This document shows, piece after piece, positions 1 to 64,000 of a stretch of DNA of 64,000 nucleotides; positions within the stretch are counted from its first letter, which is position 1, and every line of letters begins with the position of its first letter. The stretch is from Singulisphaera sp. GP187 (GTDB taxonomy: Bacteria; Planctomycetota; Phycisphaerae; Phycisphaerales; SM1A02), in NCBI GenBank assembly GCA_945871915.1, contig CAMBXO010000014.1:2124-66123 (forward strand), given 5' to 3'. A program made the position numbers and the translations under genes. The notes below the pieces were generated by a model. It was not told the DNA's origin, did no database searches, and saw only the letters and a program-made list of their open reading frames with translations.

Positions 1-439
1 ATCACTTTTGCAGGATGGCACTGGCAAGCACCTGGATTTTGTTCCTCGACTTGAGGAAGCCGAGTCGCTCCTGACTGTTCTTGGGGGGCAACTTCACGCC
101 ATGATGGATCTCTCTGACGGCCTAGCGCAGGATGCGGCCCGCATGGCAACCGCCAGCAACATGCAGGCCGTCATCGTGGCAAACCATGTGCCTTGCAATT
201 CTGGTTGCGATTGGCAGCGGGCAATGTCCGATGGCGAGGATTACGAATTACTCTTCGCCATCGAACCCAACGCACATGTTCCGGCGCACCTTGGGCGAAC
301 CGGCACACCAACCTGTGAAGTCGGTTGGCTGCGTGCCATGCCAACTCCAACGTCGCCACGACTGGTGTGTGTGGTCAAGGGGGTCGAAACAGAATGTGCA
401 AGTGTGAAGCGATTTCACGATGCCACAACTTCCGGTTGA
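1..439 (+). CDS. thiL: thiamine-monophosphate kinase, C-terminal fragment (5' end outside window)
   Basis: Frame is open from the window edge to TGA 437-439. Motifs MDLSDGL and SDGEDYELLF are typical of the ThiL / AIR-synthase-related C-terminal domain. Confidence 0.75.
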   Translation, partial: SLLQDGTGKHLDFVPRLEEAESLLTVLGGQLHAMMDLSDGLAQDAARMATASNMQAVIVANHVPCNSGCDWQRAMSDGEDYELLFAIEPNAHVPAHLGRTGTPTCEVGWLRAMPTPTSPRLVCVVKGVETECASVKRFHDATTSG

Positions 440-469
440 ACCCGGAGCCACATAGAGTCACCGTTAGAC

Positions 470-1093
470 ATGGCAACCTTTTCTCTTACAACACCCAATG
501 CAGAAAGCACCCAACGCGTTGGTCGTGCCTTGGCCGCGGAACTCCTTCCGGGTCAGTGTGTCGCCCTTGCAGGAGAACTGGGTGCTGGCAAGACCTGCTT
601 TGTGCGAGGTATGGCCGCGGGCCTTGGCTGCGATGTGGATTCCGTCAGCAGCCCAACGTACACCCTGATGCAGCGATACCGAGGCACCGCGCTAGACCTT
701 GTGCATCTGGACGCATATCGCCTGCATCACCCCGATGAACTTCGAGATGCAGGGTTCGATCCAACCGATGTCACCTCAGTCAGTGCTGTGGAGTGGCCCC
801 AACGAGCCGCTGAAGCCCTGCCGGTTTCGCAGATTCATGTTCAATTCACCATCACCGGTGAGACTGATCGGCTCATTGAAGTGACCGATGCTCACGGCAC
901 GCTTGCACAGCGCCTCCAAGCAGCACTTGGACCAAGACCGTGCCCGTCGTGCAAGACATCCGTTGAGAGTTTCGCCACGCACTGGCCATTCTGTTCGACT
1001 CGGTGCCGTGAGGTTGATTTGGGAAGGTGGTTCAGCGGCCAGTACCAGATCAGCAGACCACTCCATGAACGCGATTTGGACGAACAGTCGTAA
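470..1093 (+). CDS. tsaE: tRNA t6A37 biosynthesis ATPase TsaE fused to a C-terminal YacG-type zinc ribbon
   Basis: TsaE hallmarks: Walker A GELGAGKT, SPTYTL, HLDAYRL, VEWP. The C-terminal 50 aa read CPSC..x17..CSTRCREVDLGRW and align with E. coli YacG (CPTC...FCSKRCQLIDLGEW). Single uninterrupted frame. Confidence 0.85.
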   Translation: MATFSLTTPNAESTQRVGRALAAELLPGQCVALAGELGAGKTCFVRGMAAGLGCDVDSVSSPTYTLMQRYRGTALDLVHLDAYRLHHPDELRDAGFDPTDVTSVSAVEWPQRAAEALPVSQIHVQFTITGETDRLIEVTDAHGTLAQRLQAALGPRPCPSCKTSVESFATHWPFCSTRCREVDLGRWFSGQYQISRPLHERDLDEQS

Positions 1094-1381
1094 AGCACCC
1101 AACGCAGCGTTTCGGCCTATTCGTAGTCCCGCTTAAACCCCTTCCCGCCTATAATGGGTGTTCTGTTAAATCGCAAGCGGATCGACAGTGAAGAATGGCT
1201 GTTCACCGATTGGCCAGTTCCCCGGCAGTCCTTACCTGTTCGCGGCGATGAATCTCTCCCCTGTCTGGCGGATTCCATTAGGCATCGATGCATTTACGGG
1301 TTATGTTGTGAGACTCCAATACCCCGCGGGCTGTTCTGTGGTGGATGATGTACTGGCTTCAATACAAGGTGGAGAAAACAG

Positions 1382-4300
1382 ATGGCATTCAATTCGATCT
1401 CTCGCTTCCGGTCCACTCGCAGCTTTCTTGCAGTCATTGTGATGACGGCGTTTGGGGGCCTGAGTTTCGCCAATGCAGCCTTGGCTGCCGATGAGCGCCC
1501 GCTTGATAAGCCAGCGGCTTCGCAGTTTCACCTGCTTGCGGGTGAACAGATTGCCAGTCGCCGAATCCAAGACTTGAATCTGGACCAGATCGCGATCGAC
1601 GACGAGTTGATACGACTCAATGACCAGGCGCCTCGCTACGCCATTCCACACGAAGTGCATCTGACCCCCGATACCGACGGTACCTGGGAGGAATTCATCG
1701 ACGATGGTGGCGTGGTGCGAAGCGTGTGGCGGCTCTCGCTGACCTGTGAGAACGCCGTCAGCATGAACCTGGGGTTCAGTGACTTTTGGTTGCCTCGTGG
1801 CGGAACGCTCTTTGTCTACTCGCCGGATATGAGCTCCATCGTTCGGCCCTTTACCGAAACGGACAATGCGGATCATCATCAGTTGTGGACACCTCCGGTT
1901 GCGGGCAACACGATAGTGATTGAACTCTCGGTTCCGAAGGACTCCACTCGCGACGTTCGACTTACGGTTGGTTCCATCAATGCCGGGTACCGACGCTTTA
2001 TGGAGATCGCTGCCATCGTGGATGCGAAGTCCGGCTCATGCAATGTGGACACCGTCTGCAGTCAGGGTGATCTATGGCGAAATGAAATCCCTTCGGTTGC
2101 CGTCATCAGCACCGGCGGATCAACCTTTTGCACCGGCTCCATGCTGAACAATGTGCGTCAGAACCAGACCCCCTACTTTTTGACGGCGTACCACTGCAGC
2201 GTCACCAGCAGTAACGCCGCCTCATTGGTCTGCTTTTGGAACTACGAGAACAGCACCTGCCGAACCCCTGGTAGCACCGCAAGTGGCTCGGCGGGCAACG
2301 GTCAATTGACGCAGTTCAATACCGGCGCCACATTCCGAGCGGCCTATTCCGCAAGCGACTTCACACTTGTTCAGTTGTCGGCGGCACCCAATCCAGCATG
2401 GAAGGTTTCGTTTGCTGGGTTTGATGCACGGGCCGTTGAGACCACTTCCAACATTGCGATTCACCACCCGAATACCGATGAGAAGCGCATTAGCTTCGAC
2501 AACAACGCGTCAACCACCACCAGTTACAACAGCTCAACCTCCCCCGGCGATGGCACACACCTTCGAATCGGGGCATGGGAATTAGGCACCACCGAACCCG
2601 GCTCATCAGGATCACCGGTGTTCAATCAGAATCATCAGGTGGTCGGTCAATTGCACGGCGGCTCGGCTTCGTGCACCAGTATTACCAATGACTTTTATGG
2701 TCGCCTGTCAACTTCGTGGCTTGGCGGTGGAACTGCTGCCACACAATTGAAGGCATGGCTTGACCCGGACAACACTGGCACAACTGTGGTCAACACTCTG
2801 ACCACCGCTGGACTCTCCGTTTCTCCTGCAAGTCCGGTCACCCACCTTGGCGTTGCCGGCGGACCCTTCAGCAACCTGCCCTATGCCTACACGGTGAGCA
2901 ATTCCTCTAGCAGCGTTGTGAATTACCGAGTCAACCTGACCAACAACATTGGACTGTTGATTAACGGAGGCACTGCGGCGGTCACCGGATCTCTTGCAGC
3001 AACCAGTGGAACTGCCACGGTAACGGTGAGTGCAGGTGCTGCGCTGGCAAGCCTGGCCGCTGGCGTGTACACCGAGGACATTGTCTTTACCGATCTTGGA
3101 ACAAGTGTTGCGCGCACAATCCGGCACACCATTGAAGTGGGTCAGACCGGATTCACGGTCACGCCAGCGACTGGACTGTCGACGGGTGGACCGATCGGCG
3201 GCCCGTTTACGACAACCGCGGTGTACACCATTTCAAGCACCAACCCCTCGCCTGTTTCAGTCACCGTTTCTGGAAACGCTGCGTGGATTGTGGTTGATGG
3301 CACAGCGTCGCAGACCTTTACGCTGACAGGTGTCGGGGCGTCTCGAAGTGTGTCTGTTGGAATCGGAAGCGCTGCCAACACCCTTGCCGGCGGAATCTAC
3401 TCAGGACTTGTCTCGATTGTGAACAACACTGGTGGAACCGGCGGAACGACTCGCAATGTTGCCCTTGATGTGGGTCGACAGGCGTATGCGGCCACCGATG
3501 TTCCGCTAACGATCAACGACAACAGCACGGCGTACAGCTTTATCACCGTGGCCGATGACTTCTGCATTGCCGATGTGGATGTTGCGGTGAATGCCACGCA
3601 CACCTATATCGGAGACCTTCTCATTGAATTGACGGCCCCTTCCGGCACAATTGTGGTGCTGCACAACAACTCCGGCGGCAACGCCGACAACATCGTGGCG
3701 ACCTATGACGATGACGGTGCCGGTACGGTGCCGGCATCGGCCTTGAGCGCCTTGGACAATCAGTCCGCGGCAGGTGTCTGGCGGCTTCGCGTGAGCGATA
3801 CCGCAACAACGGATACTGGAACGCTCAATAGTTGGTCCTTGCGAATGGGCATGACCGCTGGCAATTGTCCGACACCAGAGATCATCTACTCCGAACCTTT
3901 GAACACCAATCCAGGGTGGAGCCTTCAGGGTCAGTGGGCGTTTGGCGTGCCGACTGGTGGCGGCGGAAATACTGGCTACAAAGACCCAACGTCTGGACAC
4001 ACCGGAAGCAAAGTCTACGGGTACAACCTCGCCGGCGATTACGCCCACAGCATGCCTGCGTACAACTTGACGTCGACTGCCTTTGATTGCACCGGCCTAA
4101 CAGGAACGCGTGTTATGTTTTGGAGATGGCTTGGTGTCGAATCGAGTACCTATGACCATGCAATCTTTAGTGTGAGCGACAACGGCACCACATGGACAAC
4201 GGTGTGGCAAAACGCAGCCACCTTGCGTGACACGGCGTGGACATCTGTTTCCTATGACATTTCCGCCGTGGCCGACAACAAGCCGACGGTGTATTTCCGC

Positions 4301-4558
4301 TGGACCATGGGCACAACGGACTCCTCCGTTGCGTATTGTGGTTGGAATATTGATGACCTTGAAATCTGGGCGATCGCGCCGGAGGTTGCGTGCTTTGGAG
4401 ACCTCGACGGCGATCAGGTGGTCGGATTTGGAGATGTGAGTGTCATGCTGCTCTCGTTTGGAGAGTGCCCCGGATGCACCGAAGATGTCGATGGCGATGG
4501 AGCGGTTACCAGCGCCGATCTGGCACTGGTGCTTCTCTCGTTTGGTGAGTGCCCCTAA
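1382..4558 (+). CDS. secreted multidomain S1 (lysyl-endopeptidase-like) serine protease with Ig/BACON-like repeats, proprotein-convertase P-domain and dockerin-like C-terminus
   Basis: Signal peptide MAFNS...ANAALA. Catalytic motifs TAYHC (His) and GSSGSPVF (Ser). Two tandem Ig-like modules of about 110 aa. P-domain-like segment DVDVAVNATHTYIGDLLIELTAPSG...AGVWRLRVSD...GTLNSWSL. Paired Ca-binding dockerin-like repeats DLDGDQVVGFGDV / DVDGDGAVTSADLALVLL. AAGGTGGAG lies 6 nt upstream of the ATG. Confidence 0.85.
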   Translation: MAFNSISRFRSTRSFLAVIVMTAFGGLSFANAALAADERPLDKPAASQFHLLAGEQIASRRIQDLNLDQIAIDDELIRLNDQAPRYAIPHEVHLTPDTDGTWEEFIDDGGVVRSVWRLSLTCENAVSMNLGFSDFWLPRGGTLFVYSPDMSSIVRPFTETDNADHHQLWTPPVAGNTIVIELSVPKDSTRDVRLTVGSINAGYRRFMEIAAIVDAKSGSCNVDTVCSQGDLWRNEIPSVAVISTGGSTFCTGSMLNNVRQNQTPYFLTAYHCSVTSSNAASLVCFWNYENSTCRTPGSTASGSAGNGQLTQFNTGATFRAAYSASDFTLVQLSAAPNPAWKVSFAGFDARAVETTSNIAIHHPNTDEKRISFDNNASTTTSYNSSTSPGDGTHLRIGAWELGTTEPGSSGSPVFNQNHQVVGQLHGGSASCTSITNDFYGRLSTSWLGGGTAATQLKAWLDPDNTGTTVVNTLTTAGLSVSPASPVTHLGVAGGPFSNLPYAYTVSNSSSSVVNYRVNLTNNIGLLINGGTAAVTGSLAATSGTATVTVSAGAALASLAAGVYTEDIVFTDLGTSVARTIRHTIEVGQTGFTVTPATGLSTGGPIGGPFTTTAVYTISSTNPSPVSVTVSGNAAWIVVDGTASQTFTLTGVGASRSVSVGIGSAANTLAGGIYSGLVSIVNNTGGTGGTTRNVALDVGRQAYAATDVPLTINDNSTAYSFITVADDFCIADVDVAVNATHTYIGDLLIELTAPSGTIVVLHNNSGGNADNIVATYDDDGAGTVPASALSALDNQSAAGVWRLRVSDTATTDTGTLNSWSLRMGMTAGNCPTPEIIYSEPLNTNPGWSLQGQWAFGVPTGGGGNTGYKDPTSGHTGSKVYGYNLAGDYAHSMPAYNLTSTAFDCTGLTGTRVMFWRWLGVESSTYDHAIFSVSDNGTTWTTVWQNAATLRDTAWTSVSYDISAVADNKPTVYFRWTMGTTDSSVAYCGWNIDDLEIWAIAPEVACFGDLDGDQVVGFGDVSVMLLSFGECPGCTEDVDGDGAVTSADLALVLLSFGECP

Positions 4559-5841
4559 CGGTCGCAGCTGGCAATCGACGGCGTACTGACTTGATGCGCC
4601 AGTGTGACTCGCTCGCCAAGAGCGAGCCCAAATGTTTCGTGCACCAGACGAAGCGCCACTTCGCCATGTTCCTTTGGAACCAGACAGCTGATTCGAATTT
4701 CGCTGGTGGTGATATTGCGAATGGGAATACCTGCGTCACCCAGAACCTGAAACATGCGCCCTGCCACACCCGCGTGACTTCGCATGCCAGTTCCCACGGC
4801 GCTGACTTTGGCTAATCCAACTTCAAGGTCGATGCGGCCTGAGCCAATTTGTTTCAGCACCTCGCTCACGGCAACTTTCACTTCTGGAAGATCTTGATGC
4901 CCCACCGTGAATGCAAGGTCTACTCCGCCGGGACTCTCGGTTTGAATAATGTCGTCCACAATCAATCCGGCAGCAGCAATGGCTGAAAACACTTTGCCCT
5001 GAATGCCGGCTGTGCGAGGCAAGCCTTGCAGATGCACGCGACCAAGATCGGGCTTGAGGGCACATCCAATAACGGCGATCGATTCCATGTGCGGAGTCTC
5101 CAGTTGAATCATGGTGCCAGGCTCAGGCCTCTGGCTATGGCGGACATGAATGGGAACACCATACCTTTGACCGAAGATCACTGCTCGCGTGTGCATGACA
5201 TCAGCCCCCACCGCAGCAAGCTCCAACATTTCGTCGTAGGTGATGGTGCCGAGTTTGGGGGCATTGGGCACCAGCCGCGGGTCGGCAGTGTGCACACCGT
5301 CCACATCGGTATAAATCTCGCAGCAGCCGCCCAGTTTCTGCACTTGGAGCGCGGCAGCGATGGCCACGGCGGTTGTGTCGCTGCCGCCTCGGCCGAGTGT
5401 GGTGAGATCGCCGCTGTCAGAGACGCCTTGAAAGCCGGTGATGACTGGTGTCACGCCCGAATCGAGCAATTCATTCAGCGTGCGAGTGTCGACACCTGTG
5501 AGTCGTGCCCTGCCGAACGCCGCATCGGTCTGCATGCGACACTGAAACGCGTTCAAACTGCGGGCAGCAAGCCCCTGATCCTCTAACGCCATGGCGGTCA
5601 AGGCCGCGCTCACCGCCTCACCGGTGCTCATCAGCGCATCGAGTTCACGACGACTTGGGTTTCGTGCAACCGTTCCCGCCAATTCAATAAGGGAATCTGT
5701 CGCATGCCCCATGGCACTCACCACCACGGCAATCCGGTGTCCCTCAGAACGAGCCTCAGCAACACGCCGTGCGGCATTTCGAATGCGGTCCGGGTCAGCC
5801 ACTGAAGTGCCACCGAACTTCATCACGCGTGTGGCCATCAC
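4555..5841 (-). CDS. lysC: aspartate kinase (monofunctional, ACT-domain type)
   Basis: N-terminus VMKFGGTSVADPDRI, then GRGGSDTTA and the C-terminal ACT region. The start (GTG 5841 or ATG 5838) overlaps or abuts the typA stop. Confidence 0.93.
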   Translation of the reverse strand: MMATRVMKFGGTSVADPDRIRNAARRVAEARSEGHRIAVVVSAMGHATDSLIELAGTVARNPSRRELDALMSTGEAVSAALTAMALEDQGLAARSLNAFQCRMQTDAAFGRARLTGVDTRTLNELLDSGVTPVITGFQGVSDSGDLTTLGRGGSDTTAVAIAAALQVQKLGGCCEIYTDVDGVHTADPRLVPNAPKLGTITYDEMLELAAVGADVMHTRAVIFGQRYGVPIHVRHSQRPEPGTMIQLETPHMESIAVIGCALKPDLGRVHLQGLPRTAGIQGKVFSAIAAAGLIVDDIIQTESPGGVDLAFTVGHQDLPEVKVAVSEVLKQIGSGRIDLEVGLAKVSAVGTGMRSHAGVAGRMFQVLGDAGIPIRNITTSEIRISCLVPKEHGEVALRLVHETFGLALGERVTLAHQVSTPSIASCDR

Positions 5842-7709
5842 TCCTCCTGTGTTACGGCTTCCGCCCGACTTCGTTCCGTTCGTTCCTGTCGGCGACGCTC
5901 GGCTTCTTTGAGCACTTTCTTTCGCATGCGAACGGAAGTCGGTGTGATCTCGACCAATTCGTCGTCCTCAATGTACTCCAGCGCAGCCTCAAGACTCAAG
6001 ATGCGGGGTTGCTTCAGCACAACGGTTGCGTCCTTGCTGGAAGCGCGAACATTGGAGAATGGCTTCACGCGAATTGCGTTTACCACCAAGTCATTCTCGC
6101 GGCTGTTCTCCCCTACCAACATGCCTTCGTAACAGACATCGCCGGGCTTCACAAACATCACCGCCCGTTCGCTGAGAGTTTCCAGTGCGTACGAAGTTGC
6201 TGGACCGGGGCCACCCTCATTGGCCACCATCACGCCGTTGGCGCGGGGCTTGATGACATTAGACGATACCGGCTTCCACGCTGAAAACGCATGGTGCATT
6301 ACGGCCTCGCCACCAGTGGCATTGAGAAGTCGGCTTCGGAGCCCAATCAAACCTCGTGCGGGAATGTCCGCCTCAATATGCATGCGGCCATTGCGAGGAT
6401 CCACCTTCGTAATTTCTCCGCCGCGAGAACCAAGCAATTCAAGGGCCGCACCCATTCCGCTATCGGCCACATCCAGCGTAAGGCGTTCCCATGGTTCACA
6501 GGTCTGTCCATCGTGTTCCCGTTCGATCACTTCCGGCTTTCCGACCGTTAACTCAAAGCCCTCACGCCGCATTGTTTCCAGCAACACTCCAAGGTGAAGC
6601 AGCCCTCGACCACTCACTTGGAATTCATCTGCCGTTTCGCCAGGAGCAACCTTAAGAGCCACATTGGAACGAAGCTCAAGATCCAATCGCTCACCAATCT
6701 GCCGACTGGTGACAAACTTGCCCTCGCGACCACCCAACGGACCGTCATTGATGCTGAACACCATGTGCAACGTGGGTTCATCCACATGCACGCGAGGAAG
6801 GGCATCAGGATGTTCCGGGTCGACCACGGTGTCACCGATGGAGACATCGACAAGGCCCTCCACAGCGCACAAGTCCCCCGCCAGAACCTCATCCACTTCG
6901 ACTCGACCAAGACCGAAGAACTTATTGACCTTGGTAATGCGCCCGCGATCAACTTTGCCATTGCTGCGACAGAGACCGACGGACATACCCGGCTTCAGGA
7001 CACCCCGCATCACTCGACCGATTCCAATGCGACCCACATATCCGTTGTAATCCAAGTTGGTCACCAAGAATTGCATGGGGCCCTTTGCGTCATTCGTCGG
7101 TGCGGGAACGCGCTCGATGATCTCCAGAAACAATTCCTTCACTCCGTTTGTGCGATCGTTGATGTCCCGACTGGCCCACCCATCTCGACCGCTGGCCCAC
7201 ACCACGGGGAAATCTAGTGCCAACTCATCGGCCCCAAGGTCCACTAGCAAATCAAAGACTTCGTTCAGCACGGCTTCCGCGCGGGAATCCGGCCGATCGC
7301 ATTTGTTCACCACCACAATTGGACGCAATCCAATTTCCAGTGCTTTTTGCAAAACAAATCGAGTCTGCGGCATCGGGCCTTCCAGTGCATCGACCAGAAG
7401 CAGACATCCATCGGCCATTCGCAACACACGCTCCACTTCGCCACCAAAGTCAGCGTGACCCGGCGTATCAATGATGTTGACTTGCACCACCAGTCCCGCA
7501 CGAGGGCCATCTGGAACCTGATAGGTGACCGCGCAATTCTTGGCCAGAATGGTGATCCCTCGCTCGCGTTCGAGCGGATTGGAATCCAGAACGCATTCGG
7601 TCACCGCTTCATTGGCACGGAATGTCCCGCTTTGCTGAAGCATGGCATCCACCAGCGTGGTCTTGCCGTGGTCAACATGCGCAATGATGGCAACATTTCT
7701 GAGTTCCAT
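5838..7709 (-). CDS. typA: translational GTPase TypA/BipA
   Basis: NVAIIAHVDHGKTTLVDAML, DTPGHADFGGEVER and NKCD G-motifs. Full-length EF-G-like architecture. Confidence 0.95.
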   Translation of the reverse strand: MELRNVAIIAHVDHGKTTLVDAMLQQSGTFRANEAVTECVLDSNPLERERGITILAKNCAVTYQVPDGPRAGLVVQVNIIDTPGHADFGGEVERVLRMADGCLLLVDALEGPMPQTRFVLQKALEIGLRPIVVVNKCDRPDSRAEAVLNEVFDLLVDLGADELALDFPVVWASGRDGWASRDINDRTNGVKELFLEIIERVPAPTNDAKGPMQFLVTNLDYNGYVGRIGIGRVMRGVLKPGMSVGLCRSNGKVDRGRITKVNKFFGLGRVEVDEVLAGDLCAVEGLVDVSIGDTVVDPEHPDALPRVHVDEPTLHMVFSINDGPLGGREGKFVTSRQIGERLDLELRSNVALKVAPGETADEFQVSGRGLLHLGVLLETMRREGFELTVGKPEVIEREHDGQTCEPWERLTLDVADSGMGAALELLGSRGGEITKVDPRNGRMHIEADIPARGLIGLRSRLLNATGGEAVMHHAFSAWKPVSSNVIKPRANGVMVANEGGPGPATSYALETLSERAVMFVKPGDVCYEGMLVGENSRENDLVVNAIRVKPFSNVRASSKDATVVLKQPRILSLEAALEYIEDDELVEITPTSVRMRKKVLKEAERRRQERTERSRAEAVTQEE

Positions 7710-7766
7710 AACGAGCCCCGCAGTCTAGCGGGGTATTCAATCGAAACCGCATCCAATTAAAACAAT

Positions 7767-9317
7767 TTAGGCCAGTCCGTACAAAGGAAGGAGTTTCCCT
7801 TCAAGATGACGCATGAGTGGGTCAGCCGACAACGGCTGCCCAGTGACCTTTCGGCACAGGTCATCCAGTCGGAAACGCCGCCCCTCTGCATGCACATGTG
7901 TTCGAAGCCACTTCAGAAGCGGTTGGAACTCACCTTTGGAGAACCCCTCTTCCAATCCCGGCAGATCGGCCCGCGCCTTCTCAAAGAGTTGCGCCGCCAA
8001 GAGCGTGCCAAGCGTGTAGGTGGGGAAATACCCGATGGCGCCCATGCTCCAGTGCACATCCTGCAGGCAGCCTCGGCGGTCATCAGGCACCACCAGTCCT
8101 AGATATTCCTTATACATGCGATTCCAAACGCCCGGCAGATCCGCAACTTTCAAGTCGCCCTTGATGAGCGACCGTTCCAATTGGAATCGAATCATTACAT
8201 GCATGTTGTAGGTGCCTTCGTCAGCCTCGACCCGAATCAATCCAGGTTCCACAACATTGGCACCATCCACAAGGTCTTGCAGCGAGAAGCGGTCGCACGC
8301 GTCGCCAAAGAAGGCTGGCAATTGCCGTTGGCACCACGCCCAAAACGGCTTGCTTCGACCAACCTGATTTTCCCATAGGCGGCTCTGGCTCTCATGCACG
8401 GACAAACCCGCCGCTTCACCCATAGGGAGTCCGATGCGATTGGCGTCGAGCCCCTGTTCGTACAAACCATGGCCCGTTTCGTGCATCGTGCTACCAAGGG
8501 CATCCAGCACGCAGGTCTCAAGGTAACGCGTGGTCATGCGCACATCGCTGCAATGGCTGCCACCACAGAATGGATGGGTGCTTCGATCGAGTCGCCCACG
8601 AGAGAAATCGAACCCAACGCTCTTAGAAACAAAGCGAACAAATCGTTCTTGGTCGGCGATATTCAATGGGTGCTCATTGAATGCATTGCTGGGTTTGCGT
8701 TTTCCCCCCTGCAGGCGGTCCAACAGTCCTTGCAATCGCTTGCGAAGCGGATCAAACACCCGCTGCACTTGGGAGGCTTGCAATCCGGGCTCGTAACTAT
8801 CGGCAAGCGCATCCCACCCTTCACCATCGCTTGGCCAACCCAAGCACTCTGCCTTGCGTTGATTCAATGCCACCGTTTTTTCGAGCCACGGCTGAAATCG
8901 CTTGAAATCGCTTGCTTTGCGAGCCGCAGCCCACTCATGCATGGCGGTGCTGGAAAGTTCTGCAAGTTCACTCACCAGACTCTCCGGCAACTTGGTGGCC
9001 TTTTGCCAATCCCGCTCAATTTCACGAACATTCACTCGGTCTGGGTGCGTTTCCTCAAGCGCCGCCACCTCCGTTTGTGCCGCCGCAATCAGGTCGCCCA
9101 TCTCTGCACAGGTCAGTGCCTGATGAGCCAAGCGTGCCAAGTGAGCCAGTTGCGATGCTCGCCATGCAACGCCGCCTTCGGGCATCATGGTTTCTTGATC
9201 CCATCCCAGAACGCTCGCACTGCTTTCGATCAACTTCACATTCCGCACATGCGCGGTCAGTGTGTGAACAGCCTTCCCTGTTGATGATGGTCGAACCGCT
9301 GGCCGAACCACGCTCAC
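7767..9317 (-). CDS. M32 carboxypeptidase (carboxypeptidase Taq family)
   Basis: LGWDQETMMP, HPFCGG and HETGHGLYEQG (HExxH) motifs. Start re-picked to GTG 9317, which forms a GTGA overlap with the upstream gene's stop. The ORF-track start at 9458 would overlap that gene by 145 nt. Confidence 0.88.
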   Translation of the reverse strand: MSVVRPAVRPSSTGKAVHTLTAHVRNVKLIESSASVLGWDQETMMPEGGVAWRASQLAHLARLAHQALTCAEMGDLIAAAQTEVAALEETHPDRVNVREIERDWQKATKLPESLVSELAELSSTAMHEWAAARKASDFKRFQPWLEKTVALNQRKAECLGWPSDGEGWDALADSYEPGLQASQVQRVFDPLRKRLQGLLDRLQGGKRKPSNAFNEHPLNIADQERFVRFVSKSVGFDFSRGRLDRSTHPFCGGSHCSDVRMTTRYLETCVLDALGSTMHETGHGLYEQGLDANRIGLPMGEAAGLSVHESQSRLWENQVGRSKPFWAWCQRQLPAFFGDACDRFSLQDLVDGANVVEPGLIRVEADEGTYNMHVMIRFQLERSLIKGDLKVADLPGVWNRMYKEYLGLVVPDDRRGCLQDVHWSMGAIGYFPTYTLGTLLAAQLFEKARADLPGLEEGFSKGEFQPLLKWLRTHVHAEGRRFRLDDLCRKVTGQPLSADPLMRHLEGKLLPLYGLA

Positions 9318-11122
9318 TTGCTGCCACCCGGAGCAGTTGGCGGAGAGTCTGGAGCCTTGGCCATTGCTGGCTTCATCTTCAGTTCTTCCTCCAGATACTT
9401 GATGACCTCGGCTCGGTTGCCATCTGATCTGTTCCTTGCATGATCGACGGCGTTCCAACCACGGCCATCCAAGGCGTCAACATTGACTCCAGCCAGTTTC
9501 AACGCATGCAGTTTTTCAACTCGACCATTGGCGGCTGCGATCAACCAAACGGACATACCTTGCCGATTCAGCGCATCAATGGCCGCTTTGGCATTGAGAA
9601 GCGCCTGAAGACTTTCAAGCTTTCCATTTCGGGCCGCACGCATCAAGGCGGTATCGCCGGTCAGATTGTCCGCAACAGCCATGTCGGCACCCTTGTCGAT
9701 GAGCAATTGAACGGACTCGGGGTTACCAATACCTGCAGCCCACAAAAGCGGCGTTAATCCGTTCTTGTCAGCGACATTGATCTTGGCATTGGCTTCGATC
9801 AGCAAGCCCACAGTCTCTGGACTACCCAGAGCGGAAGCCCACATCAGAGGCGTGCCACCAAGGCGATCCGTCGAGTCCACATCTGCCTTGGCTGCAAGAA
9901 GAAGTTTGACCGATGCACCCTTTCCACTCTCTGCAGCAATGCACAAAGGAGTCTTGCCCGCGCGATCTTTCACTTCGACTTTGGCACCCTTCTCCAGAAG
10001 CACTGCGATGACTTCGGTCTTGTCTTCGCGAGCGGCCCAGTGCAGCGCACTTCGACCACCGGAGCTGTCCGGCGCATCAATCACGGCGCCGCCCTCAAGT
10101 TCTTTTTTCACGCGCTCCACATCTCCACTGCGAGCAGCCGTTACCAGCGCGCTCGCGGCCCGGTCGCCGGGATTGGGGCCACCCGGAGTGCGAGGTTCTG
10201 AAGCACTGCCAGCGGGACGGCGAATCAAGCACGACAGCGAAGGCACCTTGGGGTGATCGGTGCTGATGCTGAGTTTGATGGTCTTGCCAGTTTCCTCCCA
10301 GGTCTTCCAGTCGACATGCACCTTGTGCTCGACAGCGGCCTCAGTCCCGGCATCTGGAAGAATGGGTGGCGTGACGGCGGTAATTCGGAAAGGCGTGTTG
10401 TCAACGCTTTTCACAATGATTTCGCCTTCGTTGGTCTTGCCTTCTCCCGGCGCCTCCAACATGTCTGGAGTCATCACGATGTACGCGGGCACCTTGCCTT
10501 GAACGGTCAGCATCACCGGAGCATGACCGTCGATTTGGAATGTGACTCGTTTACTCAGTGGAACGCCCGGCTTTGGGCCTGGCTTCAAACTGATCTCAAC
10601 TTCTGCACTGGCTCCCGGCGCAATTGGTTCCTTGGGAGTTCCAGCCGTGGTGCAACCGCAACTGGTTATGGCCTTGGCGATCGTGACGGGTTTGTCGCTA
10701 ATGTTGATCAGCTTCACCTTGCCGGTCTTGGCGGTGTCCACAATCATTTCACCAAGGTCGAGAACTTCCGGCTCCACTCGAATCACAGGAGTCGTGTCAA
10801 CCGGTACCTGTGCACCGCCACCCTGAGGCGTGGCTCCTGTATCAGACTTGCCGACGGCAACCGGTGCGCCTCGCTGGGAAACCTGATCACGCAGACCCTT
10901 CTCCTTGGTTGCGGCGGCACTGGTGGCGGCATTTCCGTTGGCCGCCCGGCGCTTGCTATTGGCAATGGACTCGGGCGAACCTGGAACCGGATCCACCTCC
11001 GGACTCGCTTGACTTGCCGCACCTGTGGCGGCTGGCGGAGTTGCTGGCGGAACTGCATCTTGGCCGACCAATGTGGCATTCAGGAGGAGAGGCAGAACCA
11101 GGACGATGGCAGGACATTTCAT
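9314..11122 (-). CDS. exported DUF1573-type domain protein with C-terminal ankyrin repeats
   Basis: Start re-picked to ATG 11122 (AAGGAA upstream), giving signal peptide MKCPAIVLVLPLLLNATLVG. The LDLGEM...ITSCGCTTA segment matches the DUF1573 signature. It is followed by about 6-7 ankyrin repeats (G.TPL..AA..G....V..LL..GA). Confidence 0.8.
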   Translation of the reverse strand: MKCPAIVLVLPLLLNATLVGQDAVPPATPPAATGAASQASPEVDPVPGSPESIANSKRRAANGNAATSAAATKEKGLRDQVSQRGAPVAVGKSDTGATPQGGGAQVPVDTTPVIRVEPEVLDLGEMIVDTAKTGKVKLINISDKPVTIAKAITSCGCTTAGTPKEPIAPGASAEVEISLKPGPKPGVPLSKRVTFQIDGHAPVMLTVQGKVPAYIVMTPDMLEAPGEGKTNEGEIIVKSVDNTPFRITAVTPPILPDAGTEAAVEHKVHVDWKTWEETGKTIKLSISTDHPKVPSLSCLIRRPAGSASEPRTPGGPNPGDRAASALVTAARSGDVERVKKELEGGAVIDAPDSSGGRSALHWAAREDKTEVIAVLLEKGAKVEVKDRAGKTPLCIAAESGKGASVKLLLAAKADVDSTDRLGGTPLMWASALGSPETVGLLIEANAKINVADKNGLTPLLWAAGIGNPESVQLLIDKGADMAVADNLTGDTALMRAARNGKLESLQALLNAKAAIDALNRQGMSVWLIAAANGRVEKLHALKLAGVNVDALDGRGWNAVDHARNRSDGNRAEVIKYLEEELKMKPAMAKAPDSPPTAPGGSK

Positions 11123-11271
11123 GGGGATTTCCTTGAATGAGATCGCAAAGAGTGTAGCCGAAGGCAGGTCGACTTCATCGGTCTGTGAACGCGAATTCAT
11201 TGAGCAAGTTCGCGTGGGCATTCGGTTGAATCGACATGCCACCGCAGCGCGTTCACTACACTCACAGGGCA

Positions 11272-12480
11272 ATGTCCGATTCTCCGTTGCCTGAACATCT
11301 CGATCGCCCGCACATCCGCAATTTTCAGCCACTGGGGATGCGGCAAGAAGGCAAACCGCCCATCGTGATGCTGCGAGATCCCTCCATGCTTTCGCCGCAA
11401 ACCATGGCGGTGCAACCGAATGTTTTGCCGCTGATTCTGCAATTCCAAGGGCAGGAGTCGTTGAGCGAATTGGAAACGCGCACCAAAGCTCCGATCAATA
11501 TGTTGCGGGAATTGGTGACACGCATGGACGAATTAGGCCTTCTGTGGGGCCCGCGATTTGATGAACTCGAACGGCTGGCCAAGGCTCGGATTCAAGAGTC
11601 GGGAAATTTCCCGGCGACGTGTTCTCTGGCCATTGGCTCCGAGCGGGACAAGGCGGCAGAGAAGATTGCACAGTGGATGTCCGAGGTCGAAGATCCTGAA
11701 ATTGAGGGAACGGTCTCTGGCGTTGTGGCTCCGCACTTGGACTACGAGCGAGGGTGGCACAATTACGCGTCGGCATATCGAGCCCTCAATCCTGATGTTC
11801 GTGTGGATCGGATTGTGGTGCTGGGTACCAACCACTTTGGAATCGGTGACGGTGTGGTGCTGAGTGAATTTGGATTCACAACGCCTTTAGGAAACGTTCC
11901 AGCGGACAAAGCCACGCTTGCCTTTCTTGAGAAGAGCCTTGGACACAAGCGCATGTATGCGGATCAGATGGATCACCTTGGGGAGCATTCCATTCAACTT
12001 CAATTGCCGTGGCTGCAGCATGTGTATGGCGAGGTGCCGGTGCTTGGAGCCCTCATTCCCGATCCGCTTCGACCAGTGAGCGACGATGGTGAACGAGCCA
12101 CAACACTTGAGTTTGTGCAAGCATTACGGACGGCGCTGGAAGAACTTGGCGGCAGAACTGTTTTTGTGGCCAGCAGTGATCTGAGCCACATTGGACCGAA
12201 TTTTGGAGACCCCGGCCCAGTGAACGACCAGATTGCATCGCAAGTGGAACAATTAGATCGCGAACGCTTGGGATTGTTCTGCGGGGCCGATCCGACGGCA
12301 TTTGAGGCCCCCTTTCGTGCGCAGAACAACATCAGCCGATGGTGCAGCCTTGGAAATATGGGGACCGCACTTCGCGTGGCTTCGCCAGGTTGCGTTGAAT
12401 TGATCGACTACGAGCAGGTACGCGATGCTGAAAACGCGTCGCTGGTTTCGTGTGCGTCATTGGCGTTGGTCGCACCATAA
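11272..12480 (+). CDS. Memo-like / AmmeMemoRadiSam system protein B family protein with N-terminal extension
   Basis: APHLDYERG, VVLGTNHFG, EHSIQLQLPWLQ and SSDLSHIG motifs are typical of the MEMO1 family. Start is ATG 11272 or 11236. Confidence 0.72.
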   Translation: MSDSPLPEHLDRPHIRNFQPLGMRQEGKPPIVMLRDPSMLSPQTMAVQPNVLPLILQFQGQESLSELETRTKAPINMLRELVTRMDELGLLWGPRFDELERLAKARIQESGNFPATCSLAIGSERDKAAEKIAQWMSEVEDPEIEGTVSGVVAPHLDYERGWHNYASAYRALNPDVRVDRIVVLGTNHFGIGDGVVLSEFGFTTPLGNVPADKATLAFLEKSLGHKRMYADQMDHLGEHSIQLQLPWLQHVYGEVPVLGALIPDPLRPVSDDGERATTLEFVQALRTALEELGGRTVFVASSDLSHIGPNFGDPGPVNDQIASQVEQLDRERLGLFCGADPTAFEAPFRAQNNISRWCSLGNMGTALRVASPGCVELIDYEQVRDAENASLVSCASLALVAP

Positions 12481-12513
12481 ATTGTTGCTCGGTTGCAAGA
12501 CGCGTCCCCCTAG

Positions 12514-12578
12514 GCAGCAATGGGTTTAGGCGGGCGCGTGCCCAAATTGCAGCAATGGATTTGGGCGGGCGCGTGCCC
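12514..12578. repeat. imperfect 30-bp direct repeat (2 copies, 35-bp period) in a convergent intergenic region
   Basis: gcagcaatgggtttaggcgggcgcgtgccc (12514-12543) versus gcagcaatggatttgggcgggcgcgtgccc (12549-12578), with 28 of 30 positions identical. Confidence 0.85.
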
Positions 12579-12582
12579 GCCC
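12563..12582. terminator. GC-rich hairpin GGGCGGGC-gcgt-GCCCGCCC between convergent genes (possible bidirectional terminator)
   Basis: Perfect 8-bp stem with a 4-nt loop, seen directly. There is no clear U-tract on either strand. Confidence 0.35.
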
Positions 12583-12733
12583 TATAGAAAGAGCCCGCTG
12601 CAACTGAATCGCAACGAGCTCCTCGTGGGGGTACGAATGAATACGCCACCGAATTCTGATGGCTATTGCCTCATACGGGGAATGACCGATTACGGTTTCC
12701 ACTGAGCGCAAAATTGCTCAGGCGACCCCCGGG

Positions 12734-13483
12734 TTAGCCCGGGGCAACCTGTATTTTTGCCATGACCTGCTTCAGATCGCTCCAAACCTCGGCCCGTGTT
12801 TGAGGTGTGTAATTCCGTAGCAGATAGGCCGGGTGATAGGTCGGCATGATCGGAATGCTGGCTCCCCTTCCTTTGGGTGGCTGCCAGGTGGCCCAAATCC
12901 CTCTCAATTTCGAGATTCCAATTTCACTGCCAAGAAGCAGTTTCGTGGCTGGACCACCAAGCGTGACAATGACTTTGGGGGCAATGAGCAACAATTGCTC
13001 AATCAGATATGGCCCACAGGCTGCAATCTCCGACGGTTGGGGTGGTCGATTATTCGGTGGTCGACTCTTGAGCACATTGGCAATGTAAACCTGCTCTCGC
13101 GACAACCCCATTGCGGCAATCATCTCATTCAATTTCGTTCCGGCCTTCCCAACAAATGGACGACCCGTTTGATCCTCGGTTTCGCCGGGAGCCTCGCCAA
13201 CAAAAAAGACCTGTGCATTGGCATCGCCCTCACCGAAGACAATGTTGGTGTGTGCCGTGGCAGTGGTGCAGTGCGGGCACTCGCGTTCGTGCTGTAAACG
13301 CAAGGCCTCAAGAGCCGTGTGCCGAGACACTCCCGGAGCAGACACGAACGAGGGCTCAGGAATGATGGGCGCAGTCGCCGTGTCCGCGTGCGTGGACTGC
13401 ACTGCCACTTTGGAGACTCGGCGAACAGTTGTTGTGAGCCCCATCGCCTGATCGGCTTTGCGAAGTGTCTGCTGCCGTGTCAC
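12734..13483 (-). CDS. uracil-DNA glycosylase, family 4
   Basis: CPHC...VFGEGDANAQVFFVGEAPGETEDQTGRPFVGKAG and the C-terminal HPAYLLR motif. Confidence 0.9.
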   Translation of the reverse strand: MTRQQTLRKADQAMGLTTTVRRVSKVAVQSTHADTATAPIIPEPSFVSAPGVSRHTALEALRLQHERECPHCTTATAHTNIVFGEGDANAQVFFVGEAPGETEDQTGRPFVGKAGTKLNEMIAAMGLSREQVYIANVLKSRPPNNRPPQPSEIAACGPYLIEQLLLIAPKVIVTLGGPATKLLLGSEIGISKLRGIWATWQPPKGRGASIPIMPTYHPAYLLRNYTPQTRAEVWSDLKQVMAKIQVAPG

Positions 13484-13486
13484 GAA

Positions 13487-14056
13487 CTAGGTCTTTGGAA
13501 GCTTGTTCTTCTTTGGGTCACTCATCTCAAACATGCTCTGAGTCCGTAGCACCATGCCGCAATCGCTTCGCAGGTGGTACCCCTGAACATGCACGGCATT
13601 GAGATAGCGTTGCACATCAAGCAAGGAAAGATTTGGTCGCCCTTGCGGATCATTCCACGATACAGAAATGCAATTGCGATCACGGCCATGTGCCAGCATT
13701 TCACGGTATGTACCGGTGTACAAATGCTCGCTCAGTGTTTCGGTTTGCAGCGTGGTGACATATTTCAGATTGTCGCCAAACTGCTCGTCAAACTCCCGTT
13801 CACCCGCGCATGGCATCGTGGTGACAAGGCCCTTCTCAGGAAGGTTCTGTCCGCCCTCGATGACCACTTCACACAGACACATGTCACCAAATTGAAAGCG
13901 GCCAGCGTGACCGCCTTTGAAGACCCACACTTCGAATTCATAGTCAGGATGCTCGATCCGTTTGCGAGCCTCAATCTGAAAGAATTCCGGGTGAATTGCC
14001 TTGCGATAAACAAGCATGGTGTAAGCCTGCATGCTTGTGAGTTTCGAGAATGTCAT
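13487..14056 (-). CDS. conserved-looking hypothetical protein (189 aa), function unknown
   Basis: ATG 14056 is preceded by AGGAGA. The stop lies 3 nt before the UDG start. The ORF-track version (to 14494) runs through the RNase P RNA gene and was rejected. Confidence 0.6.
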   Translation of the reverse strand: MTFSKLTSMQAYTMLVYRKAIHPEFFQIEARKRIEHPDYEFEVWVFKGGHAGRFQFGDMCLCEVVIEGGQNLPEKGLVTTMPCAGEREFDEQFGDNLKYVTTLQTETLSEHLYTGTYREMLAHGRDRNCISVSWNDPQGRPNLSLLDVQRYLNAVHVQGYHLRSDCGMVLRTQSMFEMSDPKKNKLPKT

Positions 14057-14227
14057 GGCGTCTCCTGATTTCCAATCACAACAAATTTGTCGTTGACCTG
14101 ACCTGCCGGACGACCCGGCTATGGGCGTAAGAACCCAATGCGTAACCTCCGATTGTCGCCAGATTGCCTGCTGATTCAACAGGAAAGATAGAATTTTTGA
14201 AGAATCGTTACCCCTCGATTCAGTGCC

Positions 14228-14259
14228 AAAAAGACACGGCGGGCCCCGAAGGACCCGCC
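14228..14259 (-). terminator. rho-independent terminator downstream of rnpB
   Basis: The minus strand reads GGCGGGTCC-TTCG-GGGCCCGCC followed by GTGTCTTTTT: a 9-bp stem, a UUCG loop and a U-tract. Confidence 0.6.
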
Positions 14260-14265
14260 GCCGCA

Positions 14266-14646
14266 GGGTGTGGAAGTAAGCCGGATTCTGTGCCGACCGA
14301 AGTCGGTGGTGACCATTTCTCTCTGGACCGCCGTTGCCGGAGGCCTCGAAGCACGCTACCCGCCCCGAACCGCGGACTACGGTAGCTGGTGACCCAGCTG
14401 GGGCTGTTTGCGCTTGCACGCGGTGGGGTTTTCCATGCCCCCGACGTCGCCGTCGGAGCGGTGCGCTCTTACCGCACCATTTCACCCTTGCCACGCACCC
14501 TTGCGGGCCGTTCGGCGGTCTCGTCTCTGTGGCACTGTCCCGAGCCTTTCGCTTGGCTGGTGGCCGTTTGCCATCACCGTGTCCTACCGTGTCCGGACTT
14601 TCCTCGCCCCGATTTGCATCGGAGGGCGATCACCTATCCACACATG
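14266..14646 (-). ncRNA. rnpB: RNase P RNA, bacterial type A
   Basis: The minus strand contains GAGGAAAGTCCGGAC (P4 5' strand), AGGGTGAAATGGTGCGGTAAGAGCGCACCG (J11/12-P12 region) and ACAGAATCCGGCTTAC (P4 3' strand). P1 pairs GTGTGGA (from 14643) with TCCACAC (to 14269). End coordinates are accurate to about 5 nt. Confidence 0.93.
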
Positions 14647-14648
14647 GC

Positions 14649-14678
14649 ACTCTACGACGCAACCGATCCCGATGGGAA
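14649..14678 (-). promoter_or_regulatory. candidate sigma70-like promoter for rnpB
   Basis: Minus strand: TTCCCA, 18 nt, TAGAGT, then 5 nt to the G at the predicted P1 5' end. Weak match, position-based only. Confidence 0.25.
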
Positions 14679-14715
14679 GGAGGTGGCCGAAACAATCCAT
14701 TTAATTTTTTGCGTT

Positions 14716-15036
14716 TTAGGCTGAAATCGCCGTGACTTTGACCACCAGCAACTCGGACCGATGTCCAAGTGTTCGGCGATAGCCCTTGCGGCGGGCGTAC
14801 TTGCCGATTCGAAGTTTCGGACCATCTTCGTGGCCGACAATATCGGCAGTGACGGTTGCACCAGAAAGAAATGGAACGCCAATTTTTGCAGGCGTACCGT
14901 CGCAGGTGCCTACAGCAAGCACTTTGTCAAAAGTGATGGTCTTCTGGCCTTCCGTGAGGGGGCGAATGTCAATCTCAAATTGGTCATCCTTGCGTACAAG
15001 GATCTGAGTTCCGCTGTCTTGGAAAATGGCGTACAC
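14716..15036 (-). CDS. rplU: 50S ribosomal protein L21
   Basis: MYAIFQDSGTQILV... and the C-terminal GHRSELLVVKV. AGGAG lies upstream of the ATG. Confidence 0.95.
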   Translation of the reverse strand: MYAIFQDSGTQILVRKDDQFEIDIRPLTEGQKTITFDKVLAVGTCDGTPAKIGVPFLSGATVTADIVGHEDGPKLRIGKYARRKGYRRTLGHRSELLVVKVTAISA

Positions 15037-15084
15037 GGTGGTCTCCTGCGAGGTGGCGAATCGCCGATCCTAACAAGAATCCCT

Positions 15085-16266
15085 TCAGCTTGCGAGGGGT
15101 TGCAACTGGCCTTTCAAGCGGTCGCCAGCCAGTGCAATGGTTTCCAGTGTCTTACAAAAGGCAAATCGAACCAGTGCCTTCCCACCTTCTGGGTCGACAT
15201 AAAACGGGCTGCACGGAATGGCCGCCACACCCACATGCCGAATCAGATGTTCGCAGAATGCTTCGGCGTTTACATGTCCAAACCGAGTGTGGTCGGCCAA
15301 AACAAAGTACGAGCCCTCGGGTTCAATGGGGTCGAAACCCGCTTCCCGTAGAACGGTAAGCAAGGCCGTGCGACGAAGGCCGTAGTCCGTTCGCAGCGTC
15401 TCAAAGTAACTCGGCGGAGCATGGAGCGCCGTCACCGCAGCATGCTGGAGCGGCGTTGCGGTGCAGAAGGTAAGAAACTGATGCGCCGCGCGAATTCCCG
15501 CCGTAAGGTGTGGCGGAGCGATCGCCCATCCAATTTTCCAGCCGGTCATTGAAAACGATTTTCCCAAACTCGACAAGACGATCGTGCGTTCACGCATTCC
15601 CGGCAACGTTGCAATCGAGCGATGCGGTCGGCCAAACCAAATGTGTTCGTACACCTCATCGCTTACCACAAGGCAATCATTCTTGATGGCAAGGTCGGCC
15701 ACACTGGCAAGTTCGTCGTCGTCAAACACTCGGCCAGTTGGATTGTGGGGCGAATTGATGACGATCAAACGAGTGCGTGCATTGACGGCGGCTTTCAACT
15801 CTTTCACTGGCAGACGGAACTCTGGCGGCTGCATACGAACAGTTCGAAGTGTTCCGCCGGCCATCGACACTGTTGCTGGATACGAATCGTAAAACGGCTC
15901 GACAAGCACCACTTCGTCGCCCGGCTCCACGAGGCCAAGCATGGTGGCGGCGATGGCTTCGGTACATCCACTGGTGACGGTAATTTCTCGCTCCGGATCC
16001 ACTTCAAGGTGTTGGTCGCAACGCACTCGTTGAGCAATCGCCTGATTCAATTCCGCTACGCCAACCATGCGGGCGTATTGACCACACCCCTTCTCAATGG
16101 CCGTCTTGGCAGCGTCTTTCAAGAACTCAGGGCCATCAAAGTTCGGAAATCCCTGCCCCAAATTGACGGCCCCATGTTCGACGGCAAGGCGGCTGATTCG
16201 AGTAAAGACGCTTTCGCCAAAGCACCTGAGTCGTTGAGAAATGCCGTGTGGCGTTCGATGCATCAA
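15085..16266 (-). CDS. PLP-dependent aminotransferase, class I/II (YbdL / kynurenine-aminotransferase-like)
   Basis: NLGQGFPNFDGP, INSPHNPTG and the SLGKSFSMTGWKIGW (PLP-lysine) motifs. Confidence 0.85.
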   Translation of the reverse strand: MMHRTPHGISQRLRCFGESVFTRISRLAVEHGAVNLGQGFPNFDGPEFLKDAAKTAIEKGCGQYARMVGVAELNQAIAQRVRCDQHLEVDPEREITVTSGCTEAIAATMLGLVEPGDEVVLVEPFYDSYPATVSMAGGTLRTVRMQPPEFRLPVKELKAAVNARTRLIVINSPHNPTGRVFDDDELASVADLAIKNDCLVVSDEVYEHIWFGRPHRSIATLPGMRERTIVLSSLGKSFSMTGWKIGWAIAPPHLTAGIRAAHQFLTFCTATPLQHAAVTALHAPPSYFETLRTDYGLRRTALLTVLREAGFDPIEPEGSYFVLADHTRFGHVNAEAFCEHLIRHVGVAAIPCSPFYVDPEGGKALVRFAFCKTLETIALAGDRLKGQLQPLAS

Positions 16267-16313
16267 GCCATGCTAGCGGCGCACAATATTCTGCCTGAGG
16301 CGATACTTGCACC

Positions 16314-17072
16314 GTGCCTGCTCGCAGAACTCAATCTGATTCGTCAGCTGCTCCAGAGAAGCGACGACCCGTTGCCAATGCGGCTCTGTCGCCAAACATT
16401 TTGTTTGAGGATGAGCACGTGCTGTGCGTGGAGAAGCGAACAGGCTTACCAACGCAACCCGGGAAAGGGCACCTGGATGACACGCTTCTGAATGGTGCCT
16501 TTGCATTGCGACCAACCGAATTAGGAGCCTTGGGTGCGCAACGGGATTGGGGGCTTCTGCATCGACTCGATCGAGATGTGTCGGGTGTGGTGCTGTTGGC
16601 CAAGTCAGCACTTGCCTACGACGCTTTGAGAGCAGCCTTTGAATCCCACAAGGTCAAGAAAACGTATCTCGCGGTCACGCAACACCCACCGCCATCACCG
16701 CAAGGATCGTGCACTCGAGCCGTACGCGAGGAGATTCGTGGCGATATGAAGGTGGCGGTGTGTCCTCAGCGTGGAGGCGAGAGTGCCCGAACGGATTGGC
16801 GCACACTTGGCAAGATTGGTCTTCACACACTCCTTGAAGTGGAACCACACAGTGGTCGCCTTCATCAAGTTCGTGTGCATCTTGCAGCGATGGGTTGTCC
16901 GATTGTGGGTGATCGGGTGTACCGAAGCGACGCACCACCCAATACCGGTCGACTTCCGCGAGGTCGTGTGCCTGAGCCACTTCTGTTGCACGCTCTGCGG
17001 TTGGAATTTCCGCATCCTGTTACGGGGGCCATCGTGCGTGTGGAGTGTTCAGCCCGAGAAGGGTTTGCATAA
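16314..17072 (+). CDS. RluA-family pseudouridine synthase (no S4 domain)
   Basis: ILFEDEHVLCVEKRTGLPT, the HRLDRDVSGVVLLAKS catalytic Asp motif, and HQVRVHLA. Confidence 0.85.
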   Translation: MPARRTQSDSSAAPEKRRPVANAALSPNILFEDEHVLCVEKRTGLPTQPGKGHLDDTLLNGAFALRPTELGALGAQRDWGLLHRLDRDVSGVVLLAKSALAYDALRAAFESHKVKKTYLAVTQHPPPSPQGSCTRAVREEIRGDMKVAVCPQRGGESARTDWRTLGKIGLHTLLEVEPHSGRLHQVRVHLAAMGCPIVGDRVYRSDAPPNTGRLPRGRVPEPLLLHALRLEFPHPVTGAIVRVECSAREGFA

Positions 17073-17112
17073 GGTGCAACACACCGCGAATGTGCGAGTA
17101 CCCTTCCTCGCC

Positions 17113-18936
17113 ATGCGGTGTGTGCTGCCGTTTATTGCGTGCCTTGTGGTCGGATGCTCCAACATTGAGGAAGCAGCGCCCCGGCCGCGCCCCAGCAGTT
17201 CCGCATCCCGCCCCTCTTTCGAAATTGATGTGGTGCCGATTATGCGTGGCACTGTGGCAAGTGAGGCAATTCTGCAGGGATTCGACTCGGTTGTGGTGCG
17301 GGGGTATGGCATTGTTGTGGGCTTAGCGGGAACCGGGAGCAAGGTGATGCCCGCCGAGGTTCGTGCGCTGCTGATTCGCGAACTCACCCGTCGAGAAATT
17401 TCTGATCCCGTCAATGGACTCGACATTTCTCCGGAACGATTTCTGGATAGCGACAACATTGCAGCCGTGGTGGTTGAAGGCACCGTTCCACCCGGTGCCA
17501 GCAGAAACACCGCCTTTGATGTCCGCGTGTTTGTGGTGCCAGGTTCAGGCACCACCAGCCTTGAGGGCGGAAAGTTGTGGACCACCGAATTGCGAGCAGG
17601 TGTGCTCTCCGTTGGCAATCGCCAACCGAATGTTGTGGCTGAAGCCAAGGGGCCTTTGATTATTAATCCATTCAGTGGCACCTCCGCTGCTGCACGAAGC
17701 GACATTGATTTGATGAGTGGCCGCGTGCTCAATGGTGGTCGCGTGCTCAAAGACATTCCCATGCGACTTCGACTTGGCACGCCAAGCCATTCACGAGCGG
17801 GCACGATTGTGTCGGCCATCAACACACAATTTCCACGAGAGCGAAATCAGCGAGATGACACGGCCCGCGGCCGAAATGATGATGTCATTGAATTGTGCGT
17901 GCCGCCGAGTTATCAGGGAAAAACAACTGGGTTTGCACAGCTGGTGCAACATACAAGTTTGGATCCGCAGAACACCGAGGCGCTGGCCGCTGCGGTGCGT
18001 CGAAGTTTGCTTGCCAATCCCGGCGTGGCGGAGGCGGCAAGTTGGCGTTGGCAGGCATTAGGAAAGAAGAGCATTCCGATGTTTCAGGATTTGTATACGC
18101 ATCCTGAAGAACAGCCACGCATGGCGGCACTCGAAGCGGGGGCAAAACTTGGCGACCCCGTGGCGATTGCCCCCCTGTTGAAGATGGCTCAGTCGGGCAC
18201 TCCCAAAATCCGGTTGGCGGCAATCAAACTCCTTGGCAACATGGATTCGGACGCGACCGTGGATGTGGGTCTGCGGCCGTTACTGAATGATCCTGATTTA
18301 GATGTTCGGCTGACGGCCTATGACATGCTGTTGAAACGGCTTGATCTCAGCATTGAGCGCACCAATGTGAATGGACGATTTGAATTGAATGTGGTGCCAT
18401 CGACCATTCCGATGGTGTATGCCGCTCAAACTGGTGCGCCGCGGATCGCCATCTTTGGAAGCGATCTCATGCTGAAGAGGCCGTTGACCGATTCCATCTG
18501 GGACGGTCGATTGATCCTGAAAGCCGAAGGCGGCGACGATCATGTGCTTGTCTTCTATCGCAGCCCGACCAGCGAACGAGGTCGCGTTGAAAAGGTGTCG
18601 GCCGACCTTGCGACCTTTGTTGCGTTCCTTGGAACCACCCCGACTCCCAACACCGGAAACCCAGGTCTGGACTTGCGTTATGGCGAATGCCTGAGCGTGC
18701 TTCAGAGGCTGTGTGCCTCGGGCACCATCCCCGCGCCGTTCCGGGCCGAACAGGATCGAATCCTTGCCGAGATCATGCGGTCTGAAGATGAGGCGCAGGA
18801 CCACAAGGAACGGCCCGAGTTCCCCACTGAACCGGTTGCAGGTGTTAGTCCGTCTCTCGCACCCACTCCGTCGACCAAACCGCCACCGCCCGCGCTTGAT
18901 GGAAAGGCCAAATCCGCGGATACTGTGCCACGCTGA
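17113..18936 (+). CDS. lipoprotein with FlgI (flagellar P-ring)-like fold interrupted by HEAT-like repeats
   Basis: Start re-picked to ATG 17113, giving MRCVLPFIACLVVGC|S (lipobox). RGYGIVVGLAGTGS, NIAAVVVEGTVPP, SLEGGKLWTTEL and the C-terminal CLSVLQRLCASGTIP align with E. coli FlgI segments. Residues encoded at about 17980-18345 look like PBS-lyase/HEAT repeats. Confidence 0.7.
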   Translation: MRCVLPFIACLVVGCSNIEEAAPRPRPSSSASRPSFEIDVVPIMRGTVASEAILQGFDSVVVRGYGIVVGLAGTGSKVMPAEVRALLIRELTRREISDPVNGLDISPERFLDSDNIAAVVVEGTVPPGASRNTAFDVRVFVVPGSGTTSLEGGKLWTTELRAGVLSVGNRQPNVVAEAKGPLIINPFSGTSAAARSDIDLMSGRVLNGGRVLKDIPMRLRLGTPSHSRAGTIVSAINTQFPRERNQRDDTARGRNDDVIELCVPPSYQGKTTGFAQLVQHTSLDPQNTEALAAAVRRSLLANPGVAEAASWRWQALGKKSIPMFQDLYTHPEEQPRMAALEAGAKLGDPVAIAPLLKMAQSGTPKIRLAAIKLLGNMDSDATVDVGLRPLLNDPDLDVRLTAYDMLLKRLDLSIERTNVNGRFELNVVPSTIPMVYAAQTGAPRIAIFGSDLMLKRPLTDSIWDGRLILKAEGGDDHVLVFYRSPTSERGRVEKVSADLATFVAFLGTTPTPNTGNPGLDLRYGECLSVLQRLCASGTIPAPFRAEQDRILAEIMRSEDEAQDHKERPEFPTEPVAGVSPSLAPTPSTKPPPPALDGKAKSADTVPR

Positions 18937-19002
18937 AGGTGGAACCTTACACGGGTTCACATCCGTCCAGGATGGACGGACACTCACGCGACAGGAGGTC
19001 TG

Positions 19003-22000
19003 ATGCGTCTCAGCAGTCTTACGCTCTTTGGATTCAAAAGTTTTGCCGATGCCACCGAGTTTCGATTTGATGCGCCGATCACTGGAGTGGTTGGACCCAA
19101 TGGTTGCGGCAAAAGCAATGTCGTTGATGCGGTGAAGTGGGTTCTTGGCGAACGAAGCGCCAAGAGTCTGCGAGGTTCGGCCATGATGGATGTGATTTTT
19201 GCGGGCAGTGCAAGCCGAAAGGCGGGCAGTCACGCAAGCGTCATCTTGCAATTTGACAATCCCAAGTTGTCCGCGCCAATCGATCGCGGAGTTCCGGAGA
19301 CCGCTCTTGAAACCGATCTTCCTGAATCGGGTGAACTGGAGGATCTTGCACTTGACGGGCCGGTTCGTCGCGATCAAGTACAGGATCGATTGCTGCCTGT
19401 GGACACCGATGACGTGCAGGTGGAGCGACGTTTGTGGGCCGATGGCCGCAGCGAATATCTGGTCAACAATCGCAAAGTGCGCCTGCGGGATATTCGCGAA
19501 TTGTTCATGGACACCGGTATTGGCAACGACGCCTATTGCATTATCGAACAGGGCAAGGTGGATGCCATGCTGCGCGCGCATCCGGTTGAGCGGCGATCCA
19601 TTCTTGAGGAAGCCGCTGGTGTTGCCCGGTTCCGCGCCCGCAAGCATGAGTCCGCTCGTAAATTGGATATCGCTGAGCGACACCTTGTCGCCATTCGTGA
19701 ACAACTTTCGGGCGTGGAGCGACGCCTTCGGATTGTGCGAGGGCAGGCCGAGAAGGCTCGAAAGTTTGTCGCCTTGGATGAGCAACGGCGAACGCTGCGC
19801 ACGGCGCTTGCCTTTGATCAGTATCACGAACTTCGAGAGCGGCTTGATGGCTTAACGAGTCAGGTGACGTTGCTTGAGGATCAGCGAAGGCACGTGGCCG
19901 CGGCACTGGAACAGGCCGAAGCCACTCGGCACGAACTCGATTCCCGCCGTGCATCAACGCTCGACCAGCGACATCAGTTGGAACAAGTTCGCTTAGAGGC
20001 CGCCGGCATTCAGCGGCAGGCTGAACAGCGATTGGATTTTGTGGAGCGAGCACGAAGCGAAAATCGCAGCGCCGTCGAGAGTGAAGCCGCCCGTCTTGAA
20101 GCCATGGAGGTGCAGCATCGCGAACATGCCGCACGGCTGGAAGATGCCATTTCGGATTCCGATCAAGCCGAGCGCACACTCGCCGGAGTAGATCTTGAAG
20201 TGACCGAGTGCACTGGACAACGCAATGATCTTGCTGAGCAACTTGAAGCGGCCGATCTGACTGTTCGGCGAAAGTCCGAGACCGTTGCCGGAGTCGAGCG
20301 GGAGCGGGCACGGGCGTTGGGCCGACTTGCTGCGATTCAAGAGCGAGGCCCCTCCCTTGAGCTTGAACTCACCCGTGCCGATGCTCGCCGCGACCGTTTG
20401 AAGGTTGAACTGGACCAAATCGCCGAGGCTCGCACCGCGGCGCAACACGAGCGATCCAGCGCGGAAGCGGTGCTCGAGCAACTGCACGCCCAGATTGCGG
20501 CTCATACCGAACAGGTGAACAGTCTTGGCGACCAGCAATCCGATGCCTTGCGAAGGCTGGCAACACTGCGAGAGGATCGAAGCAGTCTTGAAAGCCGCCT
20601 TCGCCTACTTCACGAAATGGCTCAATTGGGAGAAGGCTTGGACGAGGCGGTCAAATCGATTCTGGCCAATCGAGATCACCATCCGTGGCTTGCTGGAATG
20701 CTTGGCGACTTGATTGAAACCGATGCCGCGCACGCGGCCGCGATTGAAGCTGCACTGGGTGATGAATTGCAAACGCTGGTGGTTCGCCGCGCGGACGATC
20801 TTCCCTTGGCCGCAGAATCCGTGCGCGGGCTCGAAGGCCGGGTTCGGCTTGCGGCCCCCTGCTGTGCACACCCTCGCCAGCCTGTGATCTGTGATCAGGC
20901 TTCCAATTTGCTTGACGGCGTGCGTTGCACGAGCGACATTCGGCCGGTTGTGGAGGCCTTGGTGGGTCGTTGTTACCGCGTTGGCAATTTGCGAACTGCT
21001 CTCGAGTTGGCATCGCAAGAACGGTTTCACGGTTGCACACTCGTGAGCGATTGTGGTGCTGTGGTCGAGGGCGAAGGCCGCGTTCGTGTCACCGGCGCTC
21101 GCACCGCTCGGTCTGGCGTTTTGCTGCGTCGCGTGGAGCGAGGCGAACTGGAAGCTGCGGTCTCGGCTTTGTCGGTAGAAATTTCCATGGCCGATGGTGA
21201 AGTGAGCGGTTTGACCGAAGCCGCCAGCACCGCTGCCCGTCAACAGCAGGAACTTGACCATCTCATGCAAAAGGCCATGCGTCAACGCCTGGACGGCCAA
21301 TACCAAATGGAACGGCAGGAGCAACTTCAGTTGCGTGTGCGACATGACATGGACACCGCCATGGCCGAGCGAAGTGAATCGGAACGGCGAATGGGTGAGA
21401 TGCATGGAGAACGCGAAGCCGGACAGAGCAAGGTGCGTTCGCTCGATGCCTTGCTGGTGGATGAGCGGCACGCCATGGAATCTGCACAGGCGGCCATGGA
21501 TGCGGGAACATCAGGTGTTCAGCACGCCCTTGAGCGACTCGCAGCTGCCCGCACCCGTGCAGGCGAAGCGACCGCCGTGCTTGACGGGCGTCGTCGCGAA
21601 CGTCGCCTGATTGAAGTTGCCATGGAAACGCTGGGGTCTCAGCGTGCGGAACTGCTTCAGGATCACGAACGGCGAGCCGCTCGAAGCGAGGAACTCGCAC
21701 GCCAAGCTGCCGAAGCCCAGCATCAGCGAGAACAAGCGATTCAAGCCGAAGCCACAGCCATGGAGCAAAGTGAACGCATGGCCACCGAATTGCAAGTGGT
21801 GATTGAAGAAGCCACCAAGGCAAGTGACGGTGTGCGAACGCTGCGTGAGCAGGCGCATCGCGTGGAACGAGATCACTCTGCTGTTGAGATCAGCAGGCGT
21901 GAGGCGGAGGTTCGTCGAGAGTCACTTGAAGAAAGCACCATGACGGAACTCACATTGGATCTCTCTGCCGGCTATCAGAACCATTGTGAATCCAGAGCCT

Positions 22001-22746
22001 TGGAGGGTTTCTCCCCGCCTGATCGAGATTCGGCCAATGTTCAGGCCGAGCAACTTCGAGTTTCTATTCGCGCGCTGGGCAATGTGAATATGGAAGCCAT
22101 TGACGAACTCGATCAACTGGAGACTCGCAACGAAACGCTTGCACGAGAATTGGCCGACATTGATTCGGCACGCGCTAGTCTGCTTCACCTTGTGGAACGC
22201 CTTGACGATGTGAGTCGCCGGCGATTCAAGGAGACCTTTGAAGCCGTTCGTGAACAATTTGCGGGCACCGACGGAATGTTCCGCCGCCTCTTTGGCGGAG
22301 GCAGCGCCGATCTCTATCTGATTCCACAAGAAAATGGCGAGATCGATTGGTTGGAGTCAGGCGTAGAAATTCGTGCCAAACCCCCTGGCAAAGAGCCTCG
22401 CGTCATTAGCCAACTTTCCGGCGGCGAAAAGACCATGACTGCCGTGGCACTTCTGATGGCGATTTTCCGAAGCAAACCAAGCCCATTCTGCATTCTGGAC
22501 GAAGTGGACGCGGCTCTGGATGAATCCAATGTGGAGCGATTCACCAATGCTCTTGTGCCCTTCCTGGACCGCAGCCATTTCATTGTGATTACCCACCACA
22601 AGCGAACCATGCAGGCCTGCCATGCCCTGCACGGTGTCACCATGGCCGAGCGTGGTGTTAGCCGCAGGGTGAGCGTGAGGGTGGATCAAGTGAGTTCGGA
22701 TGGCCGCATCAGCACGGACGCCTCAGAAACCGCTGTGCCGTCGTAA
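19003..22746 (+). CDS. smc: chromosome partition protein Smc
   Basis: N-terminal FKSFAD...[20 protein letters not shown], long coiled coils, a hinge, and C-terminal [14 protein letters not shown]...[18 protein letters not shown] upstream. Confidence 0.97.
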
Positions 22747-22992
22747 ACCCAGCGTGCCGTCGTAGAAATTCTGGATTCGTTTTTGAACTCCTCAAACTCG
22801 GTGCTATGTTGCATCGCCGTCCGCCTGACGGAGCTCCCCATGGGTCTCGGGGATGCACAGCGTGCCATCGTGGGGTCGCTGTGCTTGGCTTGTTGGCGGG
22901 CGGTTTTTCATAGGCGATTCTCGGTGATCGGCATGCGAAGTTCGCCCGATTCAAGCCGTAGCCGCCGCTTTCGCTAGCATCGCGCCGCACGC

Positions 22993-24168
22993 ATGTCGAC
23001 ACAGATATCGATCGATGCCTTGGTCGTTGGGGGTGGAGTCGCCGGTCTGTTTGCCCTCGGATCCATTCGCAATGCGGGTCGCTCTGCGCTGCTGGTGGAG
23101 TCCAACGGTCTCGGTCATGGGCAAACCACATCCAGCCAGGGCATTCTGCATGCTGGCTTGAAGTATTCCCTTTCGGGGATGCTTGGAGGCGGAGCCGCTG
23201 AGGCCGCCGAAGCCGCCGTCACATGGAGCCGCATGTTGCAAGGCGAAGCGCAGCCATCTCTGGCGGGTGTTTCTGTTTTGAGCGACCACTGCCTTGTCTG
23301 GCGTACTTCGCGAGTTCTTGGGCTCGCCGGAATGTTCGGCGCACGCCTTGCCCTTCGGACCAAACCGACGTCGGTTCCTGTCCAACAGCGACCTCCGTGG
23401 CTTGCTGGCGTGCGGGGCGATGTATTACGCCTTGCTGAAACCGTGCTTGATCCGAGGGAGGTGCTCAAACATCTTGCTTCTGACCATGTGGGGCAATTGC
23501 TTCATGGAGCCATCCACTCCGTTGAGCGACGACCCGACGGCATGGAAGTCTCGATTCGCTGTGGAGAACAATCGTGCAAAGTGTTTACCCAACAACTCAT
23601 TCTGACCGCAGGCGAAGGCAACGAGGCCCTGCTTTCATTGTTGGGAATGAAAGCCCATCCACCCATGCAGCGGCGGCCCCTACGGCAGGCGATGGTGTGC
23701 GGGGACTTGCCACTGGTCTATGGACATTGCATCGATGGAGCCGCCACACGAATCACCGTCACCAGTACGAACAGCAACGATGGTGTCGTGTGGAATGTGG
23801 GCGGCGAACTCGCGGAACATGGAGTGGCCATGGACGACACGGCGTTTCTGATGCACGCTCGCCACGAGATTTCGTCGTGCCTTCCGGGTGTTCATCTCAA
23901 GCAAGCACGCTGGAGTCAGTTCCATGTGCAACGAGCAGAGCCGCGAACACCGGGTGCTTCACGACCTCATGCCGCATTTGTCCAGAGTCGAGATCGCGTG
24001 ACCGTTGTGTGGCCGGTGAAACTTGTGCTTGCGCCGCAAGCGGCTGCGGCCATTGAACCAACTTTGTTTCCCTCGCGATTTCCGGCCGCGGTGTGGCCTC
24101 ACCATTTGCCCGCACCAGAACTCGCCGCCCGCCCGTGGGAAAACACACCATGGAGAGTGCTGGATTGA
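22993..24168 (+). CDS. FAD-dependent oxidoreductase (GlpD/DAO-like)
   Basis: Dinucleotide fold DALVVGGGVAGLFA....LLVE followed by GQTTSSQGILHAGLKY. Confidence 0.72.
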   Translation: MSTQISIDALVVGGGVAGLFALGSIRNAGRSALLVESNGLGHGQTTSSQGILHAGLKYSLSGMLGGGAAEAAEAAVTWSRMLQGEAQPSLAGVSVLSDHCLVWRTSRVLGLAGMFGARLALRTKPTSVPVQQRPPWLAGVRGDVLRLAETVLDPREVLKHLASDHVGQLLHGAIHSVERRPDGMEVSIRCGEQSCKVFTQQLILTAGEGNEALLSLLGMKAHPPMQRRPLRQAMVCGDLPLVYGHCIDGAATRITVTSTNSNDGVVWNVGGELAEHGVAMDDTAFLMHARHEISSCLPGVHLKQARWSQFHVQRAEPRTPGASRPHAAFVQSRDRVTVVWPVKLVLAPQAAAAIEPTLFPSRFPAAVWPHHLPAPELAARPWENTPWRVLD

Positions 24169-24971
24169 ATTCTGCGCTTTCCATTCCTTTGCGAACTGCC
24201 GCAAGACTTCCCCGCCCCGTGTGCGTCCTTGGATGGGGTGCCTTTAAAATTGGACGCAATCAGGCCACCAAGTATCCCACCCCCTATGAACTTCCAACAG
24301 ATTCTCACAGCGCTGTGGTGATTGGTGAAGTTCTCGACATGGGGATTGGTGTGATCGATACCGCACCCGCGTATGGGTTGAGCGAATCTCGCTTGGGTGC
24401 CGCATTGGGATCACGGCGCGAATCGCTGTTTCTGTGCAGCAAAGTTGGCGAGACCTTTGAGAATGGCGTGAGCCGGTTTAATTTTTCACAGGCCGCAGTT
24501 GCTGCAAGCCTGCACGCCAGCCTTGAACGGTTGCACACGTCGTGGCTTGACCTTGTGTGGGTGCACTCCGATGGACATGACGAGAACATTCTGCGTGATG
24601 GTCACGCCATTCGGTCACTGGATTCCGCTCGCCACAGAGGCGAGATTCGATCGATCGGTTTCTCACCGAAGTCGCTTGCAGGTGCAATGGCCTCGCTGGA
24701 TCACCCGCTTGTCGATGCGGTCATGGTGGAATTGCATCCAGACGATGTCACCATGCTTCCAGCGGTGGAGCATGCGGGGCGACAGGGCAAAGCGGTCTTT
24801 GTGAAAAAGCCTTTAGCCAGCGGTCGACTGAACCCACAGCAATCGATCCCGTGGCTGCTTGCCAACCCGTCCGTCACCTGTGTGGTGGTCGGCGGGTTGA
24901 ATATGCAACGGCTTAGAGAGACGGCGGAGTTGACGATGAAGAAGTCACCGCGCTGCGAGCCGGAATCTTGA
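24150..24971 (+). CDS. aldo/keto reductase family oxidoreductase
   Basis: LGWGAFKIG, IDTAPAYG and GFS motifs. Start re-picked to ATG 24150, a 19-nt overlap with the upstream gene. Confidence 0.78.
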   Translation: MESAGLNSALSIPLRTAARLPRPVCVLGWGAFKIGRNQATKYPTPYELPTDSHSAVVIGEVLDMGIGVIDTAPAYGLSESRLGAALGSRRESLFLCSKVGETFENGVSRFNFSQAAVAASLHASLERLHTSWLDLVWVHSDGHDENILRDGHAIRSLDSARHRGEIRSIGFSPKSLAGAMASLDHPLVDAVMVELHPDDVTMLPAVEHAGRQGKAVFVKKPLASGRLNPQQSIPWLLANPSVTCVVVGGLNMQRLRETAELTMKKSPRCEPES

Positions 24972-26031
24972 GCGTAAGCCCAACCTTGAGCGATCCCGGA
25001 TCGGAACCGATCACATCTTTGTTGGCCTCATGAATGACTTTCCAGTATTTATTCGATCCATACACCTTGATGGCAATTTGAGAAAGCGTGTCGCCGCTCG
25101 CCACGGTGTAGGTCGATGCGCCGCTACCCGTTTGAGTGCTGCTTGATGACTTGGAAGCCGCACTCGAAGCACCTGCGCTCCCCGCTGGCTTTCCAGCAGC
25201 CGATCCATCCATGACAGGAACGGTGAGAACTTGGCCGATTTGCAAGCGGGACGGATCAACGCCTGGGTTGGCCGCAGCAAATTTCTCAAATCCTCGCTCG
25301 CTGCCGCTCAAACTTCGCCAGATACTTGCAAAGCTGTCCCCCGCCGCAACCACATAGGTGCCCGGCGTGGTGGATTGCGGAGCAACCGCAGCAGCAGGAA
25401 CTGGTGTTGGTGAAGGCGATGCAACAACTGGTTTCACCGGCGAGGCCGATGGAACAACAGGCGATCCCGCCGCGTTCGCCGGATTGGTTTCCGAGGTGGT
25501 CACCGTGGCCGCAGCGACTGGTAGCGGCGTACTGGAAACACTTTTCGATGGCTGCACGCCAACGGGTTGGACTGTTGACGGAGGAACTGCGTTTGGTGAC
25601 GCAGCCGCGATGGTGGTGACCACTGGGGTCGTCGTCGTGTTGGAGGCCACATCCTTTTCAAACCCATCAAGTTTCGCCGGAAGCGGAGTCATGGGCTCGT
25701 TGGCCTTAGAGAAATCCTTTGGCACACCGGTGGACGATCCGCTAGAAACGCCCTGTGCTGGCATGGAGGTGCCTTCCGCACTCGCAGCGTTGGTCACAAC
25801 AACTGGCGTGGCAGCGGCCACGGGTGCATCGTTCGCCTTGGGTTGCTCACTTCGTGATGCCAAGATCGAGTCATCACTCGCAAGCGTCGACGGCGCGTGT
25901 GCAGCACTTGATTTCAATTGAAGTTTTGTTCCGCTTGAACGCTGGTTCGGCGCGCCCATGGCGTAATACAAGCCCGCAGCAGCGAAGGCGATCACACCGG
26001 TTGCAAGAAGCATTTTGACTGGATTATTCAT
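24913..26031 (-). CDS. membrane-anchored Ala/Ser/Thr/Pro-rich protein with two C-terminal LysM domains
   Basis: N-terminal TM helix. LysM 1: YVVAAGDSFASIW...LQIGQVLTVP. LysM 2: YTVASGDTLSQIA...LKVGLTLKIP. Confidence 0.8.
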   Translation of the reverse strand: MNNPVKMLLATGVIAFAAAGLYYAMGAPNQRSSGTKLQLKSSAAHAPSTLASDDSILASRSEQPKANDAPVAAATPVVVTNAASAEGTSMPAQGVSSGSSTGVPKDFSKANEPMTPLPAKLDGFEKDVASNTTTTPVVTTIAAASPNAVPPSTVQPVGVQPSKSVSSTPLPVAAATVTTSETNPANAAGSPVVPSASPVKPVVASPSPTPVPAAAVAPQSTTPGTYVVAAGDSFASIWRSLSGSERGFEKFAAANPGVDPSRLQIGQVLTVPVMDGSAAGKPAGSAGASSAASKSSSSTQTGSGASTYTVASGDTLSQIAIKVYGSNKYWKVIHEANKDVIGSDPGSLKVGLTLKIPARSAVTSSSSTPPSL

Positions 26032-26065
26032 GGGTCGGAGTCCTTTGTTTCAATCAGGAAGTGTC

Positions 26066-29000
26066 TCAGGCTGGAAGTGCCGCGGCGATGGCTTCGCGCG
26101 GATGGTCGGAGTTGGTTGGATCGGCTCGCCGAGAGTAAACCAGAGTGGCCGCAACGGCGACGCTGGAGAATGTTCCTGCAATGAGACCGATCAAGAATGT
26201 AAACGCAAACGGTCGAATGCCCGTGCCACCAAGCGAATACAGAATAACCGCGGTTGCAATGGAACTGCCGCCGGTAAGGATGGTTCTGCTGAAAGTTTGA
26301 TTGATGCTGGCGTTCACCACCGCACGAGTAAGGAACGGCGACTTGCCTCGGTTCTCACGGATTCGATCCATGATCACAACCGTGTCATTAAGCGAGTAGC
26401 CCACAATGGTTAGGAGTCCAGCCACCACGTTGAGATCAATTCGGAAGTCACTTACAAGGAATGCTGAGCCAAGGTTGGTTTGGGCCACCAGATTGCTAAA
26501 CGAGAGCAAGCCAAGACACACAATGAGATTGAATAAGAGTGCAACAACCGTACTGCTTGAGAATCTGAGCGATCCGAATCGCAACCAGATGTAACCGAGC
26601 ATGAGCACCAAACTCAAAACCACCGCGACGACGGCATTGGCCACCAAACTTCGAGCCACTGCCGGGCTGAAACTGCTCACCTGATCCATGGTGGTGCCCT
26701 GTCCGAGTGCGGCGCTGATCAATTTCCATTCGGGTGCCGCAAGACCTGACTCCCAGACGGAAAGATCCACCTTAAGGGAATTCACCGTGGGGTCGTTCAC
26801 CAAGACCACCAAAGACTTAAACCCAGGCTGTCCATCGCGCGTGGTCGCGGGGTCAAAGCCGACCACTTCTACATCTCGTCCGGCTTGCGCCGCAAAGTCG
26901 GGCTGATTTCGAAGGCGCTGCAGCCGCTTCGATACATCATCCACCGTGACTGGCGGGTCGACATTTTCAAGAACCACTGCAAGACCGCCTCGGAATGCGC
27001 CCACTGGCCGATCAAGTCCGCTGCGACCAACATTGTCGCCTAAGCGGTCCTTCTCGATGGCAAAGGTGTACGGGGCATGCAACGGATCGCCTGATCCCGT
27101 AAATGTGGAGGGCAGCCGGGCATCAAGTTCGCTTGCAAATTCTTTGACCACGGCGTTGGTCACCGTATTGGTAATGCGACTCTCATCCACCTCTCCGCCG
27201 CTTGGGTTGGAGGACTTAATCTGAAAGCTGGAAGCTTCAAAACCCTCCGTCTGCTTGCCAACCGTCAGCACCGTCGCACTTCGCAGTTCCGACAAAATTG
27301 GATCCGTAGGATTCGCTGTTCCAACGGCGTGAATGCGCCGTTCAACATCGGACCGAGAGAGCAACAGTTGCCCCTCACTATTGGCAGGCTCGCCAGGCTT
27401 GGCCAATCGGGTGGACATGGTCATGGCGACTCCACCTCGGAACTCCGTATCAAAGATGTCGCCGCCGCGAACCACAATACCCGTGAGGCAAATCACGGCA
27501 ACCACACTGGTTCCTGCAAGAAGCACAGGCTTGAGTCGCAGCCAATCCACCTTGGGATGCAGAGCCCGTGCCACCGCCGGTGCAAGAATGGGCAGCATGG
27601 GCAGTGATCGCCGATGCATCGGCCCAGTCCAGAAACCAAGCAAGACTCGTGTGACCCACAGGCCTGAAATGAATGTGGCAAACACGCCAATGGCCATGGA
27701 GACACCGAAGCCCTTCACTTCGGTACCGGCGAACAGAATCAGCACCATGCACACAATCAGGTTGGTGATGTTGCCGTCGAAAATGGCGCTAAAGGCCCTT
27801 GCAAATCCAATTCGAATTCCATTTCGAAGCGACTCGCCGTTGTTGACGAGTTCTTCGCGGATGCGTTCATAAATCAGCACATTGGCGTCCACCGCCATAG
27901 CCACGCTGAGGGCGATTCCGGCAAGCCCGGGCAGCGTGAAGGTGGCATCCATAAACGCCATCACTCCAAAAATCACGGTGGCATTCACAAACAGAGAGAG
28001 GTCCGCGATGACACCGGCCACCAGGTAATACAACAGCATCATGATCGCCGTCACGCCAATCGAAAGCACCACGGCTTGAAGACCCCGCACCAAATTGTCC
28101 GAGCCAAGAGCTGGCCCAAGCACATTCACACTCACGGGTTCACTGCTCAACTGTCCTTGCAAAGCACCCGCACTCAGAACGCGAATCAAGTATCGAATTT
28201 CCTCTTCGCCGAAACTGCCAGTGATCTGACCGCTTCCGCCAATTCGGCTTTGAAGTGTCGGCGCCGTATACACCTGTCCGTCAAGCACAATGGCCATCGG
28301 CTTGCCCACATTGGGGCCAGTCAGACGACTCATTTCTTGACCGCCAGCTTGATCAAGGCGAAACGCCACACTGGTGCGACCAAGTTCATCGATGCTGCGA
28401 CTGGCTCGTTCAATGGCCCACGATTTACCGCCGGAGTGAGTCAAACTTCGTTCAGGTGTGGTGTGAAGAAGGATGTACACGCGGCCATCACCCAGCCCGC
28501 CAACCATGTCGCGTGCTGCAAAGAATGCGGCAGGATCCTGCTCAAGCAATGCTCGTTCGGTCGGTGTATCAGCCCACTGCTTCAGATCATTGATTGGAAA
28601 CCATGCGGCCAGTGGGCTCTGGCCCGGAATGGCGCCGTGCGCACGCAGGTCGTCACGCATTTGCTGCGGATTGACTCCCTCGGGTGCTCGATCGCTGACG
28701 GCAATACGAAATTCAATCACACCTGAACCGCGGAAGAGTCGCTTGAGATCTTCCGGATCGTCCAAGCTGGTCCGCATTTTTTCGTAGTCCGTCCATGCCG
28801 CCACCAGGGCATCAATCTCGCTTGTAGCAATCGGATATTCCGCGCGCAAATCGCCGATCGCTTTACTACGCAGACTCAAACCGGTTTGCACAGACCGATC
28901 CGGTGCCACCTGCGGCTGCCCAGTTTTGAGATCGCGAACAACTTGTGGCGCCACGTCCAGCGAAAGAATGCCCGTCACCCGCGACTCACTCACGCCACGA

Positions 29001-29587
29001 CTGGTCAACCCCTGGCGAACCTTTTCAAATTCGATCTCGGTCTTGGCAACTTGAGTTTCCGCGGCAGCAACGCCTTGGCCGGAAGCCGCGGCGGCTTCCA
29101 ACTCCTGTCGTGCCTTTCGCATCGCATCGAATGCAGTTTGGGCTGCGGCCACTTTGGCCGCCATCACACTGTCTGCACCTCCAAACAATGAAACGGCTTT
29201 CCCGGCTCCCAAAGCTTGCTCGAATTCGGTGACATCCAAGCGGGTGCGCTTCACCAGTGCCGAAAGAGCATCCCGAAAAGTGCCTTGTTTCTCCTGCACT
29301 TCAGGGCTTGGCAGAGGCATGACCACTTCGATCCGATCACGCCCTTGTGGAGCAAAGCTAATGTCAAGCACACCGGTTGGATTCACCCGCTGTTTCAAGA
29401 CCTCGATGACTTGCTTCACCACTTGCGCACTGTCAGCGTCTGGCGGCAACTTCACCGAATAGGTCAGGCTGACGCCTCCACGCAAATCTTTACCAAGTCT
29501 CAGCGTGTCCTTGGGTGGCCACACCAGCAGAAAGAGACCGAGGGTAAGTCCGATGACCAGTGCGCTATGCAAGCCGATGCGGTTCAT
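26066..29587 (-). CDS. secDF: fused protein-export membrane protein SecD/SecF
   Basis: Start re-picked to ATG 29587 (MNRIGLHSALVIGLTLG...). SecD and SecF 6-TM modules are both present, and the periplasmic P1 region is very large. Confidence 0.93.
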   Translation of the reverse strand: MNRIGLHSALVIGLTLGLFLLVWPPKDTLRLGKDLRGGVSLTYSVKLPPDADSAQVVKQVIEVLKQRVNPTGVLDISFAPQGRDRIEVVMPLPSPEVQEKQGTFRDALSALVKRTRLDVTEFEQALGAGKAVSLFGGADSVMAAKVAAAQTAFDAMRKARQELEAAAASGQGVAAAETQVAKTEIEFEKVRQGLTSRGVSESRVTGILSLDVAPQVVRDLKTGQPQVAPDRSVQTGLSLRSKAIGDLRAEYPIATSEIDALVAAWTDYEKMRTSLDDPEDLKRLFRGSGVIEFRIAVSDRAPEGVNPQQMRDDLRAHGAIPGQSPLAAWFPINDLKQWADTPTERALLEQDPAAFFAARDMVGGLGDGRVYILLHTTPERSLTHSGGKSWAIERASRSIDELGRTSVAFRLDQAGGQEMSRLTGPNVGKPMAIVLDGQVYTAPTLQSRIGGSGQITGSFGEEEIRYLIRVLSAGALQGQLSSEPVSVNVLGPALGSDNLVRGLQAVVLSIGVTAIMMLLYYLVAGVIADLSLFVNATVIFGVMAFMDATFTLPGLAGIALSVAMAVDANVLIYERIREELVNNGESLRNGIRIGFARAFSAIFDGNITNLIVCMVLILFAGTEVKGFGVSMAIGVFATFISGLWVTRVLLGFWTGPMHRRSLPMLPILAPAVARALHPKVDWLRLKPVLLAGTSVVAVICLTGIVVRGGDIFDTEFRGGVAMTMSTRLAKPGEPANSEGQLLLSRSDVERRIHAVGTANPTDPILSELRSATVLTVGKQTEGFEASSFQIKSSNPSGGEVDESRITNTVTNAVVKEFASELDARLPSTFTGSGDPLHAPYTFAIEKDRLGDNVGRSGLDRPVGAFRGGLAVVLENVDPPVTVDDVSKRLQRLRNQPDFAAQAGRDVEVVGFDPATTRDGQPGFKSLVVLVNDPTVNSLKVDLSVWESGLAAPEWKLISAALGQGTTMDQVSSFSPAVARSLVANAVVAVVLSLVLMLGYIWLRFGSLRFSSSTVVALLFNLIVCLGLLSFSNLVAQTNLGSAFLVSDFRIDLNVVAGLLTIVGYSLNDTVVIMDRIRENRGKSPFLTRAVVNASINQTFSRTILTGGSSIATAVILYSLGGTGIRPFAFTFLIGLIAGTFSSVAVAATLVYSRRADPTNSDHPREAIAAALPA

Positions 29588-29624
29588 GAAACGTTTTCCT
29601 GTGCGAATTGAGTTGGTCGAGTGT

Positions 29625-30047
29625 TCAGTTGTCTTGAGTCGTCGTCGCCGCCGTCTCTGGTGCAATGGTCAGAATGGCGGCAATGGCATCTCGTGTAAAC
29701 GTCACGCGAACATCTCGACCCTCTTCAACTTTCAAGACCACAACATCCGGCTTCACTTCAGCCACGAAGCCGATCAATCCACCTGTGGTCACGACTCGAT
29801 CGTGCTTCTTCAGAGCGGAGAGCATCTGATCCTTTTTCTTCTTCTGCTTGCGGCCACTGAACATGCTCAGCAACATCGCACCGAACAACACCGGAAGCAG
29901 CATCCACATAAAGTCCGCACCGGGTGGTGCCGCTGGTGCACTCGTCGGGGTGCCGGGCACTTGCGATCCCGCGGTGCCTGCCGCCGGGGCTTGTTGCGTG
30001 GCGGGTTGACCTGCGAGTGACGGACCATCTTGAAACGCAAACATCAT
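29625..30047 (-). CDS. yajC: preprotein translocase subunit YajC
   Basis: Single TM followed by KKKDQMLSALKKHDRVVTTGGLIGFV. ATGA overlap with the tgt stop. Confidence 0.9.
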   Translation of the reverse strand: MMFAFQDGPSLAGQPATQQAPAAGTAGSQVPGTPTSAPAAPPGADFMWMLLPVLFGAMLLSMFSGRKQKKKKDQMLSALKKHDRVVTTGGLIGFVAEVKPDVVVLKVEEGRDVRVTFTRDAIAAILTIAPETAATTTQDN

Positions 30048-31195
30048 TCGGATTCTTCTCCGTTGGGCTCAGGATCGGCTGCCGAGAGGCATGGCCAGTC
30101 GCTCCGGAGCGAGGACCACGCATTGCACACGATTGCTCGCCGAATGTCCAGCATGAGCCTTTGGTAGAGCCTGAGATTGTGCAGGCTGACAAGGGTCGGA
30201 CCAAGCATTTCGCCCGCAGAAAAGAGGTGTCTGAGATAGCCCCGGCTCAATCCATTGGCACAGGTCGAACAGTCGCAATCGCTCTCAATTGGGTTCTGGT
30301 CAAGTGCCCAGCGGGCGTTGCGAAGCCGAAGCGGCCCCGCCCGAGTAAAGGCAAGCGCATTACGACCGTTTCGAGTGGGCAACACGCAATCAAACATGTC
30401 CACTCCGGCCGCAACGGCCATCACGATGTCGCGTGGGTAACCAACACCCATGAGATAGCGAGGTCGATCCACTGGAAGCAGCGGTGTTGTGAACTGAACC
30501 ACGTCTGCGATCGCGTTGGCCGACTCACCCACCGCCACGCCACCGATGGCATAGCCGGGAAGTTCGATGGCGCAGGTCTGTTCCACACTCTGTTTGCGTA
30601 GAGCACAATCCGTTCCACCTTGCACGATGCCAAAGAGACTTTGCCTTTGGGTATCCGTGTGCGCCACCTTGCAACGTTGCAGCCACGCCACACTTCGCTG
30701 CACCGCTTGCTCCACACGTTGCTGTGGCACATCCGCAGCGGCCGGCGGACAATCGTCAAACGCCATGATGATGTCCGCACCAATCTGATTCTGCGCGCGC
30801 ATACTGATCTCTGGCGTCATGCGCACCAACGCCCCGTCCACGAAAGATCGAAAGGTGACACCGTCGTCATCAAGCGTTCGCAAATCCGCCATTGAAAAGG
30901 CTTGAAAACCTCCAGAGTCCGTCAAGATTGGTCCGTGCCATCGCATAAACGTGTGTGACGAACCAAAGGCTGCGATGCGCTCGCTGCCAGGCCGAAGCAT
31001 GCAATGCAGCGTGTTGTTGAGAAGAATCTGCGAACCCGTTGACTTCACTTGTTCTGGCGTGAGACCCTTCATCGCCGCCGCCGTTGCAACAGGCATAAAG
31101 GCTGGCGTGTCGAAGACTCCATGCGGCGTCTGCACCCGACCGATGCGAGCGTTGTTTTCGCTGGAGCGACCAAGAATCTCAAAGCGAATCGCCAT
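30044..31195 (-). CDS. tgt: queuine tRNA-ribosyltransferase
   Basis: TPHGVFDTPAFMPV, TDSGGFQ, FGIVQGG and the Zn motif CDCSTC...H. Confidence 0.97.
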   Translation of the reverse strand: MAIRFEILGRSSENNARIGRVQTPHGVFDTPAFMPVATAAAMKGLTPEQVKSTGSQILLNNTLHCMLRPGSERIAAFGSSHTFMRWHGPILTDSGGFQAFSMADLRTLDDDGVTFRSFVDGALVRMTPEISMRAQNQIGADIIMAFDDCPPAAADVPQQRVEQAVQRSVAWLQRCKVAHTDTQRQSLFGIVQGGTDCALRKQSVEQTCAIELPGYAIGGVAVGESANAIADVVQFTTPLLPVDRPRYLMGVGYPRDIVMAVAAGVDMFDCVLPTRNGRNALAFTRAGPLRLRNARWALDQNPIESDCDCSTCANGLSRGYLRHLFSAGEMLGPTLVSLHNLRLYQRLMLDIRRAIVCNAWSSLRSDWPCLSAADPEPNGEESE

Positions 31196-31198
31196 GGC

Positions 31199-32323
31199 TC
31201 AGGGCTGACTTGCCTTGCGAAGCACCTGACGCTCGTCCTCGGAAAGACTCTGCAGCCCCTTCTGCCTGATCTTGTCAAGAATGCGGTCGATCTCAGCCGC
31301 GGCGACCACGCCACGAGCGCGGCTGCTTCGAACACGACGAGATTGACTGGTCGGATCCACTCGCCCCATCCAATCGAACAACGCGTGAAGCGTGTCGGGG
31401 TTTCGGATCAACCAAAATCCTGCAATGGCTCCACCAAGATGTGCCGCTTCGCCACCCGCATTCGCGGTGCCGAAAAAGATGCTCACCAGCGCCAACCCCA
31501 CCAATCCATATGCCAGCGTTCGCAATTGCATGGGTAAGACAAAGAACAGCAGCACCATGGATCGAGGCGAGAGAAACGCTGCAGCCATGATCACACCAAA
31601 GACTCCTGCACTGGCACCCACCAGCGGCGTGGTGGGATCATTCACCAGCAGAAATGGAATGTGCAGGGTCGGCTTCCACATGGCGATCTGGGTTCCAAGA
31701 AAGTTCAGCACCAAATACATCGCCGCTCCGCAGATTCCGCAGAGCAGATAAAAGGCGGCGTAGCGTTTGGAACCTAGGTATCGCTCAGCGACTGGACCAA
31801 AGAACCACAGCCCCATCATGTTGAAGATCAGGTGGGTCATGTCAGCATGTAAAAACTGAAATCCGATGAATCGCCATACTTGTGGGAATCCACTTCCACC
31901 GCCACTGTTGCCCATCAACGCCGTTGAGGTACTGAAATGAAGCAGTGATTTCAGTGGCGTGGTTGGAATCGAAAACGCAAATCCAACAATGGCTCCTTGG
32001 CTTTCGAGTGCTTGAACCCGCAATTGACTGTTGGCAAGGTGCGCTCGCTGTGCTGCAACAATGAGCACCGGCCCCCATTCCTGCGCGGCTCGCGATAGGG
32101 GCAATGGTTCGGTGACCAGTTTCCACCGGGCACCCTCTGCAGGAGCGGACGCTCCATCAAGCGTGATGCGCTCAACCTCAATAACGCTCTTGGCTGCTTT
32201 CCCTAAGAACCCGTCAAGAACGAACACCGCAATGCAAATGCCAATAATCCAACTGTTCACGCTCCACGAGGCAGCTCGCGAGCGCGACACGGAACGGTTC
32301 CATTCTCGATCTGCAAAACCCAT
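31199..32323 (-). CDS. rhomboid-family intramembrane serine protease with long L1 loop and conserved C-terminal tail motif
   Basis: FLHADMTHLIFNM (HxxxN), VGASAGVFG (GxSG Ser) and AHLGGAIAGF (His) are all intact. The C-terminus reads AAEIDRILDKIRQKGLQSLSEDERQVLRKAS. Confidence 0.9.
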   Translation of the reverse strand: MGFADREWNRSVSRSRAASWSVNSWIIGICIAVFVLDGFLGKAAKSVIEVERITLDGASAPAEGARWKLVTEPLPLSRAAQEWGPVLIVAAQRAHLANSQLRVQALESQGAIVGFAFSIPTTPLKSLLHFSTSTALMGNSGGGSGFPQVWRFIGFQFLHADMTHLIFNMMGLWFFGPVAERYLGSKRYAAFYLLCGICGAAMYLVLNFLGTQIAMWKPTLHIPFLLVNDPTTPLVGASAGVFGVIMAAAFLSPRSMVLLFFVLPMQLRTLAYGLVGLALVSIFFGTANAGGEAAHLGGAIAGFWLIRNPDTLHALFDWMGRVDPTSQSRRVRSSRARGVVAAAEIDRILDKIRQKGLQSLSEDERQVLRKASQP

Positions 32324-32332
32324 TGTTCGAGG

Positions 32333-33346
32333 CTAGCGATTGCCCCCACCGCCGTCACGCCTTCGTCGCGTGGCCGCTCGCAATTTCCATTTCTCTCGAA
32401 AAGAAAGACTGGCCATTCCGCCTCGATTGATTTTTTCCAGAATCCGATCGATTTCCACTTTGTCATCGGCTTGCCGCGGGGTTGGAACTCGATCCGTTGG
32501 AGCATGCAACTCAAAAGCATCGGAACTCTCTGCACGCACCAGCGTTTCGCGGCTTGAAATCCACACCACCAAGGCAGCCGCCACCAGCATCCAATAATCA
32601 AACGCAAGCGACGCCACCAACAACAGGACGGCGACGACCACACCAGACTTTGCGGTGGTGCGTGCGGCTTCGCTCCATGAAAGCCTTTGTTGAAGACGAG
32701 CCATCAGGACTCTTCCACCAGTAAGCGGAAACGCCGGCAGGAGTTGCAATGACAGCGAGACCATGTTGCACCACTGCAGCAACCACAGCGTTTCAATCAA
32801 CCAGCCAGAATGCGTTAGGGAGAGAACCCGAAAGCCTTCAAGGGACCATGGCATGGGGATCGCACCATCCACGAAGCGACCAGTCTTCCATGCCAGCACG
32901 ATCCCAAGGAGCAACCCAAGAACGGCTTGCCACATCCACGCTGCCGCGGCAACCCATGTCGAGGGTGCTTGCCCGTTATCCCGTGGCGTGGCATTGGACA
33001 GGCCACCAAGCGGCCACAACAACCACTCATCTAGGTCGCTTCCCGATTTTCGCAGTGCAGAAGCTCGAACCGCTTCGTGAAACCACGCCAGCAGAAAACA
33101 GCAGGCCAGCGCCGTTGCTGTAGGAGCCCAAGCCAAAGAACGGGCTCCACCGGTCATGCTGGCACGCAGAAGTTCGACCACTGCGATCAGCAGAAAGACC
33201 GCGTGAATGCGTAAGGACACTCGACCCATGCGAGCCAGATGAATCGACCAGGTCATGGGTGATTCGAACTTTGCTTGCGGGCTTCTGAAATCTCCCTCAA
33301 GGCCCCCAGGTTGCTGGTCAGATTCATGGTCTCGCCACGAAGTCAT
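32333..33346 (-). CDS. site-2-protease (M50)-like membrane protein with substituted metal ligands (predicted inactive)
   Basis: M50 layout is present, but HExxH reads HEAVR, and LLPAFPLTGGRVL replaces the canonical LLPxxPLDGGR. The C-terminus reads VEIDRILEKINRGGMASLSFREKWKLRAAT. Start at ATG 33346 is uncertain (the ORF track extends to 33562). Confidence 0.72.
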   Translation of the reverse strand: MTSWRDHESDQQPGGLEGDFRSPQAKFESPMTWSIHLARMGRVSLRIHAVFLLIAVVELLRASMTGGARSLAWAPTATALACCFLLAWFHEAVRASALRKSGSDLDEWLLWPLGGLSNATPRDNGQAPSTWVAAAAWMWQAVLGLLLGIVLAWKTGRFVDGAIPMPWSLEGFRVLSLTHSGWLIETLWLLQWCNMVSLSLQLLPAFPLTGGRVLMARLQQRLSWSEAARTTAKSGVVVAVLLLVASLAFDYWMLVAAALVVWISSRETLVRAESSDAFELHAPTDRVPTPRQADDKVEIDRILEKINRGGMASLSFREKWKLRAATRRRRDGGGGNR

Positions 33347-33427
33347 GTCAGGCTCCTCGCCGAGGACACCATACAGCCAACACCTTCGCGGCACCGTTCT
33401 CCCAAGATCGTTCGGAACGGTGGTTGC

Positions 33428-34270
33428 ATGCACGCCATGATTGGGGATGATACGGCGGTGGCCGCACAACTTCCTTTCGCTCTTCGGGTCGCCAATCTCC
33501 ACAAAGCCTTTGGTTCGCTCAAAGTTCTGCAAGGCGTCACGCTGAACATTCCGCGGGGCCAACAGATGGTGATCATGGGACCCAGCGGCTGCGGCAAGAG
33601 CGTGCTTCTGCGATCCTTGATTGGATTAGAACGAATCGACCGGGGTGAAGTGCATTTTGGTTCGCAGCGCATCGACACGCTGGACGAACTCGCACTCCGT
33701 CCGATTCGCTTACGAGTGGGGTTTCTCTTTCAACAGAGTGCGTTGTTTGACTCGCTTTCGGTGCGGGAGAATGTCGGATTCCCGCTGGTGGAACATGGCA
33801 TGGTCCTGGATTCAGAGGTGGATGATCGAGTTCACACCATGCTTCGCTTGGTGGGGCTTGAAGACAAACTCAATGAAATGCCGGCAACACTCTCTGGCGG
33901 GCAACGCAAGCGGGTGGCGCTGGCTCGGGCAATTGTTCTGCACCCCGAAGTGATTATGTACGACGAGCCGACGACCGGCCTTGACCCCATCACCGCTGAC
34001 TTGATCAATGAACTCATTCTTAAACTGGCCTCCGAACTGGGAATCACCAGCGTGATCGTGACCCACGATCTGGCCAGTGCATTCAAAGTGGGCAATCGCA
34101 TTGTGATGCTGCACGACGGTGTGGTTCGACACGAAGCCGACACCGCTTCGTTTGGGGCAAGTTCTGATCCTGTGGTCATTCGTTTCCTGAAGGGCGAGGC
34201 CAATCCTGAAGAACTTGCTGAAATCAATCGTGGCCATGGCTCCGACACAACAACGGCGACTTCCGCATAG
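33428..34270 (+). CDS. ABC transporter ATP-binding protein, MlaF/Mkl-like
   Basis: GPSGCGKS, LSGGQRKRVALARAI and MYDEPTTGLDP. Start re-picked to ATG 33428. Confidence 0.85.
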   Translation: MHAMIGDDTAVAAQLPFALRVANLHKAFGSLKVLQGVTLNIPRGQQMVIMGPSGCGKSVLLRSLIGLERIDRGEVHFGSQRIDTLDELALRPIRLRVGFLFQQSALFDSLSVRENVGFPLVEHGMVLDSEVDDRVHTMLRLVGLEDKLNEMPATLSGGQRKRVALARAIVLHPEVIMYDEPTTGLDPITADLINELILKLASELGITSVIVTHDLASAFKVGNRIVMLHDGVVRHEADTASFGASSDPVVIRFLKGEANPEELAEINRGHGSDTTTATSA

Positions 34271-34280
34271 AGTGCAACCC

Positions 34281-34886
34281 ATGCGTCATCCATGGCAGGA
34301 TTTCATGGTGGGGTTGTTCTCAATCATTGCTCTGGCAGGATTGGCAACGCTGCTGCTGTTCTTCGGTGAACTCACCTTTCTGCTTGAGAGTCGCTATTCG
34401 CTCCCGCTGCGGGCCAATGCCGCTTCCGGCCTTCGGGTCGGCAGCCAAGTGATGCTTGAGGGCGTGCCTGTGGGAGAAGTGGGCGAGATTTCGCTTGACC
34501 ACGAAGCGGCTCTGCCTGTGCGAATCGTCTTGCGGGTGGACACGCGACACCAGATTCCGGCCTGTGTGAAACCAGCCATTAGTGCGGGGCTTCTTGGTGG
34601 TGGTTCGCGGATCGATCTACGCATTCCAAGCAACGGCGATCCGACGGTGATGATCGATCAATCCAATCCTGCACCGATTGATGTGCGGTTTACCTCGTTT
34701 GGCGAACAAATCGAAATCATTCTTGACCATCTCACCAACGGTCAAGGCACCATCGGTCGATTGCTCAACGATTCGTCCCTGTATGACAACATGGCCGATT
34801 CGGCTCAACGACTCACGTTGACGCTTCGGGACCTGCAGATTTTGGTCCGCAAGGTCAAAGAAGAAGGAATCGATCTTAAGTTTTAG
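34281..34886 (+). CDS. MlaD/MCE-domain protein
   Basis: N-terminal TM (VGLFSIIALAGLATLLLFF), then an MCE-like GLRVGSQVMLEGVPVGEVGEI segment. Confidence 0.78.
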   Translation: MRHPWQDFMVGLFSIIALAGLATLLLFFGELTFLLESRYSLPLRANAASGLRVGSQVMLEGVPVGEVGEISLDHEAALPVRIVLRVDTRHQIPACVKPAISAGLLGGGSRIDLRIPSNGDPTVMIDQSNPAPIDVRFTSFGEQIEIILDHLTNGQGTIGRLLNDSSLYDNMADSAQRLTLTLRDLQILVRKVKEEGIDLKF

Positions 34887-35502
34887 GTGAGCTCTCGTCG
34901 ACCACAATCACTTCCACTCGTCGACTAAGCGGCTTGGTCTTGAGTGGAACATCTGGTCCGAAACTGGAGAGCGAAGCCAATTTGCTCTCGAGGCCTTTGC
35001 TCACCAGATATTCACGCACCGAGTAGGCCCGATCAAAGCCCAGGTGGTAATTGCTCTTGTAGCCCGATCGCTTGATTGGGTCGGTATCAGTAAACCCAGC
35101 GACGCGGACAAACTTGCCGGAGTATTTTTCCTGCAGCACGGCGCTGATCTTGTCCAAGCTCTTCTTGGCCGTGTCCTTCAGTTTGTCGCTACCGCTTGCA
35201 AAGAGAACATCGCCTTCAATGCTGACATGCAATTCGTTTCCAATTCGCGTTGCACTCACACCTTCGATCCCGGCAAAATCGCTTGCCGAAGCAGTTTCGG
35301 TTGTCTTGCTTGCATCGGTCGCGCGTGCTTCGGCAGCCTGACGCTCTCGCTCCGCAGTCTCAAGTGCCGCATTGGCCTTATCCAGTTGCTGCCGCAGAGT
35401 TTCATTTTCTGTTTGCAAGGCCGCGGCGTCTGGAGTGCTCTTGCATCCGACTGCAAACACAACGAGCCCGATGGAGGCGATGGCAAGGATGCGATGGGTC
35501 AT
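34876..35502 (-). CDS. OmpA/MotB-domain lipoprotein with coiled-coil linker
   Basis: MTHRILAIASIGLVVFAVGC|K lipobox. OmpA-like FASGSDKL...VAGFTDTDP...N..LGFDRA..V. Confidence 0.85.
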   Translation of the reverse strand: MTHRILAIASIGLVVFAVGCKSTPDAAALQTENETLRQQLDKANAALETAERERQAAEARATDASKTTETASASDFAGIEGVSATRIGNELHVSIEGDVLFASGSDKLKDTAKKSLDKISAVLQEKYSGKFVRVAGFTDTDPIKRSGYKSNYHLGFDRAYSVREYLVSKGLESKLASLSSFGPDVPLKTKPLSRRVEVIVVDESSPKT

Positions 35503-35608
35503 ATGAGGTGCTTTCTCTTGGTGGAAGTTGACGAGGCAACAGATTGGCGGCAAGGGTAATACGGGTGCGTTCGTTGTGCCCGGCGAGACGACACCGACTG
35601 TGGATAAG

Positions 35609-36772
35609 TCACGGGATTCCAAAGAGGATCCGAGCGGCGGGAACCACCCACGGTCGACCCAAATACACCACCACAACCGCGAGCGCAAGATGCGGCCCAT
35701 ACGGCAGTTCCCGTGCGGTCTTTCCACGAAATTTGGCTAGGCCGCCACTCACGGCAACCCATGTCAATGCCAGAAACGGAGCGGCCAGATACGCAAGCCC
35801 CGCATCCCTCCAACCGATGACAGCGCCGGCGGCTGCCATCAAATGGACATCCCCAAGCCCCATTGCTTCGCGGCCAAAGGCAAGGGTGCCAAGAATTCGT
35901 GTCATCCAAATCGTGGCCGCACCCACGGTCATGCCCAAACCACTTGACCCAAGAGCCTGCAACGGAATCGGCAGTTGGGTGTCCCGCAACAGAATCCCGC
36001 CAGCGATGGCGCCGCACGCCGGCAGTGCAAGGAAGATCAATTCCTTAAGGACTTCTGTTCTGGCGATCGATGGTGGCACATCGGCGATCGGATCCACCTG
36101 TGCAAAGCTGCGAGGAAGCCATCCCTTCCACAACAGAATGCCGGCGATCACAGAGCCAAGCAATGCGCCGAGGCCAACGCCAATCCAGAGCGGGCTCAGC
36201 ACACCGGTGGGCCATCCATTGGTGAGTGTGGCTTGGGAGTCTGGAACGAAGAATCCTTGAATGGTCATGCACGCCAGACCAACACCAAGCGCCAAGGAAG
36301 TGAGACCAAGCGGAATGAAGCCCGTTTCAGCGTCGATCAATGCCACCGCAAGCAAGCACCCCCACAAAGTCAGAACGGCCAGCAAGGTTGGGGCGCTCGT
36401 CCACGCACCAAGCCGGAGCCACCACATGGTTTGCGCGGGAAGCACGTCTGTAAACGGTCCGGCGAAGAGCAACAGAACCGTTCCCGCAAACACCATGGCC
36501 GTGGCGCATTCGACCACCACGTGCGACATGCCAAAGACAACACCACAACTTCTGCAACGGCCTCGCAAAAGAAACCACGAAGCGATTGGAATGTTCTCCC
36601 ACCACACAAGGGATCTTCCGCACGCTCCGCAACGACTCGCCGGATGCACAATGCCCTGCCCTCGCGGCCACCGCCAGGCAATCACATTCACAAAACTTCC
36701 CACGCTCGCACCGAGCGCAAAGAAGAATGCGGCTTGCATGATGGCTGGTACGAGAATCACCAGGCGATCCAT
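35609..36772 (-). CDS. pilD: prepilin peptidase / N-methyltransferase (A24 family)
   Basis: GSFVNVIAWRWP...CGACGRSL.WWENIPI.SW...RGRCRSCG, plus the downstream GLGDVHLMAAAG. Confidence 0.9.
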   Translation of the reverse strand: MDRLVILVPAIMQAAFFFALGASVGSFVNVIAWRWPRGQGIVHPASRCGACGRSLVWWENIPIASWFLLRGRCRSCGVVFGMSHVVVECATAMVFAGTVLLLFAGPFTDVLPAQTMWWLRLGAWTSAPTLLAVLTLWGCLLAVALIDAETGFIPLGLTSLALGVGLACMTIQGFFVPDSQATLTNGWPTGVLSPLWIGVGLGALLGSVIAGILLWKGWLPRSFAQVDPIADVPPSIARTEVLKELIFLALPACGAIAGGILLRDTQLPIPLQALGSSGLGMTVGAATIWMTRILGTLAFGREAMGLGDVHLMAAAGAVIGWRDAGLAYLAAPFLALTWVAVSGGLAKFRGKTARELPYGPHLALAVVVVYLGRPWVVPAARILFGIP

Positions 36773-36790
36773 GCCCGGTCCTTCCTGCGG

Positions 36791-37051
36791 CTACGCGCCG
36801 CCGTCGCCTGCCTGCAATTGATCCAGATCAAGTTGCACGATTCGCTTCTGGGCATCGTCCAAAATGCCTTTACAGCGGGCCACAAGATTTCGCCCTCGTT
36901 CAAAGGCTTGAAGGCTTTCTTCCAAGGGCACATCGCCTTGTTCCATGCGCTGCACCAAGGTTTCCAATTCCTGCATTGCGGATTCATAGGTCATGCTCGC
37001 TGTGGCATCTTTGGAGCGACCATCCGATGGAAGTGCTTGGTTGCGAGCCAT
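36791..37051 (-). CDS. xseB: exodeoxyribonuclease VII small subunit
   Basis: YESAMQELETLVQRMEQGDVPLEESLQAFERG..L...C. Confidence 0.9.
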   Translation of the reverse strand: MARNQALPSDGRSKDATASMTYESAMQELETLVQRMEQGDVPLEESLQAFERGRNLVARCKGILDDAQKRIVQLDLDQLQAGDGGA

Positions 37052-37060
37052 GCAAGGAAT

Positions 37061-38473
37061 CTACCCGTTCGGCTCAGTCCGTGAGCGAAGCTCTCCGTTG
37101 TGAAGGCGTGTGGTCAAGAGGGAACCGCTCGGTACCGACGCTGCATTCTGAACCGGTCGGCCAGCCTCGTCGAAGGTGATCGAATACCCACGTGCAAGCG
37201 TGCGCTCGGGCGCAACGGAGTCAAGGCGGGCACTGAAGGAAAGCACTTGGTCACTCCACCTTTGAAATCGATGGGCTGTTGATCGCGTAAGTCGGTGAAC
37301 CAAACTGGACACATTCGCATGGCCGACTTCTACACGCGTTTTCGGAGCGAACGCCGACAGTCTGGATTGCATCGCAGCCACATCGGCCGCTCCACGCTGC
37401 AAGCGGGTCTGGAGTGCGTACCGAGAGCGGCGGACAATCTGTTCGATCCGCTCGCGCGGTCTTTGCAACAATCCGCTCGCGTCGCGGAGACAGGCTCGAG
37501 ACGCCAAAGAGTCGGTGGATGACTTGCGTACAAGGATGGACTGCGTTGCTTCTCTGACAAGTCGTGCCACCAGTGCAGCGAGCTGCCCAGCGAGTTCCTT
37601 TCGGTCTGGGATCACCGCCATCATGGCTTGCGTGGGCGTGCTGGCTCGATGATCCGCAACAAGATCCAACACGCTTGTATCGGATTCGTGGCCGATTGCC
37701 GCAACCAATGGAAGCCCACTCTTAAAGGCTGCGTCCGCCACAAGCCGCTCATTGAACGGCTGCAAATCCTCGCGACTTCCGCCGCCTCGCGTGACAACAA
37801 TCACATCCACACCAAGTCGTTGAGCGTGATCATTCACACCCTCAATGGCTTTGGCCACGGCCGCTGCGGCTGTTGAGCCTTGCACGGGCACTCCCACAAT
37901 CACAAGTGGAATGGAAGGGAATCGCATCTGCGCCGTCGTGAGGCAATCTTGCAGTGCGGCGGCACCAAAGCTGGTGATGATGGCGACGCCCTTTGGAACC
38001 GGCGGGAGCGGTCGCTTTCGTTGGTCAAGAAAATATCCAAGCCCTCGCAGTTCATCGCACATGGCACGAAATTTCGCCTCGAGCGCACCCTCCCCCACCA
38101 ATTCGATGCGATTTGCAATCAAATTCAGTCGCCCACCCGGGGTATAAAAATCCAGCATGCCCTCGATCACCACCCTGGCTCCCTGCGTGGGCTTGATGGC
38201 GCTCTTGGCAAGGGTGCTTTTCCACATGACGCACGAGATCGTGGACGCATCATCCTTGAGTTGGAAGTAGCAGTGCGTGTCTTTCTTACCCAGCGCACTC
38301 ACACTCACTTCGCCAACCACCACAATCTTTCCAAGACCAACCACCGTGCCTTGGATCAATCGTGCAACCTGCGAAACCGAGAGCGGTTCCTTGCCCGGTT
38401 GAGTGGGAAGATCTTGCTTGGCGTCAAACAAGCCGCCCGGAATCTTGGATGAATCAGAGAGGGGCCGGGCCAT
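37061..38473 (-). CDS. xseA: exodeoxyribonuclease VII large subunit
   Basis: OB-fold N-terminus, GVAIITSFGAAALQD, VTRGGGSREDLQPFN and AIGHESDTSVLDLVAD..ASTPT. The start could instead be TTG 38431. Confidence 0.92.
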   Translation of the reverse strand: MARPLSDSSKIPGGLFDAKQDLPTQPGKEPLSVSQVARLIQGTVVGLGKIVVVGEVSVSALGKKDTHCYFQLKDDASTISCVMWKSTLAKSAIKPTQGARVVIEGMLDFYTPGGRLNLIANRIELVGEGALEAKFRAMCDELRGLGYFLDQRKRPLPPVPKGVAIITSFGAAALQDCLTTAQMRFPSIPLVIVGVPVQGSTAAAAVAKAIEGVNDHAQRLGVDVIVVTRGGGSREDLQPFNERLVADAAFKSGLPLVAAIGHESDTSVLDLVADHRASTPTQAMMAVIPDRKELAGQLAALVARLVREATQSILVRKSSTDSLASRACLRDASGLLQRPRERIEQIVRRSRYALQTRLQRGAADVAAMQSRLSAFAPKTRVEVGHANVSSLVHRLTRSTAHRFQRWSDQVLSFSARLDSVAPERTLARGYSITFDEAGRPVQNAASVPSGSLLTTRLHNGELRSRTEPNG

Positions 38474-38474
38474 C

Positions 38475-40607
38475 GTGGCATCGTACGATCCGCGCGTGAG
38501 CGTTTCTCAACCGATCGATGCACGCCTTCCGCTTGTACAGATTTCCGGCATCGGTCCTCGAGCGGTGGAACGGCTTGCGCACCTTGATCTTCATACGGCC
38601 GGAGACCTTGTGCGACATCTGCCCATGCGGCACGAACGGCGTTTGGCGGAGCGCACCATTGCACAGACCACATCCGAAGTCCACGACGAGACCACCAATG
38701 TTCGCCTTCGTGGAACCTTGGCTCGTGTTCGAACGCGAACCGGGCCTCGAACAAAAATCGAAGCCACGCTGGAAGATGGCACGGCAACGGCACGCCTTGT
38801 GTGGTTTAACGCCGGCTGGATGCGGGACAAGCTTCATCCTGGTGAACTCGGTGTAGCCGAGGGGCGAGCCAAGATTCGTCAGGGATATTTGGAACTTGGA
38901 AACCCGCGATGGATTCCAGAGGAGCGAGCCGGAAGTGCCACCACCGATGCATCGGACGATTTGCGACCCATTTATCCAGCAAGCGAGGAAATCGGATCGG
39001 CAGAAATTGAGGCGATTGTCAAACAGATCCTTGAGGGTGTCTGCCAGTCCATAGAGGATCCGCTGCCTGCTCCGTTTCGTCACGAGCGAGATCTCATGCC
39101 TTTGGCCGACGCATGGCGTGCCATGCATGCTCCGAACAATCACGACGAACTGGCCATGGCTCGACGGCGACTGGCCTTTGATGAACTCTTGCTGCTGCAA
39201 TTGGGTGTCATGATGCGGCGATCTCAGTTGAGAAGTCGCACTCGCGCGGTTTCGTTGCCCTGCAATCAATCGATCGATGCACACATTCGCCAACGCATGC
39301 CCTTTCGGCTGACCGCTGAACAGGATCGAGTGATCGCTGAAATTGTGAGCGATCTTGCACAACCACTTGCGATGAACCGACTCCTTCAGGGCGACGTTGG
39401 CAGCGGAAAAACGGCGGTTGCCGCCTATTGCATGATGCTGGCGGTGGCCAACGGCCATCAAGCCGCCTTGGTGGCGCCGACTGAATTGCTGGCCGAACAG
39501 CATGAACGCGTTCTGAGCGCCATGCTGGCGGGCACCGATGTGAAACTTCGTTTGTTGACCGGTTCGTGCAGCGAAGCCGATCGCACCGCCATCATCGCCG
39601 GATTGGCCCGAGGCACGATCGATCTGGTGGTGGGAACGCACGCGCTCTTGGAAGAAGGCGTCGCCTTTCGCCATCTTGCATTGGCCGTCATCGACGAGCA
39701 GCATCGCTTTGGAGTTCGGCAACGAGCGGTGTTGCGGCAAAAGGGTCAAGGTGAGTTGCCGCTCATTCCGCATTCACTTGTCATGACCGCCACGCCAATT
39801 CCTCGCACGCTTGCGATCACGCTCTACGGTGATCTGGACTTAAGCACGCTGCGAGGAAAGCCGCCCGGTCGAACGCCAGCCATCACTCGCGTGGTGGATT
39901 CGTCGAAGGCACCGGAGGTGTATGCCTATCTGCGAACGCGACTGGACAAGGGTGAGCAGGCATTCATTGTGGTTCCTGCCGTCGAAGAATCGGAACAGGA
40001 AATCAAAGATGTCGCCACCCACATGAATTTTCTAGCCAACGGACCTTTTCGCGGGCTGTCCATCTCCAGCGTGCATGGCCGCGTGCATCGAGATCAGCGT
40101 GAAGCCACCATGCAGGCGTTTCGATCTGGTGTCATCAGCGTTCTGGTGGCGACCACGGTGATCGAGGTCGGAGTGGATGTTCCCAATGCAAGCTTGATGG
40201 TGGTTGAACATGCCGAGCGATTCGGTCTCGCACAGTTGCATCAGTTACGAGGACGCGTGGGGCGTGGCACCGCCGCCAGCCTCTGCGTGTTTATTGGCGA
40301 TTCAACAACCGATGACGGTCGAGAGCGGCTGCTGGCCATTGCCTCCAGTGATGATGGCTTTACGATTGCGGAGCAGGATCTGAAACTGCGTGGACCCGGC
40401 GAAGTGTTTGGTGCACGGCAGTCCGGTTTGGCGCCCTTTCGCGTTGCCAATCTGGCCACCGACGGTGAGTTGCTGCGTCGAGCGCGCGCTGATGCACAGG
40501 CATGGATCGAACGAGATCCTGAACTGCAACGACCGGAGTCAGAATTGCTTCGTCGCAAGTTGATGGCAACGCATGGCAGTGCGCTGGGTCTTGGTGACAT
40601 TGGATAA
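38475..40607 (+). CDS. recG: ATP-dependent DNA helicase RecG
   Basis: Wedge-domain N-terminus (ISGIGPRAVERLAHLDLHT..DL..HLP), GDVGSGKT, DEQHRFG and QLHQLRGRVGRG. The start is uncertain (GTG 38475 or 38496). Confidence 0.93.
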   Translation: MASYDPRVSVSQPIDARLPLVQISGIGPRAVERLAHLDLHTAGDLVRHLPMRHERRLAERTIAQTTSEVHDETTNVRLRGTLARVRTRTGPRTKIEATLEDGTATARLVWFNAGWMRDKLHPGELGVAEGRAKIRQGYLELGNPRWIPEERAGSATTDASDDLRPIYPASEEIGSAEIEAIVKQILEGVCQSIEDPLPAPFRHERDLMPLADAWRAMHAPNNHDELAMARRRLAFDELLLLQLGVMMRRSQLRSRTRAVSLPCNQSIDAHIRQRMPFRLTAEQDRVIAEIVSDLAQPLAMNRLLQGDVGSGKTAVAAYCMMLAVANGHQAALVAPTELLAEQHERVLSAMLAGTDVKLRLLTGSCSEADRTAIIAGLARGTIDLVVGTHALLEEGVAFRHLALAVIDEQHRFGVRQRAVLRQKGQGELPLIPHSLVMTATPIPRTLAITLYGDLDLSTLRGKPPGRTPAITRVVDSSKAPEVYAYLRTRLDKGEQAFIVVPAVEESEQEIKDVATHMNFLANGPFRGLSISSVHGRVHRDQREATMQAFRSGVISVLVATTVIEVGVDVPNASLMVVEHAERFGLAQLHQLRGRVGRGTAASLCVFIGDSTTDDGRERLLAIASSDDGFTIAEQDLKLRGPGEVFGARQSGLAPFRVANLATDGELLRRARADAQAWIERDPELQRPESELLRRKLMATHGSALGLGDIG

Positions 40608-40653
40608 AGCGCTCGCACCGGCCGCGTTGCATACGCGCCGATACACTGGCTCA

Positions 40654-41322
40654 ATGAAGTCTGTTGCCATGCTCCAAGGAGTCACTTTTCAGCGAGATCA
40701 TGGGTTCTCGATGCATATTGATTCACTTTCCATTGAGCCGGGATCGATGACCCTGCTGTTGGGTGCTTCCGGGTCAGGCAAGAGCACACTTCTGTGGTTG
40801 ATCGCAGGATTGCTTCGTAGCACCAGCGGTTCCATTGAGATTGCGGGAGAACGATTGGACACACTGCACGAGGCAGGCCGCGATCGTCTTCGAGCCCGCC
40901 GCATGGGATTGGTTTTTCAGACACATCATCTGCTTGCGGATTTCACGGCAGAAGAAAATGTGTCGCTTGCTCTGATGGCGGCGGGTGAATCAGAGCGAAC
41001 CCACCATGCCCGCTCGTTGGAATTACTCGCGTCACTTGGTATTGATCGCCCCACCGCCAAAGCCAGTCAATTGAGTGTGGGTCAGCAGCAACGGGTCGCC
41101 GTGGCTCGCGCGATCGCTTGTCGACCGGTGCTGGTGCTTGCGGATGAACCCACCGCCAGTCTGGATGCGGCCAATCGCGATATAGCCATGGATGTGTTGC
41201 AGCAGGCATGTCGAACCACCGGTGCAGCCCTGGTGTGTGCAAGTCACGATCCATCGCTGGCTTCTCGCTTTCAACGCACGCTGGATGTCAACGCATTTGT
41301 GTCACAGAAAGTCGTCGCATGA
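40654..41322 (+). CDS. ABC transporter ATP-binding protein (LolD/MacB-type)
   Basis: GASGSGKSTL, LSVGQQQRVAVARA and LADEPTASLD. Start re-picked to ATG 40654. Confidence 0.85.
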   Translation: MKSVAMLQGVTFQRDHGFSMHIDSLSIEPGSMTLLLGASGSGKSTLLWLIAGLLRSTSGSIEIAGERLDTLHEAGRDRLRARRMGLVFQTHHLLADFTAEENVSLALMAAGESERTHHARSLELLASLGIDRPTAKASQLSVGQQQRVAVARAIACRPVLVLADEPTASLDAANRDIAMDVLQQACRTTGAALVCASHDPSLASRFQRTLDVNAFVSQKVVA

Positions 41323-42581
41323 ATGATCTTCGAGTCGTCATCATCAGCCTGCGGGCTCGACTGCTGAGCACGATCATCACTTCAAGCAGCGTGGCGGTGG
41401 CCGTTGGATTGCTGCTCACCATGCTCAGCCTCCGCACCGCGGGGTTTGATGCCTTTCAACGGGGCACCGGCACCATGCACCTGTTGGTGAGTAGCGATCC
41501 GAGTCCACTGGTAGCAGTGCTCAACGGAATTTTCTACGCCAATGCTCCGTCCAATCCGATTGCATGGGAAAAATACAATCAGATTCGAACCAGTTTCCCA
41601 TACGACTGGACCATTCCAATTCAACAGGGCGACTCCTTTCGTGGCTTTCCGGTTTGCGCAACCACCAATGAGTTTTTCACAAAGTTCCAACCCGCTAAGG
41701 GTGAGCCGTGGACCTTGAAAGAAGGTCGGTTTCCCGAAAAGTCATTTGAACTTTGCCTTGGCTCGCAAGCAGCCGACGGCACTGGGTTGCGACTTGGGCA
41801 ACGAGCGGAGCTCACCCACGGCGCTGACAGTGTGAGCGGCCACGAGCACGGGGATTTTCCGTACACGGTGGTGGGCATTCTGAAGCCAACCGGATCCGCT
41901 CACGACCGGGCTGTGTTCACCGATCTAGAAAGCACATGGATTCTGCATGCCCACGATCGGCGCGAACGAGAGGGGCTGCATGAGTTGACAACTGTCTCAG
42001 ACCTTACGGAGTCCGATCGAAAGATCACCGGCATTTTGCTGCGACTGCCCACGCGGCCAGGCAGCGATGCCAGTGCCGCCCTGCAACAGCAATTTGATGC
42101 GCTGCGCCGAGACACCAGCATTGTTGTGGCGCAACCATCTCAACAAATCGATCGTTTGCGATCGATTGTCGGCAATGTGGATTCGCTCTTTCTTGCACTT
42201 GGTGTCGCCGTGCTGGTCTCGAGTGGCATCAGTATTTTGCTTGCGCTCTACAACAGCATGGCAGAACGCCGCCGGCAGATCGCCATTCTTCGAGCCATGG
42301 GGTTGCCCCGCGGACGTATTCAAGGCATGGTTGTTGCAGAAGCGTGCTTGATTGGATTCATCGGTGGGCTTGCTGGCATCATCCTGAGTTTGGTTGGAGG
42401 TGTCGTGGCGGCGGCGGCACTCAAACAAAACATTGGTCTGGTGGTTGATCCGAGTCTTGACCTGCGGAGCGCGATCATTGTGCTGGCAAGTGCGGTTGTG
42501 CTTGCGGCGGTTGCAAGCCTGCTTCCCGCATGGGTGGCCTACCGCACGCAGGTGGCGGATCATTTGCGCCCGGATGCGTGA
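41319..42581 (+). CDS. ABC transporter permease, FtsX/MacB-like
   Basis: ATGA overlap with the ATPase gene. N-terminal TM, a large periplasmic domain, and a C-terminal 3-TM FtsX module (RRRQIAILRAMGL). Confidence 0.8.
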   Translation: MNDLRVVIISLRARLLSTIITSSSVAVAVGLLLTMLSLRTAGFDAFQRGTGTMHLLVSSDPSPLVAVLNGIFYANAPSNPIAWEKYNQIRTSFPYDWTIPIQQGDSFRGFPVCATTNEFFTKFQPAKGEPWTLKEGRFPEKSFELCLGSQAADGTGLRLGQRAELTHGADSVSGHEHGDFPYTVVGILKPTGSAHDRAVFTDLESTWILHAHDRREREGLHELTTVSDLTESDRKITGILLRLPTRPGSDASAALQQQFDALRRDTSIVVAQPSQQIDRLRSIVGNVDSLFLALGVAVLVSSGISILLALYNSMAERRRQIAILRAMGLPRGRIQGMVVAEACLIGFIGGLAGIILSLVGGVVAAAALKQNIGLVVDPSLDLRSAIIVLASAVVLAAVASLLPAWVAYRTQVADHLRPDA

Positions 42582-42584
42582 TTC

Positions 42585-43352
42585 ATGAAATTCGTCTGGG
42601 CCATGCTGTTGATCATTGTGGTGGCCGGCCTTGTTGCCGTGCTGATGCCAACTGGCGGCAGCGCGATTGAAAAGGAACAATTGGTGGCCAAAGAACCAAC
42701 CAGTGTTTCCGAAGCGATCACCATAAAGCCACCAATCACGGCGGTAGTGGTTCCCCCACCCACGCCCGTGTCCACGCCGAGCGCGCCAACGACTGTTGCT
42801 GGAGTCGCACACACCAAAGCGATCGCCGGTGGCCTTGCGTTGGGTCTTGATCGAACCATTCCGCATGCAACCGTTGTCGCTGGTTCGATTGTGCGGCAAC
42901 CCGATGGCAGTCTTCTGGCGGATGGCGTCTATCGAATCGAGGGAGACGGAACGCGTGCATCGCCCTATCGAGTTGGATGGGATTGCCTTGCCAGCGCGAG
43001 TTCAACCTTTGTCCCCCGCCTCAAGGAAAATAAAATTCCACAACGAATCAGCATGCTCGACGGCGCATGGGTTCGCGTGGAGGGTTACGTAGCGTTTCCG
43101 CTGATGTTGCAGGAAAGCTCGGAGGTGCTTGCCATGTTGAATCAATGGGATGGTTGCTGCATTGGAGTCCCGCCAACTCCCTATGACGCCATTGAAGTCA
43201 AACTCGCTGCGGCCGTAAAACCTGGCCGCCGCCATACATTTAACTTTGGACATGTCACTGGCCGCTTCCGCGTGGATCCGTTGCTGATCGAGAACTGGCT
43301 TGTGGGGCTCTACCAGCTGGAAGAAGCCACACTGGAACAAAGCGATCTTTAA
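42585..43352 (+). CDS. membrane-anchored protein resembling DUF3299 (frequent partner of FtsX-type ABC systems)
   Basis: N-terminal TM, a Pro/Thr linker, then LDGAWVRVEGYVAFPL...WDGCCIGVPPTPYDAIEV, as in DUF3299 proteins. Recognised from memory only. Confidence 0.55.
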   Translation: MKFVWAMLLIIVVAGLVAVLMPTGGSAIEKEQLVAKEPTSVSEAITIKPPITAVVVPPPTPVSTPSAPTTVAGVAHTKAIAGGLALGLDRTIPHATVVAGSIVRQPDGSLLADGVYRIEGDGTRASPYRVGWDCLASASSTFVPRLKENKIPQRISMLDGAWVRVEGYVAFPLMLQESSEVLAMLNQWDGCCIGVPPTPYDAIEVKLAAAVKPGRRHTFNFGHVTGRFRVDPLLIENWLVGLYQLEEATLEQSDL

Positions 43353-44134
43353 AAGCGCTTGTGCACCGGGCGACCATCGGCGCTTTTGAGACCGAGCAAC
43401 GTACGCATGAGGGCAAGGTCTTCTGGAACCGTGATCTTTAGATTTCGAAATTCGCCATCCACCACCATCACCGGTTCACCAAGCCGCTCGACAAGTCCGG
43501 CATCGTCGGTCACATCCTGCACATTCGACTGGCTATAGGCACGGCGAAACAGAGTGATCTCAAAAATCTGCGGAGTCTGCACCGCCACCATGCGCGCGCG
43601 ATCCACCGCTTCCTGCACAAATCGCCCCGTTCGCTTCCCTGCATCCGCATCTTCACCAAGAATCATGTCCGCCAGCGCGTCCTCCGGTTCCGCCTGCACT
43701 TGCATTTCACTCACGCGCTTCAGCGTGTCGGCAATGGCCAGTCCCGGAATCACCGCGGCATGCACCTTGGCGGCCTCCATCAGCCGAGAAATCAGTTCAT
43801 CACTGGTGCCCGGCCTTGCCGCATCGTGCACGGCGACATGCGTGGCATCGTCTGGCACAGCAGCCAACGCATTCTTGACCGTCTCCCAACGACCGGTCGC
43901 ACTGCCAGCAACGATGCGCACGCCATGGAAAGAAAGTTGCGCGCCGAAGCGATCCTGAAAGGCGGGCATATCGTCGGGCGGACCCGCCACAATGATGGTG
44001 CGAACTTCATCCCGTTTGGTAAACAACTCAATCGACCTCAACAACACGGCTCGTCCGCCAAGGTCGGCGCCAAGTTTGTCGGTTCCATAGCGACTGCTCC
44101 GACCCGCGGCTGGAATGATCACGCTGACATTCAC
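43349..44134 (-). CDS. ispD: 2-C-methyl-D-erythritol 4-phosphate cytidylyltransferase
   Basis: VIIPAAGRSSRYG-DKL, VHDAARP and TLKR motifs. Start re-picked to GTG 44134 (GTGA overlap with the rsmD stop). Confidence 0.88.
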   Translation of the reverse strand: MNVSVIIPAAGRSSRYGTDKLGADLGGRAVLLRSIELFTKRDEVRTIIVAGPPDDMPAFQDRFGAQLSFHGVRIVAGSATGRWETVKNALAAVPDDATHVAVHDAARPGTSDELISRLMEAAKVHAAVIPGLAIADTLKRVSEMQVQAEPEDALADMILGEDADAGKRTGRFVQEAVDRARMVAVQTPQIFEITLFRRAYSQSNVQDVTDDAGLVERLGEPVMVVDGEFRNLKITVPEDLALMRTLLGLKSADGRPVHKRF

Positions 44135-44721
44135 GATGCAGGCCCCTCTTTGTGTGGGCAATAGAGCAACACATGTTGCTCTGGACCATATTGGCGATGC
44201 TCTGGGCCATCGAACCCAGTCAACGACGGTCCATTGCCGCTGACTTCCGGCAATCGCAGAATGAGAAATGAACTCGGTTTCATTTTGGGTAAACAGCGTT
44301 GCGCTTGATTCAGAATTCGCTGCAAACCCTCCTCCGTTCGCACAAGGGCGAATGGCGGGTCCAAGAACACCAGATCCACAGGCTCACTCACGGTCGCAAG
44401 GGCCGTTTCACCCAGCGCATCGGCTCGAACCAGCACCGCACGATCCGAAACGCCCATCGATTCAACATTCAGTTTCAAAAAGTCAAAGACCTCTCGATCG
44501 TGTTCCACCAGCCAGACTTTGGAAGCACCTCGGCTGAGTGCTTCAAGCCCCATGGTGCCGACTCCGGCAAAGAGATCCAGAACGCGAGCATCCTGAAACC
44601 AACCGCGGAGAACATTGAACACGGCTTCTCGCGTTCGAGAACCCATGGGTCGTGTGCTGTGACCGTCGATGGGAGTTTCCAGTCGCCGGCCGCGAAATTG
44701 GCCACCAAGAACGCGGAGCAT
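44131..44721 (-). CDS. rsmD: 16S rRNA (guanine966-N2)-methyltransferase
   Basis: GGQFRGRRL..P....TRPM.SRTREAVFN, LDLFAGVG and FLDPPF. Confidence 0.9.
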   Translation of the reverse strand: MLRVLGGQFRGRRLETPIDGHSTRPMGSRTREAVFNVLRGWFQDARVLDLFAGVGTMGLEALSRGASKVWLVEHDREVFDFLKLNVESMGVSDRAVLVRADALGETALATVSEPVDLVFLDPPFALVRTEEGLQRILNQAQRCLPKMKPSSFLILRLPEVSGNGPSLTGFDGPEHRQYGPEQHVLLYCPHKEGPAS

Positions 44722-44761
44722 GATGGCGGCGATAGTAGACGAATCGTGCTACGGTGAGTGA

Positions 44762-45556
44762 ATGCACGGCACCCATGCCCCCATGCCCAAGAGTTTGCGA
44801 ACACACGCTCAGTGGGTTTCGCTTTCAGGCGTGCCTGCACTGTTGGTGCATCCAGATTTTGGCACGGGGAACCCGATCAGCCCTCGACCCTTTCTGCTGT
44901 GGATGCATGGTCGAAGCGCGAATAAGGAATTGGACAACGGTCGCTACTTGCGATTAGTGCGTCAAGGCATTGCGTCAGTCGCCGTTGATCTGCCGGGTCA
45001 CGGAGAGAGACTGGAGAATTCCATGCAGGTTCCGCAGCGGTCCATGGAAGTCCTTGAGACCATGCTGCACGAACTCACGGGCGTTGAGAGGGCGATTCAG
45101 CACGAATCTGGATTTGATCTTCAGCGAGCTGCGGTGGGCGGCATGAGTTTGGGTGGCATGGTGGCGCTCGCACGGCTTTGCACGCATCACACATTCAAAG
45201 CCGCGTGGGTGGAAGCCACAACCGGTGATTGGTCCGAGCTAGCCAGTTCGCAATTCGACCCCGTGCGGGCGGAGAAGTGGGAACCCCTGCGGCACCTCGA
45301 CCAATGGCAGCCGGTGCCCCTGCTTGCACTCCATGCGGAACTGGACAAGTGGATGCCGGTCGAATCGCAGCGAACCTTTCTATCGCGAGTTGCAAACGTG
45401 AATCGCGGATTGCCAGTTGAATTCAAGACCTTTCCAGCGACCGGCGCACCACATGAGCACATCGGATTTGGTTCGTTTGCACCGCAGGCCAAGGACGCCG
45501 GCGTGGCATTCCTGATCACCCATCTTCAACCGAATATCTCTAGCGAACTTCCGTAA
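44762..45556 (+). CDS. alpha/beta hydrolase (dienelactone-hydrolase/esterase-like)
   Basis: GGMSLGG nucleophile elbow, HG-containing N-terminal segment, C-terminal His region. Confidence 0.68.
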   Translation: MHGTHAPMPKSLRTHAQWVSLSGVPALLVHPDFGTGNPISPRPFLLWMHGRSANKELDNGRYLRLVRQGIASVAVDLPGHGERLENSMQVPQRSMEVLETMLHELTGVERAIQHESGFDLQRAAVGGMSLGGMVALARLCTHHTFKAAWVEATTGDWSELASSQFDPVRAEKWEPLRHLDQWQPVPLLALHAELDKWMPVESQRTFLSRVANVNRGLPVEFKTFPATGAPHEHIGFGSFAPQAKDAGVAFLITHLQPNISSELP

Positions 45557-47396
45557 GTTGCGATTGAGCCAAGCGTCTGTACACCTCACAACGCTGCAGC
45601 AATTCGTCATGACGACCCACATCGATCACCGCGCCATGATCCATGACGGCAATCCGGTCACACGCAAACACGGTGCTAAGGCGGTGCGCAATCACCAGCA
45701 CTGTTCGCCCTGCTCCAAATTCTGCAATGGCAAGATTGATCTGCTCTTCGCTCTGTGCATCAATTTGGCTGGTGGCTTCATCCAAAATAAGAATGGCAGG
45801 GTTACGAAGCACCGCCCGTGCAATGGCGAGACGCTGCCGCTGACCGCCGGAAAGACTGCCGCCCTGTTCACTCACGGTTGCATGAACCCCGCCAGGCATC
45901 TGCTGCACAAACTCCCACGCGTGCGCACGCTGCAAAGCCTGTTGAACCTCGAGAGAACTTGGGCCTCGAAGTCCAAACCGCACATTGTCTTCGATGGATC
46001 CCTTTACCAGCGTCGCTTCCTGTGTCACGACGCCGATCTGATTTCGCAATGAGCGCACATCGATCGACTGCACATCCACACCATCCACCAGAACGCGCCC
46101 GCTTTCAGGCGTAAACAGTCGTGTCACCATGGCCAGCAGCGTGGTCTTGCCGCAACCATTGGGCCCAACAATGGCCAAACGTTCGCCATGTTCCACCGAC
46201 AACGAAGCCTGATTCAGCACCAATCGCTCATTAGCTGGATAGCGAAAGGACACTTTCTCAAATCGAATCGATGAGGTATGTCGACCCAACGCAGGTTTGG
46301 TGCGCTCACCTTGGTCCTCGCGGACCATGCTGAGCACTTCACGCAAACGCTTCGCCGGCGCGCTGGCAGCCTGCATTTCGTTGATGAATCCGGCGAGCGG
46401 CCGCATGCTTCCGGCGGCCACCGCCAGCGATCCAAGCGACAACACAAAGCGATCAAAGTCCAGATCACCGGCCAGAATTTGCCGAGCAGCAACAAGAGCC
46501 AAACCAATCACCGAAAATACGGCCAGCAATTCAACAAGCGGCCCAGAAAGAGCTTTCGCCTTCCGCATTCGCATTTCCTGACGCAAGGCCTCATGGTTGG
46601 AACGATTGAAGCGATGCATCGCCTCTCGCTCGGCACGCGCCGTCTTCACCGCACGCAATCCCTGCATCGTTTCGTTGGTGCTTCGCAAAAGAATTTCATT
46701 GGCTTCGAGTGCACCGCGCGAGCCCTTGCGAATGCTCTTGCCTGTTGCACGCAGCACCAATCCAAGCACAGGGCCCGCGATCATGGCCACCAGCACCAAA
46801 CGCCAGTCAAACACAATGGCGGCACAGAACGCAGCCACACCCTTGGTGACCTGTGCAAGCGTTTTACTGGTGAGCGATTCAAATCCTGCTCTCAACTCGC
46901 CGGTGTCTCGCAGCACTCGACTGGTGAAATCGGTTGGGCCCTGATGTGTGACGGTGGCCAGTGGCAGATGAATCGAATGTTCAAACACTTCCAGACGAAT
47001 CCGAGCCGCGGTGCGAGCGCACATGCCCATCGAAATCATTTGGTGCATAAAGTTTGCCGAGGCCCCCACCAGCGTCAGCAGCACCAGTCCGACCATGAGC
47101 AGAATCACTCCGGGGTAGGCGGATTGCGGAAACAGTGCAATGAGCCATTCCGGAATGTGCAGCGACGCATGGCTTGAATTCCATTGCCGCGAGAGCGATT
47201 GCAACGACGAACCCTCTTGCAGAATCAGTCGCAGAATGGGACCAAGGCTTAGGAGCCCAGCACCCAATCCGCCGGCGCTAATCGACGCACCCAGCACCAC
47301 CAGCACCACCTCGCGGCGGCGTTGAAGTAATCGGCGGGAAAACCACCAGAAGTCTCGCATTGGGTCAGTATCGTCCAACAGGGCCGTACCCATCAA
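45540..47396 (-). CDS. ABC exporter, fused permease/ATPase (MsbA-like)
   Basis: 6-TM N-terminal domain, GPNGCGKTT, LSGGQRQRLAIARA and ILDEATSQID. Confidence 0.85.
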   Translation of the reverse strand: MMGTALLDDTDPMRDFWWFSRRLLQRRREVVLVVLGASISAGGLGAGLLSLGPILRLILQEGSSLQSLSRQWNSSHASLHIPEWLIALFPQSAYPGVILLMVGLVLLTLVGASANFMHQMISMGMCARTAARIRLEVFEHSIHLPLATVTHQGPTDFTSRVLRDTGELRAGFESLTSKTLAQVTKGVAAFCAAIVFDWRLVLVAMIAGPVLGLVLRATGKSIRKGSRGALEANEILLRSTNETMQGLRAVKTARAEREAMHRFNRSNHEALRQEMRMRKAKALSGPLVELLAVFSVIGLALVAARQILAGDLDFDRFVLSLGSLAVAAGSMRPLAGFINEMQAASAPAKRLREVLSMVREDQGERTKPALGRHTSSIRFEKVSFRYPANERLVLNQASLSVEHGERLAIVGPNGCGKTTLLAMVTRLFTPESGRVLVDGVDVQSIDVRSLRNQIGVVTQEATLVKGSIEDNVRFGLRGPSSLEVQQALQRAHAWEFVQQMPGGVHATVSEQGGSLSGGQRQRLAIARAVLRNPAILILDEATSQIDAQSEEQINLAIAEFGAGRTVLVIAHRLSTVFACDRIAVMDHGAVIDVGRHDELLQRCEVYRRLAQSQLTEVR

Positions 47397-47406
47397 GTGA
47401 CTTGCG

Positions 47407-48711
47407 TCACGGAGTCAGAAGTTTGCCCCACGAAGGCCAAAACTCGGGCCAACTTTTTGCTACGCAGGCTGGATCCATGACGGTCACGCCACCACGCACC
47501 GCGCCAACCACGGCGGCACTCATGGCCAAACGATGGTCCCGATGTGTGGCCACGGTGATCTCACCTTGGGTTGAAAGTGGTCCCTGCACTCGAATCCAAT
47601 CGGGGCCTCGCTCCACGCACGCCCCAGCATCTCGCAACCACACGCACATGGACTCAATGCGATCGCTCTCCTTGCCGGCCAGCGTGGAAAGGCCTCGAAT
47701 CTCAACCGGCGCATTGGCCGTCGCTGCAGCCGCCATCACCGCAAGACTTCCGTCCGGCCAAAGCGACGCGTCACATAAACCCCCATGAAGTGGCTCGCCA
47801 AAGGCAACTCCAGCGGCCTCCGGTTTGGAAATGTCTTTGGCCCCCAGCGAAACCAGCGCACGAAGCACCTGCAGATCTGGCTGAGCCGAGTCACTTCGAA
47901 GCCCCGGAATCCACACTCGAGATTTTGGAATCATGGCCGCAAGTGCAAACCCGTAGGCAGCACTTGAAGCATCCGGTTCCACTCGAACCTGAAACCCCTT
48001 CAACGGTCCTGGTTCCACATGCAGGATGCCCGATTCATTGTTCCAACTCGCTGTGACACCAAGCGAACGAAGGCACTGCATGGTCAAGTCCACATACGAA
48101 CTGCTCGGAACACCGCCGGTGACCTTGACCGTAAGTCCTCGCTTCATCCACGGCGCAATCAAAGCGACCGCAGAAAGAAACTGGCTGCTTGCTGGACGCT
48201 CAATTGAAATTTCTCCACCATTTCGAACGGCGGCGTGTGGAGTGATTTCAAGTGGCAGTTCACCTTCGCCCACTCGTTTCGCAATACACCCCAGCGCGTG
48301 AAGCAAGGCAACACCATCTTGCATCGGACGCTTGCGAAGTCGAACGGAGCCATCAATCACGCTGGGGCGAGTAGCCAATGCGGCCGCCGCCATGGCAAAT
48401 CGTGCGGGCGTGCCACCTTCGCGTGCATCGATGCGACCACCGCCAGGAAATGTTCCGGCCACGCCTCGAACTTCCAGTGAATCGTGACCCGTCCAGCGGA
48501 TCACCGCACCAAGCATGCGTAAGGCCATGGTGAGGGCCTCCACATCATCGCTTCGCAAAGCGTTATCAATCACACTCTCGCCCTCTGCAAGCGCCGCAAG
48601 CAACAGCCACCGTTGCGTCAGGCTCTTAGAGCCCGGCGGATGCAATGCACCGACCACTGGCCCCGCCGACTTGGGAACCAGTTGCTTGGTCAATCCGCCG
48701 GTTACGGACAC
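47407..48711 (-). CDS. aroA: 3-phosphoshikimate 1-carboxyvinyltransferase (EPSP synthase)
   Basis: PGSKSLTQRWLLLAALAEG, LGA and HRDHRLAMSAAV. Confidence 0.95.
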   Translation of the reverse strand: MSVTGGLTKQLVPKSAGPVVGALHPPGSKSLTQRWLLLAALAEGESVIDNALRSDDVEALTMALRMLGAVIRWTGHDSLEVRGVAGTFPGGGRIDAREGGTPARFAMAAAALATRPSVIDGSVRLRKRPMQDGVALLHALGCIAKRVGEGELPLEITPHAAVRNGGEISIERPASSQFLSAVALIAPWMKRGLTVKVTGGVPSSSYVDLTMQCLRSLGVTASWNNESGILHVEPGPLKGFQVRVEPDASSAAYGFALAAMIPKSRVWIPGLRSDSAQPDLQVLRALVSLGAKDISKPEAAGVAFGEPLHGGLCDASLWPDGSLAVMAAAATANAPVEIRGLSTLAGKESDRIESMCVWLRDAGACVERGPDWIRVQGPLSTQGEITVATHRDHRLAMSAAVVGAVRGGVTVMDPACVAKSWPEFWPSWGKLLTP

Positions 48712-48713
48712 GC

Positions 48714-49046
48714 TCAGTCTTCCTTGCCTTTGCCTGTTCGGAATACGGCCACCACATCTTCGACCGGAATCACAAACAGGCGGTTGTCCCCTTCAAAATC
48801 AACTGGAATTCCATGTCGTGGATTGAACAGAACACGGTCGTACTGCTTGATGGGGTAGTCCTCATCTCGAGCCACCTGCGCACTAATTGCCACGACGCGT
48901 CCAGTCAATGTGGGAATCTCCATTTTGTCAGGCAGGTGAATGCCCACCTTGGTGATCTTGCGGTCCTCGTCCTTTCGCAGCAACACACGCTTGCCAACGG
49001 GTTCAACGATTTCCATCTTGGATGTGCCGGTATGAGACTGTGCCAT
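48714..49046 (-). CDS. GroES/Cpn10-family co-chaperonin-like protein
   Basis: VEPVGKRVLLRKDE...TKVGIHLPDK...TGRVVAIS...YDRVLF...VIPVEDVVAVF parallels GroES. The start is uncertain (ATG 49046 or 49016). There is no adjacent groEL. Confidence 0.62.
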   Translation of the reverse strand: MAQSHTGTSKMEIVEPVGKRVLLRKDEDRKITKVGIHLPDKMEIPTLTGRVVAISAQVARDEDYPIKQYDRVLFNPRHGIPVDFEGDNRLFVIPVEDVVAVFRTGKGKED

Positions 49047-49101
49047 AGAAGGATGGTAGCCCCGCTTGCGGCGCGCGTGCACTTGCCTGCACAATGAACC
49101 C

Positions 49102-49623
49102 ATGCCGGCCACCCGTCTCAAGAGCTTGATCCGTGATGTTCCTGATTTTCCTAAGGCAGGCATTTTGTTCAAGGACATCACGCCGCTGCTGCGAGATGCC
49201 GCCGGGTTAGCTCTCGCCGTGGAACTGATGGCCAATCCATTTCGCGGCGCCGGCATTCACGCGGTCGCGGGCGCTGAGAGCCGTGGATTTATTTTCGGAA
49301 CTGCTGTCGCGCAGGCTCTCTCGTGTGGATTTATCCCCATCCGAAAGAAAGGCAAACTTCCGCCGGCGATCAAGAGCGTTTCGTATCAATTGGAATATGG
49401 AACGGACACCCTTGAAGTGCGACATGACGCGATTCAGGCCGGACAACATGTTCTGATGGTGGACGATTTATTGGCCACGGGCGGAACGATGGCTGCATGT
49501 GTTCGCCTGATGGAATCCATTGGCGCCAAGGTCGTGGGCGCCACCGTGCTGATCGAACTAACGGCACTGAAGGGTCGCTTAGCACTTCCGGGTCTTGCGG
49601 TTCATGCACCGATTTCGTACTGA
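49102..49623 (+). CDS. apt: adenine phosphoribosyltransferase
   Basis: LIRDVPDFPKAGILFKDITPLL and the VLMVDDLLATGGT PRPP motif. Confidence 0.93.
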   Translation: MPATRLKSLIRDVPDFPKAGILFKDITPLLRDAAGLALAVELMANPFRGAGIHAVAGAESRGFIFGTAVAQALSCGFIPIRKKGKLPPAIKSVSYQLEYGTDTLEVRHDAIQAGQHVLMVDDLLATGGTMAACVRLMESIGAKVVGATVLIELTALKGRLALPGLAVHAPISY

Positions 49624-49685
49624 CCACCCGGTGTCCCACTGGCACTCGACTTCATTCGGCCCACGCGAATTCCTCCAAGACCAAC

Positions 49686-49729
49686 TGTCCGCGATTTGTC
49701 CGCGATTTGTCCGCGATTTGTCCGCAATC
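49686..49729. repeat. 11-bp tandem repeat, 4 copies (tgtccgcgatt x3 + tgtccgcaatc)
   Basis: Read directly. The three full units are perfect and the fourth has 2 mismatches. It lies in the convergent apt / small-ORF spacer. Confidence 0.92.
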
Positions 49730-49866
49730 TAATTTGGATTCGGTGCCATGGCTGGCGGCGGCTCCATCATCTTGGGGGTTCCGGCCGTCAGGGCAACAAA
49801 AACAAGCACCCCACCCAAAACCAGCAGGGCGACGGCAATAAGAAGAATGGTCTTTCGTGTGTTCAT
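49729..49866 (-). CDS. possible small single-pass membrane protein (45 aa)
   Basis: MNTRKTILLIAVALLVLGGVLVFVALTAG then a Pro-rich tail. No SD and no homology recognised. The longer ORF-track version overlaps the hppD start antisense. Confidence 0.3.
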   Translation of the reverse strand: MNTRKTILLIAVALLVLGGVLVFVALTAGTPKMMEPPPAMAPNPN

Positions 49867-49941
49867 GAGTGGTCTGCAAAAGGTATCGCCAAGATCACAT
49901 TCGTGCATCCGAATCGTTCGCAGGCAACCTAGAATGCAGCC

Positions 49942-51144
49942 ATGACCAGCACCGCCCAGCAATCCGTCTCCGCCATGGATCATTCCACTGATCCACTGGC
50001 CCTGATCGATGTGGATCACATCCGATTTTTGGTTGGCAATGCCAAGCAAGCCGCCACCTTTTATGCGACCGCATTTGGATTTCAAGTTGAGCAGATCTGC
50101 GACCTCACCACAGGAAATCGCACCTCCGCGAGATATCTTCTCACGCAAGGCAACATCCGACTGCTTCTTGAAACACCATTAAGCAAAGACGCTCCTGGTG
50201 CAGACGAACTTCGCAACTACGGCGACGGTGTGAAGGACATCGCCATGACGGTGTTTGATGCCACCAAGGCGTACGAGCAAGCACTCCGCAATGGCGGCAC
50301 CAGTGCCTATGAGCCGATTGTGGTCAGCGACGCACATGGCTCGGTCACCACCGCTGCGGTGAATACTTATGGGCGAGTGATTCACACCTTTGTCAGCCGA
50401 AGCGGGCAATACATGCTTCCAACAGTCAAGGCTGGTGGCACTTTTATGCCCGGATACCGCCCGATGGGACATTTCGCTCTGAATGACTACAACCGGCAGC
50501 ACCCCTGCGGACTGAAGTTCTTCGATCACTGCGTTGGCAATGTGGAAGAAGGCAAGATGAATGTGTGGGTGAAGTGGTATGAAGATGTGCTTGGGTTCAA
50601 AATGTTTAAGCACTTCGACGATAAGGACATTGGGACGGAATATTCGGCGCTGATGAGCAAAGTGATGGCCAGCGGAAACCATCTCATCAAAATGCCGATC
50701 AACGAACCCGCTTCCGGCAAGCGCAAGAGTCAGGTGCAGGAATATCTGGATTGGCACGACGGGGCACCCGGCGTGCAGCACTTAGCCATGCGCACCGACG
50801 ATGAATTGCACAGCGTTGCGGAATTGCGCCGCCGAGGTGTGGACTTCTTGGAAATTCCCCATGCGTATTACGAATCCGTGTGGAAACGCGTTGAGGCCAT
50901 GCTGAAATCCCACGGCCATGCAAGCGTGAAGGAAGACCACCAACGCGTGCGTGATCTTGGCATTCTTGTGGACGCCGACGACGAGGGCTATCTGCTTCAA
51001 TTGTTTACCAAGCCACTGCAGGATCGCCCGACCCTTTTCTTCGAGATCATTTGTCGAAGAGGAAGTCAGAGTTTTGGCAAAGGCAATTTCAAGGCTCTCT
51101 TTGAAGCGCTTGAATTGGAGCAGGACAAGCGCGGAAATCTTTGA
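49942..51144 (+). CDS. hppD: 4-hydroxyphenylpyruvate dioxygenase
   Basis: Two VOC modules, HLAMRTDD, QLFTKPLQDRPTLFFEIICR and GKGNFKALFEALELEQ.KRGNL. Confidence 0.92.
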   Translation: MTSTAQQSVSAMDHSTDPLALIDVDHIRFLVGNAKQAATFYATAFGFQVEQICDLTTGNRTSARYLLTQGNIRLLLETPLSKDAPGADELRNYGDGVKDIAMTVFDATKAYEQALRNGGTSAYEPIVVSDAHGSVTTAAVNTYGRVIHTFVSRSGQYMLPTVKAGGTFMPGYRPMGHFALNDYNRQHPCGLKFFDHCVGNVEEGKMNVWVKWYEDVLGFKMFKHFDDKDIGTEYSALMSKVMASGNHLIKMPINEPASGKRKSQVQEYLDWHDGAPGVQHLAMRTDDELHSVAELRRRGVDFLEIPHAYYESVWKRVEAMLKSHGHASVKEDHQRVRDLGILVDADDEGYLLQLFTKPLQDRPTLFFEIICRRGSQSFGKGNFKALFEALELEQDKRGNL

Positions 51145-51234
51145 GACGGCACCGCCACTCCCTACGCCGCCCAATTTGAATTCGTCCGTTGGTGTTGACG
51201 GCCTCATTCTCTACGCCACCTTACACTCGGCGGT

Positions 51235-53661
51235 GTGATTGCCCACAAGTTCGGCGGCAGCAGCGTTGCGGACGCTCCTCGCATGAAGCATGTTGTGGAA
51301 TTGCTGCGCTCGCGAAACGAACAGCAGGTGGTCGTTGTTTCGGCGATGCAGGGTGTCACCAATGCCTTGATTGAATTGGCGAACACGGCTGCTGCCGGCA
51401 ATCCGAAATGGAAGTTGGCAATCAGCCTTCTGGAAGCGCGACATGTGCAGACAGCCCGCACGCTTCTTGGGCCAGAGGCCGACCCTTTGGTGGCTCGGCT
51501 CGCCAGCGACTTTGAAGAACTTAGCGAGTTGCTGCAGAAGCAAACCAAAGTTGGAGCCGTTTCCAATGATCTGCTTGAACTGGTTTCGGGTCTCGGCGAG
51601 GTGTGGTCGTCACGAATGGTGGACGCCGCGCTGCGCCGCAGTGGCACCACAAGCCGCTGGCTTGATGCGCGAGAGGTGGTGGTAGTTGAACAGTGCGAAC
51701 TTGGTGCCATGGTGCAGTGGCAGCCTTCGAAACAAAAACTGATCAGCCACTTCGGCACACCTGGGCCATGCACGGTTGTCACTGGGTTCGTGGCTCGCAC
51801 ACTCGATGGCCGCATCACGACGCTGGGCCGCAACGGCAGTGATTACTCCGGGGCAATCTTTGCGTCACTCTTTGATGCCACGGAACTCAATCTGTGGAGC
51901 GATGTCAAGGGCGTGTTCTCGGCAGATCCTCGCATCGTGCCAGAGGCGGTGCTGATCGATCGCCTTTCGTATGCGGAAGCGTGCGAACTTGCCTACTTCG
52001 GCGCCAGCGTGATTCATCCGCAGACGATGGCGCCTGCCGTTGAGCGTGGTATTCCAATTTTTGCACGGAGTACCTTTCATCCTGAACATCCTGGCACCCG
52101 CATCAGCAATGAATCGGGACCACTACAGCCTGTCAAGGGCGTGACCACTTTCAAGGATCTTGCGATTCTTAATATCGAGGGCGCTGGCATGATTGGTGTT
52201 CCCGGAACGGCCGCGCGAGCCTTTGAGGCCCTGCACCGAGCGGGCATTTCCGTGGTGATGATCAGTCAGGGGTCGAGTGAGCATTCGATTTGCTGCACCA
52301 TTCGCCAAAGAGAGAGCGACACGGCACAGCGAGTTCTTCGCGAGGCATTTTCTCGCGAACTTGCGGCGGGGCTTGTGACCGATATTGCGGTGAGTTCAGA
52401 TATTGCCGTCCTTGCAGTCGTAGGCGACGGCATGGCTGGAAAGCCTGGCGTCTCCGCACAACTCTTTGATTCTCTGGGACGCGCCAAAGTGAATGTGCGC
52501 ATGATTGCACAAGGCGCGTCCGAACGAAACATTTCGGTGGCCATCGACGCGGGTGATGCACCACGAGCCTTGCGTGCTGTGCATGCGGGTTTTTACTTGA
52601 GCCCGGAAACAATTTCGATTGGCGTCATCGGCCCGGGGCATGTTGGCGGAGCGTTTCTGCGACAAGTGTCGTCGGCTCGCGGCTCGCTGCTCAACCGAAA
52701 GAAGTTGGATCTTCGGATTCGAGCCATCGGCGGCAGCCGCAACATGGTGCTTGGCGATCCCATGGTGCAAGACCGTGCGCCGTCTGAAATGTATGACCGA
52801 CCAATGGATCTTCAAGCCTTTGCCGATCACATTCACGCCGATCATCTTCCTCATGCGGTCATTGTGGATTGCAGTGGACAGGATGCGATCGCCAACCATT
52901 ACGCCCAGTGGTTGTCGCGGGGCATTCATGTGGTCACTCCCAACAAGTGCGCAGGATCGGGTCCACTCGACCGCTACCAAGCCATCATGGCGGCTGGATC
53001 GCAGTTTCGTTATGAAGCAACGGTTGGCGCGGGGTTGCCGATCATCACCACCCTTCGAGACTTGATTCACACCGGTGACGAAGTGCAATCCGTTTCGGGC
53101 ATTCTTTCCGGAACGCTGGCCTACCTCTTTAATCGATTCGATGGATCGCTTCCCTTGAGCACACTTGTGCAGCAGGCACGCGTGCTTGGCTACACCGAGC
53201 CTGATCCACGCGATGATCTTTCGGGATTGGATGTGGCTCGCAAGTTGGTGATCCTGGCCCGTGAGTGCGGATGGAAGTTGTCGCTCGACCAAGTGCATGT
53301 GGAATCGCTTGTTCCCAAGTCGCTTCGCATGGTGTCATGTGAAGAATTTCTGAATCGCCTTCCTGAAATGGATTCCGATCTTCTTTCACGGCTTCACAGT
53401 GCCCAAGCCAGCAATCGTGTGCTGCGTTATGTGGCCCAACTGACCGCTGACGGAAATGCTCGCGTGACTATGGTGGACCTTCCAACCGATCATGCCTTTG
53501 CGCACACGCAATTGACTGACAATGTGGTTCAGTTCACCACCAAGCGATATTGCACCACTCCCCTTGTGATTCAGGGACCCGGCGCTGGCCCCGAAGTCAC
53601 TGCAGCGGGAGTCTTTGCTGATCTCTTGCGTGTAGCGGCTTCCATGGGGGCGCATGTATGA
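51235..53661 (+). CDS. thrA: bifunctional aspartokinase / homoserine dehydrogenase
   Basis: Collinear with E. coli ThrA throughout: HKFGGSSVA, LGRNGSDYS, ACT pair, GVIGPGHVGGAF, VTPNK and YTEPDPRDDLSGLDVARKL. GTG start. Confidence 0.95.
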   Translation: MIAHKFGGSSVADAPRMKHVVELLRSRNEQQVVVVSAMQGVTNALIELANTAAAGNPKWKLAISLLEARHVQTARTLLGPEADPLVARLASDFEELSELLQKQTKVGAVSNDLLELVSGLGEVWSSRMVDAALRRSGTTSRWLDAREVVVVEQCELGAMVQWQPSKQKLISHFGTPGPCTVVTGFVARTLDGRITTLGRNGSDYSGAIFASLFDATELNLWSDVKGVFSADPRIVPEAVLIDRLSYAEACELAYFGASVIHPQTMAPAVERGIPIFARSTFHPEHPGTRISNESGPLQPVKGVTTFKDLAILNIEGAGMIGVPGTAARAFEALHRAGISVVMISQGSSEHSICCTIRQRESDTAQRVLREAFSRELAAGLVTDIAVSSDIAVLAVVGDGMAGKPGVSAQLFDSLGRAKVNVRMIAQGASERNISVAIDAGDAPRALRAVHAGFYLSPETISIGVIGPGHVGGAFLRQVSSARGSLLNRKKLDLRIRAIGGSRNMVLGDPMVQDRAPSEMYDRPMDLQAFADHIHADHLPHAVIVDCSGQDAIANHYAQWLSRGIHVVTPNKCAGSGPLDRYQAIMAAGSQFRYEATVGAGLPIITTLRDLIHTGDEVQSVSGILSGTLAYLFNRFDGSLPLSTLVQQARVLGYTEPDPRDDLSGLDVARKLVILARECGWKLSLDQVHVESLVPKSLRMVSCEEFLNRLPEMDSDLLSRLHSAQASNRVLRYVAQLTADGNARVTMVDLPTDHAFAHTQLTDNVVQFTTKRYCTTPLVIQGPGAGPEVTAAGVFADLLRVAASMGAHV

Positions 53662-54623
53662 ACCGGGAAATTGAATCATCCAAGCCGCCGGTTTCGCAGG
53701 CTCGCTGCGCAACCGCTATCGCGCCGCCAACGGTTGGAAATGTTGCGGTTGGATTCGACATGCTGGGGCATGCGCTTCAGGGTCAGGGTGATCGCGTCAC
53801 CATAACCCGCACCGATCGCGGTTGCATTCGCATCACGGCCATCAGTGGCGCGGTGACCTCTTTGCCCACCAATCCTCAAAGCAATACGGCGGGACTTGCA
53901 TTGCTCACATTGCTCCAGGCATGTCCGCAGGGAACTGGTTTTGACATCGAGATTGAAAAAGGAATCGCACTCGGTTCCGGCATGGGTGGATCCGCTGCAT
54001 CGGCCGCCGCAGCCGTGATGGCTGCCAATGCCACTTTGGAAACACCTCTCGATTTCGGGTTGCTGTATCACGCAGCTAAGCAAGGCGAATCGGCGGCAAG
54101 TGGCAGTGCACATGGTGACAATGTGGCGCCCGCGCTCCTTGGTGGGCTGGTGATCGCGCCAACAGAAGGAATTCCGATTCGAGTTCCCGTGCCCACATGG
54201 TTGCATGCAGCGGTGGTGCGGCCCCACCTTCAATTGAATACTCGCGAGAGCCGCGCGGTCTTGCAGGCTCCCTATGAACTTGCCACGTTCGTGCATCAAA
54301 GCGAACACTTGGCTTTGCTGCTGGCTGGTTGTTACACCTCAGACGCTTCATTGATTCGTCGCGGACTTCGAGATGTGCTCGTTGAACCTCGCCGCGCTCA
54401 ACTCATTCCCGGCTTTGCACGCGTTCAGCAAGCGGCCATGGATTCCAAGGCACTTGGTGCGAGCATTTCAGGAGCAGGCCCCAGCGTGTTCGGATGGTTT
54501 GAATCGCGTGAGGCAGCCCAATCTGCCGCCGCCGCCATGCAGCATGCGTTTCATGATGCCGGGCTAGGGAGCGATCCCTTGGTCAGTGAGGTCAATGCGC
54601 CAGGCACGCAGGTGATTGCATGA
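53658..54623 (+). CDS. thrB: homoserine kinase
   Basis: GNVAVGFDMLG and the GHMP motif GSGMGGSAASAAAAV. ATGA overlap with thrA. Confidence 0.92.
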   Translation: MNREIESSKPPVSQARCATAIAPPTVGNVAVGFDMLGHALQGQGDRVTITRTDRGCIRITAISGAVTSLPTNPQSNTAGLALLTLLQACPQGTGFDIEIEKGIALGSGMGGSAASAAAAVMAANATLETPLDFGLLYHAAKQGESAASGSAHGDNVAPALLGGLVIAPTEGIPIRVPVPTWLHAAVVRPHLQLNTRESRAVLQAPYELATFVHQSEHLALLLAGCYTSDASLIRRGLRDVLVEPRRAQLIPGFARVQQAAMDSKALGASISGAGPSVFGWFESREAAQSAAAAMQHAFHDAGLGSDPLVSEVNAPGTQVIA

Positions 54624-55882
54624 TGGTTCGCAGCACGCGAGGCGGCAACGAAGTGCCACTTTCGCAGGCGATCTTGCAGGGACTCGCACCCGATGGCGGA
54701 TTGTTCATGCCGCCGCAAATTCCGAAACAAACTGGGCCGTGGGGTCACGGGTTGGTGGCACAGGCTGAACAGATTCTCGCACCGTATTGTGCGGGCGACA
54801 CACTGGCAACGCACCTGCACACCATGTTGCACGAAGCGTTCACCTTTCACGCTCCGACGGCGTGGCTCACTCCCACCACCGGTCTGCTTGAACTCTTTCA
54901 CGGACCCACCGCCGCCTTCAAGGATTTCGGCGCGCGATTTCTTGCGGCGGCCATGCACCGACTGATTCCCGTTGGTTCGATGAATACGATTCTGGTTGCA
55001 ACCAGTGGCGACACCGGCGCGGCCGTGGCCTCGGCATTCCAATCGTTGCCGGGCTTTCGAGTGATCATTCTTTATCCCAGTGGTCGGGTGTCGCCGCGAC
55101 AGGCCCACCAACTTGGAGCCTTTGGCGACACGGTGCGAGCGTGTGAGGTGCAAGGAACCTTTGACGATTGCCAGCGCCTCGTCAAGGAAGCGTTTGCCGA
55201 TCCAGTGTTGCGTGCATCGCATCGCCTGACATCAGCCAACAGCATCAGTCTTGGACGATTGCTTCCGCAAATCACATACTTTGCGCATGCTGCGATGGAG
55301 AGTGTTGCATCCGGCCACGGCGTTCCGTCGTTTGTGGTGCCCACCGGAAACCTTGGCAATGCATTGGCCTGCATGCTGGCCCGCGAAGCGGGGTTTCCCA
55401 TTGATCGCGTGGTGTGTGCCACCAACGCAAACCGAGCGATCGCCGATCTTGCATTCACGGGACGCTACGCACCTGCACACACAATCGCCACGCTGGCCAA
55501 CGCCATGGATGTGGGTGCACCAAGCAATGTTGAGCGGCTTCTGCATCGAATTTCAAATGATGGAACACCGCTGGAAGCTGATTGGGTGGATGACGCGTCC
55601 ATTCGTAAAGTCATCACGCAGACTTTTGCTGATTTTGGGCGAGCCATTTGCCCGCATACGGCCTGCGGTGTCGAAGTGCTGCGCCGACTGCGTCAGACAG
55701 GTACCACAGGAACATGGATTGTGGCAGCGACCGCGCACCCAGCAAAATTTCAAAGCATCGTTGAACCACTCATCGGCACCTCGATTCCCATGCCGCCGTC
55801 GCTGGCAACCTTGCTGGCTCAACCGACCATCAGCGAGCCGCTCGAACCAGCCCTTCATGCCTTGGCTCGAATACTTGCCTAG
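54620..55882 (+). CDS. thrC: threonine synthase
   Basis: LSQAILQGLAPDGGLFMP, the FHGPTAAFKDFG PLP-lysine motif, and ATSGDTGAA. ATGA overlap with thrB. Confidence 0.92.
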   Translation: MMVRSTRGGNEVPLSQAILQGLAPDGGLFMPPQIPKQTGPWGHGLVAQAEQILAPYCAGDTLATHLHTMLHEAFTFHAPTAWLTPTTGLLELFHGPTAAFKDFGARFLAAAMHRLIPVGSMNTILVATSGDTGAAVASAFQSLPGFRVIILYPSGRVSPRQAHQLGAFGDTVRACEVQGTFDDCQRLVKEAFADPVLRASHRLTSANSISLGRLLPQITYFAHAAMESVASGHGVPSFVVPTGNLGNALACMLAREAGFPIDRVVCATNANRAIADLAFTGRYAPAHTIATLANAMDVGAPSNVERLLHRISNDGTPLEADWVDDASIRKVITQTFADFGRAICPHTACGVEVLRRLRQTGTTGTWIVAATAHPAKFQSIVEPLIGTSIPMPPSLATLLAQPTISEPLEPALHALARILA

Positions 55883-57324
55883 CGGGCGGTCGCCAAACCA
55901 AAGAGTTGATTGAGATTCTGTGCGGAGTCCAAGGCCATGATGCACTGTTGCAGTTTGGCGCACGCATCCTTGCCAATCACTTCGCCGCCAAGAGCGGTGA
56001 ACTTGACCGCAATCTCTTCTTCAGTCATCGGGTCGCGAGGGTCGCCCTTGGGCACATCCACACGGGTGGAATGGGACGCGCCGCTGTGGGTGATGATGGT
56101 CACGCGGCTTGGCTGAAATTTGGGAAAGAGAGCCTCGAATTCCTGATTGGCAATCACTTTCACCTTGTCCATGATCGGAATCAGTTTCTTGTCAAGGACT
56201 CGTTCTTCCTTAAATTGAAGCGGCGTCACCATGCCATCCACCAATCCGGCGGCCATGCAATAAGGCAATGAATGGTCGGCGGTTTCCTTGGAGTCGGGGC
56301 GATACTTGTGGGGGTCACCCAGAATGTCGGCGGCCCTGGCAATCACCTCGACCTGAATTTCTTTCACATCATCGGCGTGCAAATTGTGCTGCTTGACGGT
56401 CTTCATCATCGCCGTCAGCGGCGCGTGACTGAGCGCTTCAATTGGGAAACTCTTCATGCCGCAATCCACAATGCGGTAGTGGCCCGCCGTCGAAGTGGGA
56501 AGATCAGCCACCAACGCTTTGGCATCAAAGGTGGCGGGCTGACCCTTGTACTGCACATGATTGAACACGGCAAAGAGGCCTTCCTTTCCATCGATGATGT
56601 GCTCTGGACCAGAAAACCCACCCCGAGCAAGCAAGGCACTTTCCGCACCCATGCGACCAGCCCACGGGTCGACGGTGTTCTTCATGTTGGTCAACTTTCC
56701 AGCCGTGACCGCGCCGGGACAAAATGTTCGAGACGCGCTGATGCCCATGGCCGCTACCAATTGAGCCGGCGAAAGATTCAGCACTCGGCCCGCCGCAAGT
56801 GGCGCTGCAAAGGCACTCAGTGTTGCATGGTGCCAGCCGTATTCGCGAATGCCAGGTTGCCCAACTTCACACAGTCTCATTTCAATTTCGTAGGCAATGA
56901 TTGTGGCCACGATGAGTTCCCTGCCGCCAAGCCCCTCGCTCTGGCACAGTGCCAGCGGTGCCGCAATCAGATCGCTCGGATGACACGGATCGGACTTCCA
57001 ATAGATGTCGTTGTAGTCCATGGCCCGAATCATGTGACCGTTCAGAAACGATGCGTCGACCGGATTGGTTTTGAACCCACTCACAAAGCAGGTCGCCGAG
57101 CCAGTCGCACCTGCAGCGGCGCCACCCATGGCGCGATAGTGCTTCAATAAAATCTTGGCATCGTCTTGCTGACTGCCACCGAGCGCGCAACCGATCGAGT
57201 CGAACCAGAACAACTTGGCTGCTTGAATAGCCGCCGGCGAAAGATGTTCGTACTTCAACGAGCAGGCCCACTCGGCCAGCGTGTGCGAGAGAAGACGCTT
57301 GGAATCTGTTGGATGATGATTCAT
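55879..57324 (-). CDS. MmgE/PrpD-family protein (2-methylcitrate-dehydratase-like)
   Basis: Typical length (481 aa) and N-terminal layout (LAEWA..L.YE.L...A...AK....D.IGCALGG), plus conserved WH..T/S segments. Confidence 0.85.
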   Translation of the reverse strand: MNHHPTDSKRLLSHTLAEWACSLKYEHLSPAAIQAAKLFWFDSIGCALGGSQQDDAKILLKHYRAMGGAAAGATGSATCFVSGFKTNPVDASFLNGHMIRAMDYNDIYWKSDPCHPSDLIAAPLALCQSEGLGGRELIVATIIAYEIEMRLCEVGQPGIREYGWHHATLSAFAAPLAAGRVLNLSPAQLVAAMGISASRTFCPGAVTAGKLTNMKNTVDPWAGRMGAESALLARGGFSGPEHIIDGKEGLFAVFNHVQYKGQPATFDAKALVADLPTSTAGHYRIVDCGMKSFPIEALSHAPLTAMMKTVKQHNLHADDVKEIQVEVIARAADILGDPHKYRPDSKETADHSLPYCMAAGLVDGMVTPLQFKEERVLDKKLIPIMDKVKVIANQEFEALFPKFQPSRVTIITHSGASHSTRVDVPKGDPRDPMTEEEIAVKFTALGGEVIGKDACAKLQQCIMALDSAQNLNQLFGLATAR

Positions 57325-57383
57325 AAATACTCCGTAAGTCGTTCTACACAGTCATTGGGGTTCAGCGTCGACCGCACCGTCAC

Positions 57384-58538
57384 TTACGCCGTGGCATACG
57401 CACCGATGGCTTGAGCCATTTCAAGTGTGGAGGCTTTGCCACCCATGTCATAGGTTCGAACTTTGCCTTCTACAATCACCCGTGCAATGGCCGCTTCGAG
57501 TCGCGTGGCCATATCCGTTTCCTTGAGCCAGTCCAGCATCATCTTGGCGGTGAGCAACATGGCAATTGGATTCACCTTGTATTGGCCGGAGTACTTGGGT
57601 GCGGAACCGTGTGTGGGTTCAAACACGGCGTAGGTGTCGCCCAGATTGGCGCTGGGTGCAAACCCCAACCCTCCAATGAGACCGGCGCACAAATCACTCA
57701 CAATGTCGCCGAACATATTTTCAGCCACCAGCACCGAATAATCCTGAGGGTTCTTGAACATCCACATGCAGATGGCATCAATGTTGGCTTCGTCCGCCCA
57801 GATGTCCGGGTAACTCTTGGCCACTTCCCGGAAGCAACGCGTCATCAGGCCACCCGTCTCTCGCAACACATTGGGTTTTTCGATCAATGTCACACGCTTG
57901 CGACCGGTCTTCTTGGCAAATTCAAACGCCTGCTTGCAAATGCTGGTGCATCCTTGCTTGCTCACAATCCGCGTGGACAACGCGACATGCTCTAAGCCCT
58001 TGGCTTTCCACGGCTTCATTTTTGGATTTGCACATAGGGCTTCATACACCGACTCCGGCAATGGGAAGAACTCCACGCCTCCATACATGCCCTCCGTGTT
58101 TTCTCGAAACACCACTTGATCGATCTTGACATCTTCGCCACTGGGATTGGTGATCTTGTTGCCTCGATAATTCAAAGGGTTTCCCGCATAACTCTTGCAC
58201 GGCCGCATGTTGGTGTGCAGATTGAACATCTGCCGCAATTTCACAATGGGCGAGAAGTACACCAAGCCCTTGTCCTTGAGCGATGGAATGAGCTCTTCCT
58301 TCGCTTCATCCTGCGGTTTACTGGTGATGGCCCCAAAGAGGCCGCAGGTGGTTCCCTTCAGGGCGGCCACAGTGCGGTCGGGAAGGGCGTTGCCCTCATT
58401 GCACCAGAACTCCCAGCCAATATCGCATCGCACATATTCCGCGTCAAAACGCAACTGATCTAAGACGCCTCGTGTGGCCTCCATGACATCGTTGCCAACA
58501 CCGTCTCCGGGCATCCACGCAATTTTGTATTTCGACAT
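57384..58538 (-). CDS. Icd-type beta-decarboxylating dehydrogenase (isocitrate/isopropylmalate dehydrogenase superfamily)
   Basis: PGDGVGNDV, VFRENTEGMY, GDIVSDL and EPTHGSAPKYSGQYKVNP closely parallel E. coli Icd (EATHGTAPKYAGQDKVNP). The substrate loop reads SPIVKLRQ instead of SLNVALRQ. Confidence 0.85.
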   Translation of the reverse strand: MSKYKIAWMPGDGVGNDVMEATRGVLDQLRFDAEYVRCDIGWEFWCNEGNALPDRTVAALKGTTCGLFGAITSKPQDEAKEELIPSLKDKGLVYFSPIVKLRQMFNLHTNMRPCKSYAGNPLNYRGNKITNPSGEDVKIDQVVFRENTEGMYGGVEFFPLPESVYEALCANPKMKPWKAKGLEHVALSTRIVSKQGCTSICKQAFEFAKKTGRKRVTLIEKPNVLRETGGLMTRCFREVAKSYPDIWADEANIDAICMWMFKNPQDYSVLVAENMFGDIVSDLCAGLIGGLGFAPSANLGDTYAVFEPTHGSAPKYSGQYKVNPIAMLLTAKMMLDWLKETDMATRLEAAIARVIVEGKVRTYDMGGKASTLEMAQAIGAYATA

Positions 58539-58589
58539 TCGGTACGCGTCCTTTGGGTGTAAATTCTGGATCGAAGAAGTTGCGAAATG

Positions 58590-60563
58590 CTACAGCACTC
58601 GCAGCCGCGAGGCGACAAGCTGTTCCGCACCTCCCGCCACGATCAATTCTTGCGCCGCGGGGCTTAGCGGTGAGAAAGCAAACGACTTTCCATCCATTTG
58701 CAGGGTTGACGAACCGTAATCAATGGACAGATGACCTGCGACGGTGGTTGGTGCAGTACGCCCAACCGAAGCACGAAGGTGCGCGACAAGTGCCGGGCAC
58801 TCAAAGACCACAAACCCGTTATTGAAAGCATTGCGCTTATAGGTCTCCGAAAAGCTGCTCGCAATCACACAGGGAATCCCTTTAAACTTGAGCGCGGTCG
58901 CCGCTTGTTCACGACTGGATCCGGTTCCAAAGTTCAGCCCCCCCACCACAATGTCACCCTTGGCATATAGGGCGTTGAACTGTGGGTCGTAATTCTCAAA
59001 GGTCACCGCAGCCATCTGCTCTGGGGACAAGTCGTCCCGGTATGTGTGTTTTCCGGCGTAGATGCCATCGGTGTTCAAATTGTCTTTGTCAACAAACAGA
59101 ACGCGACCTTGCACACGGCCCGGAAATCCGGCGACAATTTCAACTGTGGTTGCGGCCGCAGGCGCCGGCACCGATCGACGCACCATGGTTGCAGCCGCTC
59201 GATCAGAAAACTCGTGTGGGGAACAAATAAATCCAGCCAACGCGCTCGCTGCGACCACCGCCGGCGATCCCAAGTACACCTGCGCACTTGGGTCACCCAT
59301 ACGGCCCTTAAAATTTCGATTGGTGGCGCTGATGGCCACTTCGCCCTTGCCAACCAATCCCTTCCCAAGTCCGATGCATGTTCCGCAACCCGGCGGAAGC
59401 GGAATCGCACCAGCATCCGTAAGCGTCTTCCAGTCACCGGCAGCTTCACTCTTGGCCTGCACTTCTGCACTGGCCGCAGCAAGATAAAACTCCACACCCG
59501 TTGCCACGTGGCCTCGTTTGTTTCGAACGACCTCCGCGGCCTCATGCAAATCCTCCAACCGTGCATTCACGCATGAGAGCAAGTACGCCTTCTGAATCGC
59601 AACCCGCTGTTTTTGAATGTGAGGCAACGACACCATGGTCTTGACTTCATTGGGGCCTGCGACATGCGGCACCACCGTGGCAAGATCCAATTCCAACTCA
59701 ATGGCATATTCCGCGTCGCTGTCTGCCGTCAGATTGGCGCGATCCTTCCACCATGCGTCGATGGCGGCGTTCGAATAGCCCGATCGACTCTGTGGCCCGC
59801 GGGTCCCCGGCCGCAAGAGATTGGTGAAGGTGCCAACGCGTGAACGTAAATACTCCACCGTCACTTCATCAAAAGGAAAGACACCGGCCAGCGCACCCCA
59901 CTCAGTCGTCATGTTGGCGATGGTCATCCGCGAATCCATCGACAGATGCGAAAGACCATCGCCCACAAATTCGACGGCGTGGTTGAGCACTTCGTCGTTG
60001 TTGAATAATCCGCAGAGCGCAATGATGACATCCTTGCCAGTGACACCACTCCGCAACCGGCCCGTCAGGCGTACGCGAGCCACCGCAGGCACCTGCCACC
60101 ACGTCACGCCGGTCGCCCAAATGCTGGCCGCGTCTGTTCGCACCACCGGCGTACCGAGTGCGGCCACCGCTCCATACAAATTGGAATGCGAATCACTTCC
60201 AACCACCAAGGAGCCCGGCACCACATACCCCTGCTCCACCATCACCTGATGCGAAATGCCTGTCCCCGGCGGATAAAAATCCACGCCATGCTCCTTCGCA
60301 AAGGCCTGAATTTTGGCGTACTTCGCCACATTTTCTGGCGTGACATTTTGAATGTCGTGGTCGATCGCAAAGACCGGTTGCGGTGGGTCCACAATGCGAG
60401 TGGCCCCCATCTGCCGAAATTTTGGAATAACCGCGCCGGTGTTGTCATGCGTCATCACATGCCTAGGGCGAATGCTGATGAAGTCACCTGCACGCACCAC
60501 GGCACCAGAACGCAATCCATCCGCATGACGGGCGGCAATTTTTTCAACCAGCGTAAGACCCAT
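58590..60563 (-). CDS. aconitase-family hydro-lyase, fused catalytic + swivel domains (657 aa)
   Basis: GSDSHS, Fe-S ligand motifs LSCVNAR and GCGTCIG, NRNFKGRMG, and a C-terminal LeuD-like swivel (GGLNFGTGSSREQA). Confidence 0.85.
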   Translation of the reverse strand: MGLTLVEKIAARHADGLRSGAVVRAGDFISIRPRHVMTHDNTGAVIPKFRQMGATRIVDPPQPVFAIDHDIQNVTPENVAKYAKIQAFAKEHGVDFYPPGTGISHQVMVEQGYVVPGSLVVGSDSHSNLYGAVAALGTPVVRTDAASIWATGVTWWQVPAVARVRLTGRLRSGVTGKDVIIALCGLFNNDEVLNHAVEFVGDGLSHLSMDSRMTIANMTTEWGALAGVFPFDEVTVEYLRSRVGTFTNLLRPGTRGPQSRSGYSNAAIDAWWKDRANLTADSDAEYAIELELDLATVVPHVAGPNEVKTMVSLPHIQKQRVAIQKAYLLSCVNARLEDLHEAAEVVRNKRGHVATGVEFYLAAASAEVQAKSEAAGDWKTLTDAGAIPLPPGCGTCIGLGKGLVGKGEVAISATNRNFKGRMGDPSAQVYLGSPAVVAASALAGFICSPHEFSDRAAATMVRRSVPAPAAATTVEIVAGFPGRVQGRVLFVDKDNLNTDGIYAGKHTYRDDLSPEQMAAVTFENYDPQFNALYAKGDIVVGGLNFGTGSSREQAATALKFKGIPCVIASSFSETYKRNAFNNGFVVFECPALVAHLRASVGRTAPTTVAGHLSIDYGSSTLQMDGKSFAFSPLSPAAQELIVAGGAEQLVASRLRVL

Positions 60564-60566
60564 GCG

Positions 60567-61181
60567 CTACTTCTTTGTGGCTCGCTTGCCCAGCCACTTT
60601 GCAATGTCAAAGTCCACAAAGTCCGCATGATGGAAAATGATCGATTCGACCGACCGCTCCATCTTGTCCCCTTCGTGGCTATGCGTAGCAATGATGTGCA
60701 TGACTTCGCCTGGAATGCCGTGCTTGTACGCCAAAGCCACCCCTGTAAATGGATGGCGAACTTGCTGGCCAAAAGTTCCCTGAATCACTTTGCCTGATGC
60801 GTCCTTGTCAAATTCAAGTGGCTTGCCAACATCGGCCAGCAGCGCGCCGGCAATGAGCACATCCCGTTGAATCGGAATACCGCACCGAAAGGAACGCTCC
60901 AACACATCCGCAATGGCCATGCATTGCAGCACACACGAATTCAGATGCTCGACAAAGGTCATGTCAATGTCGCCCGCAAGCAGCGTAAATTTGACCGCCC
61001 GCAATTCATCAAAGGTCCATCCCTTGCCTCCGCAACCCGAATGAATGGCTTCGTTCCACACCGCCGCGACTCGTTCACGCAGACTGCGATCGCCGATCTT
61101 GTGCAGGCTGGGAAAGAGTTCCGCGATTTCGTTTACACCAAAGGTTGTCCGTGCAGGTGAGGTCATGGTGGTCATCGGCAT
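60567..61181 (-). CDS. HD-superfamily domain protein with variant metal motif
   Basis: H...(30)...GALLADVGKP...HP....THSHEG...HHADFVD. The canonical HD doublet reads AD. Confidence 0.68.
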   Translation of the reverse strand: MPMTTMTSPARTTFGVNEIAELFPSLHKIGDRSLRERVAAVWNEAIHSGCGGKGWTFDELRAVKFTLLAGDIDMTFVEHLNSCVLQCMAIADVLERSFRCGIPIQRDVLIAGALLADVGKPLEFDKDASGKVIQGTFGQQVRHPFTGVALAYKHGIPGEVMHIIATHSHEGDKMERSVESIIFHHADFVDFDIAKWLGKRATKK

Positions 61182-61184
61182 ACT

Positions 61185-62897
61185 TTACGAGGTCATGGTT
61201 CGCGGCGCAGGCCCGTCGTAGCCATGGTGAACTGGGTCAATTCGACGCATCGGTTTTTCACGCGACTGTTCTTCAATGGCGTGTGCCAGAAGTCCAGGCG
61301 TGCGTGCAATCATGAACATGCCGTTAAGAGCGGCGGAATCCATGCCAACATCGGCAAGAATGGCGCCGATGGCTCCATCCACATTGATCGGCAATGGTTT
61401 CTTGGCCGCTGCAAACCACTTCTCTACGGCGCGGGCTGCTTGCATATGCACACCCTCAACGCCCGCTTCGGCTGCCAACGCAAACAACCTTGCCGTGCGG
61501 GGGTCCTTGGTGTGGTAGCGATGACCGAAGCCTGGCATTCGATCGCCCGCCTCCTTCATGGCTGCAAGTTCACACGCAGCGGCTTCGTCCATGGACACAC
61601 GATCCGTGGCACAACGATCCGCGATCCTTTTCAACTGTCGTGCGCAATCTTCGATCGCACCACCATGGTGCTGATTGATCGACAAGATTCCGGCCGCTAC
61701 CGCCGCATTGAGCGAGGCACCGGTGGAGGCCACCGTCCGCGCCGCCAGCGCACTCGGTGGCGTAGCGCCATGATCAATCGATGCCACCAACACAGCATCC
61801 ATCAACTTTCCGATCGCCGCGGTTGGCAATTCACCCTTCAGAATCAGGTACACCGCGCTGCCAAAGGACACTCGCCCCATCAGGTCGGCAATGTCATACC
61901 CCCGCACTGCCACTTTGTTGGGCTCGATGCGTGTCACCGCAGAGTTCCACAGAGCATTCTTGTCGGTTTCGCTCATCAGGCTTTGCCCTTTCATTCTCTT
62001 GAGTCTTTCCACCACGGCTTCTGGTAGTTCTCCAAACGCATCCACCACCGTTGCACCTGCGTCGCGCAACGCTTTCACTTTTCCGGCGTGCGTGCCGCGA
62101 CCATTTTCAATCATGGCACCAGCATGGCTAAAACGCGTGCCCTCGCGAGCCGCTTTGCCACCGATGTACGCAATCACCGGTTTGGTGACTTTGCGATCGC
62201 GAATCAGGCCGGCGAGTTCTTCTTCCTGTGACGAACCAATCTCGCCAAAAATCACAATGGCCTCGGTCAACGGATCGGCTTCAAACATCAGGGCCGCATC
62301 AGGAATCCGAATGCCCAGCACCGCATCGCCACCAAGATGCACAATCGTTGAAATGCGAACGCCCGCTTGCCCGAGGTAATACCCCGTGCTTGAGGCCATT
62401 CCACCAGAACGACTAATCACACCAACACCTGCGGGCAACCCGGGCTTGAACCATTGTTTCGCACTCTCGGCGCGCCCACCAATCATTCCAACCACCGCCT
62501 TGCCCGGACTCAACACTCCAAGCGTGTTCGGACCAAGAAATCGAGCGTGATTCAATTTGGCCGCAGCGGCAATTTCCATCGCATCCCACACCGGCACTCG
62601 ATCCGCAACAAGAACGGTGAGTTTGATTCCCGCTTCGATCGCTGCAATCGCGGCATCTTTCACGCCAAGCGCTGGCACAAATAGAACGGAGATATCCATT
62701 TCACCCAACTGGGCCACCGCTTCCGCGGGCGTGTTGAAGACCGGCACGCCAAGGACGGACTGACCACCCTTTCCTGGCGTGACACCGGCGACCACTTGGG
62801 TTCCATACTCACGCATCAGGCGGGTGCGAGCCAATCCCTCACGGCCCGTCATGCCCTGCACCAACACTCGTTTCGTTTCGTCAATCAGGATGGCCAT
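61185..62897 (-). CDS. SucD-like CoA-ligase alpha subunit fused to a citrate-synthase-like (citryl-CoA-lyase-type) domain
   Basis: The N-terminal ~290 aa are collinear with E. coli SucD ([34 protein letters not shown], phospho-His loop FSHAGAM). The C-terminal ~270 aa carry [24 protein letters not shown] and NVDG, as in the short citrate-synthase / Ccl / ACL C-domain. Confidence 0.85.
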
Positions 62898-64000
62898 TTA
62901 TCGCAAGCCTCCGACGGTTACTGGAGACACGCTCGACCGAGTCGGAAAGAGAAGTTCATCAAGCCCGGGAATATCCAATTCAAGAAAGAATCCCTCCACG
63001 CCTGCAAGCCTGCACTCGACATCACATGCAAGCAATTCCGAATCCTTGCCTGCAAATTCTTCCATCGACACCGAAGCGGTCGGTACACCTTGACGGTCCA
63101 CGATCAATCCGCCGGAATGCATTTCAACGGCGCGGTGAATCTGCCGCCATTGGTGGGCATCCATCCAGACTCGACCACCTTTGACTGGCAACATGATGGC
63201 CGACGAATCCTTTACAAACGACGGCACCTTGGGCTTTCGAGGTGTCCATCGACCGCCACCGGAACTTTGGATTAGTTCAGACAACCGAGCCGCAATCTTG
63301 GCGGGTGCATCGCTTTTGCGATAGCCCTCGATGGGTGCCCCAAGCACGCGTGCCATGCGATGCAAAATGTCCACGGCGCGGTCTTCGGTATTTCCGCCAA
63401 GGCGGATGACGGCAGGAATATCCAGATCAAGTTCCCAAAAGGCTTTGGCCAATCCATAGGCGGACCAATACTGTTCCTGACTTGCCACGCCTGACCCCGA
63501 TCCGAAATACCCAACAACATCCGGTTGGGACAAAATGATGCGACTGGCTCGATACACCTTGCTTGCAGATGGATTTCCGCTGGTGTCTGTGAAATTGGCA
63601 ATCGTGAAGCCAGCATTCACAATCGCATCCATGGACATCATGGACCCGCCGCCGCCAGCACCATGGAACCCAATCAATCCGTGAGTACCAGAAGCCGCAG
63701 CTGTTGCCAACTGTGCAAAGTAAAACGTGCCGCGATGGTCCTGCTGTTCAACCGCATACGCCACTCGCTCAAGTTGCGTTGGCGGGTGATCAAACTCCCG
63801 GGCAATCTCGATGCCAAGGTCCGGGTGGCGAACCACCGCATAGTCGTCAATGGTGATGCGGCAGTCCGCGGCCACCATCACGCCAGACTGTGTCAGTGCA
63901 AGTGGATTGATCTCAAGCGACCGAGCTTCCACTGCGCGAGCCGCCGCAAATAATTTTTGAATCGATTCGCTCAATAACGTTGCCTGCGCAGGCGATTCAC
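62898..64000 (-). CDS. SucC-like ATP-grasp CoA-ligase beta subunit, partial (N-terminus beyond window), with a 122-aa C-terminal extension
   Basis: The frame is open to the window edge. LEINPLA, the CoA-ligase domain [17 protein letters not shown] and ANFTDTSG are present. The stop abuts the start of the next gene. Confidence 0.8.

Follow-up and report, generated by a model that had tools for sequence, protein, structure and literature searches.

A conserved six-gene operon of Chthoniobacterales that may encode a homocitrate-type route between 2-oxoadipate and acetyl-CoA plus 2-oxoglutarate

What would a compact operon do that joins a CoA ligase-lyase to an aconitase-family dehydratase and an isocitrate dehydrogenase-type enzyme? 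Its host is a Chthoniobacterales bacterium (Verrucomicrobiota), one of the abundant soil bacteria that carry this conserved set of six genes. In the window, i.e. the whole 64,000-nucleotide stretch analysed, the genes (a) to (f) lie on the minus strand at 55879-64000, with gaps of 0, 3, 3, 51 and 59 nt from (a) through (f), and a check on the window sequence placed the genes, gaps and motifs quoted in a first-pass annotation where they had been reported. The same annotation had expected the array to continue past the window edge, which turned out not to be the case. Gene (a) (62898 to beyond 64000, frame open at the edge) is the only one that crosses it; the window holds all but about 160 of its N-terminal codons, and longer contigs of the same organism (complete gene at L001:8417-10000, 527 aa) add just the remainder. 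The 5′ neighbour of (a) on L001 is a 536-aa CLP_protease-domain protein followed by unrelated genes, with no metabolic genes past (a) on these contigs, and therefore the operon consists of six genes. On its 3′ side it converges on thrC-thrB-thrA.

The alpha subunit (b) (61185-62897, minus strand, 570 aa; Pfam CoA_binding, Ligase_CoA and Citrate_synt, the last with E = 3e-39) joins a CoA-binding domain, which contains the phospho-His loop FSHAGAM, to a short lyase domain of citrate-synthase fold that has the motifs HGGA, GFGHR, DPR and NVDG. It lies above the cutoff of the NCBIfam citryl-CoA lyase subfamily NF004866 (256 vs. 245) and under that of SucD NF004230 (261 vs. 336). Identity between the lyase (CCL) domain and genuine citryl-CoA lyase is about 50% (187 bits to Hydrogenobacter 6hxp), and in an alignment the domain retains all catalytic and oxaloacetate-binding motifs of the Hydrogenobacter enzyme. 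The beta subunit (a) combines an ATP-grasp region with a carboxylate-binding domain of the CCS/ACL type and is extended at its C-terminus by about 130 aa; its full-length L001 copy matches PF08442, PF13549 and, weakly, PF16114.

In domain set and catalytic motifs the pair resembles CcsAB plus Ccl of Hydrogenobacter thermophilus, and AclBA, with which it shares the CCS/ACL-specific beta insert, the phospho-His alpha subunit and the short lyase. Both the PT..E...DHRG insert and the ANFTD..GNP motif are common to (a) and CcsA. The alpha subunit is, however, closer to SucD (252 bits, Aeropyrum) than to CcsB (151) or Chlorobium AclA (183), its score with Hydrogenobacter CCL being 185-187, and the beta subunit is closer to Thermus SucC (153) than to Hydrogenobacter CcsA (108) or Chlorobium AclB (79) and carries the additional C-terminal region. 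Moreover, the partners of the pair are homoaconitase- and homoisocitrate dehydrogenase (HICDH)-type enzymes, and the hosts are aerobic heterotrophs. The logic of citryl-CoA synthetase plus lyase, or of a two-subunit ATP-citrate lyase (ACL), which had been proposed from the first reading, was thus borne out, yet outside AclBA and CcsAB-Ccl; the sequences suggest a separate lineage of this kind, its alpha part nearest SucD and its lyase nearest Hydrogenobacter citryl-CoA lyase. Within Chthoniobacterales (b) is 81-87% identical, while the closest other fused relatives found reach 36-39%, and one of these (L088) stands alone without partner genes.

Planctomycetes, a related phylum that belongs to the PVC superphylum like the present host, were already known to have fused ccsB-ccl genes (PMC5459899). 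In this “heterodimeric” ACL and in the postulated type II ACL, too, a ccsA-like gene precedes the ccsB-ccl fusion, and these enzymes have been read as citrate-cleaving enzymes of the reductive TCA (rTCA) cycle in autotrophs (Hugler & Sievert 2011; Thiel 2017, PMC5459899; PMC3522073; PMC6783814).

The dehydratase (d) (58590-60563, minus strand, 657 aa; Pfam Aconitase with E = 5e-106, plus Aconitase_C) passes the homoaconitase equivalog TIGR00139 with 736.5 bits (cutoff 529.9; its L093 ortholog scores 709 bits), and is under cutoff for every NCBIfam aconitase model. It scores 226 bits with HacA of M. jannaschii vs. 157 with mitochondrial aconitase, and its three cluster-binding cysteines align with those of HacA. 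It is therefore best described as a putative Lys4-like (fungal homoaconitase-type) Fe-S dehydratase with fused large and small domains. In two relatives (L036 and L049) the cluster adjoins a gene for canonical AcnA (about 1340 bits), so that (d) is not required as TCA aconitase; the case in which (d) is the organism's only aconitase, raised earlier, does not apply to these relatives.

The dehydrogenase (e) (57384-58538, minus strand, 384 aa; Pfam Iso_dh, E = 3e-81) carries the substrate loop YFSPIVKLRQ, whose S-P-I-V is identical to that in the solved structure of Schizosaccharomyces pombe HICDH (3ty3, YSSPIVALRK); the equivalent loops are FSSINVAMRR in isocitrate dehydrogenase (ICDH; 6ltf) and FGAIRYLRR in T. 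thermophilus HICDH. The altered pocket suspected at first reading is real, in that the SPIV loop replaces the S-x-N-V loop of ICDH and its Asn, and FSPIV is invariant among 41 orthologs. Arg85 of the Thermus enzyme is absent as well; the R85V exchange reportedly removes isocitrate activity while homoisocitrate activity remains. In the cofactor loop GSAPKYSG, K-Y stands where NAD enzymes show D-I, and matches K344/Y345 of E. coli NADP-ICDH. The loop appears NADP-like and would fit an NADPH-driven reductive step. The best NCBIfam models for (e) are homoisocitrate dehydrogenases, each under cutoff, and over the full length NAD-ICDHs and HICDHs are about equally close.

The citrate/2-methylcitrate-type route first suggested for the operon therefore stands in its ligase/lyase logic, but homocitrate and homoisocitrate are likelier substrates because (d) meets the homoaconitase equivalog and (e) has the fungal HICDH loop. 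Our hypothesis is that the six genes specify a homocitrate-type counterpart, built on C7 tricarboxylates, to the citrate arm of the TCA/rTCA cycle. It would interconvert 2-oxoadipate + CO2 and acetyl-CoA + 2-oxoglutarate, probably in the cleavage direction, where it would form the lower half of a catabolic pathway for lysine and 2-aminoadipate; we hold this tentatively, at somewhat less than an even chance. In the proposed sequence, (e) would reductively carboxylate 2-oxoadipate with NADPH and CO2 to homoisocitrate, (d) would dehydrate this to cis-homoaconitate, and (f) or the cellular AcnA would hydrate the latter to homocitrate. The ligase part of (a)+(b) would then form the CoA thioester from ATP and CoA via the phospho-His loop, and the CCL domain of (b) would cleave it to acetyl-CoA and 2-oxoglutarate, which could serve as amino acceptor for lysine 6-transaminase (LAT) and for 2-aminoadipate transamination.

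Lys4-type enzymes are said to catalyse only the cis-homoaconitate/homoisocitrate half-reaction, and a second dehydratase-family gene therefore fits the homocitrate reading. This gene, (f) (55879-57324, minus strand, 481 aa; Pfam MmgE_PrpD_N and MmgE_PrpD_C), scores 99 bits with IDS-epimerase, 79 with cis-aconitate decarboxylase (CAD) and at most 40 with PrpD, and is far under the cutoffs of the PrpD equivalogs (88 vs. 950). It is a divergent MmgE/PrpD protein, nearer to the first two enzymes than to PrpD, and a candidate for the homocitrate/cis-homoaconitate step. As an operon partner, which it was taken to be, it is present here but more weakly linked, following (e) in a minority of relatives (16 of 82 (b)-anchored loci).

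Conservation of the cluster, which the first-pass annotation had named as a check, extends to many relatives. Its six-gene order is retained where the identity of (b) drops to 72%, and the a-b-c-d order occurs in L093 and L094. In more distant lineages the order is HD-dehydratase-beta-alpha/CCL (L097) or CCL-HD (L182). The co-occurrence of ACL-like, HD and aconitase-like genes in three deep lineages argues that lyase and dehydratase share a substrate family. Genes for LAT (passing TIGR03251) and piperideine-6-carboxylate (P6C) dehydrogenase (passing NF050084) border the cluster at 19 of the 82 related loci, a linkage repeated in five (d)-anchored metagenome loci; in one arrangement the P6C dehydrogenase gene ends 31-33 nt ahead of (b) on the same strand. 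One inversion of the b-f segment converts either arrangement into the other, and the two are thus not independent.

Several observations count against the homocitrate reading. The CCL domain bears no sign of a switch from oxaloacetate to 2-oxoglutarate, and we know of no citrate-synthase-fold enzyme that uses 2-oxoglutarate. Breaking down 2-oxoadipate by reductive carboxylation and at the expense of one ATP is costly. To these are added the absence of LAT and P6C dehydrogenase genes from this 64-kb window, beta-oxidation genes (thiolase, acyl-CoA dehydrogenases, FadJ) in the LAT neighbourhoods, the sub-cutoff HICDH scores of (e), and the fact that (a)-(b) lie apart from (c)-(d)-(e) in roughly half the lineages. 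The surroundings of the cluster yielded no 2-aminoadipate aminotransferase.

The main rival, possible but on the doubtful side, is a citrate arm in which (a)+(b) act on citrate as an ATP-citrate-lyase-type enzyme, (d) is an aconitase and (e) an NADP-ICDH with an unusual pocket; the arm would run towards citrate cleavage or, in the oxidative direction, make citrate with conservation of ATP, as has been proposed for Desulfobacter. Organisms with the rTCA cycle are known to combine CCS/CCL with aconitase and ICDH, and the fully kept lyase motifs, the CCS-specific motifs of (a), the K-Y loop of (e) and the presence of (a)-(b) in every Chthoniobacterales locus, streamlined Ca. Udaeobacter included, all agree with it, as does the citrate-cleaving interpretation of the Planctomycetes genes (PMC5459899). 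The model scores of (d), the HICDH loop of (e) without the isocitrate-recognising Asn, and the separate AcnA of relatives speak against it; the annotated flanks contain no rTCA partner genes, and these organisms have been described as aerobic heterotrophs, with no ACL recognised in them (bioRxiv 10.1101/053942). The reverse, biosynthetic direction, from acetyl-CoA and 2-oxoglutarate to 2-oxoadipate as in the first half of the alpha-aminoadipate route, with the ligase/lyase pair standing in for a LeuA-type homocitrate synthase and the thioester conserved as ATP, would supply 2-aminoadipate or lysine. Fungal Lys4 and Lys12, which (d) and (e) resemble, work in this direction; a Ca. Udaeobacter MAG was reported without a recognisable lysine pathway (PMC7343977). 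We consider it unlikely given the NADP-type loop of (e), unlike NAD-dependent biosynthetic HICDHs, and annotated flanks devoid of LysW/X/Z/Y/J/K-type or Lys2-type genes. LAT and P6C dehydrogenase, in addition, are catabolic and effectively irreversible.

Other alkyl-tricarboxylate or itaconate-type chemistry, with (f) as decarboxylase or isomerase or with citramalate or methylcitrate as substrate of (a)/(b), seems improbable to us. The affinities of (f) to IDS-epimerase and CAD would suit it, and the L097 dehydratase paired with ACL-like genes is of the IPMI/Hac type with a hydrophobic recognition loop (YLAI), a hint that members of the family differ in their 2-oxoacid partner; (f), however, is the least constantly linked gene, and (e) has a homoisocitrate loop and requires a secondary alcohol beside a carboxylate. 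The 2-methylcitrate cycle (PrpC, PrpD, AcnB/AcnD, PrpB) also pairs MmgE/PrpD- and aconitase-family proteins, but (f) fails all PrpD equivalogs, PrpB and PrpC are absent, and 2-methylisocitrate, a tertiary alcohol, is no substrate for an (e)-type dehydrogenase. That the genes are neighbours by descent alone and serve unrelated processes is very improbable: the split in half of the lineages and the interruption of several loci by unrelated genes (PIN toxins, a methyltransferase, a histidine-kinase-like ATPase) would agree with this, against which stand the 0-3 nt gaps here, the order kept at 72% identity, and HD/CCL/dehydratase linkage in lineages just 34-40% identical.

Compared with the first half of the fungal alpha-aminoadipate pathway (Lys20/21 homocitrate synthase, aconitase with Lys4, Lys12), the proposed homocitrate-type branch shares the Lys4 equivalog, the Lys12-type substrate loop and a second dehydratase gene, but has a ligase/lyase pair instead of the LeuA-type synthase, an NADP-type loop, catabolic links and a bacterial host. 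With known lysine catabolism the linked loci share the upstream LAT and P6C dehydrogenase steps to 2-aminoadipate. The described fates of 2-oxoadipate are conversion to glutaryl-CoA by 2-oxoadipate dehydrogenase and to 2-hydroxyglutarate by HglS (bioRxiv 10.1101/450254; 10.1101/2020.01.30.927905; PMC9367764), whereas the continuation proposed here, carboxylation, isomerisation and ATP-dependent cleavage to acetyl-CoA and 2-oxoglutarate, was absent from the literature searched. If correct, the homocitrate reading suggests an undescribed route.

The remaining gene, (c) (60567-61181, minus strand, 204 aa; Pfam HD, 35.5 bits), belongs to an uncharacterised HD subfamily and has no sequence match in the PDB at E≤1. 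Its canonical His-Asp dyad is replaced by Ala-Asp (LLADVGK), with A116-D117 invariant in 20 orthologs. Homologs in L097 (34% identity, 8e-30) and L182 (40%, 2e-38) adjoin CCL-like or aconitase-like genes, so that (c) is a linked partner and no passenger, possibly a conserved accessory protein that goes with the genes for lyase and dehydratase; both homologs have the canonical HD dyad.

At the right end of the window (55879-64000) we recovered the six same-strand genes that the first-pass annotation had described, all of them on the minus strand. The ATP-grasp β subunit (a) extends from 62898 to beyond 64000 and is followed by the α subunit fused to a citryl-CoA lyase domain (b, 61185-62897), the HD protein (c, 60567-61181), the homoaconitase-like dehydratase (d, 58590-60563), the homoisocitrate dehydrogenase-like protein (e, 57384-58538) and the MmgE/PrpD-family protein (f, 55879-57324), with intergenic gaps of 0, 3, 3, 51 and 59 nt. 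The Pfam domains named earlier for these genes gave E-values of 1e-8 to 1e-106, and the motifs FSHAGAM, HGGA, GFGHR and NVDG are all located in (b). The array had also been expected to run on past the window edge, which it does not apart from the remainder of (a): the frame of (a) is open up to the edge, the full protein comprises 527 aa on longer contigs of the same organism, and upstream of it lie a CLP_protease-domain protein and unrelated genes, so that the operon consists of six genes without further extension. On its downstream side it is convergent with thrC-thrB-thrA, and its G+C content is similar to that of the remainder of the window. The 3′ ends of (f) and thrC form a convergent 4-nt overlap (window 55879-55882), at which no terminator-like site was detected. 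A promoter and terminator scan was uninformative for the cluster, and a search for Rfam families near the cluster in seven loci gave no riboswitch, the sole match being a tRNA after (b) in the related locus L019. This tRNA gene (L019:11839-11911) lies directly 3′ of (b), where the c-d-e-f genes are missing, and may mark a rearrangement or an integration site.

The pair (a)/(b) had been suggested to follow the logic of citryl-CoA synthetase (CCS, CcsAB) plus citryl-CoA lyase (CCL), or of a two-subunit ATP-citrate lyase (ACL, AclBA), and its motifs agree with this, while by score the pair falls outside AclBA and CcsAB. PF08442 and PF13549, with a weak PF16114, identify (a) as an ATP-grasp β subunit with a citrate-binding insertion. 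In alignment, its PT..E...DHRG block and its ANFTD..GNP motif are shared with Hydrogenobacter CcsA and missing from SucC; its scores are 153 bits with Thermus SucC, 108 with CcsA and 79 with AclB. The protein is about 100-140 aa longer than the β subunits of the distant relatives L097 (427 aa) and L088 (386 aa). Its C-terminal ~130 aa (window 62898-63300) form an extension that is covered by no Pfam family. In (b), which is annotated as a succinyl-CoA synthetase α subunit, PF02629 and PF00549 correspond to an α subunit with a CoA-binding domain and a phospho-histidine loop, FSHAGAM, that aligns with the MGHAGAI loop in SucD structures. The α part scores 252 bits with Aeropyrum SucD, 183 with Chlorobium AclA and 151 with Hydrogenobacter CcsB. 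The remainder is a short citrate-synthase-fold lyase with the His/His/Asp set; its HGGA, GFGHR, DPR and NVDG motifs align with 6hxp, all catalytic and oxaloacetate-binding motifs are kept, and it scores 185-187 bits with Hydrogenobacter CCL and ~74 with the AclA lyase module.

On the NCBIfam models NF004866 and NF004869, (b) scores 256 (cutoff 245) and 252 (cutoff 212), respectively, and it passes three citryl-CoA-lyase subfamily cutoffs in that collection. By score, the α and β parts are nearer to SucD and SucC than to CcsB/AclA and CcsA/AclB. A search of 1.84 billion representative proteins gave a single further cluster with a full-length fusion more than 50% identical to (b), after which identity falls to 39%, 37% and 36% for full-length fusions and to 33% for an AclA-like protein. 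Taken together, the scores leaning towards SucD/SucC, the CcsA-type motifs, the CCL-type lyase and the lack of close fusions suggest that (a)/(b) works like CCS+CCL or ACL, yet represents a lineage of its own. A likewise ACL-like architecture in the PVC group is the fused ccsB-ccl of Planctomycetes, which has been set between CCS/CCL and a postulated type II ACL (PMC5459899; also PMC3522073, PMC6783814). An alignment of the CCL domain across seven lineages gave no residue pattern separating possible 2-oxoacid specificities, and the genes around the stand-alone relatives P0133, P0145 and P0149 gave no further information.

Indications of the substrate come from (d) and (e). With 736.5 bits, (d) exceeds the cutoff of the homoaconitase equivalog model TIGR00139 (529.9), as does its ortholog in the L093 lineage with 709.3 bits, and it stays below the cutoff of every aconitase model. 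PF00330 and PF00694 are joined in one chain of 657 aa, the three cluster-binding Cys residues align with HacA (4kp2), and the PDB matches favor methanogen HacA and IPMI (225 bits) over mitochondrial aconitase (157). For (e), the top-scoring NCBIfam models are those of homoisocitrate dehydrogenase (HICDH), all below cutoff (AksF2 324 vs. 540, AksF 279 vs. 500, NF040855 147 vs. 680); these models are archaeal, NCBIfam having none for fungal HICDH. We give most weight to its substrate loop, which we regard as decisive: YFSPIVKLRQ corresponds to the loop of a solved HICDH, the Schizosaccharomyces pombe enzyme (YSSPIVALRK, 3ty3), and differs from FSSINVAMRR in the isocitrate dehydrogenase (ICDH) 6ltf and FGAIRYLRR in Thermus HICDH. 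Where ICDHs carry the Asn that binds the γ-carboxylate, (e) has Ile, and Val occupies the position of Arg85 of Thermus HICDH, in which an R85V exchange reportedly abolishes activity on isocitrate and keeps that on homoisocitrate. FSPIV is invariant in all 41 of 41 orthologs. The cofactor loop is GSAPKYSG and not of the NAD type (GSAPDIAG in NAD-dependent HICDH and NAD-ICDH relatives); K-Y at this position is the NADP determinant in E. coli Icd. (e) has no S-x-N loop of NADP-ICDHs and stays under their cutoffs (TIGR00183 167 vs. 567, NF005425 149 vs. 490). These signatures of (d) and (e) indicate compounds of the C7 series, namely homocitrate, cis-homoaconitate and homoisocitrate. The two genes are adjacent, and their products are close to fungal Lys4 (equivalog model passed) and Lys12 (identical SPIV substrate loop), respectively. 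This likeness raises the question of a bacterial source of the fungal lysine-pathway enzymes, or of transfer in the opposite direction.

In two related loci a canonical AcnA (~1340 bits; 984-1026 aa) directly adjoins the cluster (L036:6782-9736, minus strand; L049:4235-7315, plus strand). Its presence in relatives, together with the homo-type character of (d) and (e), led us to reject plain TCA housekeeping. Before the second of these genes lies a 164-aa protein (L049:3737-4231) with weak, below-cutoff similarity to thiol peroxidases/peroxiredoxins, and a 164-aa ORF also adjoins the AcnA of L036. A methylcitrate cycle was rejected as well, since (e) is chemically unsuited to it and the PrpD models are not passed by (f). 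Both MmgE/PrpD superfamily domains are present in (f), but its scores on the PrpD equivalogs are far from the cutoffs (88 vs. 950, 62 vs. 575, 47 vs. 458), and in the PDB it matches IDS-epimerase (99 bits) and cis-aconitate decarboxylase (79) ahead of PrpD (40).

The HD protein (c) matches PF01966 (35.5, cutoff 22) and TIGR00277 (31.5, cutoff 27.6). The His-Asp dyad of the family is replaced by Ala116-Asp117, invariant in 20 of 20 aligned orthologs. A PDB sequence search returned no relative, and AlphaFold run on the sequence alone gave a low-confidence model (pLDDT 45). The first-pass annotation had listed (c) as a member of the operon, and distant neighborhoods show it to be a conserved partner and not a passenger. 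In L097 the gene order is HD, fused IPMI/Hac-type dehydratase, β subunit and α/CCL, and the HD protein (L097:5344-5922) shares 34% identity with (c) (E = 8e-30). L182 carries a stand-alone CCL with 51% identity to the (b) lyase domain; the gene immediately after it encodes an HD protein (L182:1175-1717) sharing 40% identity with (c) (E = 2e-38). Both homologs have the canonical dyad, of which the Chthoniobacterales members have lost the His. In L089 the ORF after a CCL-like gene shows no HD homology. Across three lineages with mutual identities of only 34-40%, members of the subfamily occur beside CCL-like or aconitase-like genes; the lyase-HD-dehydratase linkage is old, and it suggests that (a)/(b) and (d) act on one tricarboxylate family.

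The window matches MAG contig GCA_947444915.1, and a scan of species-representative genomes with (b) yielded 80 loci in which identity ranges from 81 to 87%; almost all of them carry the label Chthoniobacterales, Spartobacteria, Ca. Udaeobacter or Verrucomicrobiota. Three contigs labelled Planctomycetia, Nitrospirota and Singulisphaera (L042, L073, L081; (b) 82-84% identical), the first also with the Chthoniobacterales a-b-c-d order, are probably mis-binned or mislabelled. We clustered the ORFs of 82 (b)-anchored loci, in which many contigs end early and counts are therefore lower bounds: (a) occurs in at least 60 of them, (c) in at least 42, (d) in at least 41, (e) in at least 34 and (f) in at least 16. 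The six-gene neighborhood is conserved in relatives; its complete order recurs on a 2.38-Mb scaffold (L087) and in the L093/L094 lineage, where (b) is only 72% identical. In a second, independent sample of 80 metagenome loci anchored on (d), (c) was found in 57 and (e) in 45, and where at least 3.5 kb upstream of (d) was available (n = 32), (b) was present in 17 and missing in 15. From the counts in both samples we derive three units, [a-b], [c-d-e] and [f], which adjoin one another in many genera and are separated in others, among them Ca. Udaeobacter, where the (a)-(b) pair is alone at its locus; the metagenome sample contains c-d-e loci without a-b. The operon tolerates insertions, with unrelated genes between cluster genes at several loci. 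In some species these are genes for PIN-domain toxins, a methyltransferase and a histidine-kinase-like ATPase (L008:12615-13055, L008:15454-15876, L013:11703-12452, L007:12611-13486). Sequence conservation of a-f is 83-92%, compared to 78-87% for neighboring catabolic genes; being only slightly higher, it is no proof of a place in central metabolism.

Lysine 6-transaminase (LAT) and L-piperideine-6-carboxylate/2-aminoadipate semialdehyde dehydrogenase (P6CDH), the two enzymes that convert lysine to 2-aminoadipate, flank the cluster in 19 of the 82 loci. LAT scores 552-568 bits on TIGR03251 (cutoff 521) and P6CDH 774-788 bits on NF050084 (cutoff 730). One arrangement reads thiolase< ACAD< a> b> c> d> e> f> P6CDH< LAT< x< ACAD655< FadJ<, the other ACAD655> LAT> P6CDH> b> c> d> e> f> a<, with 31-33 nt from the end of P6CDH to (b) in L008 and L019. 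A single b-f inversion separates the two, which are therefore not independent events; the junction it created is kept in at least eight species, and the linkage also occurs in five (d)-anchored metagenome loci. Neither gene lies within the window. ACAD655, beside LAT, was rejected as a glutaryl-CoA dehydrogenase, being VLCAD/ACAD9-like. The remaining neighbors comprise an SDR, a B12-dependent acyl-CoA mutase, a thiolase and an acyl-CoA dehydrogenase of 390 aa. A thiolase and an acyl-CoA dehydrogenase flank the cluster in many species, and near them, at L034:401-3369, are genes for a B12-dependent acyl-CoA mutase and a B12-binding/MeaB fusion. The LAT/P6CDH linkage points to 2-aminoadipate/2-oxoadipate as the entry point.

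From this entry point, the C7 signals of (d) and (e) and the shared tricarboxylate family we infer, as the most likely mechanism, a five-step route from 2-oxoadipate through homocitrate to acetyl-CoA and 2-oxoglutarate, the inference extending to every substrate and to the direction. In this scheme (e) would convert 2-oxoadipate, CO2 and NADPH to homoisocitrate, (d) would dehydrate the latter to cis-homoaconitate, and (f) or AcnA would form homocitrate; Lys4-type enzymes reportedly catalyze only one half-reaction. The ligase of (a) and (b) would then form the CoA thioester with ATP and CoA, and the CCL domain would split it into acetyl-CoA and 2-oxoglutarate, which would feed transaminations. 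Chthoniobacterales may break down lysine by a reversed homocitrate branch, in which 2-oxoadipate is carboxylated with NADPH and CO2, isomerized by Lys4-type and PrpD-family enzymes and cut by a first ATP-dependent homocitrate lyase, its citrate-synthase fold using 2-oxoglutarate, with no carbon lost and the HD protein as obligatory partner. We advance this tentatively, as possible rather than probable.

Could the same enzymes instead form a citrate arm, an ACL-type system running either oxidatively with ATP conservation or towards citrate cleavage? The motifs of the (b) lyase domain are indistinguishable from those of a true citryl-CoA lyase, and we know of no citrate-synthase-fold enzyme with 2-oxoglutarate as substrate. 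Moreover, (e) stays under the cutoffs of all curated HICDH models, the neighborhoods of the cluster gave no 2-aminoadipate aminotransferase but do contain β-oxidation genes, and the (a)-(b) pair stands alone at its Ca. Udaeobacter locus. For these reasons we keep the citrate arm under consideration, although we regard it as the less likely reading. Of the genes annotated within 10 kb on either side, none encodes a partner of a reductive TCA cycle (2-oxoglutarate/pyruvate ferredoxin oxidoreductases, fumarate reductase). The homocitrate enzymes could also run the other way, in a biosynthetic direction; among the Pfam-labelled genes in the flanks of L001-L006 and L087 there is no LeuA-type homocitrate synthase and no LysW-type or Lys2-type gene. 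A tblastn search of 1.58 Mb of locus flanks, a biased sample, with the CCL, SucD and Icd domains gave no further paralogs.

There is a substantial chance that the operon represents a new pathway. The component families and an ACL-like architecture in the PVC group are already known; new are the combination of an ACL-like pair with Lys4-/Lys12-type enzymes, the divergent member of the PrpD family, the HD protein as a conserved partner, the lysine-catabolism linkage, and the universal occurrence of [a-b] and [c-d-e] in an abundant order of heterotrophs, the Chthoniobacterales, which rank among the most numerous bacteria in soil. Our literature search found no mention of a homocitryl-CoA intermediate, of reductive 2-oxoadipate carboxylation or of homoaconitase in lysine catabolism. 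If homocitrate is the substrate, 2-oxoadipate would have a third fate beside glutaryl-CoA and 2-hydroxyglutarate, ACL/CCS-CCL and the citrate-synthase fold would gain a new substrate class, and oligotrophic soil bacteria would convert lysine to glutamate and acetyl-CoA in a carbon-conserving, CO2-assimilating manner. If it is citrate, an abundant lineage of aerobic heterotrophs would universally possess an ACL-type enzyme to which genome surveys have given the annotation succinyl-CoA synthetase without recognizing it as ACL (bioRxiv 10.1101/053942), and the reading of reductive TCA marker genes in soil metagenomes would be affected. On either reading, the HD subfamily stands out as a conserved companion of CCL-like and aconitase-like genes.

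Past the window edge, 72 nt upstream of (a) and on the same strand, the longer contig L001 encodes a 536-aa protein (L001:6735-8345) that recurs in the same species only; its long N-terminal half, rich in Ala, Gln, Leu, Glu and Lys, is probably a coiled coil, and its C-terminal domain is ClpP/SppA-like. Within the window, a 400-aa Glyoxalase-fold protein (49942-51144) has a 4-hydroxyphenylpyruvate dioxygenase-like C-terminal sequence, and the longer contig carries an FAA_hydrolase gene and an HgmA_N gene (homogentisate dioxygenase, a faint match) at L001:243-4293; the source organism thus has genes for tyrosine breakdown close to the operon. At window positions 31199-33562, two neighboring genes each encode a terminal DUF6576 domain, one of them together with a rhomboid domain, and may be tandem paralogs.
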